This document shows positions 1 through 64,000 of a DNA stretch of 64,000 nucleotides, one piece after another; position 1 is the first letter of the stretch; each line of letters begins with the position of its first letter. Position numbers and translations under genes: made by a program. The notes below the pieces were generated by a model. It saw nothing but the letters and a program-made list of their open reading frames with translations, made no database searches and was not told the origin of the DNA. The stretch is from Somniosus microcephalus (Eukaryota), in the NCBI GenBank assembly GCA_052327205.1, contig CM126222.1, forward strand, positions 59,396,001 to 59,460,000, written 5' to 3'.

Positions 1-1239
1 GCTTCTAAATTGTAATCGTTTTCAGATGTCGCTGGCCAAATCCATTTCAAAGCACGCGTCCTGTGTTTTGCAGGGGGGACTTTTGGTCTTCTGCAGCTTG
101 TAACATTTGTTTATTTACGTTATGTCAGCGCTCCTGCTGAAATGAACCTGAAACACTATATGCCAACACCAGCTTAAAACGAAACAGGGACTTTTCAAAA
201 TACATACAAACCATTTTCGTTATTATCTCGGTGCCCCCGAGCCGCAAGTTTATTTATATATTCGCTGCGATTCATAATCTCCATTTGTTGCCCCATTAAT
301 GAACGTGTAATTAAAAGAGTGGTCCCCTCTTCCTCCCTGCTCAACTGTGCGTCCTCTCAGTCACTCAGGTCAAACTTCTGGTTCAAAGTCCACACCATTT
401 AAAAAAAATAATTCTCCGAAACACGTGGGAGGTTATTTTATAACGTATTGTAACACTTGCGTTTAAAGTTTTTCACATTCCATGTGTTTGTGTAAAGAAT
501 GGTCCAATTTTTTTGAATTCAGCATTCACCGAATTGTACTCTGGATCTATATTGCTCCTCGTTTGCAATGTTACCGTTTTATGGCTGTGTTTTCTCTTGA
601 ATTTATCGCGAAATATTGGAAAGTGAAGTTCAATGGCCCACAGCAAAGGCGCGTACAATCTCGAAGCCACGACAAACATTGAATAAGCAAAGGGCACACC
701 AGGGCAAGATGATGCTTCCCTGACAAGAACATAAATTCATTTTACTTTGAAACCTGTTGTTTCATTTTACTTCTCTTGAATACACGAGAGGCATCCTGAA
801 AATAATCGGTGGCGTACGAGAAGCAAGTTAGAAACTTGTAAGTGACGAGTAAATATAAAAAAACACAGTAGAGGCAAACATGCACAACACCGCTGCTAAA
901 TTTCGGATCACTCTACAGCTATGCACATCGTGAGGTTTAGCTCGAATACTGAAACCTATTTCTTTTTTTTTAAGCAAATCTAATGAAAACACTGGCAATG
1001 TTTTCCGCTCCACATTGCACTCACACAAACTGAGAAGTGCCAGAGACAATCACTTGCCCCATCTCTTCCTCCCGAGGTAGCAATCTTGCTAAAGTCTGAA
1101 CTCTGCTCACAAGCGTTCTGAGCGAGTCGAAAAATAGTGCATTTGAAAAGCGGTTTAACAATTGATTCGATACAATCTGTCAGATTTTTCAGAGCGCTAT
1201 CATTTTTGGGTTGCATTTCAATAATCAGTCACGCCAGAA

Positions 1240-1630
1240 TGTTTCGAAATAGACCAGAAACCCCGCCAAAAAGGAATAACAAGTCGAAAAGCAAGTGAAA
1301 TTGCAAGGTCTTCAGTTGGTGATTAAAAGAGTGGGTCCATGTAAAAGAAAAAAATCAATTATTAGGAACATCAGCAGAATGGAAGCGAAATGGGATTTGT
1401 ATGCCTGCCGCGCAGTGATCTGTGATATTTTGTTGTATCGTTGTCAGGGTATCATGATTTTATTCCAGATGTTGCTTTATTTCCTGGGCAACTTATTTTG
1501 GGAGGCGGAAGAGGGCAAGAGGTGAGGTTGCGCATGCGCCGTCTGCAGGCCAGCCCCGCGACGACACCCATGTGCCGGTGGGGGCAAAGGTGGGAATCCT
1601 TGTTGGAGCAAAAGGCCGGGCAATAAAACA
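1240..1630 (+). promoter_or_regulatory. CpG-rich promoter / probable non-coding first exon of an unidentified host gene
   Basis: CpG density is higher in 1-1630 than in the downstream intron. ETS-like GCGGAAG at 1505-1511, NRF1 palindrome TGCGCATGCGC at 1529-1539, candidate donor AG|GTGAGG at 1521/1522. Confidence 0.45.
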
Positions 1631-2467
1631 GACCAGAGAAAGATAAAAGGAGTTTGAAGAAAAATAAACATGCATGTATTCTAGGCTTCCACTGTTTATA
1701 ATATTAATGCATATACTTAATGTACTTCTGTACTGGTTTAGCCCCATTATTGAATCGTCAATCAATTAACGATTAATAAGCAAAGATATGAGGCCAGGGA
1801 GTAAAAATGTTGGTGTTGAAGATACAGCAAGTGCCAGTGTTTAGGAATAGCAGCTATACTATTTGATTTTAAAAGAAAATAGCGTCTTAAAACAAGCACA
1901 GCTTCGTATGTTGAAAGGGGGTTGTAATCTGTGTCACTGTTCTGATTATAAATGTGATTTTCATGGTTTCCTTAATGTAACAGCTCTAGAATTGGTTAGC
2001 AATGCTTCTATATTATTTACACTTACTTGACATTGCATCTTTTGTAGACTATTGTCATTCACTATTTCCATCAGACAAATAAATGCTCCAAAATCTTATA
2101 ATATCAATGTTAGTGCTATTTTAGACTACTCTATGACTAATTCATAACAGTAACTATTAGAATTAGAAATATTATTTTTGAGGCTGGATGGTTAGTGTCA
2201 CTACTGTTATCTCTGGGACACAGGCAGCCTGGTGTGGAAAATGGAAATGTCACACTATTATAGCAGGTGCACTTTTGCTATTGAACTTAAGGCACATAGT
2301 TGGGGCACTGCAGAATCCACATTACAATAATCTAACCCATGCTTTGCCAGATCTGGGAGCGATGAATGCTTTCACTGGGAGCTAAAAATAGAAAATATTC
2401 TACTCCCCCAGCAACGACCTGCTACCCTTATGAATACAACAATTCACCCAAAACATTGTAGAGACAG

Positions 2468-2600
2468 CGGTGCTGACATTCGTCTTCACCACCGGAGTGG
2501 CGATCTGGCGGAGTGTGTCTTTTATAGAACTCATCTGATTTTCATCCGTTGAAATCAAAAGATTGAAAATTGGGTGGTGGTGAACTTGAAAATCTACCTC
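2468..2600. mobile_element. Small degraded MITE, Harbinger-like end
   Basis: Inverted arms TTCACCACC / GGTGGTGAA, central imperfect palindrome GATTTTCATCC...GATTGAAAATT, and end GAAAATCTACC resembling the TIRs of other MITEs here. Confidence 0.35.
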
Positions 2601-3709
2601 AACATTCTGAACATTTCATACTTTGTAATATTTCAAATAGGTTCCAGGATTTAACGTTTCCAACCCAACCATCACTTCTGGTTCTGCACATTTAACAAAT
2701 GATACTTTATAATTTTTTTGTTAAGCCTGAATATTTTGACTGTTGCAAATAAAATTATGAACTCAGTTAAAATACGGACTGTGTTTGTAAAATGGAAACA
2801 TGTGTGCTCCGACAGCTTTTGATTACGCACGTGAGAAAGTGAAGGTTGAAGTACTACCGAAAGATGTTTGTCTTTCCAAAATAGAGTTACAAACAATGTA
2901 GCAGCTTTCTGATTACATACAAACTCATAAAGATGTCTGTCTGAAGAAAGAGGAAAATGGAAACAAAAAAACTTGTGGAAAGTAGAATTCCATGTGGAAA
3001 TCACATTAAGAAAGTGATGTTTCTTAATTGTTGCACGTGGTACTAGAAGCAGAATGAATTTTGTTCCATTTAGCCTGCCAACCTTGTCAAGGAATTTGCT
3101 CTGAATTGCAGTCATTTGACACAGAATCTCTTGTGGATTGGACGTCTAGGCTGTGAGATGGTCTGTAAGTCCAGTTTTAATTATGGCTCAGCATCTCGCA
3201 ACTGGACTTTAGATAATGAGAGCCTGAAAGAAAAATATTACAATGTCAGTCTCTGACTGTCAAAACAGCAGGTTTTTCTGTACAGTTAGAATGGGTTGGA
3301 TCCCATAACTCAGTTAAATGTAAGCAGCGCCTTCTGTGTTACAAACTTTATCTGAACTGTACTTTGAAGAGCTGAGCACACTGGGGATAGCATTTGAGCC
3401 CAACAAAGATGAGGAGATTGAATTTCTGCAGTGGGGTATCCTAATTGAGGACTGAGAGTAGCTGAATGGTTCTGCTTCAGGTGTTTTGAAATAGAGATGC
3501 TTCAAAGGTAGTCGCTAAACCCTATAGAATTCAACACACTAAGTTCTGGCAGCTCATGCTATCCTAATCCACTTTTGTAGAATCTAGAACTCTAGTTGAA
3601 CCTTTTAAATTTACATATATTGATACTTGGAATTTATCCACATTATAGATTGTTATTAGACTGGGAGCAGAGAGTGTATCATATAGAAGGTAAGTAAGTG
3701 GCTTTATAG

Positions 3710-4116
3710 AGAACACGTGGTCCGTGTGATCTTCTGGACTGGTTCTGGTCACCTGAGGGGGTCAGAGAAGAATTTTTCAGGGTATTTTTTTCCCTTATTG
3801 ACCCTGGGTTTTTTCCTCTGTTTTTTGCCTCTCCCAGGATTACTTGGCCACGGGGTATGGGGTAAGGGGCAATGTTCCCTTTAAGCTGCGCGGCCGCGCA
3901 GCGCTCTGCAGCTCCCACGCAGCCAGCTCATCGGCTTTTAAATAGGAAAAACCGCGCATGCGCTGTATTGTGAATGGTCCGCACAGCCCCTTAAAGGGGC
4001 TGCGCACCCAAAAAAATTAAAGGCAACATTGGGAAGTATCTAGTCACGATGCTCCAGCCATCATGGTGTGATGGGCCAGCTGGTCTTTTCCTGCCCGTCA
4101 ATTTTGTATATTTGTA
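3710..4116 (+). mobile_element. CR1-type LINE 3' UTR fragment, interrupted by a MITE
   Basis: Ends GATGGGCCAGCTGGTCTTTTCCTGCCCGTCAATTTTGTATATTTGTA, a CR1-like terminal motif plus short repeat tail. Confidence 0.5.
3870..4031. mobile_element. hAT-like MITE (about 160 bp)
   Basis: 15-bp TIRs CAATGTTCCCTTTAA / TTAAAGGCAACATTG (1 mismatch) with a GC-rich interior. No clean 8-bp TSD visible. Confidence 0.6.
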
Positions 4117-6089
4117 TTAGAATTATTTTGAATCGACATTGGGTTACTGTGGAACCTAATTACTTTTACTCAAATGTGATAGCATTTTATAGTTATATTT
4201 TTACGTGACTGGGGTTTAAAGGATTAATGTGTCACAAAAGATATCAAGTGCGAGTCAAGTGATTTCCAAGTTGATATGTAAATAGCCCTCAATTGTTTTG
4301 ATATTTGCAAATGTAAGCATTTTAATTTTAAATATCATAGATTAGTTTCAAAAGACATTTGTTGAATAAGTTAACCACAGCAACAATAAATTAGTTATGA
4401 AACTCTTTATGTTTTGTGGAATGAAGAGGTAGCAGTCATGGCTATATAAGTTCAGTGGGACGTTCTTAAAGTCAGCTTTTCCCCATGAGCACAAATATTA
4501 CTATTCACTGTAGTGTAATTATGCGGCCAATCAAATCCATCTTAAAGAAAATTCGAGTCTCCAGTGCATCTACATTTGGTGTGTACGACACTCCAAATGC
4601 AGTATTTTGTTGCTAACATCATTACTTTATACAATTTCATTTACACAGTCAAAATAATTTTACAAGTGAATATTATCCACTTTTATGGTAGCACTCATCA
4701 AACGGTTTGGAGGTGTTGTTCTGCAGGTATTTGTAATTCGATAAATCGATGCTGTTCTATTGCAACAGAATGTGAAATGTTTCTTATTGCAGTGTAACAC
4801 TATTGTGTTTGGAAAATAGGAAAACACAAAATGCTGAAAAGCTGCAACAAACAGAAAATGCTGGAAATGCACAGCTGGCCAGTCAATTAAAAGCAAAACC
4901 CTGATTGAATGACCAGCTGTGCGTTTCCAGTATTCTCTTTTTCATTTATGTTTGCAAACTGCAGTTGTACCTCCTGAGGATCTGAGCAAAAATAAGTCAG
5001 TGTCTGAGGGTTGCAAATTGCACCACCTGTGAACTCTGCAGCAGTTGTTGCTGCCTCTTGCTGCAGACTGAGGAGGGGGGGCAAAAACTATCGCAAGGCC
5101 AGAAAGAAAACACCAAGCTAGCCCCCAATTGAATCCAAAAATAAACCTTTTCTTTAACATAGCAAAATTAATCAAGTTCTGATTCAGCAAAAAAAAAACT
5201 AGACTGCAAACTAGACCCCAGGCAATTGAGGAATTGTCAGCCCTTAAAGTGTCGGAAGTTAACAATTCATGGGGCTCCGTGTTTCCATGTTTTTAAAAAA
5301 AAACTTACACTCAGATAAAATCCACCATTTTTTCCCCCAAAACTCCAGCACAGTTGTATAAGCAGAATACTTGCCAGGAAAGGCTGTAATTTTCACACTT
5401 GTGAACCAGCCCTATATATAACTCACTCACAACATTGTTGCCTGGACTAATGAATTATAAGGCCAACTTTACTTGTATGATAAATGCAGAATTGCCTCTA
5501 TTTTCTTTAAATGGCTTCTTTTTTGCACTGGTTGGTGATTTGAAGAAATGACCTGCATCTGCCTGAAAAGCAGGAAGTCCTGAGATTTGTACCTAGTTAG
5601 TTTTGTTATATTGCGCAGAAAACTCTTCTGTTTAATCATTAGTATTTTTACAGTTAAAGAGATCCTAGTTCTCCATGTATTTCAGCCATCAGCATCTGTA
5701 GCTTCCCTGAAATCATCATCTAGTGAGAAAAGGTTATAGGAACATGCAAAGCTGACCAACTGGTCCATTAATGATTACTTCAAAACACAATCATTGATGT
5801 GCGAGCTAAGAGATTAATTCAATTCTGACTCAAGATTAAGAACCTATAACATTATCTTGGTTTATAGGGAAAGTGGGACAAACCGATTGTCATTATCACC
5901 ACGGGTAACTTTAGTCTAACATTGACCTATGTCCCAAGACTAAATTTTGATGAAGATAGCTTTCCATTGACATTGATTTTGGGAGGACTTGTATTATTGC
6001 TTGCATTCTAATTCTATAGCACTTATTTATCTCTTTTTGTGGAAGCATCATATAAGATTAATGCTAATATTAATGCCCACTCAGCCACT

Positions 6090-6540
6090 TCTGTTGTGCC
6101 ACAAGGCTCCAAACTCGCCCAGCTCTTTCTTCATTACTTACGTGCCCTGTGACATCTTCTGGAAGCTTAGAGCCAACTTCCATATGCTGCTGACACCCAG
6201 CTTTAACTCTACGCCTCGCCCATTGATCTCGTTGCCACACTCTTTAACTAGTTGACTGGCGCTTAGACCTCTAGTTAATTCTTGGAAAATTATCCTCTTT
6301 GGCTCCCGACAGCAATTACATGCCTACGGCCTTGAATTCATGAACTTTTCCAGCTGTCACCCAAGACTGAATCCAAAGGTGCAGAACCTTGGTGTACTGT
6401 TTAACCCTAAGCTCAGCTTTCTTCCCACACTTGAGCTGTTACCGAGATTGTGTTCCTCCACCTCCAAAACATCTCCACCTCCACCCTCACCTATTTCCCA
6501 ACAATGCCTTTGTCACATCGAGGCTCGACAAAGTCAAATA
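6090..6540 (+). mobile_element. Highly degraded L2/CR1-group LINE RT fragment
   Basis: Remnant peptides FHM(Y)ADTQL and VQNLGVLFNPKLSF resemble the YADD region and the downstream RNLGVxFD motif of L2/CR1 RT. Confidence 0.45.
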
Positions 6541-9500
6541 TTTTCTTGCCTGCCATTTTGCTTTACCCCTATTTTCCCCTTGTTAATTTCCTCTCTCTTT
6601 GCCTTCCTTGCTGTGGTTCTGCTCTGGTTTGGATGCATTCAATCTGCTTTGAATCAATTCTGCTCGATGTGTAAATCTTGAGTAGAGTTCTTAGCATTTC
6701 AGTTTATCCTTGCACTTAAGTCTTATCTGCTGTTTGCTACTCCTGCACAGTTAAAGTTGAGGCAATATGAATGGTTTCCATCTAGAGTTCTAGTGCTAGT
6801 ACTTCATTCTGAAATAGTTGGGACTGGGTACGGAGTTTTGCCTCAGCACCTTTTTCTTTAACTCTGATCTGCTAGACTTTTTCAAAACTTACTCCAAATA
6901 TGCTGAGATTGGTTATTTTTAACAATTCAAAAATTTGATTGAAATGTTGGATGGATCACAACTAAAATAAAAACAAATTAAACTTCAGATGGCCCAGCAG
7001 CTGAATGGTATGGTTGGGTGTTTGATTTCCAGGACTGCTTCAGCTAGGTGAATTTATCACCATGGGTGACTTTAGACTTTACATTGGCTGGTTTTACAGA
7101 AGTGGTTTTACAAGGCAACATCATGTAACTGGAAAGGAAATATTTACAAGGTTTCTTGTATTGTGCGTTTACAGAAAGAAGACCAACTAATTGAAATATA
7201 AGCAGTACACCAATTGCCTGGTATTTGGATGGTTATTGGTTTGAGTCCAGGGCTCACCTGTCCATTGAGTCCAAGTGCTGCTAGCGAAAACAAGTTCCTT
7301 GGCTGGTCCACAAGATGAAGTTCTATGCAATGGCGGGAAGTCCAATTCTAAAGGGGAAAAACTAATAGTCTTGTCACTTCTTGCTGCAACTGTGCCTTCT
7401 GTTGTCTTATGTTAGTTTATCATTCATGGTGATCGCAGAAAATGCTATAAGTCAGAAAAAGATGGAAGCATAGTGGTTTTTAGAGGGATGAAGAGAGGAA
7501 CTGAGGATAAGAAAAAAGTAAAGATGTGCATAAAGCAGGAACATATATTTGATATATAAAATTTCAAATTTTCATTTTCAAAGAAAATGGCTTAATTATT
7601 GCTGGGAAGCATTTGTTGACTAGCACAAGGGAGAGCTTCTTAGTGAAAATGTGTACTTTGTCAAAGGTTTTATTTAGTGCATCAGTCAGATCTAGTTATG
7701 GCAAATACCAACTTTCTACCTTTTTAGAAGTATTTTTGGAAGCCGATTTTCTAAATTAATTACATGTATGAAAAAATCCTAAGAGCTTCCAGTGTTGGAA
7801 GTGTTGTAACCACAAGTGTACTTTTGGCTTCTTAAAAAATGCTTTTTCTAAATAGTCAACATGGCACTGGGCCCATTCCATCGCTTTGCTTACATCAGCA
7901 AGTGTACTGTAACAATGACCTTCATGTTAATTCATGGAGTGAGTGTTAATAATTTTTGACCTCCCACCTTGTGTCGCAAGAGAAATTAAGTACTAAGTGT
8001 ATTGTCCTAATCGTCCTCTCTGCTACGGCAGCTGCAGTTTTCCATCTCCTGTGACCTCTTGTTTGCTTTAGCCAACATCTCTACAGTTGGGCTGTTTGTG
8101 ACTGGAGCCCTGGATTGTTTGAGGGCTGGGAATTGGTGTTTGCTGATTTGTTTGTCCTGAGCTACGGGAACTCAGGGATGGTTTGGGGGGGAAGAATCTG
8201 GGTTGAACTTGAATGAAAAGTATTTCTCGCAGGGAGAGAACAATGAGGAAAACTTTTTCTCGTGGTGGTGGGTGAGGGTGGGGGGGGGGAGGAATTAGGA
8301 AAAATAATTAACATCCTAATATGATTCTGTTTCTCTCTTTTGAAGTATGCATAACTTATTGAGTAGGCACCTTGAAATGTTCCCAACAGAGCGTGAGGTC
8401 CAAGGTACAGATGTGTATGTTTAATTTATACTTCCATGGTGCAATAGCTGAAAAATTAAAAAAATATATTGTCATCTCCAGTGATAGATATGTTGGTCAT
8501 GAGTTTAAATCTCAGTTGCAGCTGACATTTAAATGTGTCTGTCAGCACTGTGAGAGTTTATTAGTTGATGGGCTGGTAGATTATGGAAGGGGGAATAATA
8601 TGGCAGCATAATTCTTCGTCAGCGAAAGCATACTTTCTGTTTGCTAACAGTGGAGTAGGAATGATTGTTGGTTCCCCATTATATTGCAGAGCTCCTTTCA
8701 AAAGCAGCTCTGTACTTGTAGGGCTTTTCCCCTCCTGCCAAAAAACCCATCCTGTTTAATTACATGGATGTCTTGAGGACGTGATAAGATACTATATAAA
8801 TGTAAATTCTCCTTTTTTTATAGTGCAGGCCAGTTTTGTGAAAAAGGGGATTACAAAATGGAAAACATGGCCTGTTGAAGTTGAACCTTCTTGCTTCTTT
8901 CCCCACTACCATTAACACAGCAGCTTTGCTTGTATTTACTGGTACATTGCTTCTCCAGCAATGAGTGAAGTTTTAGGGTGAAAGGTCAGAAATAATTGGA
9001 GGAGCTGCTGCTTACTCATGCTGCGTGTGGGTTCATATGCAGTATGTTCAAAACACCTTCAAACCTCTTCCATAACTAGAGAAGCAGGATACTGTTAAGT
9101 AGGAGCAACATCACTGTACTGTGATTATGGCATTGGGGTCATGCAGGAGGCCTTTGACCAGTAGGTTTTGGAAGAGTCAGACATTCTGACTGTGTAGCTT
9201 TTGCCTTCAGCGTTACTACTCTTTACAATGGTGGGAAAGCAAAGGCAGCGATTAACGTTGGAGCTTCAAGCATTTGGATTATGCAAAGTTGTGTCATTTA
9301 TGGTTGTAAATGGGAGCTAAATTACAGATTCATTTGGTTTGCATTTGTTGCTATGAATGGGTATCAGTTGCTAAGAGTGAGTGTTTGAATACCATTGGGT
9401 TGCAGTATCAGGTCATTACCACTATTATGGCGCAGGAATTCCATTCCTGGAAAGGTAATAGAAATAGAATAGTAATAGCAATTGGCTTTGTGCTGTCAGG

Positions 9501-10044
9501 GCTGAAAAGAGGATTCTTTTTATTAGAATCCTGATCCCATCTGTATTATTTCATTTGTGCTCTCGTTTTGATGAGGGCTTCAAACTTAAAGATATTAGAC
9601 TGTGATGCCAGATTAGCCTTTCATGTGTCCCCAAAGGACTCTTCAATTTCTAAATTTATGAACAGGACATGGGAAATTAGGTCATCGGTAGAATCTATAG
9701 TTATGGCTTGGGACTTTACTCTGTTTCTGCATAAACAAATCTTCCTTTCTTTTGAAACTATAGCTATCACTAACTTCATGTTGCTCATTTAAAAAAAAGC
9801 ACCTTACCTTTGCACTGACTTTGGCTGAGGGAGCAAAGCAAAAATCATGTGGGTTTTGGCTTCTAAAGGGACAGTGTCTTGCGATTTCCTTTGGTGTATA
9901 GAACATTCTTTATTTAAGCAATAAGGACTACAACAGCCGAAGGAGACTAACAATCATCTCAGAATTAGCTTCATAGCAAATTAATAGATATGGATATTAT
10001 AGGGAGTATTTAAAACTCCTGCTGTTTATTTGCCCAGAGACAAG

Positions 10045-10560
10045 AGCCTAGAGTTTTCACCCAGGCAGATTCCCAAGGAGAAAATTGGCAGAGCGTGAGG
10101 AAATAGACTGACCCTGCTAATTACCATAATAATGGCAAGCTCCTGGCATTAGGATACCAGTCATTGGGAGCTTGCCATTTGGGGGAAGGAGTTAGTGTGC
10201 TTAAAAGGGCCATAATACTAAAAAACTTTTTGGCTGCAGAACAAAGAGCTGGCTTCTTTGAAGAGCCTCAGTGAGGCCTGGTGGATGGCCCAAAGCACCC
10301 AGGTTCAGAGACAAAACCGTGCAAGTGTGTCTCCAGGATGTCCGCCAGTGGAGGGCGGCTTTGTTGCGTACAAATGGAATCAGGCCCTCAAAGGGAGAAA
10401 CACGGCTGCAGTGGCAGGAGGCGGCCAGGGCGATAACAACCAAACCTGACCACTGTACGCATCGCAACTCAGCGGTGGAAAAAGTTTAATGACCTTACCA
10501 GGTCTACCAAGATCAGAAGGACCAGCCACACCTTTCAACAGTACGTTGTGCTAAGCATGT
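10045..10560 (+). mobile_element. Harbinger relic carrying a Myb/SANT-like gene fragment
   Basis: Reads KAPRFRDKTVQVCLQDV...RPSKGETRLQWQEAARAI, then after a frameshift TQRWKKFNDLTRSTK. This is the pattern of the Myb/SANT accessory protein of Harbinger transposons. Confidence 0.65.
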
Positions 10561-11964
10561 CTCTCACTTATAATGCTCTTCCCCTCATATTCTGTTAAAG
10601 TACTTGAATTGCTACCATTAATGCTCAGGAGGATGTGCAGTGCCCTTTATGCTCTCAGCATTCACCTGGAAGTGTTGCTTCACTCAAAGCCTTACATGTA
10701 ACCTAAAAGCATCAAGAAATTGCTTGGTGCATGGTGACCTGCATGCTGACACCTGGGTTTTACTGCATCCTCTGGCAACCAAATGTAATTCTCACTCTTT
10801 GCATTTGTTTTCAAAAAGATAGCACATGACTGCAGAGAGAGAGAGAGAGATTGGTGGTAGGTGGTGGTCCCACAAACCTCTGCCCATACCCTCCATGAGG
10901 AGGAAATGCTGTAGTATCTGGGAAGCACCTTGGGATGCGTTTTTATGTTAAAGGTGCTATATAAAAGTAAGTTGTTAATTTCAAAATTCCTCTTCTATTT
11001 AGAAAATGTAACTAAGTTACAAGATACCAGCTTTTTGTCTTTTTGGTTATCTTTTCAAATATCTAATTTTATCTACTCTCTTTTGATATACGAGCAGAAT
11101 GAGTTGCATGATCTTATGTTATAAATGAACGTACTAGAGACAGAGTCAGTTGTTCTGGTCTTCGCCATAAGAATGTGGATGATCATAACCCCATGGCTTT
11201 TAGCAGCTGGTAGCGCACGATTACACTTTTACGATGTTCTACATTCCTGGTTGTATGCGAACTTCAGTAAAGCCATTCTTGTATGGTCATTAGACCGTTT
11301 TAAAAACATTTTCATGTATTTTTGGTGGTGCTGGGTATTTTTTTAAAAAAACCTTTTGTTATGATTGCAAACACTTTCTGACACTATTTTTGCAGGAGAC
11401 TCAATAAATGTCCTGTTGCTTTAAAAATTCCTTCACAAAATTTCTCAATTTGGTTTCCTGAAAGTGTGACTTTCTTGTAAGGTTGGTTGAGTAGGCTCTG
11501 TTCCTTATTTTAATGCCAAGACAAGTCCACGCCAGCTTGTATATAACAAATGGGAAGTGGTTTATTTTTAGTTATTATGGCAGCAAAGTAGCGTAATAGA
11601 AGCTCATTGACAACTAGACCCACTTTAGTGGAAGACCAGGCTTTTCTATCTACCTGTCCTCTCTGATCTCCTGCCTCTGCTCCCTCCATCTTTGCTTCAA
11701 ACCTCATATGTGAGGAACGTATGTATTTCTTCATCTCAAAGGGCAAAACCATCCACTTAGTTGCCCTAGCCATAATCCCTCGCCCCCTCCCCTTCTCCCA
11801 CCCTATACTCTCCTAATACCCCCATACCTTTGCCATGGCTTCATATCACATTACAGATTCTCCCTAATCTCCTCCCAGACCCTCACCAAGCTCATATCCT
11901 CCATTAGACCAACTTTGGCCTAATGCTCTTTCATGGGCTCATCAGTTCCCTTTCCTCAGGCTTT

Positions 11965-13447
11965 GGGGGAAAGATTCAGAGGGCGATAATGGGTCGCTGA
12001 TGAAGTAGCACCGGGGCGAGGTGAATCCAACCCCGCAAAGCAAATCCACCCCCCCGCCCCGTTGCGCCGCCGGTATGAGGTACCACTGGGGACTTCAACG
12101 CCAGGCAGATCGGGACACCAGTGAGCGTACAACTGGGCGCCGGATCTGGAAAGTTCATTGTCGCCACTTACCTTTATGCCTCGACCAGACAGCGACAGGG
12201 AGAACAGGACCACAGCTGCAGGAAGCCGGCTCCAGCGACGTTATTTAAAGGCATCAGCATTAATCACTCGCAGCTGTCAGAGCAGGTTAGTTTCAGTGGT
12301 TTCTTGTCCATTTCAGCCAGTGGAGCAGTTTGTATGAGTAATTTCAAGCTTCTTTTTTATCAGCAGTCTTCTGGCAAGTGCAAAGTGGCTACATTTATTG
12401 TTCAAAGATTCAAACTGCTACACTTGGCAACATTAATGGGGGCTGTACTGGCGCCACCACGTCCGCCAGGATTTACGGCTGAGGGAGCGGAGGCAGCCAG
12501 AAATATGGGAACATGTGCACAGAGGGATGAGGAGGGCCATCAGGGCTTTCACCAGGAGGCCTTACCCTCCGAGGGTATTCTGACAGCACCTCTCCTACCC
12601 TCAAGTAAGCGAGGAGCAGTGTATTAGACGGCTCCGCATCACCAAGGTGGTGGTCACAGAACTCTGCCACCTCCTCCAAACAGACCTCCAGCCTCACACC
12701 AGGATGACTTAAACCCCAGATCCCTTTTGCTCACCACATGCCCATCGTACTGTCCCTGTCTCATGCCATATCACAGCATCCTCCTGGGTGCAAAGGTGAA
12801 ATGAGAGACACCACAAAATATTGCAAACTTCATTAATACATTTACACATAAAGATATCGCATATATCACATTCATTCTAATAATGAATGACCCTTGTGCC
12901 TGCCATAGTTGAATAGCTGCCATTATGTGCAAGGTGTGAGATGTGGGTGTGAGTGTTGATAGATAGAGATTGTTGGTGGGGTTCTGGTTCTTTGGGCAGT
13001 GTGTGAAGCTTGTGGTACAGATGGTGATATGTAGCATTTGTTGAAGCATTCAATCACCCATACCACCCGACTGGGGTGGATCTGCCATGAGCACACCTGC
13101 TTCAGTCCTCTGGCTCCTTCTCCTTGTTGTGCTTTTCCTTGTTGAGGCAGCTGCACAGCGAGCAATGCTGAGAATGAGGTGCTGCAGTGTCAATGATCCT
13201 CCCCGTTAAGTACTGGGAGAAGCCTGTGGCAATGATGAGTTGAGATTAGATTGCACCCGATATTGCTCCACCCTTTGAGTGTAACGCTACTGAGCTAGTC
13301 CTTTAAGACTTGATTTAGTGTCCCAATCATTTCTTTGAGCAGTGAGAATGAATTTTGTGTGCAGCCTAAAGCATTAGCGCCTGGAGCTAATTCTCAAACT
13401 TTTCTAAAGATACCGGCAATTCCTGGGCTATAATGAATTTCTAGCCC
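11965..13447 (+). mobile_element. Non-autonomous Harbinger element with the N-terminal part of a HARBI1-like transposase
   Basis: Ends GGGGGAAAGATTC / GAATTTCTAGCCC. About 12530-12695 reads RRPYPPRVF*QHLSYPQVSEEQCIRRLRITKVVVTELCHLLQTDLQP, a HARBI1-like N-terminus. Confidence 0.7.
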
Positions 13448-13499
13448 AGATCTGCCTCTTGCTTTTCAAGATTGCCCATTGCAACATCGACCCATCCTT

Positions 13500-13830
13500 T
13501 AAAAACACACCTCTCCCGATCGTTGGCCCCCTCCAGCCCTGGCCCCGCCTCCCCCTCCCCGATCCCCGGTCTCCTCGATCCCCGATCCCGTGATTCTCGG
13601 ACCCAACCCTGATCCCTGACCCTGATCCCTGCCCTGACCCCCAGACCCACTTAACCTGTGGGCCTTTGCGGTGCTAGCAGTGGCCCGATCTTGCACTCCT
13701 CTTCTCTGGCGGGTTTGTCTCGCCTCGCTGGCTCCATTATCCCAAGGCCCAATATCGGGGGAGCCTCGGGCCTCGCCATTCAGGTGTAGGGCATGTACCC
13801 TTTGCCCCCCGCGTGCCAATACCCGAATCT
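13500..13830. repeat. GC-rich low-complexity / MITE arm fragment with (CCCGAT/CCCTGA)n units
   Basis: Tandem CCCGATC and CCCTGAC units with CpG-rich composition like the MITE arms elsewhere in the window. Confidence 0.35.
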
Positions 13831-13879
13831 CTAGGCCAATTACTCCATTGTTCCCAGGTTCTGCCTTTCAGAAAATGCA

Positions 13880-14290
13880 ACTCATCCGAAGCTCAACTGC
13901 CTGCATCCTGTCCTGTACTGAGTCCCATTTCCTCTATTACTCCTGTGCTTTGCCATACTTCATTGGCTCTCTGTTCCACACACATCAATTTCAAAATCCT
14001 CATTTACAAATTTTCACCCCTCCCAACCAGTCTTCCAGCTCTGGCCTCCTTTGCATTCCGCTTACTTCTGCTGCAAATCTCTCAGCTATTGCAGCCCCAT
14101 ACTCTGGAACATGCTCCTTGAACCTCTCTGCTTTGCTACCTTTCTCCATTCTATCAAAAGCCTCTTCAGAAGCTACCCTTTGATTTTGTTTTCCGGTACC
14201 GCCCTTAATTTTTCTCACCCCCCCCCCCGTTTCTCAGCACCTGGTTAATTTATTATATTAGAGGCGTTACGTAACTGCAATTTGTTGCTT
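13880..14290 (+). mobile_element. Degraded L2-like LINE 3' end
   Basis: Pyrimidine-rich L2-like ORF2 end and tail GAGGCGTTACGTAACTGCAATTTGTTG, similar to the tail of the DeuSINE copies here. Confidence 0.4.
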
Positions 14291-17200
14291 TCATTTAATT
14301 ATTACAGTCAACTGTTTTGTTCACTGTATTGTGCTCAAATTTCAATAGTGTGTATGTATGCTTATAGAGAGGACTAACTACACAGGACTGCATGATAAGT
14401 TTCATCATTATTTGTACAGTAGGGGAGAAGGTTATAATTCACTTGCAAGGACAAATTCTTTTATTTGATTTAGGAAGTTATGTCATATGTTTCCTTTGGT
14501 ATAAATACTAAATTTGAATCTAAACAAATTTGCATTCTGCTTTTTGAATGACTCATTCAATGTAGGAAGGAAAACCCTTTTGTCACTTTTTTGAGATACC
14601 TGACATTGGTTTATACAAATCAACGTCACAAGCCTGGGGATTTTAACTTCTGAATGGAGACCGAGAGGGATTGGGTTTAAATTTACCCATAAAATTACAC
14701 GTTTTCATCAGCTTATTGTTGTTTGGTAGATTTATCTAAAAGTTTTCTTTTTGAATTAATTCATGGTCAACCTATTAGATTGGTTGCTTGTTTTGCTTAT
14801 TTGATGCCAGGGAGTTTGGTTGCCTGGAGAATTATCCACGGTCAAGTGGCCGTTGATTAATACAGAACTCTGCTCATTTAATCTCCCTTTGAATGACATA
14901 GGATGGGCATGACGATTCCTGCATAGATACATGCCCTGTTTTTATAAAGCATCCTGCTTTGCAAAACGCTCAGTTGAACTTCTGAATTTTGCTTTCCACC
15001 TACTTAGAGGCAAATTCTTGAACTTCCTTGCCTTAAATTCCTAAAATGCTTGAAAGATCCTGTGTTAATATTATTTTTTAAGCTCCTGCATAAATTTGTA
15101 CCTTTAAGAATGAAACTTTGAGCACATTAACGGTTTTGAGTATTAAAAGTTTTGAAGCTTCAAGTTTTGTGCAGGCTGTCCAAGAAGGATTTGTGGTGAT
15201 TTTTCTGTTGACATTCTCTTCTTCCTTCACTACTATTGTCCTGATTTATTTTTTTCCCTCTATGACCTTCCTCATTGTGATGAATTCTCTTCCTGGGGAT
15301 CACAGCACCGCCTGCAAATGCTGTGTGATGGATCAGTCAGCAGGAGTGATGGTTAAAGCAGAGCAAATGTGTCTGTTGGTCTCCCTGTCCCTGAAATATC
15401 CCTGAAGTTGTATTAATTTTTTTGTGGGGAGTTAAATGCTGAGCACATAAACTCATTTTGAGATAAAGAAGTACATGAGATGATAGATGATTTGTAAATA
15501 TGCATTATTTTGTAATCTCGTTATTTGATTTATTCCGACAGTAAAGGACAGCTAAAGTCTGAAGTTTTAACTGGTATTGGGATTTTTCTTTATATAAAAG
15601 TGCATTCCTAATTTTGTTGCTCCATACTCAAATATGGGTCGGTCAATTTGTTGCATGTTGAGTAATCTACAAGAATTCAATATGATTTCATTTCCTATGG
15701 ATGGAGTTTCCAAGTATCAGGGATATTTCAGAGTATCACGACCTGATTACTTATGATCGATACTTCACCTACAATTATACCTTTCACCTTCAATCAGCTA
15801 GTAGTCAAAGTTGCTGTGTTTCAACAGAAAAATTTGCTCTGGATTCTGTCTCTGAATAAAGTCTAAAGTCACATAACTATGTTCTGCGATTAATTTCTCC
15901 TCCTTCTGGAGAAAATGCGCACAAGTTGCATTTTTCAAGTGATTTTGTACAGAAATTCTTTTTAACACAACATGGCATGCCTGAATGTGGATTAACAGAA
16001 TTTGATTAACTCTTCTCAGTACAGGGTATCTTTAACAGTTTTCAAAATGTGTTTTCCATCATAGAATATCTACAGCATCCAAAAAGAACATTAAGAACTG
16101 AAACATACTATTTTAGACTGCTAAAATGGTTCATAGGAGACCGAGCAGGACTGCCACAAAGATGAAGATTTAAGGGGAGTTGGAGATTTGTCAGCTTAGA
16201 ACCAACAGCTTCTGTAATCTGTTTTTGGACAGCTAAGTTTCGCTGCTGCTCATATTGGCTCTTTATAAAAAAACGCTATTGTGCATCCACTACCTGAAAA
16301 CATTTCTAAGATTCCCAAATCCTGGGAGTTAGGCTCAGCTCCCCTTTAAAAATTAGCTGAATCTAAGCACTTTGTAATTAATATAGTTGGCTCCCGACGG
16401 GCAGCTTGGTAGCATAATTGTTACAGTCCTAACTTCTCAAGTGGATAGTTACAGGATTGCATTTTGTGGCTGGCTGCCGGAACAGTTTAGATTTTACCGG
16501 TTTTTGGCTTGTGTGGTAGGTGTTCTGAGTTTGGGAAGAGGCAAAAAAAAACTGATGTGTTCTGGTCTTTTTTTTTTACAGATGGATCTTTTGCAAGCAA
16601 GCTGTGAAATGGCATGTGTTACGATTGCACAGAAGCTTAAAGCCAGGATTGCTGCAGCCTTGTAGCTTTAGAGGTACTGTAATGTACTCGACCCTTGGAG
16701 TGCTTGGGTTCAAACCCGGTGTCGACTGTCACTCGGACTTGATTCTTTGGCTGCTAGATGAAGCATTTTATTTTGGGCGCGGGCCGAGGAGAAGGAAGCT
16801 AGCGGGGGCAGTCCTAATTCACATCAATGGACCGCCCGCTGATACACTAGAGAATGGTATTGGAGCATACAGCAGAAAAGTATGTATTGCAAGCAATCCG
16901 GCTCTACACATAAAAACAAGAGTTCGTGTAGTGATGTGATGCAACAGTATGAGTCTGAAGGAAAAAAATTGGAGTTAAAAATAGATTGCATGTTCTACCC
17001 AAGACTTCAAAAAAGTTTTTTTTTTAAAGCTCACTACAGAATGCAGCTGCTGTCGTATTATAACATAATCTTGTAATTCTCATTTCTGTCTTTACAAAGT
17101 TGGTTACTGTTATGAAAATAATTTTTAAAAAAATGAAAAGCATCTTATTCAGTCATTCGATAACTCAATTTTTGCCCTTGAGGTTGCAGTAGGATTTCTT

Positions 17201-18244
17201 CACCAAAACCAAAACTCTAATAGTGGTTATTTTTTCAATTTGAGTCTAAGAATGAAGGATGAAGATATATTCTGTGATTCTGTATATTTTTATAATTCTC
17301 CTTTTAAAATATTCATCATTAATAGAAATTTTCAGTAAACTATGTCTTCTAGATAAGTCACAAACCCAGTATTTTGAAAACCAGTCAAGGTTGAAAACAA
17401 TATTATTTTATATATGAAAGTCAGGTTATTAGCAACTTGTGAAATTTTGGCAGTAGCATTTAAAAAAATTGTTGCAGAGAAGAAAAATAATCTTTTGGAA
17501 AAGTATTATAGATTAACCAATGAGAACATCACTTGGAACTGTTCACATTCTTTTCCCTTTTGAATTGTTTCTTCTAAAGCCAATTTAGAGTTGATTGCTT
17601 TTTTTTTGCACTAAACTATGAAAAAATGTCTCCCATGATGGCAAAGTTCTCAGAATTTTGAGGACGATACCGGCTGGTGTTGGTGTTTACTTGTTGGACC
17701 TGCAACTTGGCGGAGGGCTTGGGAAACTTCTCAGCTTGAGTTCAAGCTACTTTGTAAAAATTCAGAACAAACAGTGTGAGCAAACTGCTAAATCATGTCT
17801 CTGGTGCTTCCATTTGGAGTCAGATTCCAGTCAGAAATGTTTGGCTGCGACTTCCTTTAGGTACACGTAAAATCTTAAATTAGTCCGAAATGCTGAAAGT
17901 GCTGAAATAACTAGTCTGAAGTAATCTCGGATAGTGTGGGATGCTGGAAATGGAAGTCTGAAGGTCCATTTAGTGAACCGGTTTTATTTGGCTCAGCACT
18001 TCGCTTTAGCAGAATTTTGTGTTGTTTTGGTTTATTTTAGGACATATTGTTCACAGTTAGCAGATAGTTACATATTTTCATCAGCAATTTTATGGCAGCA
18101 AATATGCATTACAATAATGCAAACTAATTTGAAACATCAACAAAATTAGAAATATTAGCAGTTTTAATTTCTTTTAGCATTCCTTCATTGTAATTAACAG
18201 CAAATAGGTTAGTAGCCACTAAAGCATAGAAATGTTCATTTTTT

Positions 18245-18367
18245 TTTAGTCATTCATGGGATGTGAGCATCGCTGGCAAGGCCAGCATTTATTGCCCATC
18301 CCTAATTGCCCTTGAGAAGGTGGTGGTGAGCCGCCGTTTTGAACCGCTGCAGTCCATGTGGTGAAGG
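18245..18367 (-). mobile_element. Isolated 3' end of a CR1/Jockey-group LINE, same family as 18384-19082
   Basis: Near copy of 18390-18497 (GGGATGTG...GGCAAGGCCAGCATTTATT.CCCATCCCTAATTGCC). Confidence 0.7.
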
Positions 18368-18383
18368 TCTGTGTCAATTTGTT

Positions 18384-19082
18384 TTTTATTTATTCGTTCC
18401 TGGGATGTGGGCATTGTTGGCAAGGCCAGCATTTATTACCCATCCCTAATTGCCTGTGAGCTGCCTTCTTGAACCGCTGCAGTCCGTGTGGTGAAGGTAT
18501 TCCCACAGTGCTGTTAGGGAGGGAGTCCCAGGATTTTGACCCAGCGACGATGAAGGAACGGCGATATATTTCCAAGTCAGGATGGTGTGTAACTTGGAGG
18601 GGAACTTGGAGGTGGTGGTGTTCCCATGTACCTGCTGCCCTTGTCTTTCTAGGTGGTAGAGGTCGCGGGTTTAGGAGGTGCTGTCGAAGAAGCCTTGGCG
18701 AGTTGCTGCAGTGCATCTTGTAGATGGTACACACTGCAGCCACGGTGCGCCGGTGGTGGAGGATGTGAATGTTTAAGGTGGTGGATGGGGTGCCAATCAA
18801 GCGGGCTGCTTTTTCCTGGATGGTGTTGAGCTTCTTGAGTGTTGTTGGAGCTGCACTTATCCAGGCAAGCGGAGAGTCTTCCATCACACTCCTGACTTGT
18901 GGCTTGTAGATGGTGGAAAGGCTTTGGGGAGTCAGGAGGTGAGACACTCGCCACAGAATACCTAGCCTCTACCTGCTCTTGTAGCCACAGTATTTATGTG
19001 GCTGGTCCAGTTAAGTTTTGGGTCAATGGTGACCCCCAAGATGTTGATGGTGGGGATTCGGCGATGGTAATGGTATTGAATG
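18384..19082 (-). mobile_element. CR1/Jockey-group LINE 3' portion (ORF2 C-terminus), left part
   Basis: ORF 18390-18947 (IYKPQVRSVME.SPLAW...LNTIQEKAARLI) is a post-RT LINE domain. The element resumes at 20501 after nested insertions. Confidence 0.8.
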
Positions 19083-19655
19083 CTATCTTTATAAAGTGCT
19101 GGTTAGGCCACAACTGGAGTAGTGCATCCAGTTCTGGTAACTACACTTTAGGAAGGATGTGAAGGCCCTTGAGAGGGTGCAGAGGAGATTTATCAGAATG
19201 GTTCCAGGGATGGGGGATCTTAGCTACAAGGACAGGTTGGAGAAGCTGGATTTGTTTTCATTAGAGCAAAGGAGGTTGAGGGGTGATATGATAGAGGTGC
19301 ACAAGATTATGATGGGTTTGGATATGCTAGACGGGGAAAGGCTGTTCCCACTAGTTGATGGTACAAGGACTTGGTGACACAGATTTAAGGTTTTGGGCAA
19401 GAGATACAGGGGGGATGTGAGGAAAAACTTTTTTACGCAGCGAGTGGTGAGGACCTGGAACTCACTGCTGACAGAAGTGGTGGAAGCAGAGACGCTCGAT
19501 GTTTTCAAGGGGAGACTGGATAGGCTTTTGAGGGAAATAAACTTGCAGGGCTACGGGGATAGAGCGGGGGAATGGGACTGACTGGATTGCTCTACAGAGA
19601 GCCGGCACAGACTCAATGGGATGAATGGCCTCCTTATGTGCCATTATGACTCTAT
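19083..19655 (+). mobile_element. 5'-truncated CR1 LINE
   Basis: LERVQRRFIRMVPGM...LEQRRLRGDMIEV and FFTQRVVRTWNSL, followed by a CR1 3' UTR ending ATGACTCTAT. Confidence 0.9.
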
Positions 19656-20490
19656 GGGGGTGATTTTGCCAATGGGGAGCTTTTGGAGGTGGGACTCCCA
19701 CTTCTCGGGTTTTAATCGTACCTCCATCAACTTATGGCCAACCCACGCTATTTTCCCCTGTTTGAGCTTGTTAAGCCCGCCCAACAGGCTTAGCGGGCCA
19801 ATTAAGGGAAAGCCAGTTGCAGAGAACGTCAACGTATGACATTTCATCTATCAAAAACTTTTGACAGATGAATTGTCATCATTCGACAGCTATATGCAGC
19901 TGTCAAACAGTGACATTCTCTGTAGTTTGATGAGGTCTTGAATTCAAGACCACATCAAACCTCTTTCTTTTGCAGAAATGAGATGGTTGTGGAACTGGAG
20001 AATGCAACAGCCATCTGTCATCTCTACCACGGAGGTGCGAGACTCTCCGCATCCCCACCGACTGAAGTCTGCAGGAAGAAACAAAGGTAAGTACACTTTT
20101 TCTAACACTTTCCACTTTCCTCAGATACTTACCACTCCACACTTGCACCCATCACTTACCTTCACAGTGCACTTTTGCACCTCTCCGATCCCCGCAGACC
20201 TACTGCTCGCCTCGGTGACCCTGGCGGTGTTCGGAGCCTTCGGGAAGCCCTCACTTGTGTGGGCAAAATGGGGATAAGCCTATTTTCTGTCTGTTAACTA
20301 CCTGTTAACAGGCAGTTAAGTGGCTGTAATCCCTTCCCGCCTCCAAGAAGACGGGACCCGGTGCCGGACGGCTACCCGCCTCCTGGCAAAATGGCATGGA
20401 GATGGGTTGGGCACCCGCCCCCAAATTCTGCCATTTTCCTGGCAGTCCTGCTTCCATACCCGCCTCCCCAGGGCTGGCAGGATCATGCCC
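19656..20490. mobile_element. Harbinger-type MITE, multi-hairpin family, copy A
   Basis: Ends GGGGGTGATTTTGCC / GGCAGGATCATGCCC. Collinear with 39955-40795. Inserted in the CR1 tail. Confidence 0.75.
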
Positions 20491-20500
20491 GTAGACTCTA

Positions 20501-20660
20501 TGAATGTCAAGGGGGCAGTGGTTAGACTCTCTCTTGTTGGAGATGGTCATTGCCTGGCACTTGCGTGGCACGAATGTTACTTGCCACTTACCAGTCCAAG
20601 CCTGAATGTCGTCCAGGTCTTGCTGCAGATATGCATGGACTGTTTCATTATCTGAGGATT
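20501..20660 (-). mobile_element. CR1/Jockey-group LINE, right part of the element split at 19082
   Basis: TGAATG is duplicated at 19077-19082 and 20501-20506. The sequence continues the same LINE (compare 45190-45360). Confidence 0.75.
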
Positions 20661-21576
20661 TTAGAAGACAAGTTATCCCGTGAGATAAGCCATGTACCCC
20701 TCACATATAGATGATTTATGATTATCTTGAAATTAATCTAATTTCTTAATAAGCAACCTCAGTTTAGAATAGAAAAAACAATGTTGGGAGTGAGTTACAA
20801 ACTGTATTTAAAGTATTGAAAACAAGACAGGTTCTCTGATAAGATTTGATGTTAATCTTAGGTTGCCATTAAACTACCACTTGTGCCAATGCAATGGTTT
20901 ATGATTCAGCGTCGGTGAAAGACTAACAGTACAACTCAGGAGTGAGGTTGACGAACTGATTCTTGAGCAAGCTAAAGCAACAGGTGTGAGACTACTTGTG
21001 CTGTTTGATCTTGCATTTCTTGGGCTTTGTGCTGGATAGATCTACTTTCAGCCCTGTTAGGAGCCACATTTCAAAAGCACCCATGCAGTCCAACAGACTC
21101 GGTGTTTTACAAAATTTTGACTATTTTCAATGTTATGAGAAAAGTGATGTTTCTACCTCTGCTCTCATAATATTAAAGGTTAGCTGTTGGGGAGCGGAGC
21201 ACTGCTCATGCAAGTACGCATACGCAGTGCTCCTTTTTGCTCATCTCAGTGGAATCACAATGAGATGCAAATGGCTTTGCAGTTTGAGTCTGTTGGCTGT
21301 ATATTGTTCTATAAATATACTAGTCTCAGACTGGTATCTGAAGTATAATGGCAGCCTGACTTTGATGTTTAAAAAGATTCTCTGGTCTTCACTGTAGAAA
21401 GTTGTGGCATAGTAAGTTATCCATAGAGCTTTCAACCAGCAATGTCTTCAAAGGGTGGAATGTGATTTGCTCTAATAATTTGAAAATGGGATCATGGTTT
21501 TCTGTACAACTGGCAAATCAGTTGATTTTGGTGACTTTGGTGTTTGACCTCGATCACAAAATGGGCAGTTGAGAGG

Positions 21577-21807
21577 TGTTATAAATCTCATCATTCATCA
21601 AGAAACTACTCGTGAAATAACGCTGGACGGCCAGCTGGTGGCGCCGTCCAAGGAGTATAAATACTCGGGCGTCGGCCCCAGCTTTCCAGGGACATTTTGT
21701 AAGACAAGGAGCGAGTGAAGTACAACTAGACCTCCATGTTCTGAAACAAGTTGATTAAAGCCTTGCTTTATACTCAAACCAAGTGAGTAGTGAGTTTTAT
21801 TACGTCA
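21577..21807 (+). mobile_element. Solo LTR (231 bp)
   Basis: TG...CA ends, perfect 5-bp TSD AGAGG, TATAAATA and ATTAAA signals. A second copy lies at 47824-48050. Confidence 0.9.
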
Positions 21808-21989
21808 AGAGGTATGATTATTCCTTACTGTAGTCACCTACTGGCACTTGGGTGACAAGATAACTTTCTCTTTTCAAAATGTCACCAAGGCTGCAGTTAT
21901 ACTTCAGTGGTGGAGTACATTGCTCAGGCACTGACCAGGATTATGTTGGTCATGATCACTCATAATGCACCTCTGACCACCTCCTTGTA

Positions 21990-22400
21990 CCTTTCATCAC
22001 CCACACCCCCATACCCCCTTCCAGATGCATTTTCTCCAGTGTTTGGCCTTGGAAAAACCTCTCCGCTTTCAAGCTCCCAATTGTGTAACCTTTGGGCCCT
22101 CCATTTGCTATGATACCTTCGCAGCTGTTGATTTGCTCAACCTTTCCCTCATCTCCATCTTTGATGACCTTGTCTCCAGCAAAATCTTCACTCTCTCCTA
22201 TCCTGGTTATCCTCCCTTGTATGGCCCGCATCTGTGCTCCCTTAAGTCCAAGGGTTGCAGACTTAAGTGTATCTTGTGCACAACTGGTTTGACCTTCCAT
22301 CAAAAGAACTGGCAGGACCACATCAAGCTTTACCAGGCCGTACTCTCCTCTGTCAAAACTGCCCACTATTCGAGAATCATCCTGGACTGCAAAATAATGA
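21990..22400 (+). mobile_element. Degraded L2/CR1-group LINE ORF2 fragment
   Basis: Remnant TTGL.FHQKNWQDHIKLYQAVLSSVKTAHYSRII resembles the endonuclease-RT linker. Confidence 0.5.
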
Positions 22401-22534
22401 AGCATAAGCACATTATCTTTCGTACCCCAAGATCAAACTATAATTTTATGTTTACAAAAAACCCAAATATTAATACCACTGTTGGCCTGTAGTGTTCTGT
22501 CACACAATGTGGATATTTTCCAATGATTCCTCAC

Positions 22535-23045
22535 AAGGTGATTGCACTAGAGAGGGTACAGAGGAGATTTACAAGGATGTTGCTGGGAGCAGAGAATCTT
22601 GACTATGAGGAAAGACTGGATAGGCTGGGTCTGTTTTTCTTGGAACAGAGGAGGCTGAGGGGAGACCTTATTGAGGTGTATAAAATTATGAGGGGCATAG
22701 ATAAAATGGATAGCAAGGACCTATTTCCCTTAGCAGAGGGGTCAAAATCCAGGGGGCACAGATTTAAAGTAATTGGGGGACGGTTTAGAGGGGATTTGAG
22801 GGGAAATTTCTTCACCCAGAGGGTTGTGGGGGTCTGGAACTCACTGCCTGAAAGGGTGGTAGAGGCACCCTAACCACATTTAAAAAGTACTTGGATGTGT
22901 ACTTGGGATGCCCTAACCTGCAGGGCTATGGACCAAGAGCTGGGAAGTGGGATTAGGCTGGATAGCTCTTTGTTGGCCGGCGCGGACACGATGGGCCAAA
23001 ATGGCCTCCATCCGTGCTGTAACTTTCTATGATTCTATGATTCTA
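22535..23045 (+). mobile_element. 5'-truncated CR1 LINE
   Basis: ORF 22523-22873 LERVQRRFTRML...RRLRGDLIEVYKIM...FFTQRVVGVWNSLP, and a (TTCTATGA)n tail at about 23025-23045. Confidence 0.9.
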
Positions 23046-23664
23046 ATGTAAGCTATCAATCTCAGCTGGGTGGACTGGGGAACAGCATTGACTGGAGATG
23101 TGAAGTACTTCCACAGAGGGAAAATCAGGGACTGAGTCATGCAGTAGCACACTCACATATCATGGAGCAGGCATTTCAAAAGCATGACACATAATGGGCT
23201 GGAATAATATTGCTGAGATTATGAATGGTTTAGTAGAAAGTAAAACATGAGGAAAATAACGCATTAGGGGAAGAAGAAGGTTGAACCTTTGTAAACTATA
23301 GTGTTCCACAGTGCTTGCGGAGTGCTGTTAATCAGCTTAGGTGACTGCCACAAGAATTGTAACCCTTTGGGTGCCATGTTGAAGGGTTATTATACCATCC
23401 AATTGCAAGGCAAAAGTACCTATTAATGGGTTGTGTTTCTATAGTAGATAACAGGATTGACGCATTAACAGTTACATAGTCTTGCAAACTATTGCACATT
23501 TACTTAGGTCATACTAGTAGGACGAGTTCTTTTCGCTGTAAAGTTGTGATTGAGAAAACTTATAAAAATGGGTCAACGTAGTCTTTGAAATTCATTACTT
23601 CATTAAACAGTAACATTCCAAAGCAGTTAAACTTGCATCAATTGTGACTCAGCTTTGGCGTGAG

Positions 23665-24248
23665 TGTTCTGGACTTATGGACATTATGGACATTTTACAT
23701 GCAGATAGCACCCTCTGGTGGTGGTTATTGTGTTAGCAGTGTTTGTATGCAGCAGAGGTCATTTGACCTTTCTACCTTTCTTCCTGTTTGACCCAGGAAG
23801 TAGAATTCCAGGAAGAACCTAACTGAGTAATGGAGGATCTTCCATGAGGGATCCTCAATCCAATGTAATCTGATCTCATATGTTAGGCCAGGCGCAATAT
23901 CTGTGAGTATCTTTGTTTGTTAGCATAACAGCAACTTTGTCAGTGTAGTATTTTGACAATACTATGTTTATGAGAAGTAATAGTTGATATTTACAGAAGT
24001 ACAGTCCAAATGTTAGTTAGTTATACAATTAGTCTATTCTACTGTTGTAAATATGTTTATATCTTATGTAATATCGAATGTATAGTACTCAGTTTATGTA
24101 AAAAACATACTTTGTCTTTGTTTACAGTTTCACAAATTTGTTCAAGTAAAGCTTCAAACAGCAAAACGGCTTCACGAGGAATTATTTGAATATAAGTGTT
24201 TAACTTGCTGGATAACTAGATAGGAGCATGTCTAGCGAGGCCAGTACA
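23665..24248 (+). repeat. 5' LTR of the BEL/Pao element (584 bp)
   Basis: Direct repeat of 28524-29105. I count 9 substitutions and one 2-bp indel by eye. Confidence 0.95.
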
Positions 24249-24343
24249 GTGAAAAGATAGCAATACGGCTAGCTGTGAAGAGTGGAGCAGCAGGAACTCA
24301 GAGTGAGCCTTAACCTCGTAGACCACACCTACCTCACATCAAC

Positions 24344-27300
24344 ATGTCAGAAGATAATGACGAAAATGCTTTGCAGCGAGGAGAAGACCTTAAACAGGCA
24401 GATGAAACTGTAGAATGTGACAATCGGTCTATAAGCTCCGGTTACTTCAGATCGCAAGCTGGTTCACGGTCATCTGGTGGTTCTAGAGTAAGCGTGGCCA
24501 TCGCCAGAGCACGAGCTAAGCTAGTAGCAGCTCAAGCCAGAGCTGCGCATGCGAACAGTGAAATAGAAATAAAAGTAAGACAGGCCCGTCTTCAAGCTGA
24601 ACCGCAAGCCGAACAGGCCCGCCTCCAAGCCGAACAGGCCCGACTCCAAGCCGAACAGGCCCGACCCCAAGCTGAATTCCAAGCCGAACAGACCCGTCAC
24701 CAAGTGGAACGCCAGGCTGAACAGGCCCGTCTCCAAGCCACATTAGACGCTCTGCAGCAACAAAAAGAGATAGATGCTGCATTAGCTGAGACACAAGTAT
24801 TCAAGGCAATTTTGGAGGGAGCTGACCCCGAGGCAGCTTCCAAACCTTTAATTCCCGTTTCGCGGCAGAGTCGACGACAGCGCACCATAGATTACGTGAG
24901 CGACCATGCCGACATACAGTTTACAAGAGAAAGGGATGAAGGCCCGCACATCTGTACAGATGCAAGCACTTCATATAACATGCCCCAAGTTGCCAATCAA
25001 GGTCAAAGTAGACAGCGTGCCTCAAGCCGCAGTGTCTCCCCCAGCAGGATGGAAGACACGGTGCAGAGGAATAGAACGCTGGATAGAGAAAGTCAGCAGC
25101 GAACCCCCTCTCGTTTCCTTGAGACCCCCAACAGAACCCCTATTCAGGGCAACCCTGGCACAGGTCCCAGTACCTATGACCTTGCCAAATACCTTGCACG
25201 CACCCAGCTGGTGACTACAGGGTTAATCAAGTTTGATGACAGGCCGGAGAATTATCGGGCTTGGAAGTCCTGCTTCCACGATGCCATATCGGGCTTAGAC
25301 CTGTCGGCAGGAGAAGAGCTCGGCCTCCTTATCAAATGGCTCGGCCCAGAGTCCGCCGGACAGGCATGCAGGATAAAAGCGGCCAATGCGGGACATCTGC
25401 CAGCGGGGTTGAAGACGGCTTGGGCAAGGCTGGAAGAAAGCTACAGCTCACCTGAAGCCATTGAAAGGGCTCTCTTTGACAGGTTGGAGAACTTTCCGAG
25501 GTTGACGAGTAAGGAACCCCAGAAGCTCCGCGACCTTGGAGATCTGCTGTCGGAACTCGAAGCCGCAAAGCAGGATGGCTACCTACCCGGTCTATCGTAC
25601 TTAGACACTTCCAGAGGGGTAAGTGCCATCATTGAGAAGCTTCCATTTAACCTGCAGGAGAAGTGGATAACGTTTGGATCAAAGTTCAAGCTAAAGCACA
25701 ACATGGCCTTCCCACCATTCTCTGCGTTTGCAAATTCATCCGTAAAGAAGCCAAAGCCAAGAACAACCCCAGCTTCAACCTCTTCTCCTCCCGCCCAGCA
25801 CTTGCCAGAAGAGACAAGTTTGACAGACATGGAAAGACACCAACATCTGTCCACAAAATGCAAGTGTCTTCAACTGAGAACACAAAGGTTCAGAAGAAAC
25901 CTGAGGATATGAGCAAACAATGCCCTATCCACAACAAGCCCCATCCTTTAAAGAAGTGCAGAGGCTTCAGGGAGATGTCCCTGGAAGATCGGAAACAATA
26001 TCTTAAAGAGAACTCTATATGTTTCAAGTGCTGCTCTTCCACGAGCCATCTCGCCAAGAACTGCAAGGTAGATGCAAAATGCACAGAATGTGAAAGTGAT
26101 TGGCACATTTCAGCACTCCACCCAGGCCCAGCTCCTTGGAAGTCAGAGTCGTCTCCTCCCGCCTCAGAGCATGGCGGGGAGAGAGAGGGAGCTGCCGGTC
26201 CGGAGATTACATCCAGGTGCACCGAGGTGTGTGGAGAAGGAGTGAGTGCAAGAGCATGCTCCAAGATATGCCTCGTTAATGTGTACCCTGTAGGACGTCG
26301 CCAAGAACCTGAGAAGATGTATGCCATACTAGACAAACAAAGCAATCGTTCTCTAGCAAGATCTGAGTTCTTCAACATCTTCAAGATCAAAGGAAGTCCG
26401 TCGCCTTACACGCTGAAGACGTGTGCTGGACTTTCAGAGACAGCCGGCAGGAGGGCCTGCGGTTATGTTGTTGAGTCAGCCGACGGGAAGATTAGCCTCC
26501 CCCTTCCTACACTCATTGAATGTAATCAAGTCCTCGACAACCGTTCTGAGATTCCCACTCCGAATGCAACTCGTCATCACCGTCATCTGAGACGCATTGC
26601 AGACGAGATCCCACCTCGTGATCCAGATGCAGGCATACTTCTGTTGTTGGGAAGGGACATCCTGAGGGTACATAAGATAAGGAAACAGATCAATGGTCCA
26701 CATGACGCCCCTTTCGCCCAAAGGCTAGACCTCGGCTGGGTCGTTGTTGGAGAAGTGTGCCTCAAGGGCGCTCACAAGCCATCTCAGTTGAGCACACTCA
26801 AGACTTCCATCTTGGAGAATGGTCGTCCAAGCTACCTTACCCCATGCAGTAGTCAGATCCGAGTGACAGAGAAGTTCAGTCATACGGCCCAGCCTCAGAA
26901 ACCCCCAGCGCTGATCTCCGCAGACAGCACACAGATGATGCTCACTGGAGAGAACCCGGGTCAGTCAGTCTTCTGTCGCACCGCCAATGACCACAAACTT
27001 GCTCCATCGATCGACGACATGAGGTTCCTCCAGATTATGGACAATGAGGTCTCTCGTGACAGCTCTAACAGCTGGGTTGCACCCTTACCCTTCCAGAACC
27101 CCAGACGATGGCTGCCAAACAACAGGGAGTATGCCTATAATCGTCTTAAATCACTTCGTCGCACACTAGAGAAGAAGCCAAAGATGAAAGCACACTTCCT
27201 AGAATTTGTAAAGAAAATGCTTGTCAACGATCATGCAGAGATAGCTCCTCCACTCCAGGAAGGCCAAGAGTGTCGGTACCTCCCTTCCTTCAGAGTCTAT

Positions 27301-28481
27301 CACCCCAAAAAGCCGGAACAGATCCGTGTGGTGTTTGACTCCAGTGCACCATATCAGGGAGTCTCTCTCAACGACATACTCCTCACGGGGCCTGATCTTA
27401 ACCACAGCCTCTTGGGAGTACTCATGAGATTCAGGAAAGAGCCCATCGCCATCACTGCCGATATCCAGCACATGTTTCATTGCTTTGTGGTGAGAGAAGA
27501 CCACAGAGACTTCCTCTGCTTCCTGTGGTATTGAGACAATGACCCCAACAGAGACATTGTGGACTACAGGATGCGTGTCCATGTCTTCGGGAATAGCCTG
27601 TCCCTTGCTGTCGCCATATACGGACTGAGGAGGGCTGCCAAGGAAGAAGACGATGACTTTGGCAGTGATGTGAGAGGGTTCATCGAACGAGAGTTCTATG
27701 TCGACGACGCACTGAAGTCATTCCCGACCAAAGCAGAGGCTATCAGTACCCTCGGACGAGCTCAGGAACTACTTGCACTATCCAACCTCAGGCTGCACAA
27801 GATAGCCTCTAACAGACCAGCAGTGATGAAGGCATTCCCCCCTGAAGATCGTGCTAAGGACGTCAAGGATCTAGACCTCTTCACTGATGACCTCCCCCTA
27901 CAGCGTAACCTAGGAGTGTCTTGGAACATAGCAACAGACACGTTCACGTTCCAAGTCTTAGATGCCAAGAAATCCTTCACACGTAGAGGAGTGCTCTCTA
28001 CAGTCAACAGCCTATACGACCCTCTCGGCTTCTTAGCCCCTGTCACCATACAAGGCAGGCTGCTCCTCAGGGAACTCTCCACACGCGCTGAAGAGATGGA
28101 AGCAGAGTGGGACAGATGGAGAGACTCACTCCAAGACTTACAGGAGATCCGAATACCTTGCTGCTATATGTCCTTCTCTCCCTTAAATGCCCAATTCAAA
28201 GAGCTTTGTGTCTTTGCAGACGCATCCGCTAAGGCCATTGCAAGTGTGGCTTATCTGAAGGTCACCACTCAAGATGGAAAAAGCAAAATCGGCTTCGTCT
28301 TTGATAGGGGTAAGTTGGCGCCCCAGCCAGACCTCACCATACCCAGATTGGAACTGTGCGCAGCAGAACGCAACCTACCCCCTCACAGCAGTCTACGGAA
28401 GCTGCATCCTATCGTCGACACCGACGGCCCGTCTCTGAGGTGGTTCTTCTTTTGTCGCCAGAGGACTCCAGTGACAAGTAG
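24344..28481 (+). pseudogene. BEL/Pao gag-pol polyprotein, disrupted
   Basis: Gag core (KFDDRPENYRAWK), three Zn knuckles (CPIH..H..C; CFKC...H...C; CTEC...H...H), protease YAILDKQSNRSL, RT IRVVFDSSA and YVDD, RNase H VFADAS...TIPRLELCAA. Lesions: frameshift near 25730, stop at 27532-27534, deletions near 28090, 28365 and 28425. Confidence 0.92.
24581..24740 (+). repeat. 21-bp coding tandem repeat (AEQARLQ heptads) in BEL gag
   Basis: Repeated GCCGAACAGGCCCGxCTCCAA units, with 12-bp spacer variants. Confidence 0.85.
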
Positions 28482-28523
28482 AGTTCGGACTATGTGGAGT
28501 CGTTAACGACCCCAGACGGGGAG

Positions 28524-29105
28524 TGTTCTGGACTTATGGACATTATGGACATTTTACATGCAGATAGCACCCGCTGGTGGTGGTTATTGTGTTAGCAGTG
28601 TTTCTATGCAGCAGAGGTCATTTGACCTTTCTACCTTTCTTCCTGTTTGACCCAGGAAGTAGAATTCCAGGAAGAACCTAACTGAGTAATGGAGGATCTT
28701 CCATGAGGGATCCTCAATCCAATGTAATCTGATCTCATATGTTAGGCCAGGTGCAATATCTGTGAGTATCTTTGTTTGTTAGCATAACAGCAACTTTGTC
28801 AGTGTAGTATTTTGACAATACTATGTTTATGAGAAGTAATAGTTGATATTTACAGAAGTACAGTCCAAATGTTAGTTAGTTATACAATTAGTCTATTCTA
28901 CTTTTGTAAATACGTTTATATCTTATGTAATATTGAATGTATAGTACTCAGTTTATGTACAAAACATACTTTGTCTTTGTTTACAGTTTCACAAATTTGT
29001 TCAAGTAAAGCTTCAAACAGCAAAACGGCTTCACGAGGAATTATTTGAATAAGTGTTTAACTTGCTGGATAACTAGATAGGAGCACGTCTAGCAAGGCCA
29101 GTACA
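28524..29105 (+). repeat. 3' LTR of the BEL/Pao element (582 bp)
   Basis: Direct repeat of 23665-24248, preceded by the PPT. Confidence 0.95.
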
Positions 29106-29224
29106 GTGAGTGTCATATCAGCTGTCATCTGTTACATCGTTAACAGTTTGCAGAAGTTCAAAAAGTAAGTAATTAGATTTACAGTGGCAATTTATAAACG
29201 GGGACCACATTTACTAGCAATATA

Positions 29225-30934
29225 GGCCGGAGTTTTCCGGGGTGGTAGTGAGCAGGTTGGGTGGGAAAGTTGCTATTTTTGGGAGCATTTTGGGAACCTG
29301 CTGTCATCCCGCTCCCACGCGCCTTTCCCCCAGGCCAACCCGACCGGCAGAGGCAGGCGACCCAATTTAAATTATCAGTAGCTAGTTGTCAGACTCTTAA
29401 GAGTGGTTTTAACCTTACCTTTTAAATTTAACTGTATGGCCACAGGAAACATACTGCTCGGGAACCACGTCTGTCAACCTGAGGTGGGAGTTCATTGGCC
29501 ATTGCTCCAGCTGATTAGTTGACAGCATCAAATGTATTATAAAAGCTCCCACCTGACAGATGATCACTTTCCTCAGCAGAAGCTGTTTCTCACTGCATTC
29601 CCAGCACAGATTCTGAAGGCTGTAATCTTTCCAGCAAAGTCTCTCACCATTGAGAGATTGCATCTGTCATCTCTGCTTCACCTGCCGTCTATTCCATCAG
29701 CATGGATGCCATTTATACTGTCTCACCTTGGTCCTCAGAATCGGACCATGATGAGCCCCAACACCAGCAGCACCAACAACACCACCACCAACCTTCTCCG
29801 CAATCACCTGATGCTGCACAGGACAGAGGGCATCAGCGCCTGAGCACACTGCTGCCCGGGAGGCCAGGGATGGCCTCATCATGGCCAGATTTACATCACT
29901 TGATGCTGTACACCCTGGCTGCCACATGATGCGCCAGGTTGGCACCACCCCACACCAACACCATAAAGCGTCCCTGCAATGACCAAACCATTCCTTTCAC
30001 ACTCACTACCATTGCAGGGGGTACCGTTATGTCTCACCATTCACTGCAACTCACTATGCCACTTCCAAAGATGCACACAAATCTGTCCAACACCAGAAAG
30101 TGTTGAAGATAAAGATTTTTATATTTGACAGCACATTAACAGAAACTTTACATAAACATTGATTAAAACACCCAAGTGGCCTTCTTGTGTGTTGTTAGTT
30201 GGTATGATTGCACTAGGATGAGGGTGAGTGAGAGGGGTGGCTAGTGAGATGGGGATGTGATAATGTAGATAGAGAGGGATGGGTGGAGGTGCAAGGTATG
30301 TTGGTGTGAGTAAGGATGTGCAGGGGTAGGGTTGGGAAGGCAGAGTGATGGGGATGTGATGAGAGGCACAGTAGGATGAAGGTGAGTGTGGCTTTGTACT
30401 CATGTTTCCTGATCTAATGAGATAATTGAAATGTTTGTGGCACTGCACCCAGGTCCTCCTGACCACATCCCTGCTGGTGACCTTCTCTGCAATCTCCAAT
30501 CAGGCTGTTTTGGTGTCCTGGGGAGGTTTCTCTCGCCCATTGGAAGGGAAGAGGACCTCCCTGCGTGCTCTGACTCCCTCCATAAGCATATGGAGGGAGT
30601 CATCAGAGAACCTGGGTGCTGTCCTCTGCCTCTGTGCAGTCTTTGTCAGTGTTTGCAGCACTCCAATGCTGTAGTGCACGGACAGCACTATGTCACATTG
30701 ACATTTAAATCCAATGTGGCCATGGCCCCTTTAAAGATCCTGGCTGAAAACGCGTCATCGATGACGTCACCAGACCCGCACCATTTAATTGGGCTGGGTA
30801 TCGTGCAGGGCAGGCTTAATAGGCCCTATTAAGGGAAAGTCATTTTCAGCAGCGGGATGGAGCCAGCAGCGGGGTCGTGCCCCGCTACGGACACCGCCCA
30901 CACCAAACCTGCCCAGGTAGGCAACATTCTGGCC
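29225..30934. mobile_element. Internally deleted Harbinger transposon with convergent HARBI-like (+) and Myb/SANT (-) remnants
   Basis: TIRs GGCCGGAGTTTTCC / GGCAACATTCTGGCC. Minus strand about 30405-30630 reads APRFSDDSLHMLMEGV...*LEIAEKVTSRDVVRRTWVQCHKHFNYLIRSG. Plus strand 29702-29850 is a Q/H-rich transposase-like N-terminus. Confidence 0.8.
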
Positions 30935-31123
30935 ATAATGTTTAAACAGTCCAAATCTTTGAGCTATCATAATGAAGAAAGATATCATTCAAAGTGTAGC
31001 TTTGACCTCTATTTTATTGGAGATAATTTTCCCTTTCTGGTGCACACACACATGCACACACACTGATTAAAAGCAGGTTTGCAGAGTACAAGCAAATCGG
31101 AGTTTAAAGTTGATGGGGGAGGA

Positions 31124-32085
31124 GGGGTATTATTTTGGCTAGAGGCTGAAAACAGGCGCTAAATGGCTGCTGTGTTAATAAGACACACCTGTTTGAAAGT
31201 CTGGTTTTAGCACAATTCTGGTCCTAATTGCTGATTACCATAATTTGAACTTGCCTGGAAGTACTAAAACAGACACCAGTAGGATTAGCACTCAAATGCT
31301 ATTTTCGTGGAGCAGTATATGTGGGCTCCATGCATCCACTTCCACTGAAAGTGTGGAGTGCGCTGGCTGACGCACAGCGGCATGTTTCAGGATGACTCAG
31401 GGACCAAGAGAGAGGGCACACAGGTTCTCGGATGCAGCACTGGAGGTCCTGGTGGAGAAATCCTGTACCCGCAGGGGGAAGGAGTCCACCTTGCCCCTTT
31501 GTCCCTATCTCCTGCAGTAGCTGGTGCTTCTCTGCCTGGCCTCATTTCCTTCTCCCATTCCCCTGTAGACCAAGGGGATCCCTTAGCAAGATACCCATGA
31601 CCAGGCATTCCTGATGTCCAACAAGGTAGAGTAGCACAGCACTTACTCTTTTTAGGTGAAGCCCTCAGAGAATTTCTGGAATAAATGTTGATAGAGTGTT
31701 GGTGAAGTCTTGACAAAGTGTCCCAGGAAGTCTCCCGATGTGTTTCAAAAGTTCCCTTCAAACCTCCAGCAGAAAGTGAACAGTAACAGGTGATATACCT
31801 TTAAGTAGCGCTCAAAATCCTCAGCAATGACTTGTTTACTCCCAATTAGCTGATCACAGTTAGCAGAGGGCGTTAAATCAAGCACTATCCAACAAAATGC
31901 CGTGCAGACTGCTAGCAGGCAATTTAAGTGGCAACAAGCCCCTTAACAATCCTCCAGGCGGCTGTTCCTACTGTGCGCTTCAACTCCTTTACCAAGATGG
32001 CGCCTTGCATTAAACGTGGGCTAAACCGGCATTTCAGCTCCAGACCCAATCTTGGCCATCTTGGAGAATCTTGAAAATCACCCCC
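31124..32085. mobile_element. Degraded Harbinger element with a Myb/SANT remnant (+)
   Basis: About 31410-31485 reads RERAHRFSDAALEVLVE..ILYPQGG. Right end TTGAAAATCACCCCC. Left boundary approximate. Confidence 0.6.
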
Positions 32086-32265
32086 AAAGTGCCAAATATC
32101 TGTAATTAATATATTTGCAGCTTTTTGTAAAAATTGGCTGAATTAACCAGCCACCTATATCCTGTTTCTTGTGGATCATATCTGTGCATTTTATCTGTAA
32201 TTTAACTCCTTTTTTTTTGGTGCCAGCATATAAATAGCATCACCTGTTTTTTTTCATCTGTACAG

Positions 32266-32418
32266 GCAAACATGAGAGAGTTATCTAGTTGCTGTTAGTA
32301 CTTTTGGTTCCACATTCAGTTATGTAATCATTAAAGATGCCATGGGTTAATTACTAAAAAAGTGGTTCCTCGCAACAGAAAGATTAAAAAATGAACTTCA
32401 GGAGACAGGAAATGAAAG
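32266..32418 (+). other. Candidate host-gene 5' UTR exon (153 bp)
   Basis: Acceptor TTTTTTTTCATCTGTACAG| and consensus donor AAG|GTAAGT in unique sequence. No through-reading frame, several upstream ATGs. Confidence 0.5.
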
Positions 32419-33181
32419 GTAAGTTTTAAGATTGTAAAATAACAATATGCAACCTATACTTCATATCTTTTCCACAGTATAGCTGGGTGGGGCTGGTAGA
32501 GAAAACATCTAATCACTGGATAAGTTGCAGTCCAAGATTTGCAGGTTACTAAGACCTGTGTAAAGGTGCAGTTTATGTACTGGATTTTATGATCATAAGC
32601 TGTTTAGGTTGTTTTTGTGGGATTTCCTGTTGAGTAGTTTTTTTCTTGCTTTTACAAGGACTTATCAAATCTCATGCATTTTCAGCTGCTTTCACCGGCA
32701 AACCACAAAATAACATGCTCTGAGATTAATCCATTGGTATCAAATTAAAACAAAACAATTGCGAAAGATGCCAGAGTCTGGAGAATATGCAAATCAGTTG
32801 TGAGGATCCAACTATTTCCTGAAAGGACAAGTCAACTGGCTGATTACTTTCTCATCTTGGTCTTGAGCTTTGATCTATCCTCCTTGGATACTCGGTGTAA
32901 TGAAATGAGCAAAGCTTTGAAATGTTTGGCAAGGTGGGCAAAGTATGCCGATAGCCAATTTGCATGAGATTTGCTTATCCTCACTGCATTGTGACTTCAG
33001 TTTTGCATTAAAGTGGACATGCTATGGTTTTGGGTGATGCTGGGGGACAATTGGAGGATTTTATTTGTCATCCTTTCTTACAAGTGTTGCGGCAGTTCTT
33101 GTAGCAACATTGGTTATAGAGGTTAAAAATTGAAGATTGAATTGTGTTCAATGTGCCATAACTTGTCATTTTAGAGATTTC

Positions 33182-33965
33182 GGAGGAAAAATTCGATTGG
33201 TTTGCACCTCCTGTCAAGAGGGCGCTAACGGGGCGCAAAGCAACTAGCGCCCGAGCGCGGCAATGTTTGCACCGCTCACGAACTTGACCAGACATTTTGC
33301 GGCGGCATTAAACACTACCGCCACGATCTCCTGCGCCTGCAGATCGTGACGTCAGTCGAGCGTACAGCGCCCCTGACTGGATATTGAGTCGCGTCCCCTG
33401 CCTTAGCACCTGCCGCTAGGAACGACAGGTAGAGGGGAACGTTTTCAAGTCGGAAAGAGGCTGGGGGAGCGCTATTTAAAGGCGGGCGCTTCCTGCCCTT
33501 TCTTGTCGGCAACATTTTTGGTTTTAACACTGTCCGAAGGAGTTTTGGCCCTCAGCACCACTTTTGAGGTTCCTAAGCGCTGAGCTCTTTCCCTGGGCCT
33601 ATCCATTAGTGCTTCCACACAATTGCTTTTGAGGTCACTCCAGGCCGAGATTCAAGGCTGCAATGAGTAGGGTGTGGCTGGCCAGCAAAATGGCCTCTCC
33701 CCTTTAAGAACTGGATGGCGCCAGTGTGTCTGGCTTCCATGGTAACTGACATCGCCTGAGCTTCGGTAACGTTCTGAGGTAGCGCCTCGCTCCCTGAGGT
33801 TAGCGCCTTAAGAGAGGTGTGTAGCGCCTGATTTAGCGCTCAAATCACCTCCAGGGGCGATAGAGGCAAATTTTGCAGCCGGAGGCGATAATTAGGGCCG
33901 GGCACTAATCTTTGCACCTGGCTGATATTAGCGCCCCAAAATGGGCGATACCCAATTTCTCCCCC
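33182..33965. mobile_element. Harbinger-type MITE, related to 41214-41949
   Basis: Ends GGAGGAAAAATT / AATTTCTCCCCC. Shares GAGGGC.CTAACGGGG.GC and repeated TTAGCGCC subterminal motifs with 41214-41949. Confidence 0.75.
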
Positions 33966-35519
33966 GAATCTCTTACTACCACGATGAAAGTTTTACACCC
34001 TTTCAAAATGAAAAAGTTAAACTAAAGGGACATTATTGTGTTATTAAATCTGACCTGCCTTCTAATTCTCAACTGTATAATGAACCATATATGTTAGGTT
34101 ACGAACGGTTTTTATTTTGAGACTAGATGGTGAAAGACCTGTACATTTTTAGAAAGTATTTTTGTGGGGTTTTAAAAGTAGAAGGAAATTCTCTAAAAGG
34201 GAAAAAACAGTGGAGCCCTATTGACTGCCATCTTTTCCTTAGAGACAGTAAAAAATGACTTTGAAAAAATTTAATTTTCGAAAGACTGAAACATTTGTGA
34301 GGATGTTGAGTTATGTTAGCAAGAGATTTACAACTTGTGTGAACCAACAAAAAAGCTACAGTATGCCATAGCTTTAACTGGGGCTGCACCTCGATTCGTA
34401 GAACTGTACATGGAAAGCAATTTAGTACTCTTACAGTTTAACGTGATGAATAAGGTGACAGAATGAATCTTTGAAACATTGATATATGTAGTTATAAAAT
34501 GAAACTATGTGGTTGAATACATGTAGATTGGATGCAGGTTGCAACATGCTTGATACATGTATGCTAAGAAACTACAGATTCTAGTCTGCCAAGAAAATGA
34601 AAGAGTTATGCCTTTAAGGTATCAATCCTACTTTTTGCTAGTTTTTGCTTTAACCTAAGAAAACCATGAAATGGCAAGTATATCAGTTGTGTTCCTTTCA
34701 CCCATTAGATATCAGTCTATTTCAGGGTTGTTTTCACAGAATGCTAACAGGGCAGTCTTTTTTTAAAAAACAGTGTATAAAATAAACTTTGAAAAATGTT
34801 ACTGCAAGATTATTTATGCTACCTTAAGAGGCAGATATATTCAAACCGTTCTAAATGAATGTAACTTGATACTTTAATGACACAAATTAACAGACCAAAA
34901 TTAATTTCCCAGGGAATCAATTTTAACATTCTTTAAATAGGCTACAGTCTTTTTAGAAGCCATTGTTTATTGGAGTGTATGTCTTCTGCATTATATTATC
35001 TGTATAGGCTAAATTTGTTTAAATACGATTAACTTTGCAACACACACAACTTTCTAACATGTGGAGTGATCTGAGCTTATGCCTATGACATGGCAGATGA
35101 GTGCTAATCTTGGTTATAACTTTCACAAGATAATTACAGCTGAGGAAGGCCATTTGGCCCATCTTAATTCATCCATCCAGAGACATCCGAACATCCCCTC
35201 CAGTTCCGCATGGTGTAAATAAAAAGAAAGAAAATCTGCAAATGTGAAAATACACAGCAGGGCTGCTGGCGTCTGCAAAGAGAAATCTGGGACTTATGCT
35301 GCTGTGCCTGCTGTGAACTTCCAGCATTTCTGTTTTTGCTTCTGTGCACTATAAATGTGACATTAGTCTTCATCTGATCTATGACATAGTTGACCCAGGA
35401 AACAAAAGTGGAAGCAACAATCCATTCCAATAGTGAGACATCCCTCACCTTGATGCCCACAGGAAAGAAAGTGCACCTTTGTTTGCTCAAGGGCTTCCAT
35501 TGCAAAATAGTCATCTACC

Positions 35520-35977
35520 AGTGTCAGCTGTGGCTCAGTTAGCAGCACACTTGCCTCTGAGTCAGAAGGTTGTGGGTTCATAGTCCCACTCCAGAAGCAC
35601 AAAAATCTAGGCTGACACTCCAGTGGAGTACTGAGGGGGTGCTGCACTGTCAGAGGTGCTGTCTTTTGGATGAGATGTTAAACCGAGGCCCCATCTGCTT
35701 TCTCAGATGGACGTAAAAGATCCCATGGCACTATTTTGAAGAAGAGCAGGGGAGTTTTCCCTGGTGTCCTGGTCAATATTTATCCCTCAACCAACATAAC
35801 AAAAACAGATTATCTGGTCATTATCACATTGCTGTTTGTGGGAGCTTGCTGTGAGCAAATTGGCTGCTGCGTTTCCCACATTACAACAGTGACTACACTT
35901 CAAAAATACTTGGCTGTGAAGCACTTTGAGACGGTGGGAGGTCGTGAAAGGCGCTATATAAATGCAAGTCTTTCTTT
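35520..35977 (+). mobile_element. tRNA-derived DeuSINE (SacSINE1-like), full length
   Basis: A box TGGCTCAGTTAG, B box GGTTCATAGTCC, Deu-domain motif GTAAAAGATCCCATGGCACTATTTTGAAGAAGAGCAGGGG, tail GGCGCTATATAAATGCAAGTCTTTCTTT. Confidence 0.85.
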
Positions 35978-36344
35978 GAGTGAATTAGGTCATGCAGCAA
36001 CTCTTAATAACTTCTGCAGCAACATTTTTGAAATAGAAAAGTAGTCTTTAGTACCCACCCATCAACCTCCCAAAAGTTCAATAATCTATCAATGTTATTT
36101 AAATCTATACGGTAACACTGCACTATTCCCAGCTTGTACTGGTACAGTACCTGTTGGTTGTTGCCCTTCCTGGTAAGCATCACAATTTGCATGGTCCGCT
36201 TGTCCTCCTCCTGTGGGTGTAGCTCCTTTCTTCAACCGGATTTTTTCCCATGATGTCCAATAATAAATTCTCATTTCTGGAGACAACTTTGCGCTGGTGC
36301 TGGATGTGTTTGCTTGCTTTGGAAACCGTTTTATTGTAATCGTG

Positions 36345-36625
36345 CATGGTCTGGTTGGTCTGCCTTTGGGGCTGGAGGATGAGGGGGAGCAGCAGAGCAG
36401 GCAGAAGAGAGCAGAAGCAGCTAGAAGAGGGCAGAGGTTACCGCGCAGAACGCCATACCCACAGCGGGTCTTCAGAAAGCACTCCTCACACCTAAACTTC
36501 ACTGAGGAGTCAGGTGCCTGCGCTTCACCACGGAGGTTATCGCTGGTGTCATCTGCTGCAGCCACAACTGGAGCCCCACATCAGGGCACAGACTGCCCGT
36601 GACTGTCAAGGTCACCGTGCCCCAT
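36345..36625 (+). pseudogene. HARBI1-like Harbinger transposase N-terminal relic
   Basis: RRTPYPQRVFRKHSSHLNFTEE, then frameshifted CLRFTTEVI..CHLLQPQLEP..LPVTVKVT. Confidence 0.7.
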
Positions 36626-37079
36626 AATGTTTACACCGCAGGCTCATTCCAGACGACAGCAAGTGACATCAGCAACATATTGCAGTTTGCTGTGCAGTGA
36701 TGCAGTGTGCGCCCCGCCCCCTGCGTGCCTGTTTTTTGCATCCAATCAAATGTCTAGGCCCTTGGATCTCTTTTCAAGTTCATCCTTAGCTATTTTAACA
36801 TCATACATGGAGGAACTGTTGTGTCCCTCTGTTTTATTTATTCCCATGTGCTGCGCTTTACACTAGTCTGTATTAAATAGAATCTGTTATTCTCACCCAC
36901 TTACATGTTTTGTCCAGCTCATTTTTGTGGTTCCCGAGCTTCCTCCTCAGCATCAAGTATCCCTGCTACTTTGGTAGTGTCTTCAATTCTGCCCAGTTTG
37001 TATTACTTTTTCTGAATCCAAAATGTTACTGTAAATTAGAAATGGGAAGGCCCAACCCCAGTCTTTTTAGGCCACATCG

Positions 37080-37450
37080 CTCCGTACTTTCGCACCCCCC
37101 ACCTCCCAACATAACTCCTTTAACATGTACTGTACCTGCTGCTTCCTATCCATCAACCAATTTCTGACTCATTCTCAAGTTGCCCCCCTCTTTCTCTGCT
37201 GCTTTAAGCTTAACTAACAACCCTTTGTGTGGAACTTTGTCAAATGCCTTTTGGAAATCTAGGTGCACCAAGTTGTAAGACTTTCAACAGTTGACTTGGA
37301 GTGTCACTTCCCTAAAAATAAACGAGAAGGACATTGGCCGGGTAGGCTCTTATCCTCCACCCAACTGAATCCATGTTGATTGCTATTTACTAGTATCTTA
37401 TTGGTAAATCTCAAGTTTACTCCTGATAATCAATTCTATTATTTTACCTG
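37080..37450 (-). mobile_element. Old degraded CR1 RT fragment
   Basis: GGAACTTTGTCAAATGCCTTTTGGAAATCTAGG is the antisense of LDFQKAFDKVP. Confidence 0.55.
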
Positions 37451-38869
37451 TAAAGTGCAAGAAAATAAATACACTGAAAATCTATTATACTATTTATTTG
37501 TCTTTTCAATATGGATTGTACAGAAGGCTCCCTTTCTTTGAGCTACTTCTCATTGTAATGCATCCCTATTATGTCTCTCAGAAACAGACACCCAGACCAG
37601 TTACATATGATTGCACAGCATGACTGGCTGGACAGTCAGCACCTCATTGTGATCCCTTCTGAAAGGTGGACTGTGTTTTTTAGTGAGTAAATTGGGTTAG
37701 CCAGTAACTTGGTAAGAAAGACTAATGCTCTTTATTATCATTCAGTTTTAATAATAGTTAGTGTTAGGTTCAAAGGGCATGTATACACTGATGCTGGGAC
37801 CTTGTGGTAATCATGCTGTTTCCTAGTTCCACATGTATGACTGACACAGAACAGTGATTAAATATTTGTATAAGTTATCTGCTTAATTTTCCTTTCAAAC
37901 CACCTATTTTCAAGCAACAGTGGAGAATTAGGGAGCAATACTTAATTGCGTTTCCATTTTAGCTATCTTAGTCAGAGAAATTGGGAAGTTAAGGACATAA
38001 TTGAGAACATTTCTAAAACATTTAGAGAGTACTTTAAACTGTCTGGCTGATGATGGAAAACTTATTACAAATTAATTGCAACATATGGAACTTCTTTGGC
38101 AGAGAAAATAAGCCCAAAATCTGAACTTTTAGAATCATAAATGTGAGTTTTCAACTGTGTAATATTTAAAACATACCGATGGAAATTAGCACTTTCCAGT
38201 TTGTTGATAAATCATTGTTGGCTTAGGATTATGTTAATCTGCAACATATTTACAAGATACGATGTACTTGCTGCAAATTTAAAACACTTATTGCTTCATT
38301 CCAGGTATATCTCAGACTACGTATTTCAAACCGTATTGAGAATCCTGACAAAGTTTAGCGTAGATCACTTTGTGGAGAAAACTGATGAGAAAAGTTCTGG
38401 TTTGACGGCGGGAGAGGAGCTGTGTGGTGTTTGATGAAGTGTCTCTTCCCTATGGGAACCTTGATAACTGTTTGATTTTCAACCCTAAACGTCCTGTGAG
38501 GAATGAATGGAATCCTCAATAGTCCACAGTCAAGTGATAAATGGCAGAGGCACTTGATTAGTGAGACCACATTTTACACCTGTATGCAAGTTTTCCTTAC
38601 ATAATTTATCCTTCTTTCAAGGCGGTAGATATTTGACATTGCTGCTTCTAATTGCAAATGTTCTACATATTGATCAAAACACTTGTATGCATGGAATTTT
38701 AAATAATTATCTGTTCTTCATATTGGACCTGCAATGCCTTTTCTTTCTAATTTTCTTCGCTCCATTCCTTAATGCACTGATTCCTGCTGAGGTACAATTG
38801 CAGAGATACTGGTTGCCCTCTGGTTACCTCATCCAAAGGTCCATTCTTTATCTGTGAGCTTAGGCAGTG

Positions 38870-39155
38870 AATGCTGATAAACTATTTGACTAAGGGAGTC
38901 ACCATACTGATCTGAATCCTGCCCTTCCCTGACATCCACACACGCACACATTCCAGTAGCAACAATTAAGTAGCAGTCAGGAGTGGGTGCGCCAGCTGTG
39001 GTTTTCCCTTTTCCCCTCATTAGCTTAGGCAAATTGAGGCCAATAGTAGCACCTTTTGCAGCTGTATTTGTCACAGATTACTGATCAAACCTCGGACCTT
39101 TCTAATCTGTATTCACGCTGTGCATTGCACTTACCCACTAAGTCATCGGGAAGCC
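38870..39155 (-). mobile_element. Old tRNA-derived SINE
   Basis: Minus strand begins GATGACTTAGTGGGTAAG (A-box-like) ... GGTTTGATC (B-box-like). The body resembles 52880-53075. Confidence 0.45.
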
Positions 39156-39954
39156 CTCTATGTCCCGCCACATTTATTGGAAGCACAAATTAACTCGTTA
39201 ATAGACACCCTACCATCTCTTGAGTATGTTTGAGTTCTGTTACTGATGAGAGCTATGCAGCCTCATTCAGACTTCAGATTTCACCTGCGAATAATCCAAA
39301 AGAGAAAAGAAAGACTTGCATTTCACATAATGCCTAACCACATTTTGTGTTCTGATTCTAGTGACTCGGTAATATAAACAGTCCTGACTTTTGGTGAACA
39401 TCACTATTGCTTGGCAGTGCGGATGCTGATGGTATTACACCTGGTATCTATCACTGTGCCATAATCGATTGTCACCATAGTGGCCGGATCATTCTCCATT
39501 CACACGTTTTCTAATGTGAATAGAGAATGATCTGTCCACTCTAGTGGTACTCAGAATCACTCTGGGTATTATTTTGTAACAAAACACATTTCTGATTTGC
39601 TGCCTTATTAATGCATACACAGTTTCAACTACTCTATGATTGGTGACAGTCTTATGCTTTCTTCAAATATATAGGCATAGATCAGTGGATATATTTCTTT
39701 TGATTGTTATAAGTGAAAAAGTCAGCTAAGTGTAAAACTGGAATACCTACTTCTTCACTCACATTAGAGGCTAGAGGAGAAAATACCTTCAGAGCTAAGT
39801 GTGTGGTAACTTGGCCCCTTGTGTTTTTAACCCCCTTTAATAATCTTTGATATTTGTAATATGAAATGTATGCTGGGTCTGGTGGGTTCTGTTTTTTGTT
39901 GATTTCTGAATTTATAAATACAGTTACGGACTAAATGTTTTGCTTCAACACATT

Positions 39955-40795
39955 GGGATAGATTTTGCCGAACCTGTCGGGAAGAAGACGGGACTTCCCC
40001 TTTCGGGTTTTTGACCCGCCTACTTCGACGTCCGGCCAATCCGCGCGATTTTCCCTTGATTGACCTTGTTGAGCCCGCCCAGCGGGCTCAGCAAGCTAAT
40101 TAAGGGCCACCCGGCAACAGGTGAGGTAACAGACTAAAATTTCATCTGTCAAGAGTTCTTGACAGATGAAATATCGGTGTCTCACAGCTGTTTGAAGCTG
40201 TGAAACACTGGCACTCTGAGTTCTAAGCTGAGTCATTCTGCACAGACTCAGTTAGAACTCTTACCGGCACTCAAAGCTGAAGGCTGTCACTTTTGACAGA
40301 TCGCAGCCGTTCAGCTTTCAGTTCTGGCTGAGTGATGCGCTCCTGACGGCTACAGGAAGAAAGGCTGCTAAGGTAAGTACAGGTAAGTAAAAGTTCTTTA
40401 CACACTTTAGACACACCAAACACACTTACCTTTGCACTCATGCACCCATCACTCACCTGAGCGCCGACATCGCGACCCCTCCAACTCCTTCAACCCGACA
40501 GCCCGCCTGCTCTACCTGGCGTGGTTTGAAGCCGTCGGGAAACACACACAAAACCCCTCAAAATAGGGATTAGGCTAAAAACTGCCTGTTAACTACCTGT
40601 TAACAGGCAGTTAATTGGCACTAATCCCTTCCCGCCTGGTTTCGGCGAGTCCCAGTGCAGGGCGGGTACCTGCCGCCCCTAAAACTTACGTGGAGCGGGG
40701 TTTTGGGCGGGATGGTGTCGGGACCCTCAAATTCGGGATTTCCCCCCCGCCACATGCCTGAAACCCCGCCTGACAGCTCTCCGAAAATCTAGCCC
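39955..40795. mobile_element. Harbinger-type MITE, multi-hairpin family, copy B
   Basis: TIRs GGGATAGATTTT / AAAATCTAGCCC, 3-bp TSD ATT, collinear with 19656-20490. Confidence 0.85.
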
Positions 40796-41213
40796 ATTGA
40801 TACAACTGCTAATGTGCTTTTACCAAATCAAATAGTATAGAGTATACCACTTATATAAAAAAAGTTGGTATTCTTCTTACTGCCCCAGGACAGCCACTTT
40901 GAATGGACTGAGCAAACTGGGGCTTCCAGTCTACCCACAGTCTGATTCCATTTGCTAGGCAGTACCTCTTATTGAGCCGTATGTCGTAAGTGTGCACTTG
41001 CACCTGTCATTTTAATTGGTAATAAACTAAATGAAGTGAGATGGAATAACTTTATTACAGGTATATGTACTACTGTAATAATTTTACAGTATATTTAGAA
41101 CATAAGCAAGGGAATAGGGCAGATTATTTTTTTTAGCTAAATGTTGTGGCATAACAATCTTCCTAAAATCAATTGAGAGTATAACACCAGACTACTGTTA
41201 AGTTACGCTTTTA

Positions 41214-41949
41214 GGGGTAAAAATTTGGTTGCTTTGCGCCTTCTGAGAGGGCACTAACGGGGTGCGAAGCAACGAGTAACCGGGCGTGGCACCGGCAACG
41301 CCTCCTGCGAAACTCAGCGGGAGGTTAGCGGCGGTGGTAGCCGATAGCACCCTGTGGCGCTGCGCTGCTGGCGATGACATCATCGCCATGCGCAGCACCC
41401 CGCTCGCGCCCCGGCTGCGATCTTTGGTAGCGCCCCCTGACTTACCGCCGGACGTTATGTCCGACGGGGTCATGGGGGCTGCCCTGCGGCCGGGGCAGTG
41501 CTATTTAAAGGCGAGGTGCCGGGCGGCCAATTTTGTTGCTGGCCGCCTGCCAGCACCTGCCTCCGCTCCCGTCTCTGGTCTCCTGAGCACCCCCCCCCCC
41601 CGCTGCAGAGTGCCGGCTGCGCTCCATGAACCCGGCACTTCTCTTGAGTGCTGGGCGCTTTTGCCGGCACTCTGATCCCAGTGGCCCACCTGGGCCCCAG
41701 GTCGCGCTGTGCAAGGCCCCTCCCTTTTAAAAAGGGGAGGAAGGCCTGCAATACCGCGGCACGTAGCGCTGTGATATTCCCTCGCAGCGCCCCAAGAGGG
41801 AGGCGGGGCACTTCCAGTAGCACCCTGCTTCCCTCATGGGGTGCTACCACTCAATTTCGGCTGCGGGGGTGCTAGTTTTTTCGGGGTGCTAAAAGTAGCG
41901 CCCCAGCAAAGTTAGCGCCCCAAAGGGGGCGCGACTCAATTTTTCCCCC
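41214..41949. mobile_element. Harbinger-type MITE, young and CpG-rich
   Basis: TIRs GGGGTAAAAATT / AATTTTTCCCCC and 3-bp TSD TTA, the PIF/Harbinger TWA target. Confidence 0.9.
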
Positions 41950-42979
41950 TTACTATTTAAATTATAGTATGCATCAAAATGTTGCATGGATTTTCTTTAA
42001 TGTTACTACTTTGTTTATATTTCTGCTACAGTATTGTTGTGGAAATTATGTCATAGACTGAATGACAGCCAACATATGCTCAGCCGATGACATCATACGG
42101 TGGAATAATTTATATGAAAAGAGATGTAACATATTTAATGTGAAAAAGACTTAAGTTGCTAAGATTTGTTTTTTTTAATAAGTCTTGCAAACTGCCAGAA
42201 TTTTAAGATAGGCCATTAAGTTGGAATTTTACTTGATCAATAATTCGTGGGTGAATTCATATTGACTCTCTGGCTCACCATAAATACATCATCGGGTTGT
42301 ACATTTTTAAACATTCCCTTGACCTTATTAAACGATACAAAAATTGTTGGACTTGTTTCAAATGGTTAGGTGATACATGCAAACCATGAAAATTATATTT
42401 GCTTAAAGGAACTATAAGCACAATTAGTTGGCGATAGAATTGTTAATGCTGTTCTATTGCTAATAATCTGAAAATGAAAGAATAATATAGAAGGATTCAT
42501 AGAAGTAAGGTATTTCAGGTCTTCACCATTTAAAAAATAATAATTTAGCACTCCTGTGGGTGGGATAAAGGAACTACAGTTACGTGCTCCTTCGGACTGA
42601 TACCACTTCCTGGGCATGGTGCAGTACAGGGACAGATGCAATAGGTTCAGTATTATGTCTGTATCTAATACGGATGGAGGCATGTGGATTGAGGATGTAC
42701 TATTCTAACCAGTTTCAAAATCGTTCAGCTAAAAACCTCAGTCAGTATGAATCTTAACAAGTACCTCTTAACATATAGATTAAAATTTTAAGCAAATTGT
42801 TTCTTTAAACTCATAAAGTTGCTGACGAGTATTAATAAATGGATTCATCTATGCTGTGCAATATCCAAATCCAGTGTCGCTAAGTATTTTCAAAATAATG
42901 CAGTAATCAGTATCCGGAACTGATAATTACATGGTCAAAAAAGCAATAGGCCTGATGTCATTGCACAATAAGAAACAAT

Positions 42980-43722
42980 GGGCCAGATATTCCGATCCCT
43001 ACGGGTGGGTATGCACTGTGTACCCACCCGTAGGGACATCGGAAATGTCGGTTTCAGGTATGCGCTGCTCATGCGCTGGAAACCGGCATTTCCGATCCGT
43101 CAAGAAATCTCCAGCTGCCCGGGAGCAGGGTCTCGGCGGGCGGATGGTTCTGCTTTTTGGAGACCCTCCGCCCGCAGAAAACACTTATAATTCTTGCGCC
43201 TGGTAAAAGCAGGTGTAAGGCCTGCTTTTACCAGGATAAGAGTTGAAAAAAGTTTTTTAAAAAAAATTTCCACTGATTTATCATTTAAAAATACTTTAAA
43301 AAAAGGTAAGTTTATTTTTAGCCCCATAAAAAACTTTAATTATTTTTTTGAAAAATGTAAAGTTTTGTTTAAAATAGTTAATTTATTGTACTTTCATGTC
43401 ATTTAAAAAATGTGATTTAAAAAAAAATGTACTTGAAGTTTTACAGTGTTTTGGGGGTGATCTCCATTCATATATTTGACAGGTCTTCCTGTCAAATGTA
43501 TGAAGGGAGATCCCCTTCTCCTATTGGCTCCCCATGGCCCACGTGAGCCCAGGAACGCTGCGAACTACATGTCCCTGGGATACGTGGGCCCTGCGCACCG
43601 GCAGTTTGGTGAGGCCCAGGATCGGAATTGTGCGCTTCCCGTGAGCCCTCAGGTCAGGGCGCAGATTTTTCCAGATCGCAGCCCTCTGCCCACGGGAGGC
43701 CTGCGATCGGAAAATACGGGCC
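42980..43722. mobile_element. Harbinger-type MITE with GC-rich arms and AT-rich core
   Basis: TIRs GGGCCAGATATTCCGATC / GATCGGAAAATACGGGCC, 3-bp TSD AAT. Confidence 0.85.
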
Positions 43723-44074
43723 AATGTAATTAAGGCTTATTCCATCTTTGAGAATAGATAAAACTAACCTAATTGAGGTATTCAAATAGTTCTGAATTGT
43801 TACCTGGATTTACTCTAGTATATGTTACAACAATTCACAATATTTGAATTGTAACACCTCAGTTGATTACTGCCGTGCAGCAAAATTGGTGTCAATGCAA
43901 TGTGCTGTTTTGGTAGTTAAGAATTAGGTGAGATGCCAGCCATCGTCTTAAGCATATTTACAAAATAAAAATTAAATGAGATTGAAATGGTATTTATTGC
44001 TGTTTGAATGTCTTAAGTTTAGGATACTCTCGTGAAAATACTTAATAACTGGTAGGATAAAAAACAGTGTAAAC

Positions 44075-44520
44075 AAAGAAAGAACTTGCATTCATATAGC
44101 GTCTTCCGTGTCTTCAGGGTGTCCCAAAGCACGTCACAGCTGATGAAGTAGTTTTAAAGTGTAGTCACTATTGTAATGTAGGCAAACACAGCAGCCAGTT
44201 TTCACACAGCAAGGGCCTATAAACAGCAATGAGATAAATGACCAGATAATCTGTTTAATGGTATTGTTTGAGGGATAAATGTTGTCTAGTGCCGGGAGAA
44301 CTCTTCTGCTCTTGTTCAAAAAGTGCCATTTGATCTTTTTACATCCAACTGAGAGCCCCTGTACTACACCATGCCCAGTTTAACATCTCATCTGAAATAT
44401 GGCATCTCCAACAGTGCAGCACTTCCTCAGTACTGCACTGAAGTCTCTGGAGTGGGGCTTCAACCTATGATATCTGTCTAAGAGGCAACAGTGCTGCTAC
44501 CACTGAGTCAAGGCTGATAC
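44075..44520 (-). mobile_element. DeuSINE (SacSINE1-like), diverged copy
   Basis: Reverse-complement homologue of 35520-35977. Confidence 0.8.
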
Positions 44521-44589
44521 TTATGTGACTCATGATGCTTGCTTTTGACTTTGTGGAGTCAGAGAGGATTACGTTTCTGCTTTAGAGCA

Positions 44590-45600
44590 TTTAAAAAAAT
44601 GTGTTCTCCGGATGTGATTAGCACCGGCAAGGCCACATTTATTGCCTATGCTCAGTTGCTCTGAGAAGGTGGTGAAGCACCTCATCCTTTAACCGCTGCT
44701 GTTCTTGTGCTGGTGACGAACCCACAATGGCACGAGGTAGGGAATTAGAGAACAGTGGCCCAGTGACAATGAAGGATTGGTGATATATATCCAAGTCAGG
44801 CTAGTGGGTGAGTTGGAGGAGAACTTGGAGGTGATGGTATATCTAATTGCTGTTCTTTTCCTTCTTGGTGGTAGATGTCACAGGGAGAGAGGTGTTGTTT
44901 AAGTAATATTGGTGAGTTGATGCAGTGCATCCTGTAGATCAAACATATGCAAGCACAGTGTGCTAATGATGGAGGGGTTAGATATTGAGTCCAGTGACAG
45001 GGGTTCCGATCAAGCAGACTTCTCAGTCCTGGATAGTGTTGAATGTTTTGTATGTTGTTGTGGTTGCACTATCTCAGCAAGGAGATTATCCACTTATCGC
45101 AGAGTATCCAACCACTGCCCTGATTCAGTACCAGTAGCATTTATATAGCTGTTTTATTTTAGCTTTTAGTGAATCGTGACCTCTAAGATGTTGGTGGTGA
45201 TGGAATGGTGGTGCTGCTGACGGTTGTGGAGAGATGGCTGGGCTTTATTTTGTTCAAGGTGGTCATAGGCTAGCACTTACATGAGGCCAATGTCACCTGG
45301 CACTTGCCAGCCCAAACCTGGGTGTTGTCCAGGTCCTGCTGTAGACTGGCATGGGTTCCTTCATCAAAAGAGTCATGACTGGAATTAAACACTGGAATTA
45401 TCAGCAAACAGCCCCATTCCTGACCTTATCATCGAAGGAAGGCCATTGTTGAAGCAGCTGAAGATGGTAGGGCTGAGGATATTTCCCTAAGGAACTCTTG
45501 CAGTAATGTGCTGGGGCTGCGATAATTGGCCTCTGACAACCACAACTATCTTCATTTGTGTCAGGCATGACTTCAGCCAGTGTGAAGCAGGATAATTTAT
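44590..45600 (-). mobile_element. Older copy of the CR1/Jockey-group LINE seen at 18384-20660
   Basis: Collinear similarity: GGCAAGGCCACATTTATTGCC, CCAAGTCAGG, GAACTTGGAGGTG, GTCCAGGTCCTGCTG. Confidence 0.75.
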
Positions 45601-47823
45601 TGCATTCATTGGCTGTTTGCCTACCTTGATCAGAGAGTTTGGGCACGGGCTAGTGTTGACATATGGTGTTTGGATACAAGTAAAGTTTAAATAGTGCTTA
45701 TCACAACTCTAACACCTTCATTAGCTCTGACATACCTGTGCAACAGATAGTTAAAACTGCCACCTGAGGTGACATTGAAACATTTGCACTTTGTGTCCTA
45801 TGTTGTTCAATAAAACTGGTTCAGTAATTTGTTGGCAGTGATGCAGTGAAAAAAGAGCAATTAGTACTTATTAGAGGAAGGTAGAGATAGCATTAATCTT
45901 TTCTTATCACATAGTCAGCTGTTGCACTAACCTGCTGTTGCTTGCATTCTTCATACCGACATGATAACAGGGGGAAAACATTAAATTAACTATCCAGTTG
46001 TTTTGAATATTCTTCCGGGAATATGGATAGCTAAACCATATAGGGAGTGGCATAAACAGTGGTCACATTAATAATTTTAAATGCATGTTGTTTCTTGTAG
46101 CGATGTCTTATTTTTCTTTATTTTGCCTCATCAGTAAAATGAGATGCAAGTATTCGGAGCTACTTATCAGTGTTCTGAAGGAGTTGCATCATAATAGATT
46201 TCATGGTACACTTGTAGTGTAGAACGTGTTATAGATTCCAATAACTTTACATAAATAAGTGCTAGTATTCTGAATATAACTTTTATCTGAGATATATTAC
46301 TTCCTGTGATGTTCAGTGAACAATATTCTCTGACTGGATGGTATGAGACTGGCCATAGTTGCAGATGTATGCCATTCCACCAGCAATTTTAAGTAACGTG
46401 AAATATATATTTTTTGATGTGTATACATAATTCTGTATTGCAATCTTGGAGTGCAGCCGATCTTACAAAACTTGTCATTTATTCCTTGCATTTGATAATA
46501 TTGTCTGCATTCTTTGATGTGTTCCTGCCTTATAACCCATTCATGCCTATGTGTTCTTCTATATATACCCTGACTATTGGCTGCTGAGTATTTGCCTTTC
46601 ACACCATCGTTTTCTTCTGCTCACAATTATAGACACTTGGTGCCTGTGGTAACCTTGGAGGGGAGAGGATTGGCATAAAAAGGTGCAAGAAATAAAAACC
46701 GATTTTGGAATAGTCTAACAACGTATTGAAAATGTCACTTAAGGATGGCTAAACCATATTGATTGTGTTTCTAATAATCACCTGTGGACTATCGTAAAAC
46801 AAATGCATCAACTTGTGAACCATATGTGTCTGATGCAATATCTATAATCGGTACTACGAAAGAGCAAAAATGGAACAACATGATCTCCATTAATTCCATG
46901 GTATTAAATTAAAAGGTGTATATATAAAAGTGATATTAAGACTGTAACCTCATTTCAAGGTTCAAATTACAATTATAAACTGCTTTAGCTCTGCAGTCAT
47001 GGTTTGCGATGTTATCTGTACCCATCAGTGAGACTACTGCCTTGTAATTACTCATGGGTATTAATTATTCTCTTTGTGTGGAGTTGTCTATTTACTGTTG
47101 ATAGCTGTCTGTAGGACCTTGCTCCTTGCTTGAGAAGATCCTGATCTTAGCTGCACTGTCAGGAGGAGGTGTATTCCTGAGACAGTGCAGTTCACTAGAG
47201 GGATGGAATGGAAGAGAAGGCCAGTTGCTCAGCAACTCCTTCTGAGACATCCTTTTGCAGCTAGTTAGAGAATCCGAGAATGGTGTGGTGCAGAAAAGGG
47301 GTTGAGGAGATTATAACTTGAGCATGACTCTCAGCCTTCCTCTCCTGAAGGTGAAGGGGAGAAAAATACACGTGGGTACTGGAAAAATCTGAGTATTAAA
47401 ACAAATTTGCCTGCGTAGGTGGTGTCTTTTTATCTTGTTTGTCGATATGATATTCTAAGATATATAATATATTATAATATCCTGTAAAGGTTCTGTACAT
47501 CCAACAATAATTTTTAGCTTACATGTTTTGTAATAGCTCTGAATAGTCGTCACACATTCTCTAGTTTGCCACATGCAATGCACCTTTGTACTGGTTTTAC
47601 TGTGGCATTTTGTTCAGTGTTTTCTATTCCAGTTAACACTTCAGAACCACTGAGACATACAGCGGAACCACTTTTCTTCAATTCCCATCCATTGTTACTG
47701 TCCACTAATGTCCCAAGTTTTTTGAATGTATTCATTCACGTGAGACATAAAAGAGCTGCCCACTCCATCGGTGTTTCACTTTGCCTGTAACTGATAATGT
47801 TTCATGTAATGGTGCATAGTAAG

Positions 47824-48050
47824 TGACGTAATAAAACTCACTAACCACTTGGTTTGAGCATAAAGCAAGGCTTTAATCAACTTGTTTCAGAACATGGAGG
47901 TCTAGTTGTATTTCACTAGCTCCTTGTCTTACAAAATGTCCCTGGCAAGCTGGGGCCCACGCCCGAGTATTTATACTCCTTGGACGGCGCCACCAGCTGG
48001 CCGTCCAGCGTTATTTCAGAAGTAGTTTCTTGATGATGAGATTTATAACA
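47824..48050 (-). mobile_element. Solo LTR, same family as 21577-21807
   Basis: Reverse complement of 21577-21807 with few differences, and its own 5-bp TSD GTAAG. Confidence 0.9.
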
Positions 48051-48699
48051 GTAAGCTCTTTTTTTTAATGGGCTTGCTCATCAGCAAGATTCTTTATTTA
48101 GCTCTTCTCCCTCATACAACATCCTGCCAAAAGGGACAGAACAATAATTTCCTGCCAGGTGTCTTACAGAACCGCTCAGTGCGAAGGTCTAGGGAAGTGT
48201 ACAGAAGTATTGCACAGATTCACTTACCATCTGTAGAGTTTTTTTTTTAACCTCACCCCCCTCAGGGAGAAAGTGCTGTGCCTCCAATTGGCACATCTAT
48301 CATGGGCTGGCTGAGATCTGGAATACAGCACATGAGGAATAACATGTGAAGTTGCCTCATTCCAATCCGGGTCATAGCACACTGGTGCCAATAGGCCATT
48401 CAGCAGTTGGGAAGCCTCACATTTATATTGGAATTAGTGAGAAGGAGCTCTATAGGCCAGTGGCTAAATACTACTGTTATTGTGTTACTGAGTCACGGAG
48501 ACCAAATTCACATCAGCAATTCACTAACTACAGGAGGGTGAAGCACAGGTTTTGAGCTATGTTGAAGTCAAGTTTAAAGCTGCATGAGTCCAGGGTTCAG
48601 TAATAATGTGATTATATTTTATTTATGGGGTTCCTTTCATTTGGAAAAAGTTGAGTACAAACTTTACCCACTCTTCCACAAAGCACAATTCCCTTTTAT

Positions 48700-49270
48700 G
48701 CATTCCATGTTCTCATAAACCTTTGTGAAACATTTCTTCTGACTTACCTCTTAAATCTCCTAGCGATGATCATGAGTTTATGGCCCATTACTACTGATTC
48801 ACCAAGTAATGGAAGCAATTGAAACTATCTTGCACTACTTACCCTCTCAAAATCAACACAATTTTGCAGTCTACGGATCATAGAATCATAGTATCGCACC
48901 AAAGGAAGCCATTCGGCCCATCGAATCTTCTGTATTCTTTCTCTAAGTTTGCCACACCTTCTAATTTGGCATCCTCGTCAATCTCTGATATATTTTCTCT
49001 TGTGCCTATGTCCAAATCATTTATATAAATGGCAAACAAAAGAGGTCTCTGGGGGCACATCACTACTTAGAAAACCATTACATTTATCCATACCCTCTGC
49101 ATTCTGATGCCTAGCCATATTGTTCTCCATGTGTCTACATCCCCTTTAATACCACATCCCTTCATTTTTATAATGTCTTTTATTTGGCACCTTACCAAAT
49201 GCCTTCTGAAAATCTAAATATATAACATCCACTGAATCCAATTTATCAATGCACTCTGTGATTTTTCTCA
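48700..49270 (-). mobile_element. Degraded CR1 fragments
   Basis: Antisense remnants of LLFAIYINDLD...DDAKL.G and YLDFQKAF, plus a short CATAGAATCATAG tail insertion near 48880. Confidence 0.6.
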
Positions 49271-50355
49271 ACAAATTTACAACTAATAGTAGTAACAGCT
49301 ACTTTTGGTTCAGTTAGTGTAGGCCTGGACACATTCCCTCACATCCTCAACATTACTGTCACGGGCCTTGGTGTTCTTCTAGATTTCTCAATTTAAAACA
49401 AACTAGTGAACTGAGCATACTGAATTACAAGTACCAATTTCCGAAGAATTTTAAGATAGCTGTGTAAAGTTGTCAGGCATCTGGTCACCAAAAGGGATTT
49501 ATGGAAGAAATGCTTAGAAATGGCCAGAACCTACCAAAGTGCACTAAGCCGAAAGTTGAATTTTCATGAAACAGTGTGACCGAGTCAAAATATTAAAATA
49601 TATTTTTGGGATACTCTAATTATGTATATTAGGCTGGACTGTGACGGCAGGAACTTTTCTTTGACTTCTTTGTTTCCTTCAGATGCTGTTGATAACATGG
49701 CAATCAAAAATGGGCCTTCCATGCCTCCTGCTGAATATGGGCTTTGTGTGATCAGTCTGCTACTGAATCTACTGAAGGCGGATAAGAACAGGTTTTTGGA
49801 ATGCACTAGAACAGAGCCAAATTGTTTTGGCCAGACAAGAATATTTTATGTAAATTGTTTCAGTAGAGAGATTTGAGGTAGTGTGATGCTTTATATGAAA
49901 AAGCAAGGGTTTTGTGGGGAAAGCGGCCTCCAAGAAAGGTGACATTTGAGAGAACAATTGCTATGTTGTTTGCGTGCTTTGCTGTTATGAATGGAGCCTA
50001 AGAGAAGGTGTCCTTGGGCTTCTGTTAATAGTGTACATCTTCATCTGGCTTCAGGATTAGCTTCATATAGGGAGATGTAGACAGTTTTCAAAGCAGGGCA
50101 GGCACATTTTGTGGTGTTCCAATCATTCACCTGCCTGTATGGACAGGCTTCTCAGCCAGTGCAGGCACCTGTTGCACTCTAATGGCTTCTACTCTGTTTA
50201 GCATGGTACAACTTGATGAGCTTGTTCACCAGGATGGAAAATTCAGCTTCATTGCCTTACGCACAGCTACTTCGGTGCATGTACAAGAACAATTTAGTTT
50301 TTTTTTATCAACTATCTTGTCCTGAGCGTTTACTCAGTCTCTACTGTGTCCGTAG

Positions 50356-50428
50356 GAAGCTCCATTAGGAATATTATACCTTCGTTTTGGGTGGTGGTCG
50401 GCTGAGTGATCCACGTAGTACAGCAATG
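50356..50428 (+). other. Candidate host exon ending in a start codon (5' UTR + ATG)
   Basis: Acceptor CTCTACTGTGTCCGTAG|, donor ATG|GTAAGA. ATG at 50426-50428 would splice in frame to 55240. Confidence 0.45.
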
Positions 50429-52879
50429 GTAAGAGGAAATGATGTTGCTTTTTAAAAAAAAAACATTTAAACTGCACATTCTGGGAAAGGAAAAAAGTTT
50501 TATACTCTATAGAATAATGCTGAACAAAGTTACTTTTTGCTAAGCAAATATCGTGTTTGCCCCAACCTTTTTCAAGAATAACTACTCAATATGCATTCCC
50601 ATTTAAATGTCAGCATTTACATTTTTGGCCATAAAACTGTCAACCAGAAGCGATGAGACATTTACAGCAGTGTGCAATATTTTGTGAATAATATGATGGC
50701 TACTATGCGAAATGTAATGTGATTAGATACTTAGCTCTGTACTCTTGGCATCTGATGTTACAGCCTTGATTAATTTACATTTCTGTGGTATACTTCATTG
50801 TGCAATTGGAGGCTGATTTGTTAAAAGCAGTGCAGGATCAGAAAGTTGTGAGAATAGTGATCAGGAGGACCTGATGCTCTGCTCCAATATTCTACAGCTT
50901 ATGAGGTCACTGATTGTGACCCCTTCTTGGTGTCTTGCACGGTGGCGATAAAGACTTTTATACGAATCAGAATTTTGAAAAAAATTCTTTGATTTTTTAA
51001 AAAATTCCAAACTTGTAATTTCTTTTGAAGAAAAAGTTCTCTCTGGCTGAAATTATTTATAACCCCCAAATTACCTGCTTTCAAAAAATTTGGTACCTCA
51101 CATTCTTTTTTAAGTTGTTTCTCCTTCTGACAGTCCTGCTTGTAAATCAGTCAGAGCACATCGAGACGACTGTATATAGCTTTGGAATTTATGGTTACCG
51201 GTTACTTCAGCCGTAAACCTGCCAAAATGTTTACTTCAATATTTTTATTAACTTATTTTCAGCAAATTGTTCAGGATTTAATGGGAGAAATTGCAAATTT
51301 CATCAGTATTGCAGTGTCTTGCATGATTTAAAGATTATTTTCAAAGCTATAGGTTTACATTTAATTTTAAGGAATTTCAGAAAATCAGATTGTCTTGATA
51401 TATAGTTATGTGCAATAAAGCTTTTATTCTTACTCGTTTAGCATTGACTGGAAAGAGGTTATCTGAAAATAAATGGTTTCTTTGAATGGTGGGATTGATA
51501 ACAATCATTGGTGTGAGTAAAGCATGTATAGTACATGAAAGAGGAATGACCATTTTCTGTGCTTTCTCCATGTTGGCTCCTTCAGGTTTACATTGTGTGA
51601 ATTCAATGAGCTAAAATTGCTGTCGCCATTTCATGATGATGATCTCTTAGATATTTGATTTTGTGAGATGGCTAGATAATTTTAGTGAATGGCTTCTGGA
51701 AGTCAGTACTTTAAATCGTCGCGCAAGTAGATGCAGTTGCAATGGGCAAAATTTATTTTCTACTAGAATTTTCAGAATTTGTATTTGCAATTGGATTACT
51801 GTTTTTAAAATGTGGTGCCTTAGACAAAATACCGAACAGAGCATGATAAAGTGGGCGCTAGCAAACAATAAACATATATATGAGATATAATGTAGTATGC
51901 CATTTATACAGGAGTCAGTGTACCATTTGATTGAGCTATTCAAAAGATTGCTATACCAACGGCAAAGCTATCATCAACATGGTTTATCCAGTTCTCATAT
52001 ATCAGCTTTTCTGCTATGGTTGGTATATGGTTGACCATAAACATCCTCAAAAGTTGATACGGAGACATACACAAGCTATACAGTAGTAAATGTAAATCAT
52101 CACATTTTATTCCTCTGTGCAAAACTCATGAAAATATTCTGAAAGCTTGTGTTTTCAGCATTCGGAAATGAAACTTGTATGTTTTTGAACAGGGTATATG
52201 TAAACCATGTAATCTTTAGAACTGAGCCTCTGTTTTACGAAGGCTGATAAACAATTATATGTCCTTTTGAAAAAGGGTTGTGATATTTTAGGGGTCTTGA
52301 AACTATGTGCAAAGCTGCTGCTAATTTGAAATGCCCTGCCATTTACTTCTGCCATATATATCTTTTGAAAGGTTGTTAAATTTTAGGAGAAACAATTATG
52401 GAGCAGGAATGAAGAACAAGAAAAAATACAAAAATAAGGAAAGAAATATAAAATAAAGTACATTTGTTTTTGCAGTGATAAAAAATGACATGTTCTTCCC
52501 CTTGAAATAATTGAACTTAGGTTTTTGAAATCTTACTGAACAGTCTATGTTGACATATTCAGGATGAACCCTCTTTTGGACCCCTCAAAAGCCATTATGT
52601 AGATATATAGCACTAATTCCCAACTGATTATTGGGCTTACATACTCCAAAATTATTTGTTGGGAATAGGGTCGCTGAGGATCAATTTTAATACTGTATAT
52701 AACATCTTTTAACTCTAAGGATACAATGTTTTTTGCATAATGATTATTTCTGGATTTTTTTTCAAAATAATATGTGTTAATTCATTTTATTTCCAATAGA
52801 TCACAAAATCAATTGAATTTGCAGAAATCTTTGTAAGTGAATGTTGAAATAAGCATAGAACTTTAACTTGGTAAAAAAT

Positions 52880-53075
52880 TTTGCTTCTCAGTGTTGGTGT
52901 TCCAGGCTATGGACAATCGTCTAAGTTCCTGCTCCTGATCACAGTTGGCCCCGACTGGAAAATGTGTTGCGAGGACAGAATAAGATTGAATTGTGATTCC
53001 TCCCATAGTCAAATAGCATGTCAGTGCTCACTGCCAAGACCCACACATGAAAAATTGCTTGTCACTTGGGCAATT
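52880..53075 (+). mobile_element. Old SINE body remnant
   Basis: Similar to the reverse complement of 38870-39000 (GCTCCTGATCAC...CTGGAAAATGTG). Confidence 0.35.
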
Positions 53076-54045
53076 AAGAGTTGATGTCTTCAGGTTTTAT
53101 TCCTATTATACCCCCTCCTCCTTTCCTGAACCTAAAAAAAAAACTGCAGGCACTTTTTGGGTTAATAAATGTCCATATATTTTAAAAGAAACACTCAACT
53201 GATTTTGCAAAATAGTACAATAATGTTGTAAAACTTTTACTGGAATCACTGAGGATTTGAAAAGTACCCTTTTTAATATATTATTCAATTCCAGAAAAAA
53301 AGTAAAAAATCCTATAGGATTTAAATTGTCTGGCTTACGGTATCAGATGTATGATTCTGCTGTATTTCTGGAACAAGTCCAGTAGGATTTTGAAAAGAAA
53401 CTTTTGGTAGGCAATGACTCCGAAGGATAAAATGTTCAGTCCCTGGGCGATCTCATTCTGTGGCAGGCTAGAGGGTTACTGCTGAGTCACAATGAAACCT
53501 ACAAAAACTGTCAGTCCCACTATTATGACTTTGCATTGACTTCAAAGTCACAGTAATTGTACACACACAGTTAAAATTACTCTGGGTGACTGAATGCAAA
53601 ATTGCAAAAGCTACTCTGCCTTTTGTTGGCAGTTTAACATCTAGCTCGATGAGTAATAGAAAGGTACACGGTGGTAGTTTCACATAAAATTGCACTCTTA
53701 AATGTGATGAACAAAGGCCATAAAACGTGCTGTCAAAAATCAAAGGGTTTGATTTTTATGCTGTCATCAATTGATCATTGTACCCATGCATTCTACGTGC
53801 CAGTTTACTTAGTCAAATATATATTTAGTAGAACTGTATCTTTTGTTATTAATCCATCTATCTTGACCTGGCAAGAATGGAGAGGATTTTGATTACTTGC
53901 AGTGAAGTACTTGAGATCGTAGTGCTTAACACATTAAGAGGGCAGAATAAAATATAACATTGTTCTTCCTCAGATTTTCACTTCCAGCTTTATTAATTTT
54001 CCATCGAGAAGTAGGTGACTATAAATACTGAAGGAAATGAGATCA

Positions 54046-54960
54046 CATAGAAACATAGAAGATAGGAGCAGGAGTAGGCCATTCGGCCCCTCTAGCCTGC
54101 TTCAATGCGATCATGGCTGATCATCCAAGTTCAGTACCCGGCCCCTGCTTTCTCCCCATACCCCTTGATCCCTTTAGCCTTAAGAAATATATCCAACTCC
54201 TTCTTGAATATATTTAATGAATTGGCCTCTACTGCCTTCTGTGGTAGAGAATTCCACAGGTTCACCACTCTCTGGGTGAAGAAATTCCTCCTCATTTCTG
54301 TCCTAAAAGGCCTACCCCTTATCCTTAGACTGTGACCCCTGGTTCTGGATTCCCGACCATCGAGAATATCGTCCCTGCATCTAGTCTGTCCAGTCCTGCC
54401 AGGATTTTATGTTTCAATGAGATCCCCTCTCATTCTTCTAAACTCCAGTGAGTACAAGCCCAATCGACCCAATCTCTCCTCATACGTCATTCCTGCCATC
54501 CCAGGTATCAGCCTGGTGAATCTTCGCTGAACTCCTTCCATGGCAAGAATATCCTTCCTCAGATAAGGCAACCAAAACTGCACACAATACTCAAGATGTG
54601 GCCTCACCAAGGCCCTGTACAACTGCAGCAAGACATCCTTGTTCTTGTACTCAAACCCTCTCGCTATGAAGGCCAACATACCATTTGCCTTCTTAACCGC
54701 CTGCTGCACCTGCATGCTTACCTTCAGCGACTGGTGCACAAGGGCACCCAGGTCTCGTTGCACTTCCCCTTCTCCCAATCTATTGCCATTCAGATAATAA
54801 TCTGCCTTCCTATTTTTGACACCAAAGTGGATAACCTCGCATGTATCCATGTTATATTGCATCTGCCATGCTTCTGCCCAATCACCCAAATTGTCCAAAT
54901 CATCCTGTAGTTTCTCGGCATCCTCCTCACAGCACACACGCCCACCCAGCTTTGTGTCGT
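54046..54960 (-). mobile_element. 5'-truncated CR1 LINE
   Basis: ORF 54407-54937 (LQDDLDNL.DWAEAWQMQYN...LYRALVRPHLEYCVQFW...RRMRGDLIET) and a CATAGAAACATAGAA tail. Confidence 0.92.
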
Positions 54961-55239
54961 ATGTAGAGCTACATTTTAATTAATAGTAAGCATGACGAGT
55001 TTCAATAAAACCAGCTTTACGGAAACATGTTCATACCTTTTTGTTTTGGTCAGCTTGATATTTATGAACTCCCATTGCCATGCTTGAGAATCTCCAAACT
55101 AACCTATTGAGAAATCTATGTAAATAGAGTTTCCATTGCCTGATATGGAGTGCACATTTCTTTCCTTGTAGGGATACACTCCCGGTAACCCCTTCCAATA
55201 GCTGTCGTTCCAAGCTTGAGTTTTCTCTCTATATAATAG

Positions 55240-55404
55240 ATGTCGGTCTTCAGCATGGCAGGAGAATCTGTACAGGACAGGTTACCATCTGCCAGCCACT
55301 TTGATCTTCTAGATGGCCCCAGTCCAGTGCCGTATACTAGATCCACTCATCGCCAGAATCCAACCACTGGTGTAAGATTGCTTTGGCAAAAAGAGACCAG
55401 GGAG
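55240..55404 (+). CDS. Candidate early coding exon of the host gene (55 codons, MSVFSMAGESVQDRLPSASHFDLLDGPSPVPYTRSTHRQNPTTGVRLLWQKETRE), product not recognised
   Basis: Acceptor TTTTCTCTCTATATAATAG|, strong donor GAG|GTGAGC, phase 0-0, only one open frame, GC higher than the flanks, not TE-like. Confidence 0.5.
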
Positions 55405-57605
55405 GTGAGCGACAAGTCCGTAAAGGCTGAGCTCACCTTTCCTGCGACTGTTTAATGTTTATACTGAAAAGTAAGGAGCAGGAATTAAAGAAACACGAGG
55501 ACCTAAGTTTTTATGTGTATGTATGTATTTAAAGCAGCAAGGGGGTGCGTGAGAAATGTCGACTGTTGCATAATGTTTATGCTGCTTTGGCTGTGCTTTC
55601 AGAATTTATACAAAACTACAACAAATGTGTGCTTTTCATATTTCACAGAGCAATGGTGTACTACACAGCCCACGGCCTGTTGGACTTTATTTTAAATGCG
55701 TTTGTAGTTTCTACGTTGTTTGGCTGGCTTTGACAAAATCTTTTTTAAAAGGAAAAATTTATCAGCCTATTGTATATAATTTTCTATTGTGCATTGTGAA
55801 TAATTAATTGCCTGGAAAAAAATTGCAGTTTGGCAGCATAAATCTATATTGAAATTATACTGATTTTCTGAAACAATTACCCTCTATGTTGAAGTACACA
55901 TGAATTATTCTCTACCTGCTCATTACTTTTTTGTTTTTGCTGTTCATGGAGTACTTTTAAACCCTTCATCCACTATGTACTGAAAAACGTCTTAGTGCTC
56001 CGAAACGTGTTTTAATTTTATTTTGTGCTTGTTGACTTAGAAGAAATTCATTGACATTTCCTTGATATAATGTGGAAGTGCTGAATAAGAGCAGTGCAAA
56101 TGAGGTGTTATAGTGGGTTGGTTCATTGATGTACCAGCGTGCTGTACAATGGAGTCGCAGGATGCCTGTTTGAGCTGCTGGTTTCCCCACACAGTGAGTT
56201 CTGGATCACGGCCAAGTTGTTGGGGAGTAATCAAGTGGGGGTCAGGCACTTTCCCAGAGGCAAAGAGAAATCAGAGAATCAAAGTGGACCATTCTTGCAC
56301 AACTCCCAAGTATTCAGCTCATAGCAGTATGAACAGAGGTCTTGGAGCAGGTCTCTTGTTAGTTGAGTGTACTGTGGAGGGACCTAAAAGGGGGAAGAAA
56401 GATAACTGGTTAGTTTATCTCACATAAGAGGCTTCTTCAAGCCTACATTTTGAAAACTGGTCCTTAATTGTATATTTTTCTCTTTAAAAAAAAAAAAAAT
56501 ACAGGATTGGTGAATATTGATGTAATTTTATGCCAATATGATTTATAGAACATGATTGAAAATAAAGGTGCAACTTGAGATGTGACAGTTTTATAGACAA
56601 TTATAGGTGAATGGTGACGGGGCATAAAACAGAATAAAGGCTTTTGTGTAGTTTGTCAGTGACTCAGTGAATGCTTCATATTAACGCTTAAGATGGAGGA
56701 CTTTTTAAACTTTGCGGGAAAAAAAATCTGTCCCCCTAGGATTAGGGCTGACTAGAATCAGCTGTGCACGTCTACTTTTCCAGTTAATTCTAATTGAAAT
56801 GTGGTGTCTTGAATGCAGTGGGGATTATTTGATAATTAATTGTGGCAAACTGAATAAAGGACAAAGAGTATGAATTTTGCACACTGCTTAATGTAGTGTT
56901 TCTCTACAATTTAAAACGTAACATTCTAACACAAGGAGGTTGTGCGGTTGCAAGGCTTAAATAAGATTCATAGTCCACAAGTAAAACTTGGCTGGATAAC
57001 ATGAGTTTCTTTTGGGCACCTATATGAATGGAATATAAAACTCCAGTGAAATGGACCTTAAACACACAGCATCATTGGGTCACCCTGAAGGAACATTTCC
57101 CCCCCCCTCTATTTTCATCTTGTATTGGTTTATCAGTACCACTATACTAGCCTAAACTATGTCGTGGCTGCTATTTAAAGCAAAGATATTTGAATGCAGG
57201 GGACTTAATTTCTTCTGAATTTACATAAATTTACTTTAAAAAATAAACTAGTTTCTGGTAACATTAAACAACCACTCAAAAGAGATTTATACAAATTCAA
57301 TCTTTTGTAGCTGATTTGTGGCAAGTTTCGTTTGGTGACCAAGTAACATTGTGGGGGAAGAAAAGACGCTTGATGCCCTGTGGCTTTCATCATCATCTTA
57401 ATAAAGCAGAGTATTATTTAGATCAAAAATACATCTATCTTGTAACTCTGCAACAGCCTTTTTAATTGTATGCATTTTATTTAGAGTTCATTTAAAGTTA
57501 TTCCTTGTAACTTTTGCAAGCAATGGGCTTTGTACCGTGAGTTACCCTTGTTCTGCATTTCCAAGTGTTGAATAGCCAACGCTTCTTAATTTATGAAATA
57601 ATAGC

Positions 57606-59023
57606 TGTAAGGGGTTTTAGATCGCAGAGGTTTCTCTCTCTAGAGGCCTCTCTCTCTTGCACAGTAAAACCGTGAGTGGTTCGACCCACTCGCCCCTTAG
57701 ATTCTATACTCTGGACTTTGGGGCAGGAACTACAATGTAGAGAAAACTCTTATAGACCAAGTTTGATGAAACAAAATGGAATTTTATTGCATAATGTAAA
57801 ACAAATCAAAATGCAAGCAAATAAGAAGGTACAAGGGAGGGGAAAACACAAACAAATCATAACGACACAGTACTAACTAAGGCAAATACAGACATATTAT
57901 ACTCTACAAAGATCATCATAAAATGGGGAAAACACACGGAGCATCGAGGGACAACAACTCATGTTAATTATACCCTTAAATGTCCACCCCCTTAAACCTA
58001 TCTAGATCTGATTATGAAGGGCCAGAAACATGCTCACCAATCCAACTAGGAAGTGTAAGGTTTTGAAACAGGTCTGCGTTTGATCCTTTCAGGCGTCCCG
58101 TCTCCACGTGGTTGGGTGGAGCCCCAGCGAGCTGCGCCACACCTCTCTTCTGAGGTGGGGGTCGGGGACGGCTGGACACCGGCTGGTCTGGATGTCGGCG
58201 GGGTCGGGGATCGTTTGCTCGATTCCGGTCAGAGGAGCCTCGGGCTGGCCCCCATCATTTCTTCAGTTTCTTATTGTCTCTTCTCCCGAGCCGGAGTGGG
58301 TCGATGGCCTCCCGTTTCGTCAACGGCCCGGGGTTGGTCGATGATCTCCCGATGTTTTACCCCGGGGCGGGACGCCGGCTCGAACCGTCTTCTTCTCCTT
58401 CTTCTAGCGATGATGCTACCGATACGATGGTAGCACCACGATGGCTTCCCTATTCTTCCTACCCCTGGGTTCCCAGATATACTTCTCATCAGAAGCCCTT
58501 ATCTCGCGCCAAATCAGGTTAGTCTTTTGTTTTAATTTTTGGCGTGCTGGGAGCACAACGGGGTAGTTATTATATTTTAAACTGTTCTTGGATGGCCGGT
58601 AACGGGCCATCTCTGGTCTGGAATGACCTTCATTGTTTTTAATGTCCTAGTGATGTCCTTAACGGGTCCTTGATGCTCTTCTCATGAATATGAAACTGTT
58701 CCCTTTTGTCTGGTTAAACATTCAGATGGCCTTTATCTACAGGCCGATCTTGACTGGATCTGCATCCAATCTATATGTATATGTGGGTGTCTGGTTTCAT
58801 TCTCTCAGAAACGGCTTCCAGAACTTACTGTGGGCTGAATCCACAAAGCTGTCTGAGGACTGCAGGAACCATTTAAAAGTGTCCCAATAAGTTGGTCACG
58901 GGGTCTGGCGGCCATTTTGAATGCCCCTTTTTCCTAGGTTTCTTTTAAAACAGTCTTTAAAATCATGGCCTCTTCTGCCATTCGACCCTTTATAATATAA
59001 AGTTCAATTTTGCGAATCCTACA
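57606..59023 (-). repeat. Putative 3' LTR of the ERV (about 1418 bp)
   Basis: Minus strand starts TGTAGG directly after the purine tract and ends CCTTACA. AATAAA at 57783-57788 (minus). The partner LTR is outside the window, so the ends are inferred. Confidence 0.7.
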
Positions 59024-59418
59024 CTCACCCCTGATACTGTAACTTGCTTGAAGTATCATAATTCTGGGTGAGCAAAATGTTCTGACTTTCCATAATCAAA
59101 CCATCCCCAGTATTTACCTATCTATGACCCCACGACACATGCATTTCCCATCTCAGAAAAACCTACTGTACATTAAGCATCTATAGATGGTAATACTTCA
59201 GATGTGAAATTTGACATACTCACTTCCAGGCGTGGAGGGGGGCCTAATACCCTTACATCACCTGGTGCACACACACTATCTTTTAATAATAACACATCTA
59301 ATAAACTTCAAGAATAAAAATAAAGTACACACACAAAAAATCAAATGCACATGAATACATATCAAAATAATACAGAGGAGGGAGGGAAAACTTTAACTTC
59401 ATACAGAGCAGCAAAAAT

Positions 59419-61769
59419 CTAAACGGGTGTCTCTTCCTCTACCCGCACATAATGCTCCCTCCATTCCCCCCTGTTCTCGTACTTTTGCGAATGTTTGACC
59501 TTTTTACAGTGTACAAACAGTAAATAAACTACAATGATAACCTGGCACACTACAAGAATGTGGGAGGCTATCCTAATCCAAGAAGGGACTTCTATATTAG
59601 TGAACAGGTCCCACCACGGTGGGGTCACTATATCCAATATGTCTGCCCCATCTCTAAAGTCTTCTGCTCCAGTGTATAGAAATGTTTCTGTGAAACAACA
59701 ACAGCTTTTAATATCTTGGTGAGGTGTTCAGGGAGAGGGGGAATGATATATCCAAAATGTGCAATGAATCGCTACAGATCGGTGAAATTCTCTTTAACAG
59801 TGATGTGGACAGTGGAAGGTTCAGGAATGGGGACAATTCGCTCTTGGGCCACTTGAACTTCTGCCCTGGGCTTGAAACAGAAGCTGCTGTCACTAACCGG
59901 ACACCAACTGTGCTGTCCATGTTGGTAGTGGGGCGCTGCAGTGGTGACACAGTATGCCCCACCTCCTATATATGCCACCTGTGGGGGCACATGGCCTTGT
60001 GCCATTGCCTCCATGGTACAATTTATAGGCTCCACGCCAGCAGTTCTGAACCCGCACTGTGGTTTTGAATGGGCATTCAAGTGCTGGGGACACAGGATGA
60101 TGTGTGCTCCCCGGCTCCGGCACCCCGAGAGATCAGTACCCGTCATTGCATGCTCCCATCGAATGACGTAAGGTGGGACCCCTGTGTAGCGTATGTGCGC
60201 ACCCCCCTGAATGACTCCAATGTTCTCCACTCTGTATACCGGGGCGGGTTTAGCTGTCTTTCCCATCACCGGCATTCTTACCACTATACCCATAATGGTG
60301 TGATTAGACCGTCCACAGTCCACTGGGACTGGTTAGGCTTCTGAAGCTAGTCTGAGCTGGCACGGACTCAATGCATTCGCAAAAGGGTGGAGGGCTGCGA
60401 GGTACTTGTTGCTGATCCAGGAGGGGACTAAACCTTGTTTCAAATCCTCCAGGTTACTGCGGCCCTCGCCCAGTAACCACGCCCCGTATAGCACACAAGC
60501 TTCGTTCTGCGCAGCCTGATCGGACGCATTCCGATCCTCCCTGATGAGAGCATTTACCATTCTGGTGTGTTTTTCCAGCTCAGCTATAATTTCTTTTAAG
60601 TGTAGTGTCATGGCCTGGTCCTCATGTAACTCAGAACCCACTACCTTGTTCTCGTCAGTCAGTATCTTTCTTAACTGTGTTTTCAAACCATTGATTTGGG
60701 TTTGCAGCTCCACATCATCCAGTGTGTTGATGATGGAAGTTCTTATATTAAAAGCTGTGAAAATATCATTTACTGCACCCCTCCTTTGCCTCCCTATCCT
60801 GTCCAAGACCTCATGTGGTGTGGTGTACAATTCGGCTCTGTCAATATCGGCAAAGTCGAATTCGTAAAACTGTTTAAACATGTTTGTTAACAGGACCTGG
60901 TACAATTGTTCCATTTCCTTGGGGCACCATTCGGGCAAGTGCACCTCGGTGAGGTTTAAAATCACCGAAGCCACCGCGTAGTGTACCCCTTGGTACAGCA
61001 CCTGACCTGTGGGTACTAATACCAATCCGTTCCCGGGTCCCTTGGTAGTGGTGGGGCACCCTTCCTTGCGGGCTTTGGCTACCGGAATCGTGGGCAGGGG
61101 CTTGCGGGGGCGGGTGATGAGCTCAGTGGCGTTTACTGGGATTTGAGAGTATGGGTCTCCGCACGCCCGTGTGCTGACATCCCACCTCATTCCTCTCCCA
61201 GCATCTTGCCACTGCCTTTGGAAAAAGATGGAGACGCCTGTGGGGCAAGCGCGTTCTGAACCCCACATACAGATGTAGATCCCCTCATCTGGTTCCCACC
61301 ATTTGTCCCAACAGACACTCAACCCCCCATGAGTTCCTGTAATAGTCCGATGGGTTTTGTTACCCAATCTCTCCCATTCGACCGTGGAGTTCTTCATGGT
61401 GCTGCTCAACTTGCGCAGCCACCACCAGCGATTCAAAGGTACGTGTCCATTGCATACCAGGCAAATCTTCTTCCCGACGGTAACGCTGACTCTGGGTGCA
61501 ATGATCCGCACCCTGGGGCACATCAGAGATGTCTCTCTGTATGCAAACCCCATCTGGCTGGAGTATTCAGTAGAGTTCGACCCCAGCCAGCCTGGCCATC
61601 TTCCTTCATGGAAGTAGGCGGCAGTCTCTTCAGCGTCCCGCGGGCCGGTTCCGTCAATCGCGATGGGGCCTCTGTTGCCAGAGCACCCGTACACTGTGGA
61701 GTCCTTAGTGCGGCCCCGATAGGCCACACTGTACCCGATCATCATGGCCACGACAAGGATCCTGCTCAT
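59419..61769 (-). pseudogene. env: env: F-type class I fusion glycoprotein with an N-terminal Ig-like domain (about 780 aa reconstructed)
   Basis: Signal peptide, furin site RQRR|GAVNDIF (aa 327-330), heptad repeats, Cys-rich region, TM segment ILVVCQVIIVVYLLFV and short tail. In-frame stops at 60333 and 59772, 1-nt frameshift near 59648. Confidence 0.85.
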
Positions 61770-61988
61770 CTTTCTCCTGGTTCCTGCAACAAATTAAACA
61801 ATGCCGCCAGGCTCCCGAGAGATTCTGGCTTAGGTGAAGGCATGATCGGGTCTTCCGACCTCGATCCAAACAAACACACGTACTTGGCAGATTCCAAAAC
61901 TACTTAGCACTAATCACTTTAATATTTACACAACTTAAACTTAAAACCTAAACTTATGTACAGCGCCGCCCGTCCCCGGGCGGCTTGC

Positions 61989-64000
61989 CTAATCCCTGAT
62001 TGGATTGCAGCTTGCCGCTCCCTGCGGCAGGGCTGCGGTGACCTGTGGCTTGGGTTCCTCGCAGCCTTTTGCTGTCAACTGGGGACTGCGTTCTGCCAGG
62101 GGTTTCCCAAGTCTGCGTTTACTGAAGGTGGGGGAATCGGGCCAGGGCTTCCTTGGCTGGGGCGCTCGAGGCGACCTGCGAGGGGGTGCCTTTGGTGAGG
62201 CTCCCGTAGCGAGTAGACCTTCGGGTGGGACCTTGGCTCTCACAGCCCGTGGCTCATCCACGACTGCCGGCTTTGGCTCCCTTCCCTCAGGCTCTGCCCC
62301 CTTGGGATTTGGATCTGTGGCAGACAACTCCTCCTCACCTGTCCCTACAGGTGAAGGATCTCCGCCCCCAATTTCTACCTCCCCCAAACTTGAGTCGAAG
62401 GCGGGATCTCCGTCCTCTGACTCCACCTCCTCCAGAATCGTACCAAGGGCGTGGCCCAGCTGTTCGGGCTCCTCGGCTCCGATAGCGTTCGGATCAGGGG
62501 GAGGGCCTTGATCTTCGGGCTCCTCCTCATCCGAGTCCCAGGCCATAGGGGAAACCTCCCCCCAGGTGGGCGGGACAGCTTCTCCTTCCAAGCAGGCTAC
62601 AACGCCAGCCTGTGGGGTCTGTGACTTTTTGCACGCCTCAGGCTGAAGATTTTCACCCTCAGACCTGGCTTCGGTTGCTGGTACTCTTGCACCTGGCTTA
62701 AACAGTTTGCACTGATTGATGTGAAACCATTTAGTGTGCCGGGGCAACTTCACTGGATATACCATGGGGCTGGCCTTGTCTACAATGCTGTAGGGCCCCA
62801 TGTACAGTGGTTCTAAACTCCCTACTCGGGCATAGTTTCTCACCATGACCTGATCTCCAACTTCCCACTCATGTGCTTTTCGGGGTTCAAGCAGCAATCG
62901 GTTGCCCTGATGCTGCCTTCCCATGTTCCCAGCCGCTTGCCCATAAATCTGTTTCAGGCGCTCAAAGAGGGTTCGGGCAAACTTGTCCCGATTTACCTCT
63001 TGGAGCTGACCCTCAGTGAGCACCGGGGCTAGTACATGGGTGGGGGTTCGCATGACTCTCCCAGTCATTAATTTGTACGGGGAGTACCCCATACTTTTAG
63101 ACTGGCTATCCCGGATCCCCATGAGGACTAGGGGCAAGGCCTCCGCCTATTTCTGGGGCGAGTCCCTCATCTCCTTCCTCAGCTTTTCTTTTAGGGTGCG
63201 GTTCATGCGTTCCACAATCCCAGATGACTGTGGATTGTGGGCCACGTGCCACTTCCCTTCAATGCCTAAGAGCATGAGGGTGTCTTGCATCACTTGGCCA
63301 GTGAAATGAGCCCCTTGGTCAGACTCCACAAATCATGGTAGTCCCCACCGCGAGAACACCTCCCGGACCAAGATCCTGGCAGTACCAAGTGCCGTGGCTG
63401 TTCGGCATGGGAAGGCTTCTACCCACTTGGTGAACACATCCACCAGGACGAGGCAATACTTAAAACCTCCCTGGGCGGTGGGCAGTGGCCCGATGTAGTC
63501 GATCTGAATCGACTGCCATGGTCCCTCTACTCTCCTGATGTGTCCCAAAGGCACCTTCCTTTTCTGGGGGTCTGGGTTGTTCGCAGCGCACACTAGGCAA
63601 TTGGCGCAGAATTCACGGACATCGTCCCAAAGTCCCGGCCACCACCCCGCCTGTTCCACCCGTTGCCAAGTGACCTCAGGCCCGGGGTGTCCTGCTCCTG
63701 GACCTTCATGGGCCAGTTGAAGGAATTCCCTCTGGTGCTGCTGCGGCACAACCCACTGTTCCTTTCGGAACAGCATGCCTTCCTTGATGGAGAGGGCTGC
63801 TGTACCGTATGGACCCTCTACTTCCTTGCCCTCAGTGATGGCATTGAGGACTGTTTTTAGGGCGGGATCTAGGGTTTGGACGGTCTTGAGGTCTGGGGGC
63901 AGTGTTACCCCTGTGGTTCCCTGAGTCCCATCCCTGCCTCGGATTACTGCCATGGGTTTGGACCCATAGGGATCCCAGAAAATGCCGGTGCGGGCACCCT
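61989..64000 (-). pseudogene. pol: pol 3' part: RNase H end, integrase (HHCC, DDE, GPY/F) and long C-terminal extension
   Basis: AHEGPGAGH...CANCLVC; [25 protein letters not shown]; PLYMGPYSIV. Three track ORFs lie in one frame, separated by two stops (63333, 63147). Confidence 0.92.

Follow-up and report, generated by a model that had tools for sequence, protein, structure and literature searches.

Envelope (Env) proteins of the F type have been used as a mark of the lokiretroviruses and as an argument that their env was gained separately from that of canonical retroviruses (available portion of PMC9040795). A locus at the end of the window, the 64-kb stretch of DNA that was analysed and in which all positions are counted here, raises the question of whether an F-type Env must point to such a virus. 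The initial annotation had recognised an F-like core in this Env and had placed the element, as a shark member, among the lokiretroviruses or, alternatively, in an env-bearing Gypsy lineage. The element occupies the final 6.4 kb of the window on the minus strand, on which all features described below lie. It is probably the 3' part of a single, broken copy of a class III endogenous retrovirus (ERV) of a cartilaginous fish that is high-copy, related to snakehead retrovirus (SnRV) and equipped with a self-contained F-type Env.

Translation and hydropathy place the env start codon at 61769, and the open frame thus begins 243 codons 5' of position 61040, to which the gene had first been drawn. The start codon and signal peptide (61722..61769) are recognisable from the open reading frame, a hydropathy peak at residue 1 and the same starting place in relatives. 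A candidate splice acceptor, a T-rich tract followed by CAG, lies 14 nt 5' of the ATG (61784..61800); it is proposed from the sequence, and no matching RNA joint was found for it among those listed. An N-terminal arm is followed by an F2-like segment of 87 aa (60780..61040), delimited by motif scan, model and fold search, which ends in the furin-type site RQRR (60791-60780). The pre-cleavage part had been described as short, at about 85 aa; the span from GPGNGLVL (61040) to RQRR stands, but the shortness does not, the additional 243 codons giving an N-terminal subunit of ~314 aa and a full Env of ~780 aa. The long post-cleavage chain of about 450 aa was correctly described (its stop, at 59421-59419, follows after ~452 codons), as were the quoted Env motifs, the Cys-rich block, the transmembrane (TM) helix and the YVRV tail, all of which are found on the minus strand.

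Downstream of the cleavage site, the fusion peptide (60714..60779) that had been annotated can be assigned by position only, as its sequence is amphipathic and weakly hydrophobic, with a best 15-residue hydropathy mean of 0.99; the corresponding values in the shark and skate relatives P0002, P0006, P0007, P0013 and P0016 are 0.41-1.02. The HR1/central helix of the F core (60438..60623) is continuous over 62 residues (model helix H140-201), and the Cys-rich beta domains I/II of the F fold (59835..60296; model strands E249-E402, with F matches over residues 1-408) are found just after an in-frame stop at 60335-60333. Translation and model place a second in-frame stop (59774-59772), a linker and the HR2 helix at 59649..59774, with a frameshift near 59640-59660. 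The membrane-proximal region, the TM helix (59577-59506; 19-residue hydropathy 2.56) and the tail with YVRV (59451-59440), a motif also present in the skate relative P0002, complete the gene to its stop (59419..59652). The three lesions of env, two stops and one frameshift, were thus confirmed by translation and, together with the in-frame stops of the integrase at 63335-63333 and 63149-63147, mean that neither a full-length Env nor a full-length integrase can be made by this copy. The reported lack of a CX6CC motif was likewise borne out over the 708 aa of the first Env frame.

When the Env core, read with X at the stops, was compared with 1.84 billion proteins, 36 relatives passed E <= 0.001, one of which, P0037, is an unrelated repeat protein. 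Named relatives come from skate, sawshark, smooth-hound, bamboo shark, horn shark, catshark and two frogs, and the closest, from skate and sawshark (60-75% identity), support the cartilaginous-fish host that a shark provirus implies. The Env alignment (A1) comprises 28 rows, from which P0037 and the chimeric or partial models P0002, P0003, P0005, P0014, P0021, P0023, P0024, P0030, P0039 and P0040 were omitted. The AlphaFold2 model of the core derived from this alignment (pLDDT 63.6) contains beta domains as well as a 62-residue helix and a helix at the C-terminus. Foldseek matched it to 243 PDB chains at E <= 0.001, the best being the F protein of hPIV3 (E 7.2e-10), and all 43 of the matches listed are F proteins of paramyxo- or pneumoviruses. 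The top 16 rows of the VIA search comprise 14 F and two foamy Env structures, the best at Z 10.5 (rmsd 18.2 over 322 residues) and the foamy Env 8rm1 at Z 8.1, and the first unrelated row follows at Z 5.2. A further 42 predicted viral structures match the core at E 0.001, including F proteins or glycoproteins of lispiviruses, fish filoviruses and baculoviruses and the predicted Envs of the walleye epsilonretroviruses (WEHV-1, E 3.1e-07; WDSV, E 6.8e-04). In the ESM Atlas the core is assigned to Baculo_F (0.95) and Fusion_gly (0.92), with arthropod Baculo_F/Gypsy clusters at the top.

Pfam and sequence searches of the PDB barely register the core. A PDB sequence search with Env gave no match at E <= 10, and the Env profile gave three coiled-coil chance matches; Pfam found no fusion family in the X-read Env or in the 28 aligned members, and Fusion_gly reached only E 0.14 on one Env piece. 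A profile homolog search returned 15 matches, close relatives only, with no Env of SnRV or of a lokiretrovirus among them by name, and scans of viral contigs yielded no locus. Given its 36 relatives and its fold match, the core is nonetheless beyond chance. The model predicts a three-domain F core to which both subunits contribute, together with HR1 and HR2, the furin site and the TM helix, and an F-type (class Ib) fusogen fold can be assigned to it with near certainty on this structural prediction. The original reading of the Env as F-like rather than gamma- or beta-type is therefore upheld by the predicted structure, three fold searches and the ESM Atlas. Profile and structure searches of the core had also been proposed at the outset; those by structure recovered F folds, and no retroviral-envelope Pfam family was found in the window Env or in the 28 aligned family members.

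The 243 residues ahead of this core form a distinct arm. Behind the signal peptide lies a conserved segment (61506..61721) with a WPGWLGSNS-type block that is invariant in all five aligned rows, although the model has a pLDDT mostly below 50 here. A probable immunoglobulin (Ig) V/I-type domain (61230..61505), the proposed attachment module, is pointed to by VIA, Pfam and the ESM Atlas. Cys, Trp and D-x-G-x-Y-x-C occur at Ig spacing in Env residues 89-180, and the motifs are kept in relatives. The model of the whole arm has a pLDDT of 43.9, and with its residues 73-198 nearly all 50 VIA rows were Ig-superfamily or antibody chains by title and length, at Z 4.9-5.7, where Z 5-5.7 is a range that the tool itself calls common. 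Pfam Ig matches, all of them under the curated cut-off, occur in four of the nine proteins scanned (best E 0.0027 in P0004; Ig_3 at E 0.049 in the window Env), and none was found in the other five. The ten best family-bearing ESM Atlas matches of the arm all belong to the Ig clan, with scores up to 0.90, and Foldseek returned nothing for the arm model at E <= 0.001. Taken together, residues 89-180 are likely to adopt an Ig V-type fold, as far as model and motif can tell. The arm carries four N-glycosylation sequons (residues 65, 127, 137 and 213) and ends in a Pro/Thr-rich linker (61041..61154) in which 14/40 residues are P or T and which closes with a Cys-Pro motif.

Over residues 17-243 two skate gene models are 74% identical to the window Env, an identity like that of the core. 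Distant relatives keep the Cys-Pro end of the linker and have different arms, which are Ig-like in P0035, Ig by UniRef label in P0015, and Cys-rich with no Ig match in P0013 and P0028. A profile comparison of the window arm with those of P0035 and P0015 gave no arm-to-arm match and thus no backing for the descent of the family's Ig-like arms from one ancestor. No such arm occurs in any of the 22 Loki Envs with an N-terminus among the 23 printed in the supplement of PMC7947760.

The pol gene is represented in the window by its 3' part. The C-terminal end of a retrovirus-type (second) RNase H (63963..63998) runs off the window edge; it aligns to the Pol protein P0044 from residue 769 onward, just after the last RNase H helix. 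It is followed by the integrase (62691..63962), for which Pfam, translation and motifs indicate an HHCC zinc domain, a D-D-E core (~63500, 63320, 63212) and a C-terminal SH3-like domain (Integrase_H2C2, E 7.7e-18; rve, 3.6e-06; SH3_Tf2-1, 1.1e-05). Translation extends the frame into a 233-aa tail, acidic and then Pro/Arg-rich (61989..62690), for which no match was found among the proteins compared. The integrase query returned 109 Pols, some of them named NYNRIN-like, with P0044 as the best match. As the reverse transcriptase (RT), like gag, the primer-binding site and the 5' LTR, falls outside the window, the Pol lineage was judged through P0044 as a proxy, which is 87% identical to the window integrase over a 238-aa core and its sister at 100/100 in the integrase tree. 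This Pol consists of protease, RT, tether, second RNase H and integrase (PF17917/PF17919 and PF00075). The gene models P0009 and P0021 each join P0044-type pol pieces to the env described here, and neither matches the Loki-like P0067.

The RT of 84 of the 109 Pols was covered to 70%, and these rows gave a quick tree, 42 of them a mixture-model tree; SnRV was not among the rows. P0067, a Nothobranchius Pol, is the only Loki-like row in the trees and agrees by eye with the RT and integrase motifs printed for that group. In the mixture-model tree a 95/88 branch separates it from a 27-row clade of proxy, foamy, gamma and epsilon rows, a canonical clade that also takes in Xenopus, Latimeria, turtle and teleost Pols, and it lies outside in the 84-row tree too. 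Within the mixture-model tree the proxy RT sits outside both the foamy and the gamma/epsilon clades. Its RT carries LPQG and YVDD, and PQG is also found in foamy, gamma and epsilon retroviruses and in SnRV. Identity of the proxy RT reaches 53% with a Xenopus Pol, lies at 35-39% with five simian foamy Pols and falls to 33% with P0067. A hand count against the printed SnRV RT gave ~90/200 identical positions (45%), above the foamy, gamma, epsilon and Loki-like rows. The proxy RT and window integrase motifs also match, by eye, those printed for an elephant-shark ERV grouped with SnRV (PMC4422223). Judged by proxy and from sequence, the Pol probably belongs to an SnRV-like class III lineage among the basal canonical retroviruses (clade Huo in the available part of PMC6001957). 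The fish foamy-like ERVs ZFERV-2 and AciFLERV were considered as relatives and rejected by eye on their RT motifs.

The lokiretroviral label is therefore probably wrong, because the linked proxy Pol has canonical-retrovirus RT signatures and lies outside the Loki-like branch. A divergent shark lokiretrovirus that had gained an N-terminal arm would nevertheless account for an F-type Env which shares with the printed Loki Envs the GP..G.VL start, the RxxR site and, by eye, the cysteine spacing of its F core. It would also suit the dual RNase H of the proxy and the NYNRIN-like names among the integrase matches, Loki integrases being near CGIN1 (PMC7947760, available part). The tether and second RNase H, present in the proxy with the RNase H tail in the window, are common to all canonical retroviruses and thus not diagnostic of Loki, and the same holds for an F-like Env alone, given the published foamy Env fold (available part of PMC11468914) and the matches to predicted walleye Envs. 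The trees leave some room for this placement: with LG+G4 and 24 rows the RT branch excluding P0067 falls to 83/74, AU tests do not reject the grouping with Loki of the proxy (p 0.128) or of the proxy group (p 0.306), and in the 45-row integrase tree the window row and P0067 stand in one unresolved fork, the window integrase being 42% identical to P0067 and 39-49% to other dual-RNase-H rows. Against it stand the 33% RT identity to P0067 and the 95/88 branch, as well as the LPQG of the proxy RT where all 24 printed Loki RTs, and P0067 itself, have PFG. Furthermore, none of the six chondrichthyan genomes screened in the available portion of PMC7947760 held a lokiretrovirus, and a polar fusion peptide behind a 243-aa arm is unlike the 22 printed Loki Envs. 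A lokiretroviral origin is consequently improbable. An env-bearing Ty3/Gypsy element of errantivirus type is far less plausible still, even though the arthropod Baculo_F/Gypsy clusters head the ESM Atlas results, the integrase has a PDB sequence match to the Ty3 Gag-Pol (E 1e-10), and F-type Envs are described as common in invertebrate Gypsy elements (10.1101/2023.10.26.564294, in part). The PDB match to foamy integrase is stronger (E 4e-14), the 24 best integrase matches are headed by Pols with a second RNase H, the tail of such an RNase H is present in the window, and Gypsy rows are split off at 100/100 in the RT tree and 97/89 in the integrase tree, where foamy integrase sits with Gypsy.

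At its 3' side the element ends in a non-coding region and probable 3' long terminal repeat (LTR; 57606..59257), with an AATAAA at 57788. The outer edge is set by read depth and loose ends at 57605, and the inner edge is proposed from an 8-bp inverted terminal repeat; no second LTR copy was found within the 64-kb window. Across the element, the read depth summed in two contig sets reaches 1e3-1e6, compared with ~16 or 0 on the flank, which shows a large repeat family and is not a copy number. In RNA from one species, two runs contributed 6583 and 3659 reads. At least 99% likeness to this copy is reached by only 135 and 57 of them, so most stem from other copies. Over the 5' part of env the reads are skewed ~9:1 towards sense in one run and show no skew in the other. 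DNA contigs as well as both RNA runs contain a form without 59520-61947, and thus without the env gene; its presence in the contigs means that env-less derivatives exist as DNA.

The predicted folds suggest an Env that opens with a signal peptide, continues with a probable Ig V-type domain and a Pro/Thr linker, and then runs through the F2-like segment and furin site, the fusion peptide, HR1, the beta domains and HR2 to the TM helix and the YxxPhi tail. In the ancestral virus it would have been expressed from a spliced RNA, and the trimer would be cut at RQRR by a furin-type protease, to judge from the motif and from what is known of the family. Since the F core incorporates the F2-like part, the Ig arm would remain attached after cleavage. 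On balance the arm may well have bound a cell-surface receptor, by analogy taking the place of the separate H, HN or G protein that accompanies paramyxovirus F, and HR1 and HR2 would almost certainly refold into a six-helix bundle if the fold is as predicted. According to PMC11468914 (available text), F is a minimal scaffold to which binding modules are added at the N-terminus or between the subunits, and IgV-like binding domains are reported on gamma-type Envs, their host origin being left open in the accessible part of that study (10.1101/2024.03.17.585361).

In the same virus the arm could instead have served as a glycosylated shield or an immune decoy derived from a host Ig-superfamily gene, with the F core mediating entry, as F does for RSV and hMPV. 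The four sequons would suit this role, as would the exchange of the arm for unlike sequences in relatives such as P0013 and P0028. The printed Loki Envs likewise manage without an arm. However, the succession of domain, Pro-rich linker and fusion core parallels the layout of the gammaretroviral IgV-like receptor-binding domains (RBDs) in the accessible part of 10.1101/2024.03.17.585361, N-terminal binding modules are allowed on the F scaffold as far as PMC11468914 was available, and the arm is conserved in the skate relative to the same degree as the core. A shield or decoy is thus a serious possibility, although one that falls short of an even chance. An attachment role for the arm remains the working proposal.

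F-type Envs are already in print for lokiretroviruses (PMC7947760), foamy viruses (PMC11468914) and errantiviruses (10.1101/2023.10.26.564294), and SnRV-like ERVs for sharks (PMC4422223), each as far as these sources were available. No published description of an F-type Env or of an Ig arm on an SnRV-like Pol was found in the literature within reach, most subscription papers and Repbase lying outside it. On this placement of the Pol, F-type Envs are spread more widely among retroviruses than has been described. Their presence on a canonical class III Pol, beside the foamy and epsilon cases, makes the origin of env testable by a comparison of Env and Pol trees. Surveys with gamma- and beta-type queries, of the kind described in the available part of 10.1101/2021.11.23.469661, would miss this abundant family. 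By analogy, the swappable N-terminal arm may represent a natural case of a binding module added to a minimal F scaffold. Tentatively, an F-type fusogen could have been the original envelope of retroviruses, one that persists in lokiretroviruses, foamy viruses, walleye epsilonretroviruses, the SnRV-like elements of sharks and skates and perhaps of frogs, with gamma- and beta-type Envs as later replacements; in the present lineage the bare F core would have gained exchangeable N-terminal binding heads, the Ig domain being captured from a host gene. A shark SnRV-like ERV with a gamma-type Env already exists (CmiERV lineage I of the elephant shark, in the available part of PMC4422223). If the ancestral state were of the F type, a single origin of env would be favoured over the independent gains preferred in PMC9040795, as far as its available portion goes.

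Among the systems known from the literature, CmiERV lineage I (PMC4422223, available part) and other SnRV-like elements share with the present one the order of RNase H, integrase, env and LTR, a cartilaginous-fish host and a weak purine tract before the 3' LTR. The Env of CmiERV lineage I is of the gamma type, with LQNRMALD and CX6CC visible by eye in the printed DNA, in contrast to the F-type core and Ig-like arm found here; the Env of SnRV itself might already be F-type. Loki Envs (PMC7947760, as printed) resemble the window Env in their F-type core, the GP..G.VL start of the F2-like part, the RxxR site and, by eye, the cysteine spacing. They differ in that only a few residues separate the F core from the signal peptide (22 of the 22 with an N-terminus), where a 243-aa arm stands in the present Env, and in the strongly hydrophobic, FLGGL-type fusion peptides of the printed sequences. 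Foamy Env (PMC11468914, available part) and walleye epsilonretrovirus Env likewise place an F-type core in canonical retroviruses; they are longer (~980-1320 aa, compared with ~780 aa here), and the foamy RBD is described there as lying inside the N-terminal subunit with a fold of its own. The paramyxo- and pneumovirus F proteins (hPIV3 1ztm, RSV 3rki, NDV 3maw), baculovirus F and the lispivirus and fish-filovirus glycoproteins agree with the Env described here in predicted fold, in the order of domains and in the proportions of the subunits; sequence identity is only 10-16%, and F has no attached binding domain. The gammaretroviral RBD-C (10.1101/2024.03.17.585361, accessible part) has an IgV-like domain ahead of the fusion machinery, as here, but sits on a gamma-type (class Ia) Env, with no sequence or fold-search link to the window Env, in which the probable Ig domain is instead joined to an F-type core.

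A junction joining positions 59,519 and 61,948 deletes the entire env gene of the main retrovirus and is found in both the DNA contigs and the RNA reads; it is the mark of an env-less subfamily of this element. The sawshark gene models P0005 and P0014 join pieces of this env to host genes of Niban-like and cadherin-like kind; these fusions may represent either annotation artefacts or exonisation.

Upstream of env, translation of the minus strand shows a 233-aa tail, acidic and then basic, in frame with the integrase (61,989-62,690), with no match among the proteins retrieved for comparison. Its coding stretch contains a 37-nt repeat, and the RNA reads covering it show a strong sense-strand skew in one run. 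In the retroviral 3' region, the sequence scan revealed a GC-rich stretch (58,012-58,610, minus strand), whose short frames are high in Arg and Pro, with seven consecutive Arg residues in one, and in which other copies carry several small deletions. This stretch could be a decayed accessory ORF resembling the 3' ORF of snakehead retrovirus (SnRV).

Elsewhere in the window, paired LTRs (591 nt each, 98% identity) and three long frames mark an LTR retrotransposon (23,662-29,109, plus strand), with tandem repeats of a 21-nt unit at 24,580-24,743. From their motifs, the frames resemble BEL/Pao Gag, protease and reverse transcriptase; the frame scan showed no integrase frame of at least 200 aa. Motifs likewise mark a C-terminal LINE reverse-transcriptase fragment (54,131-54,979, minus strand), presumably of CR1/L2 type. 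An inverted pair of 213 nt (21,595-21,807 and 47,824-48,036; 96% complementarity) probably represents two young SINE copies.

No statement on F-type likeness of the walleye epsilonretrovirus Envs was found in the literature examined; structure searches against BFVD matched the F-type core to the predicted Envs of both WEHV-1 (E 3.1e-07) and WDSV (E 6.8e-04).
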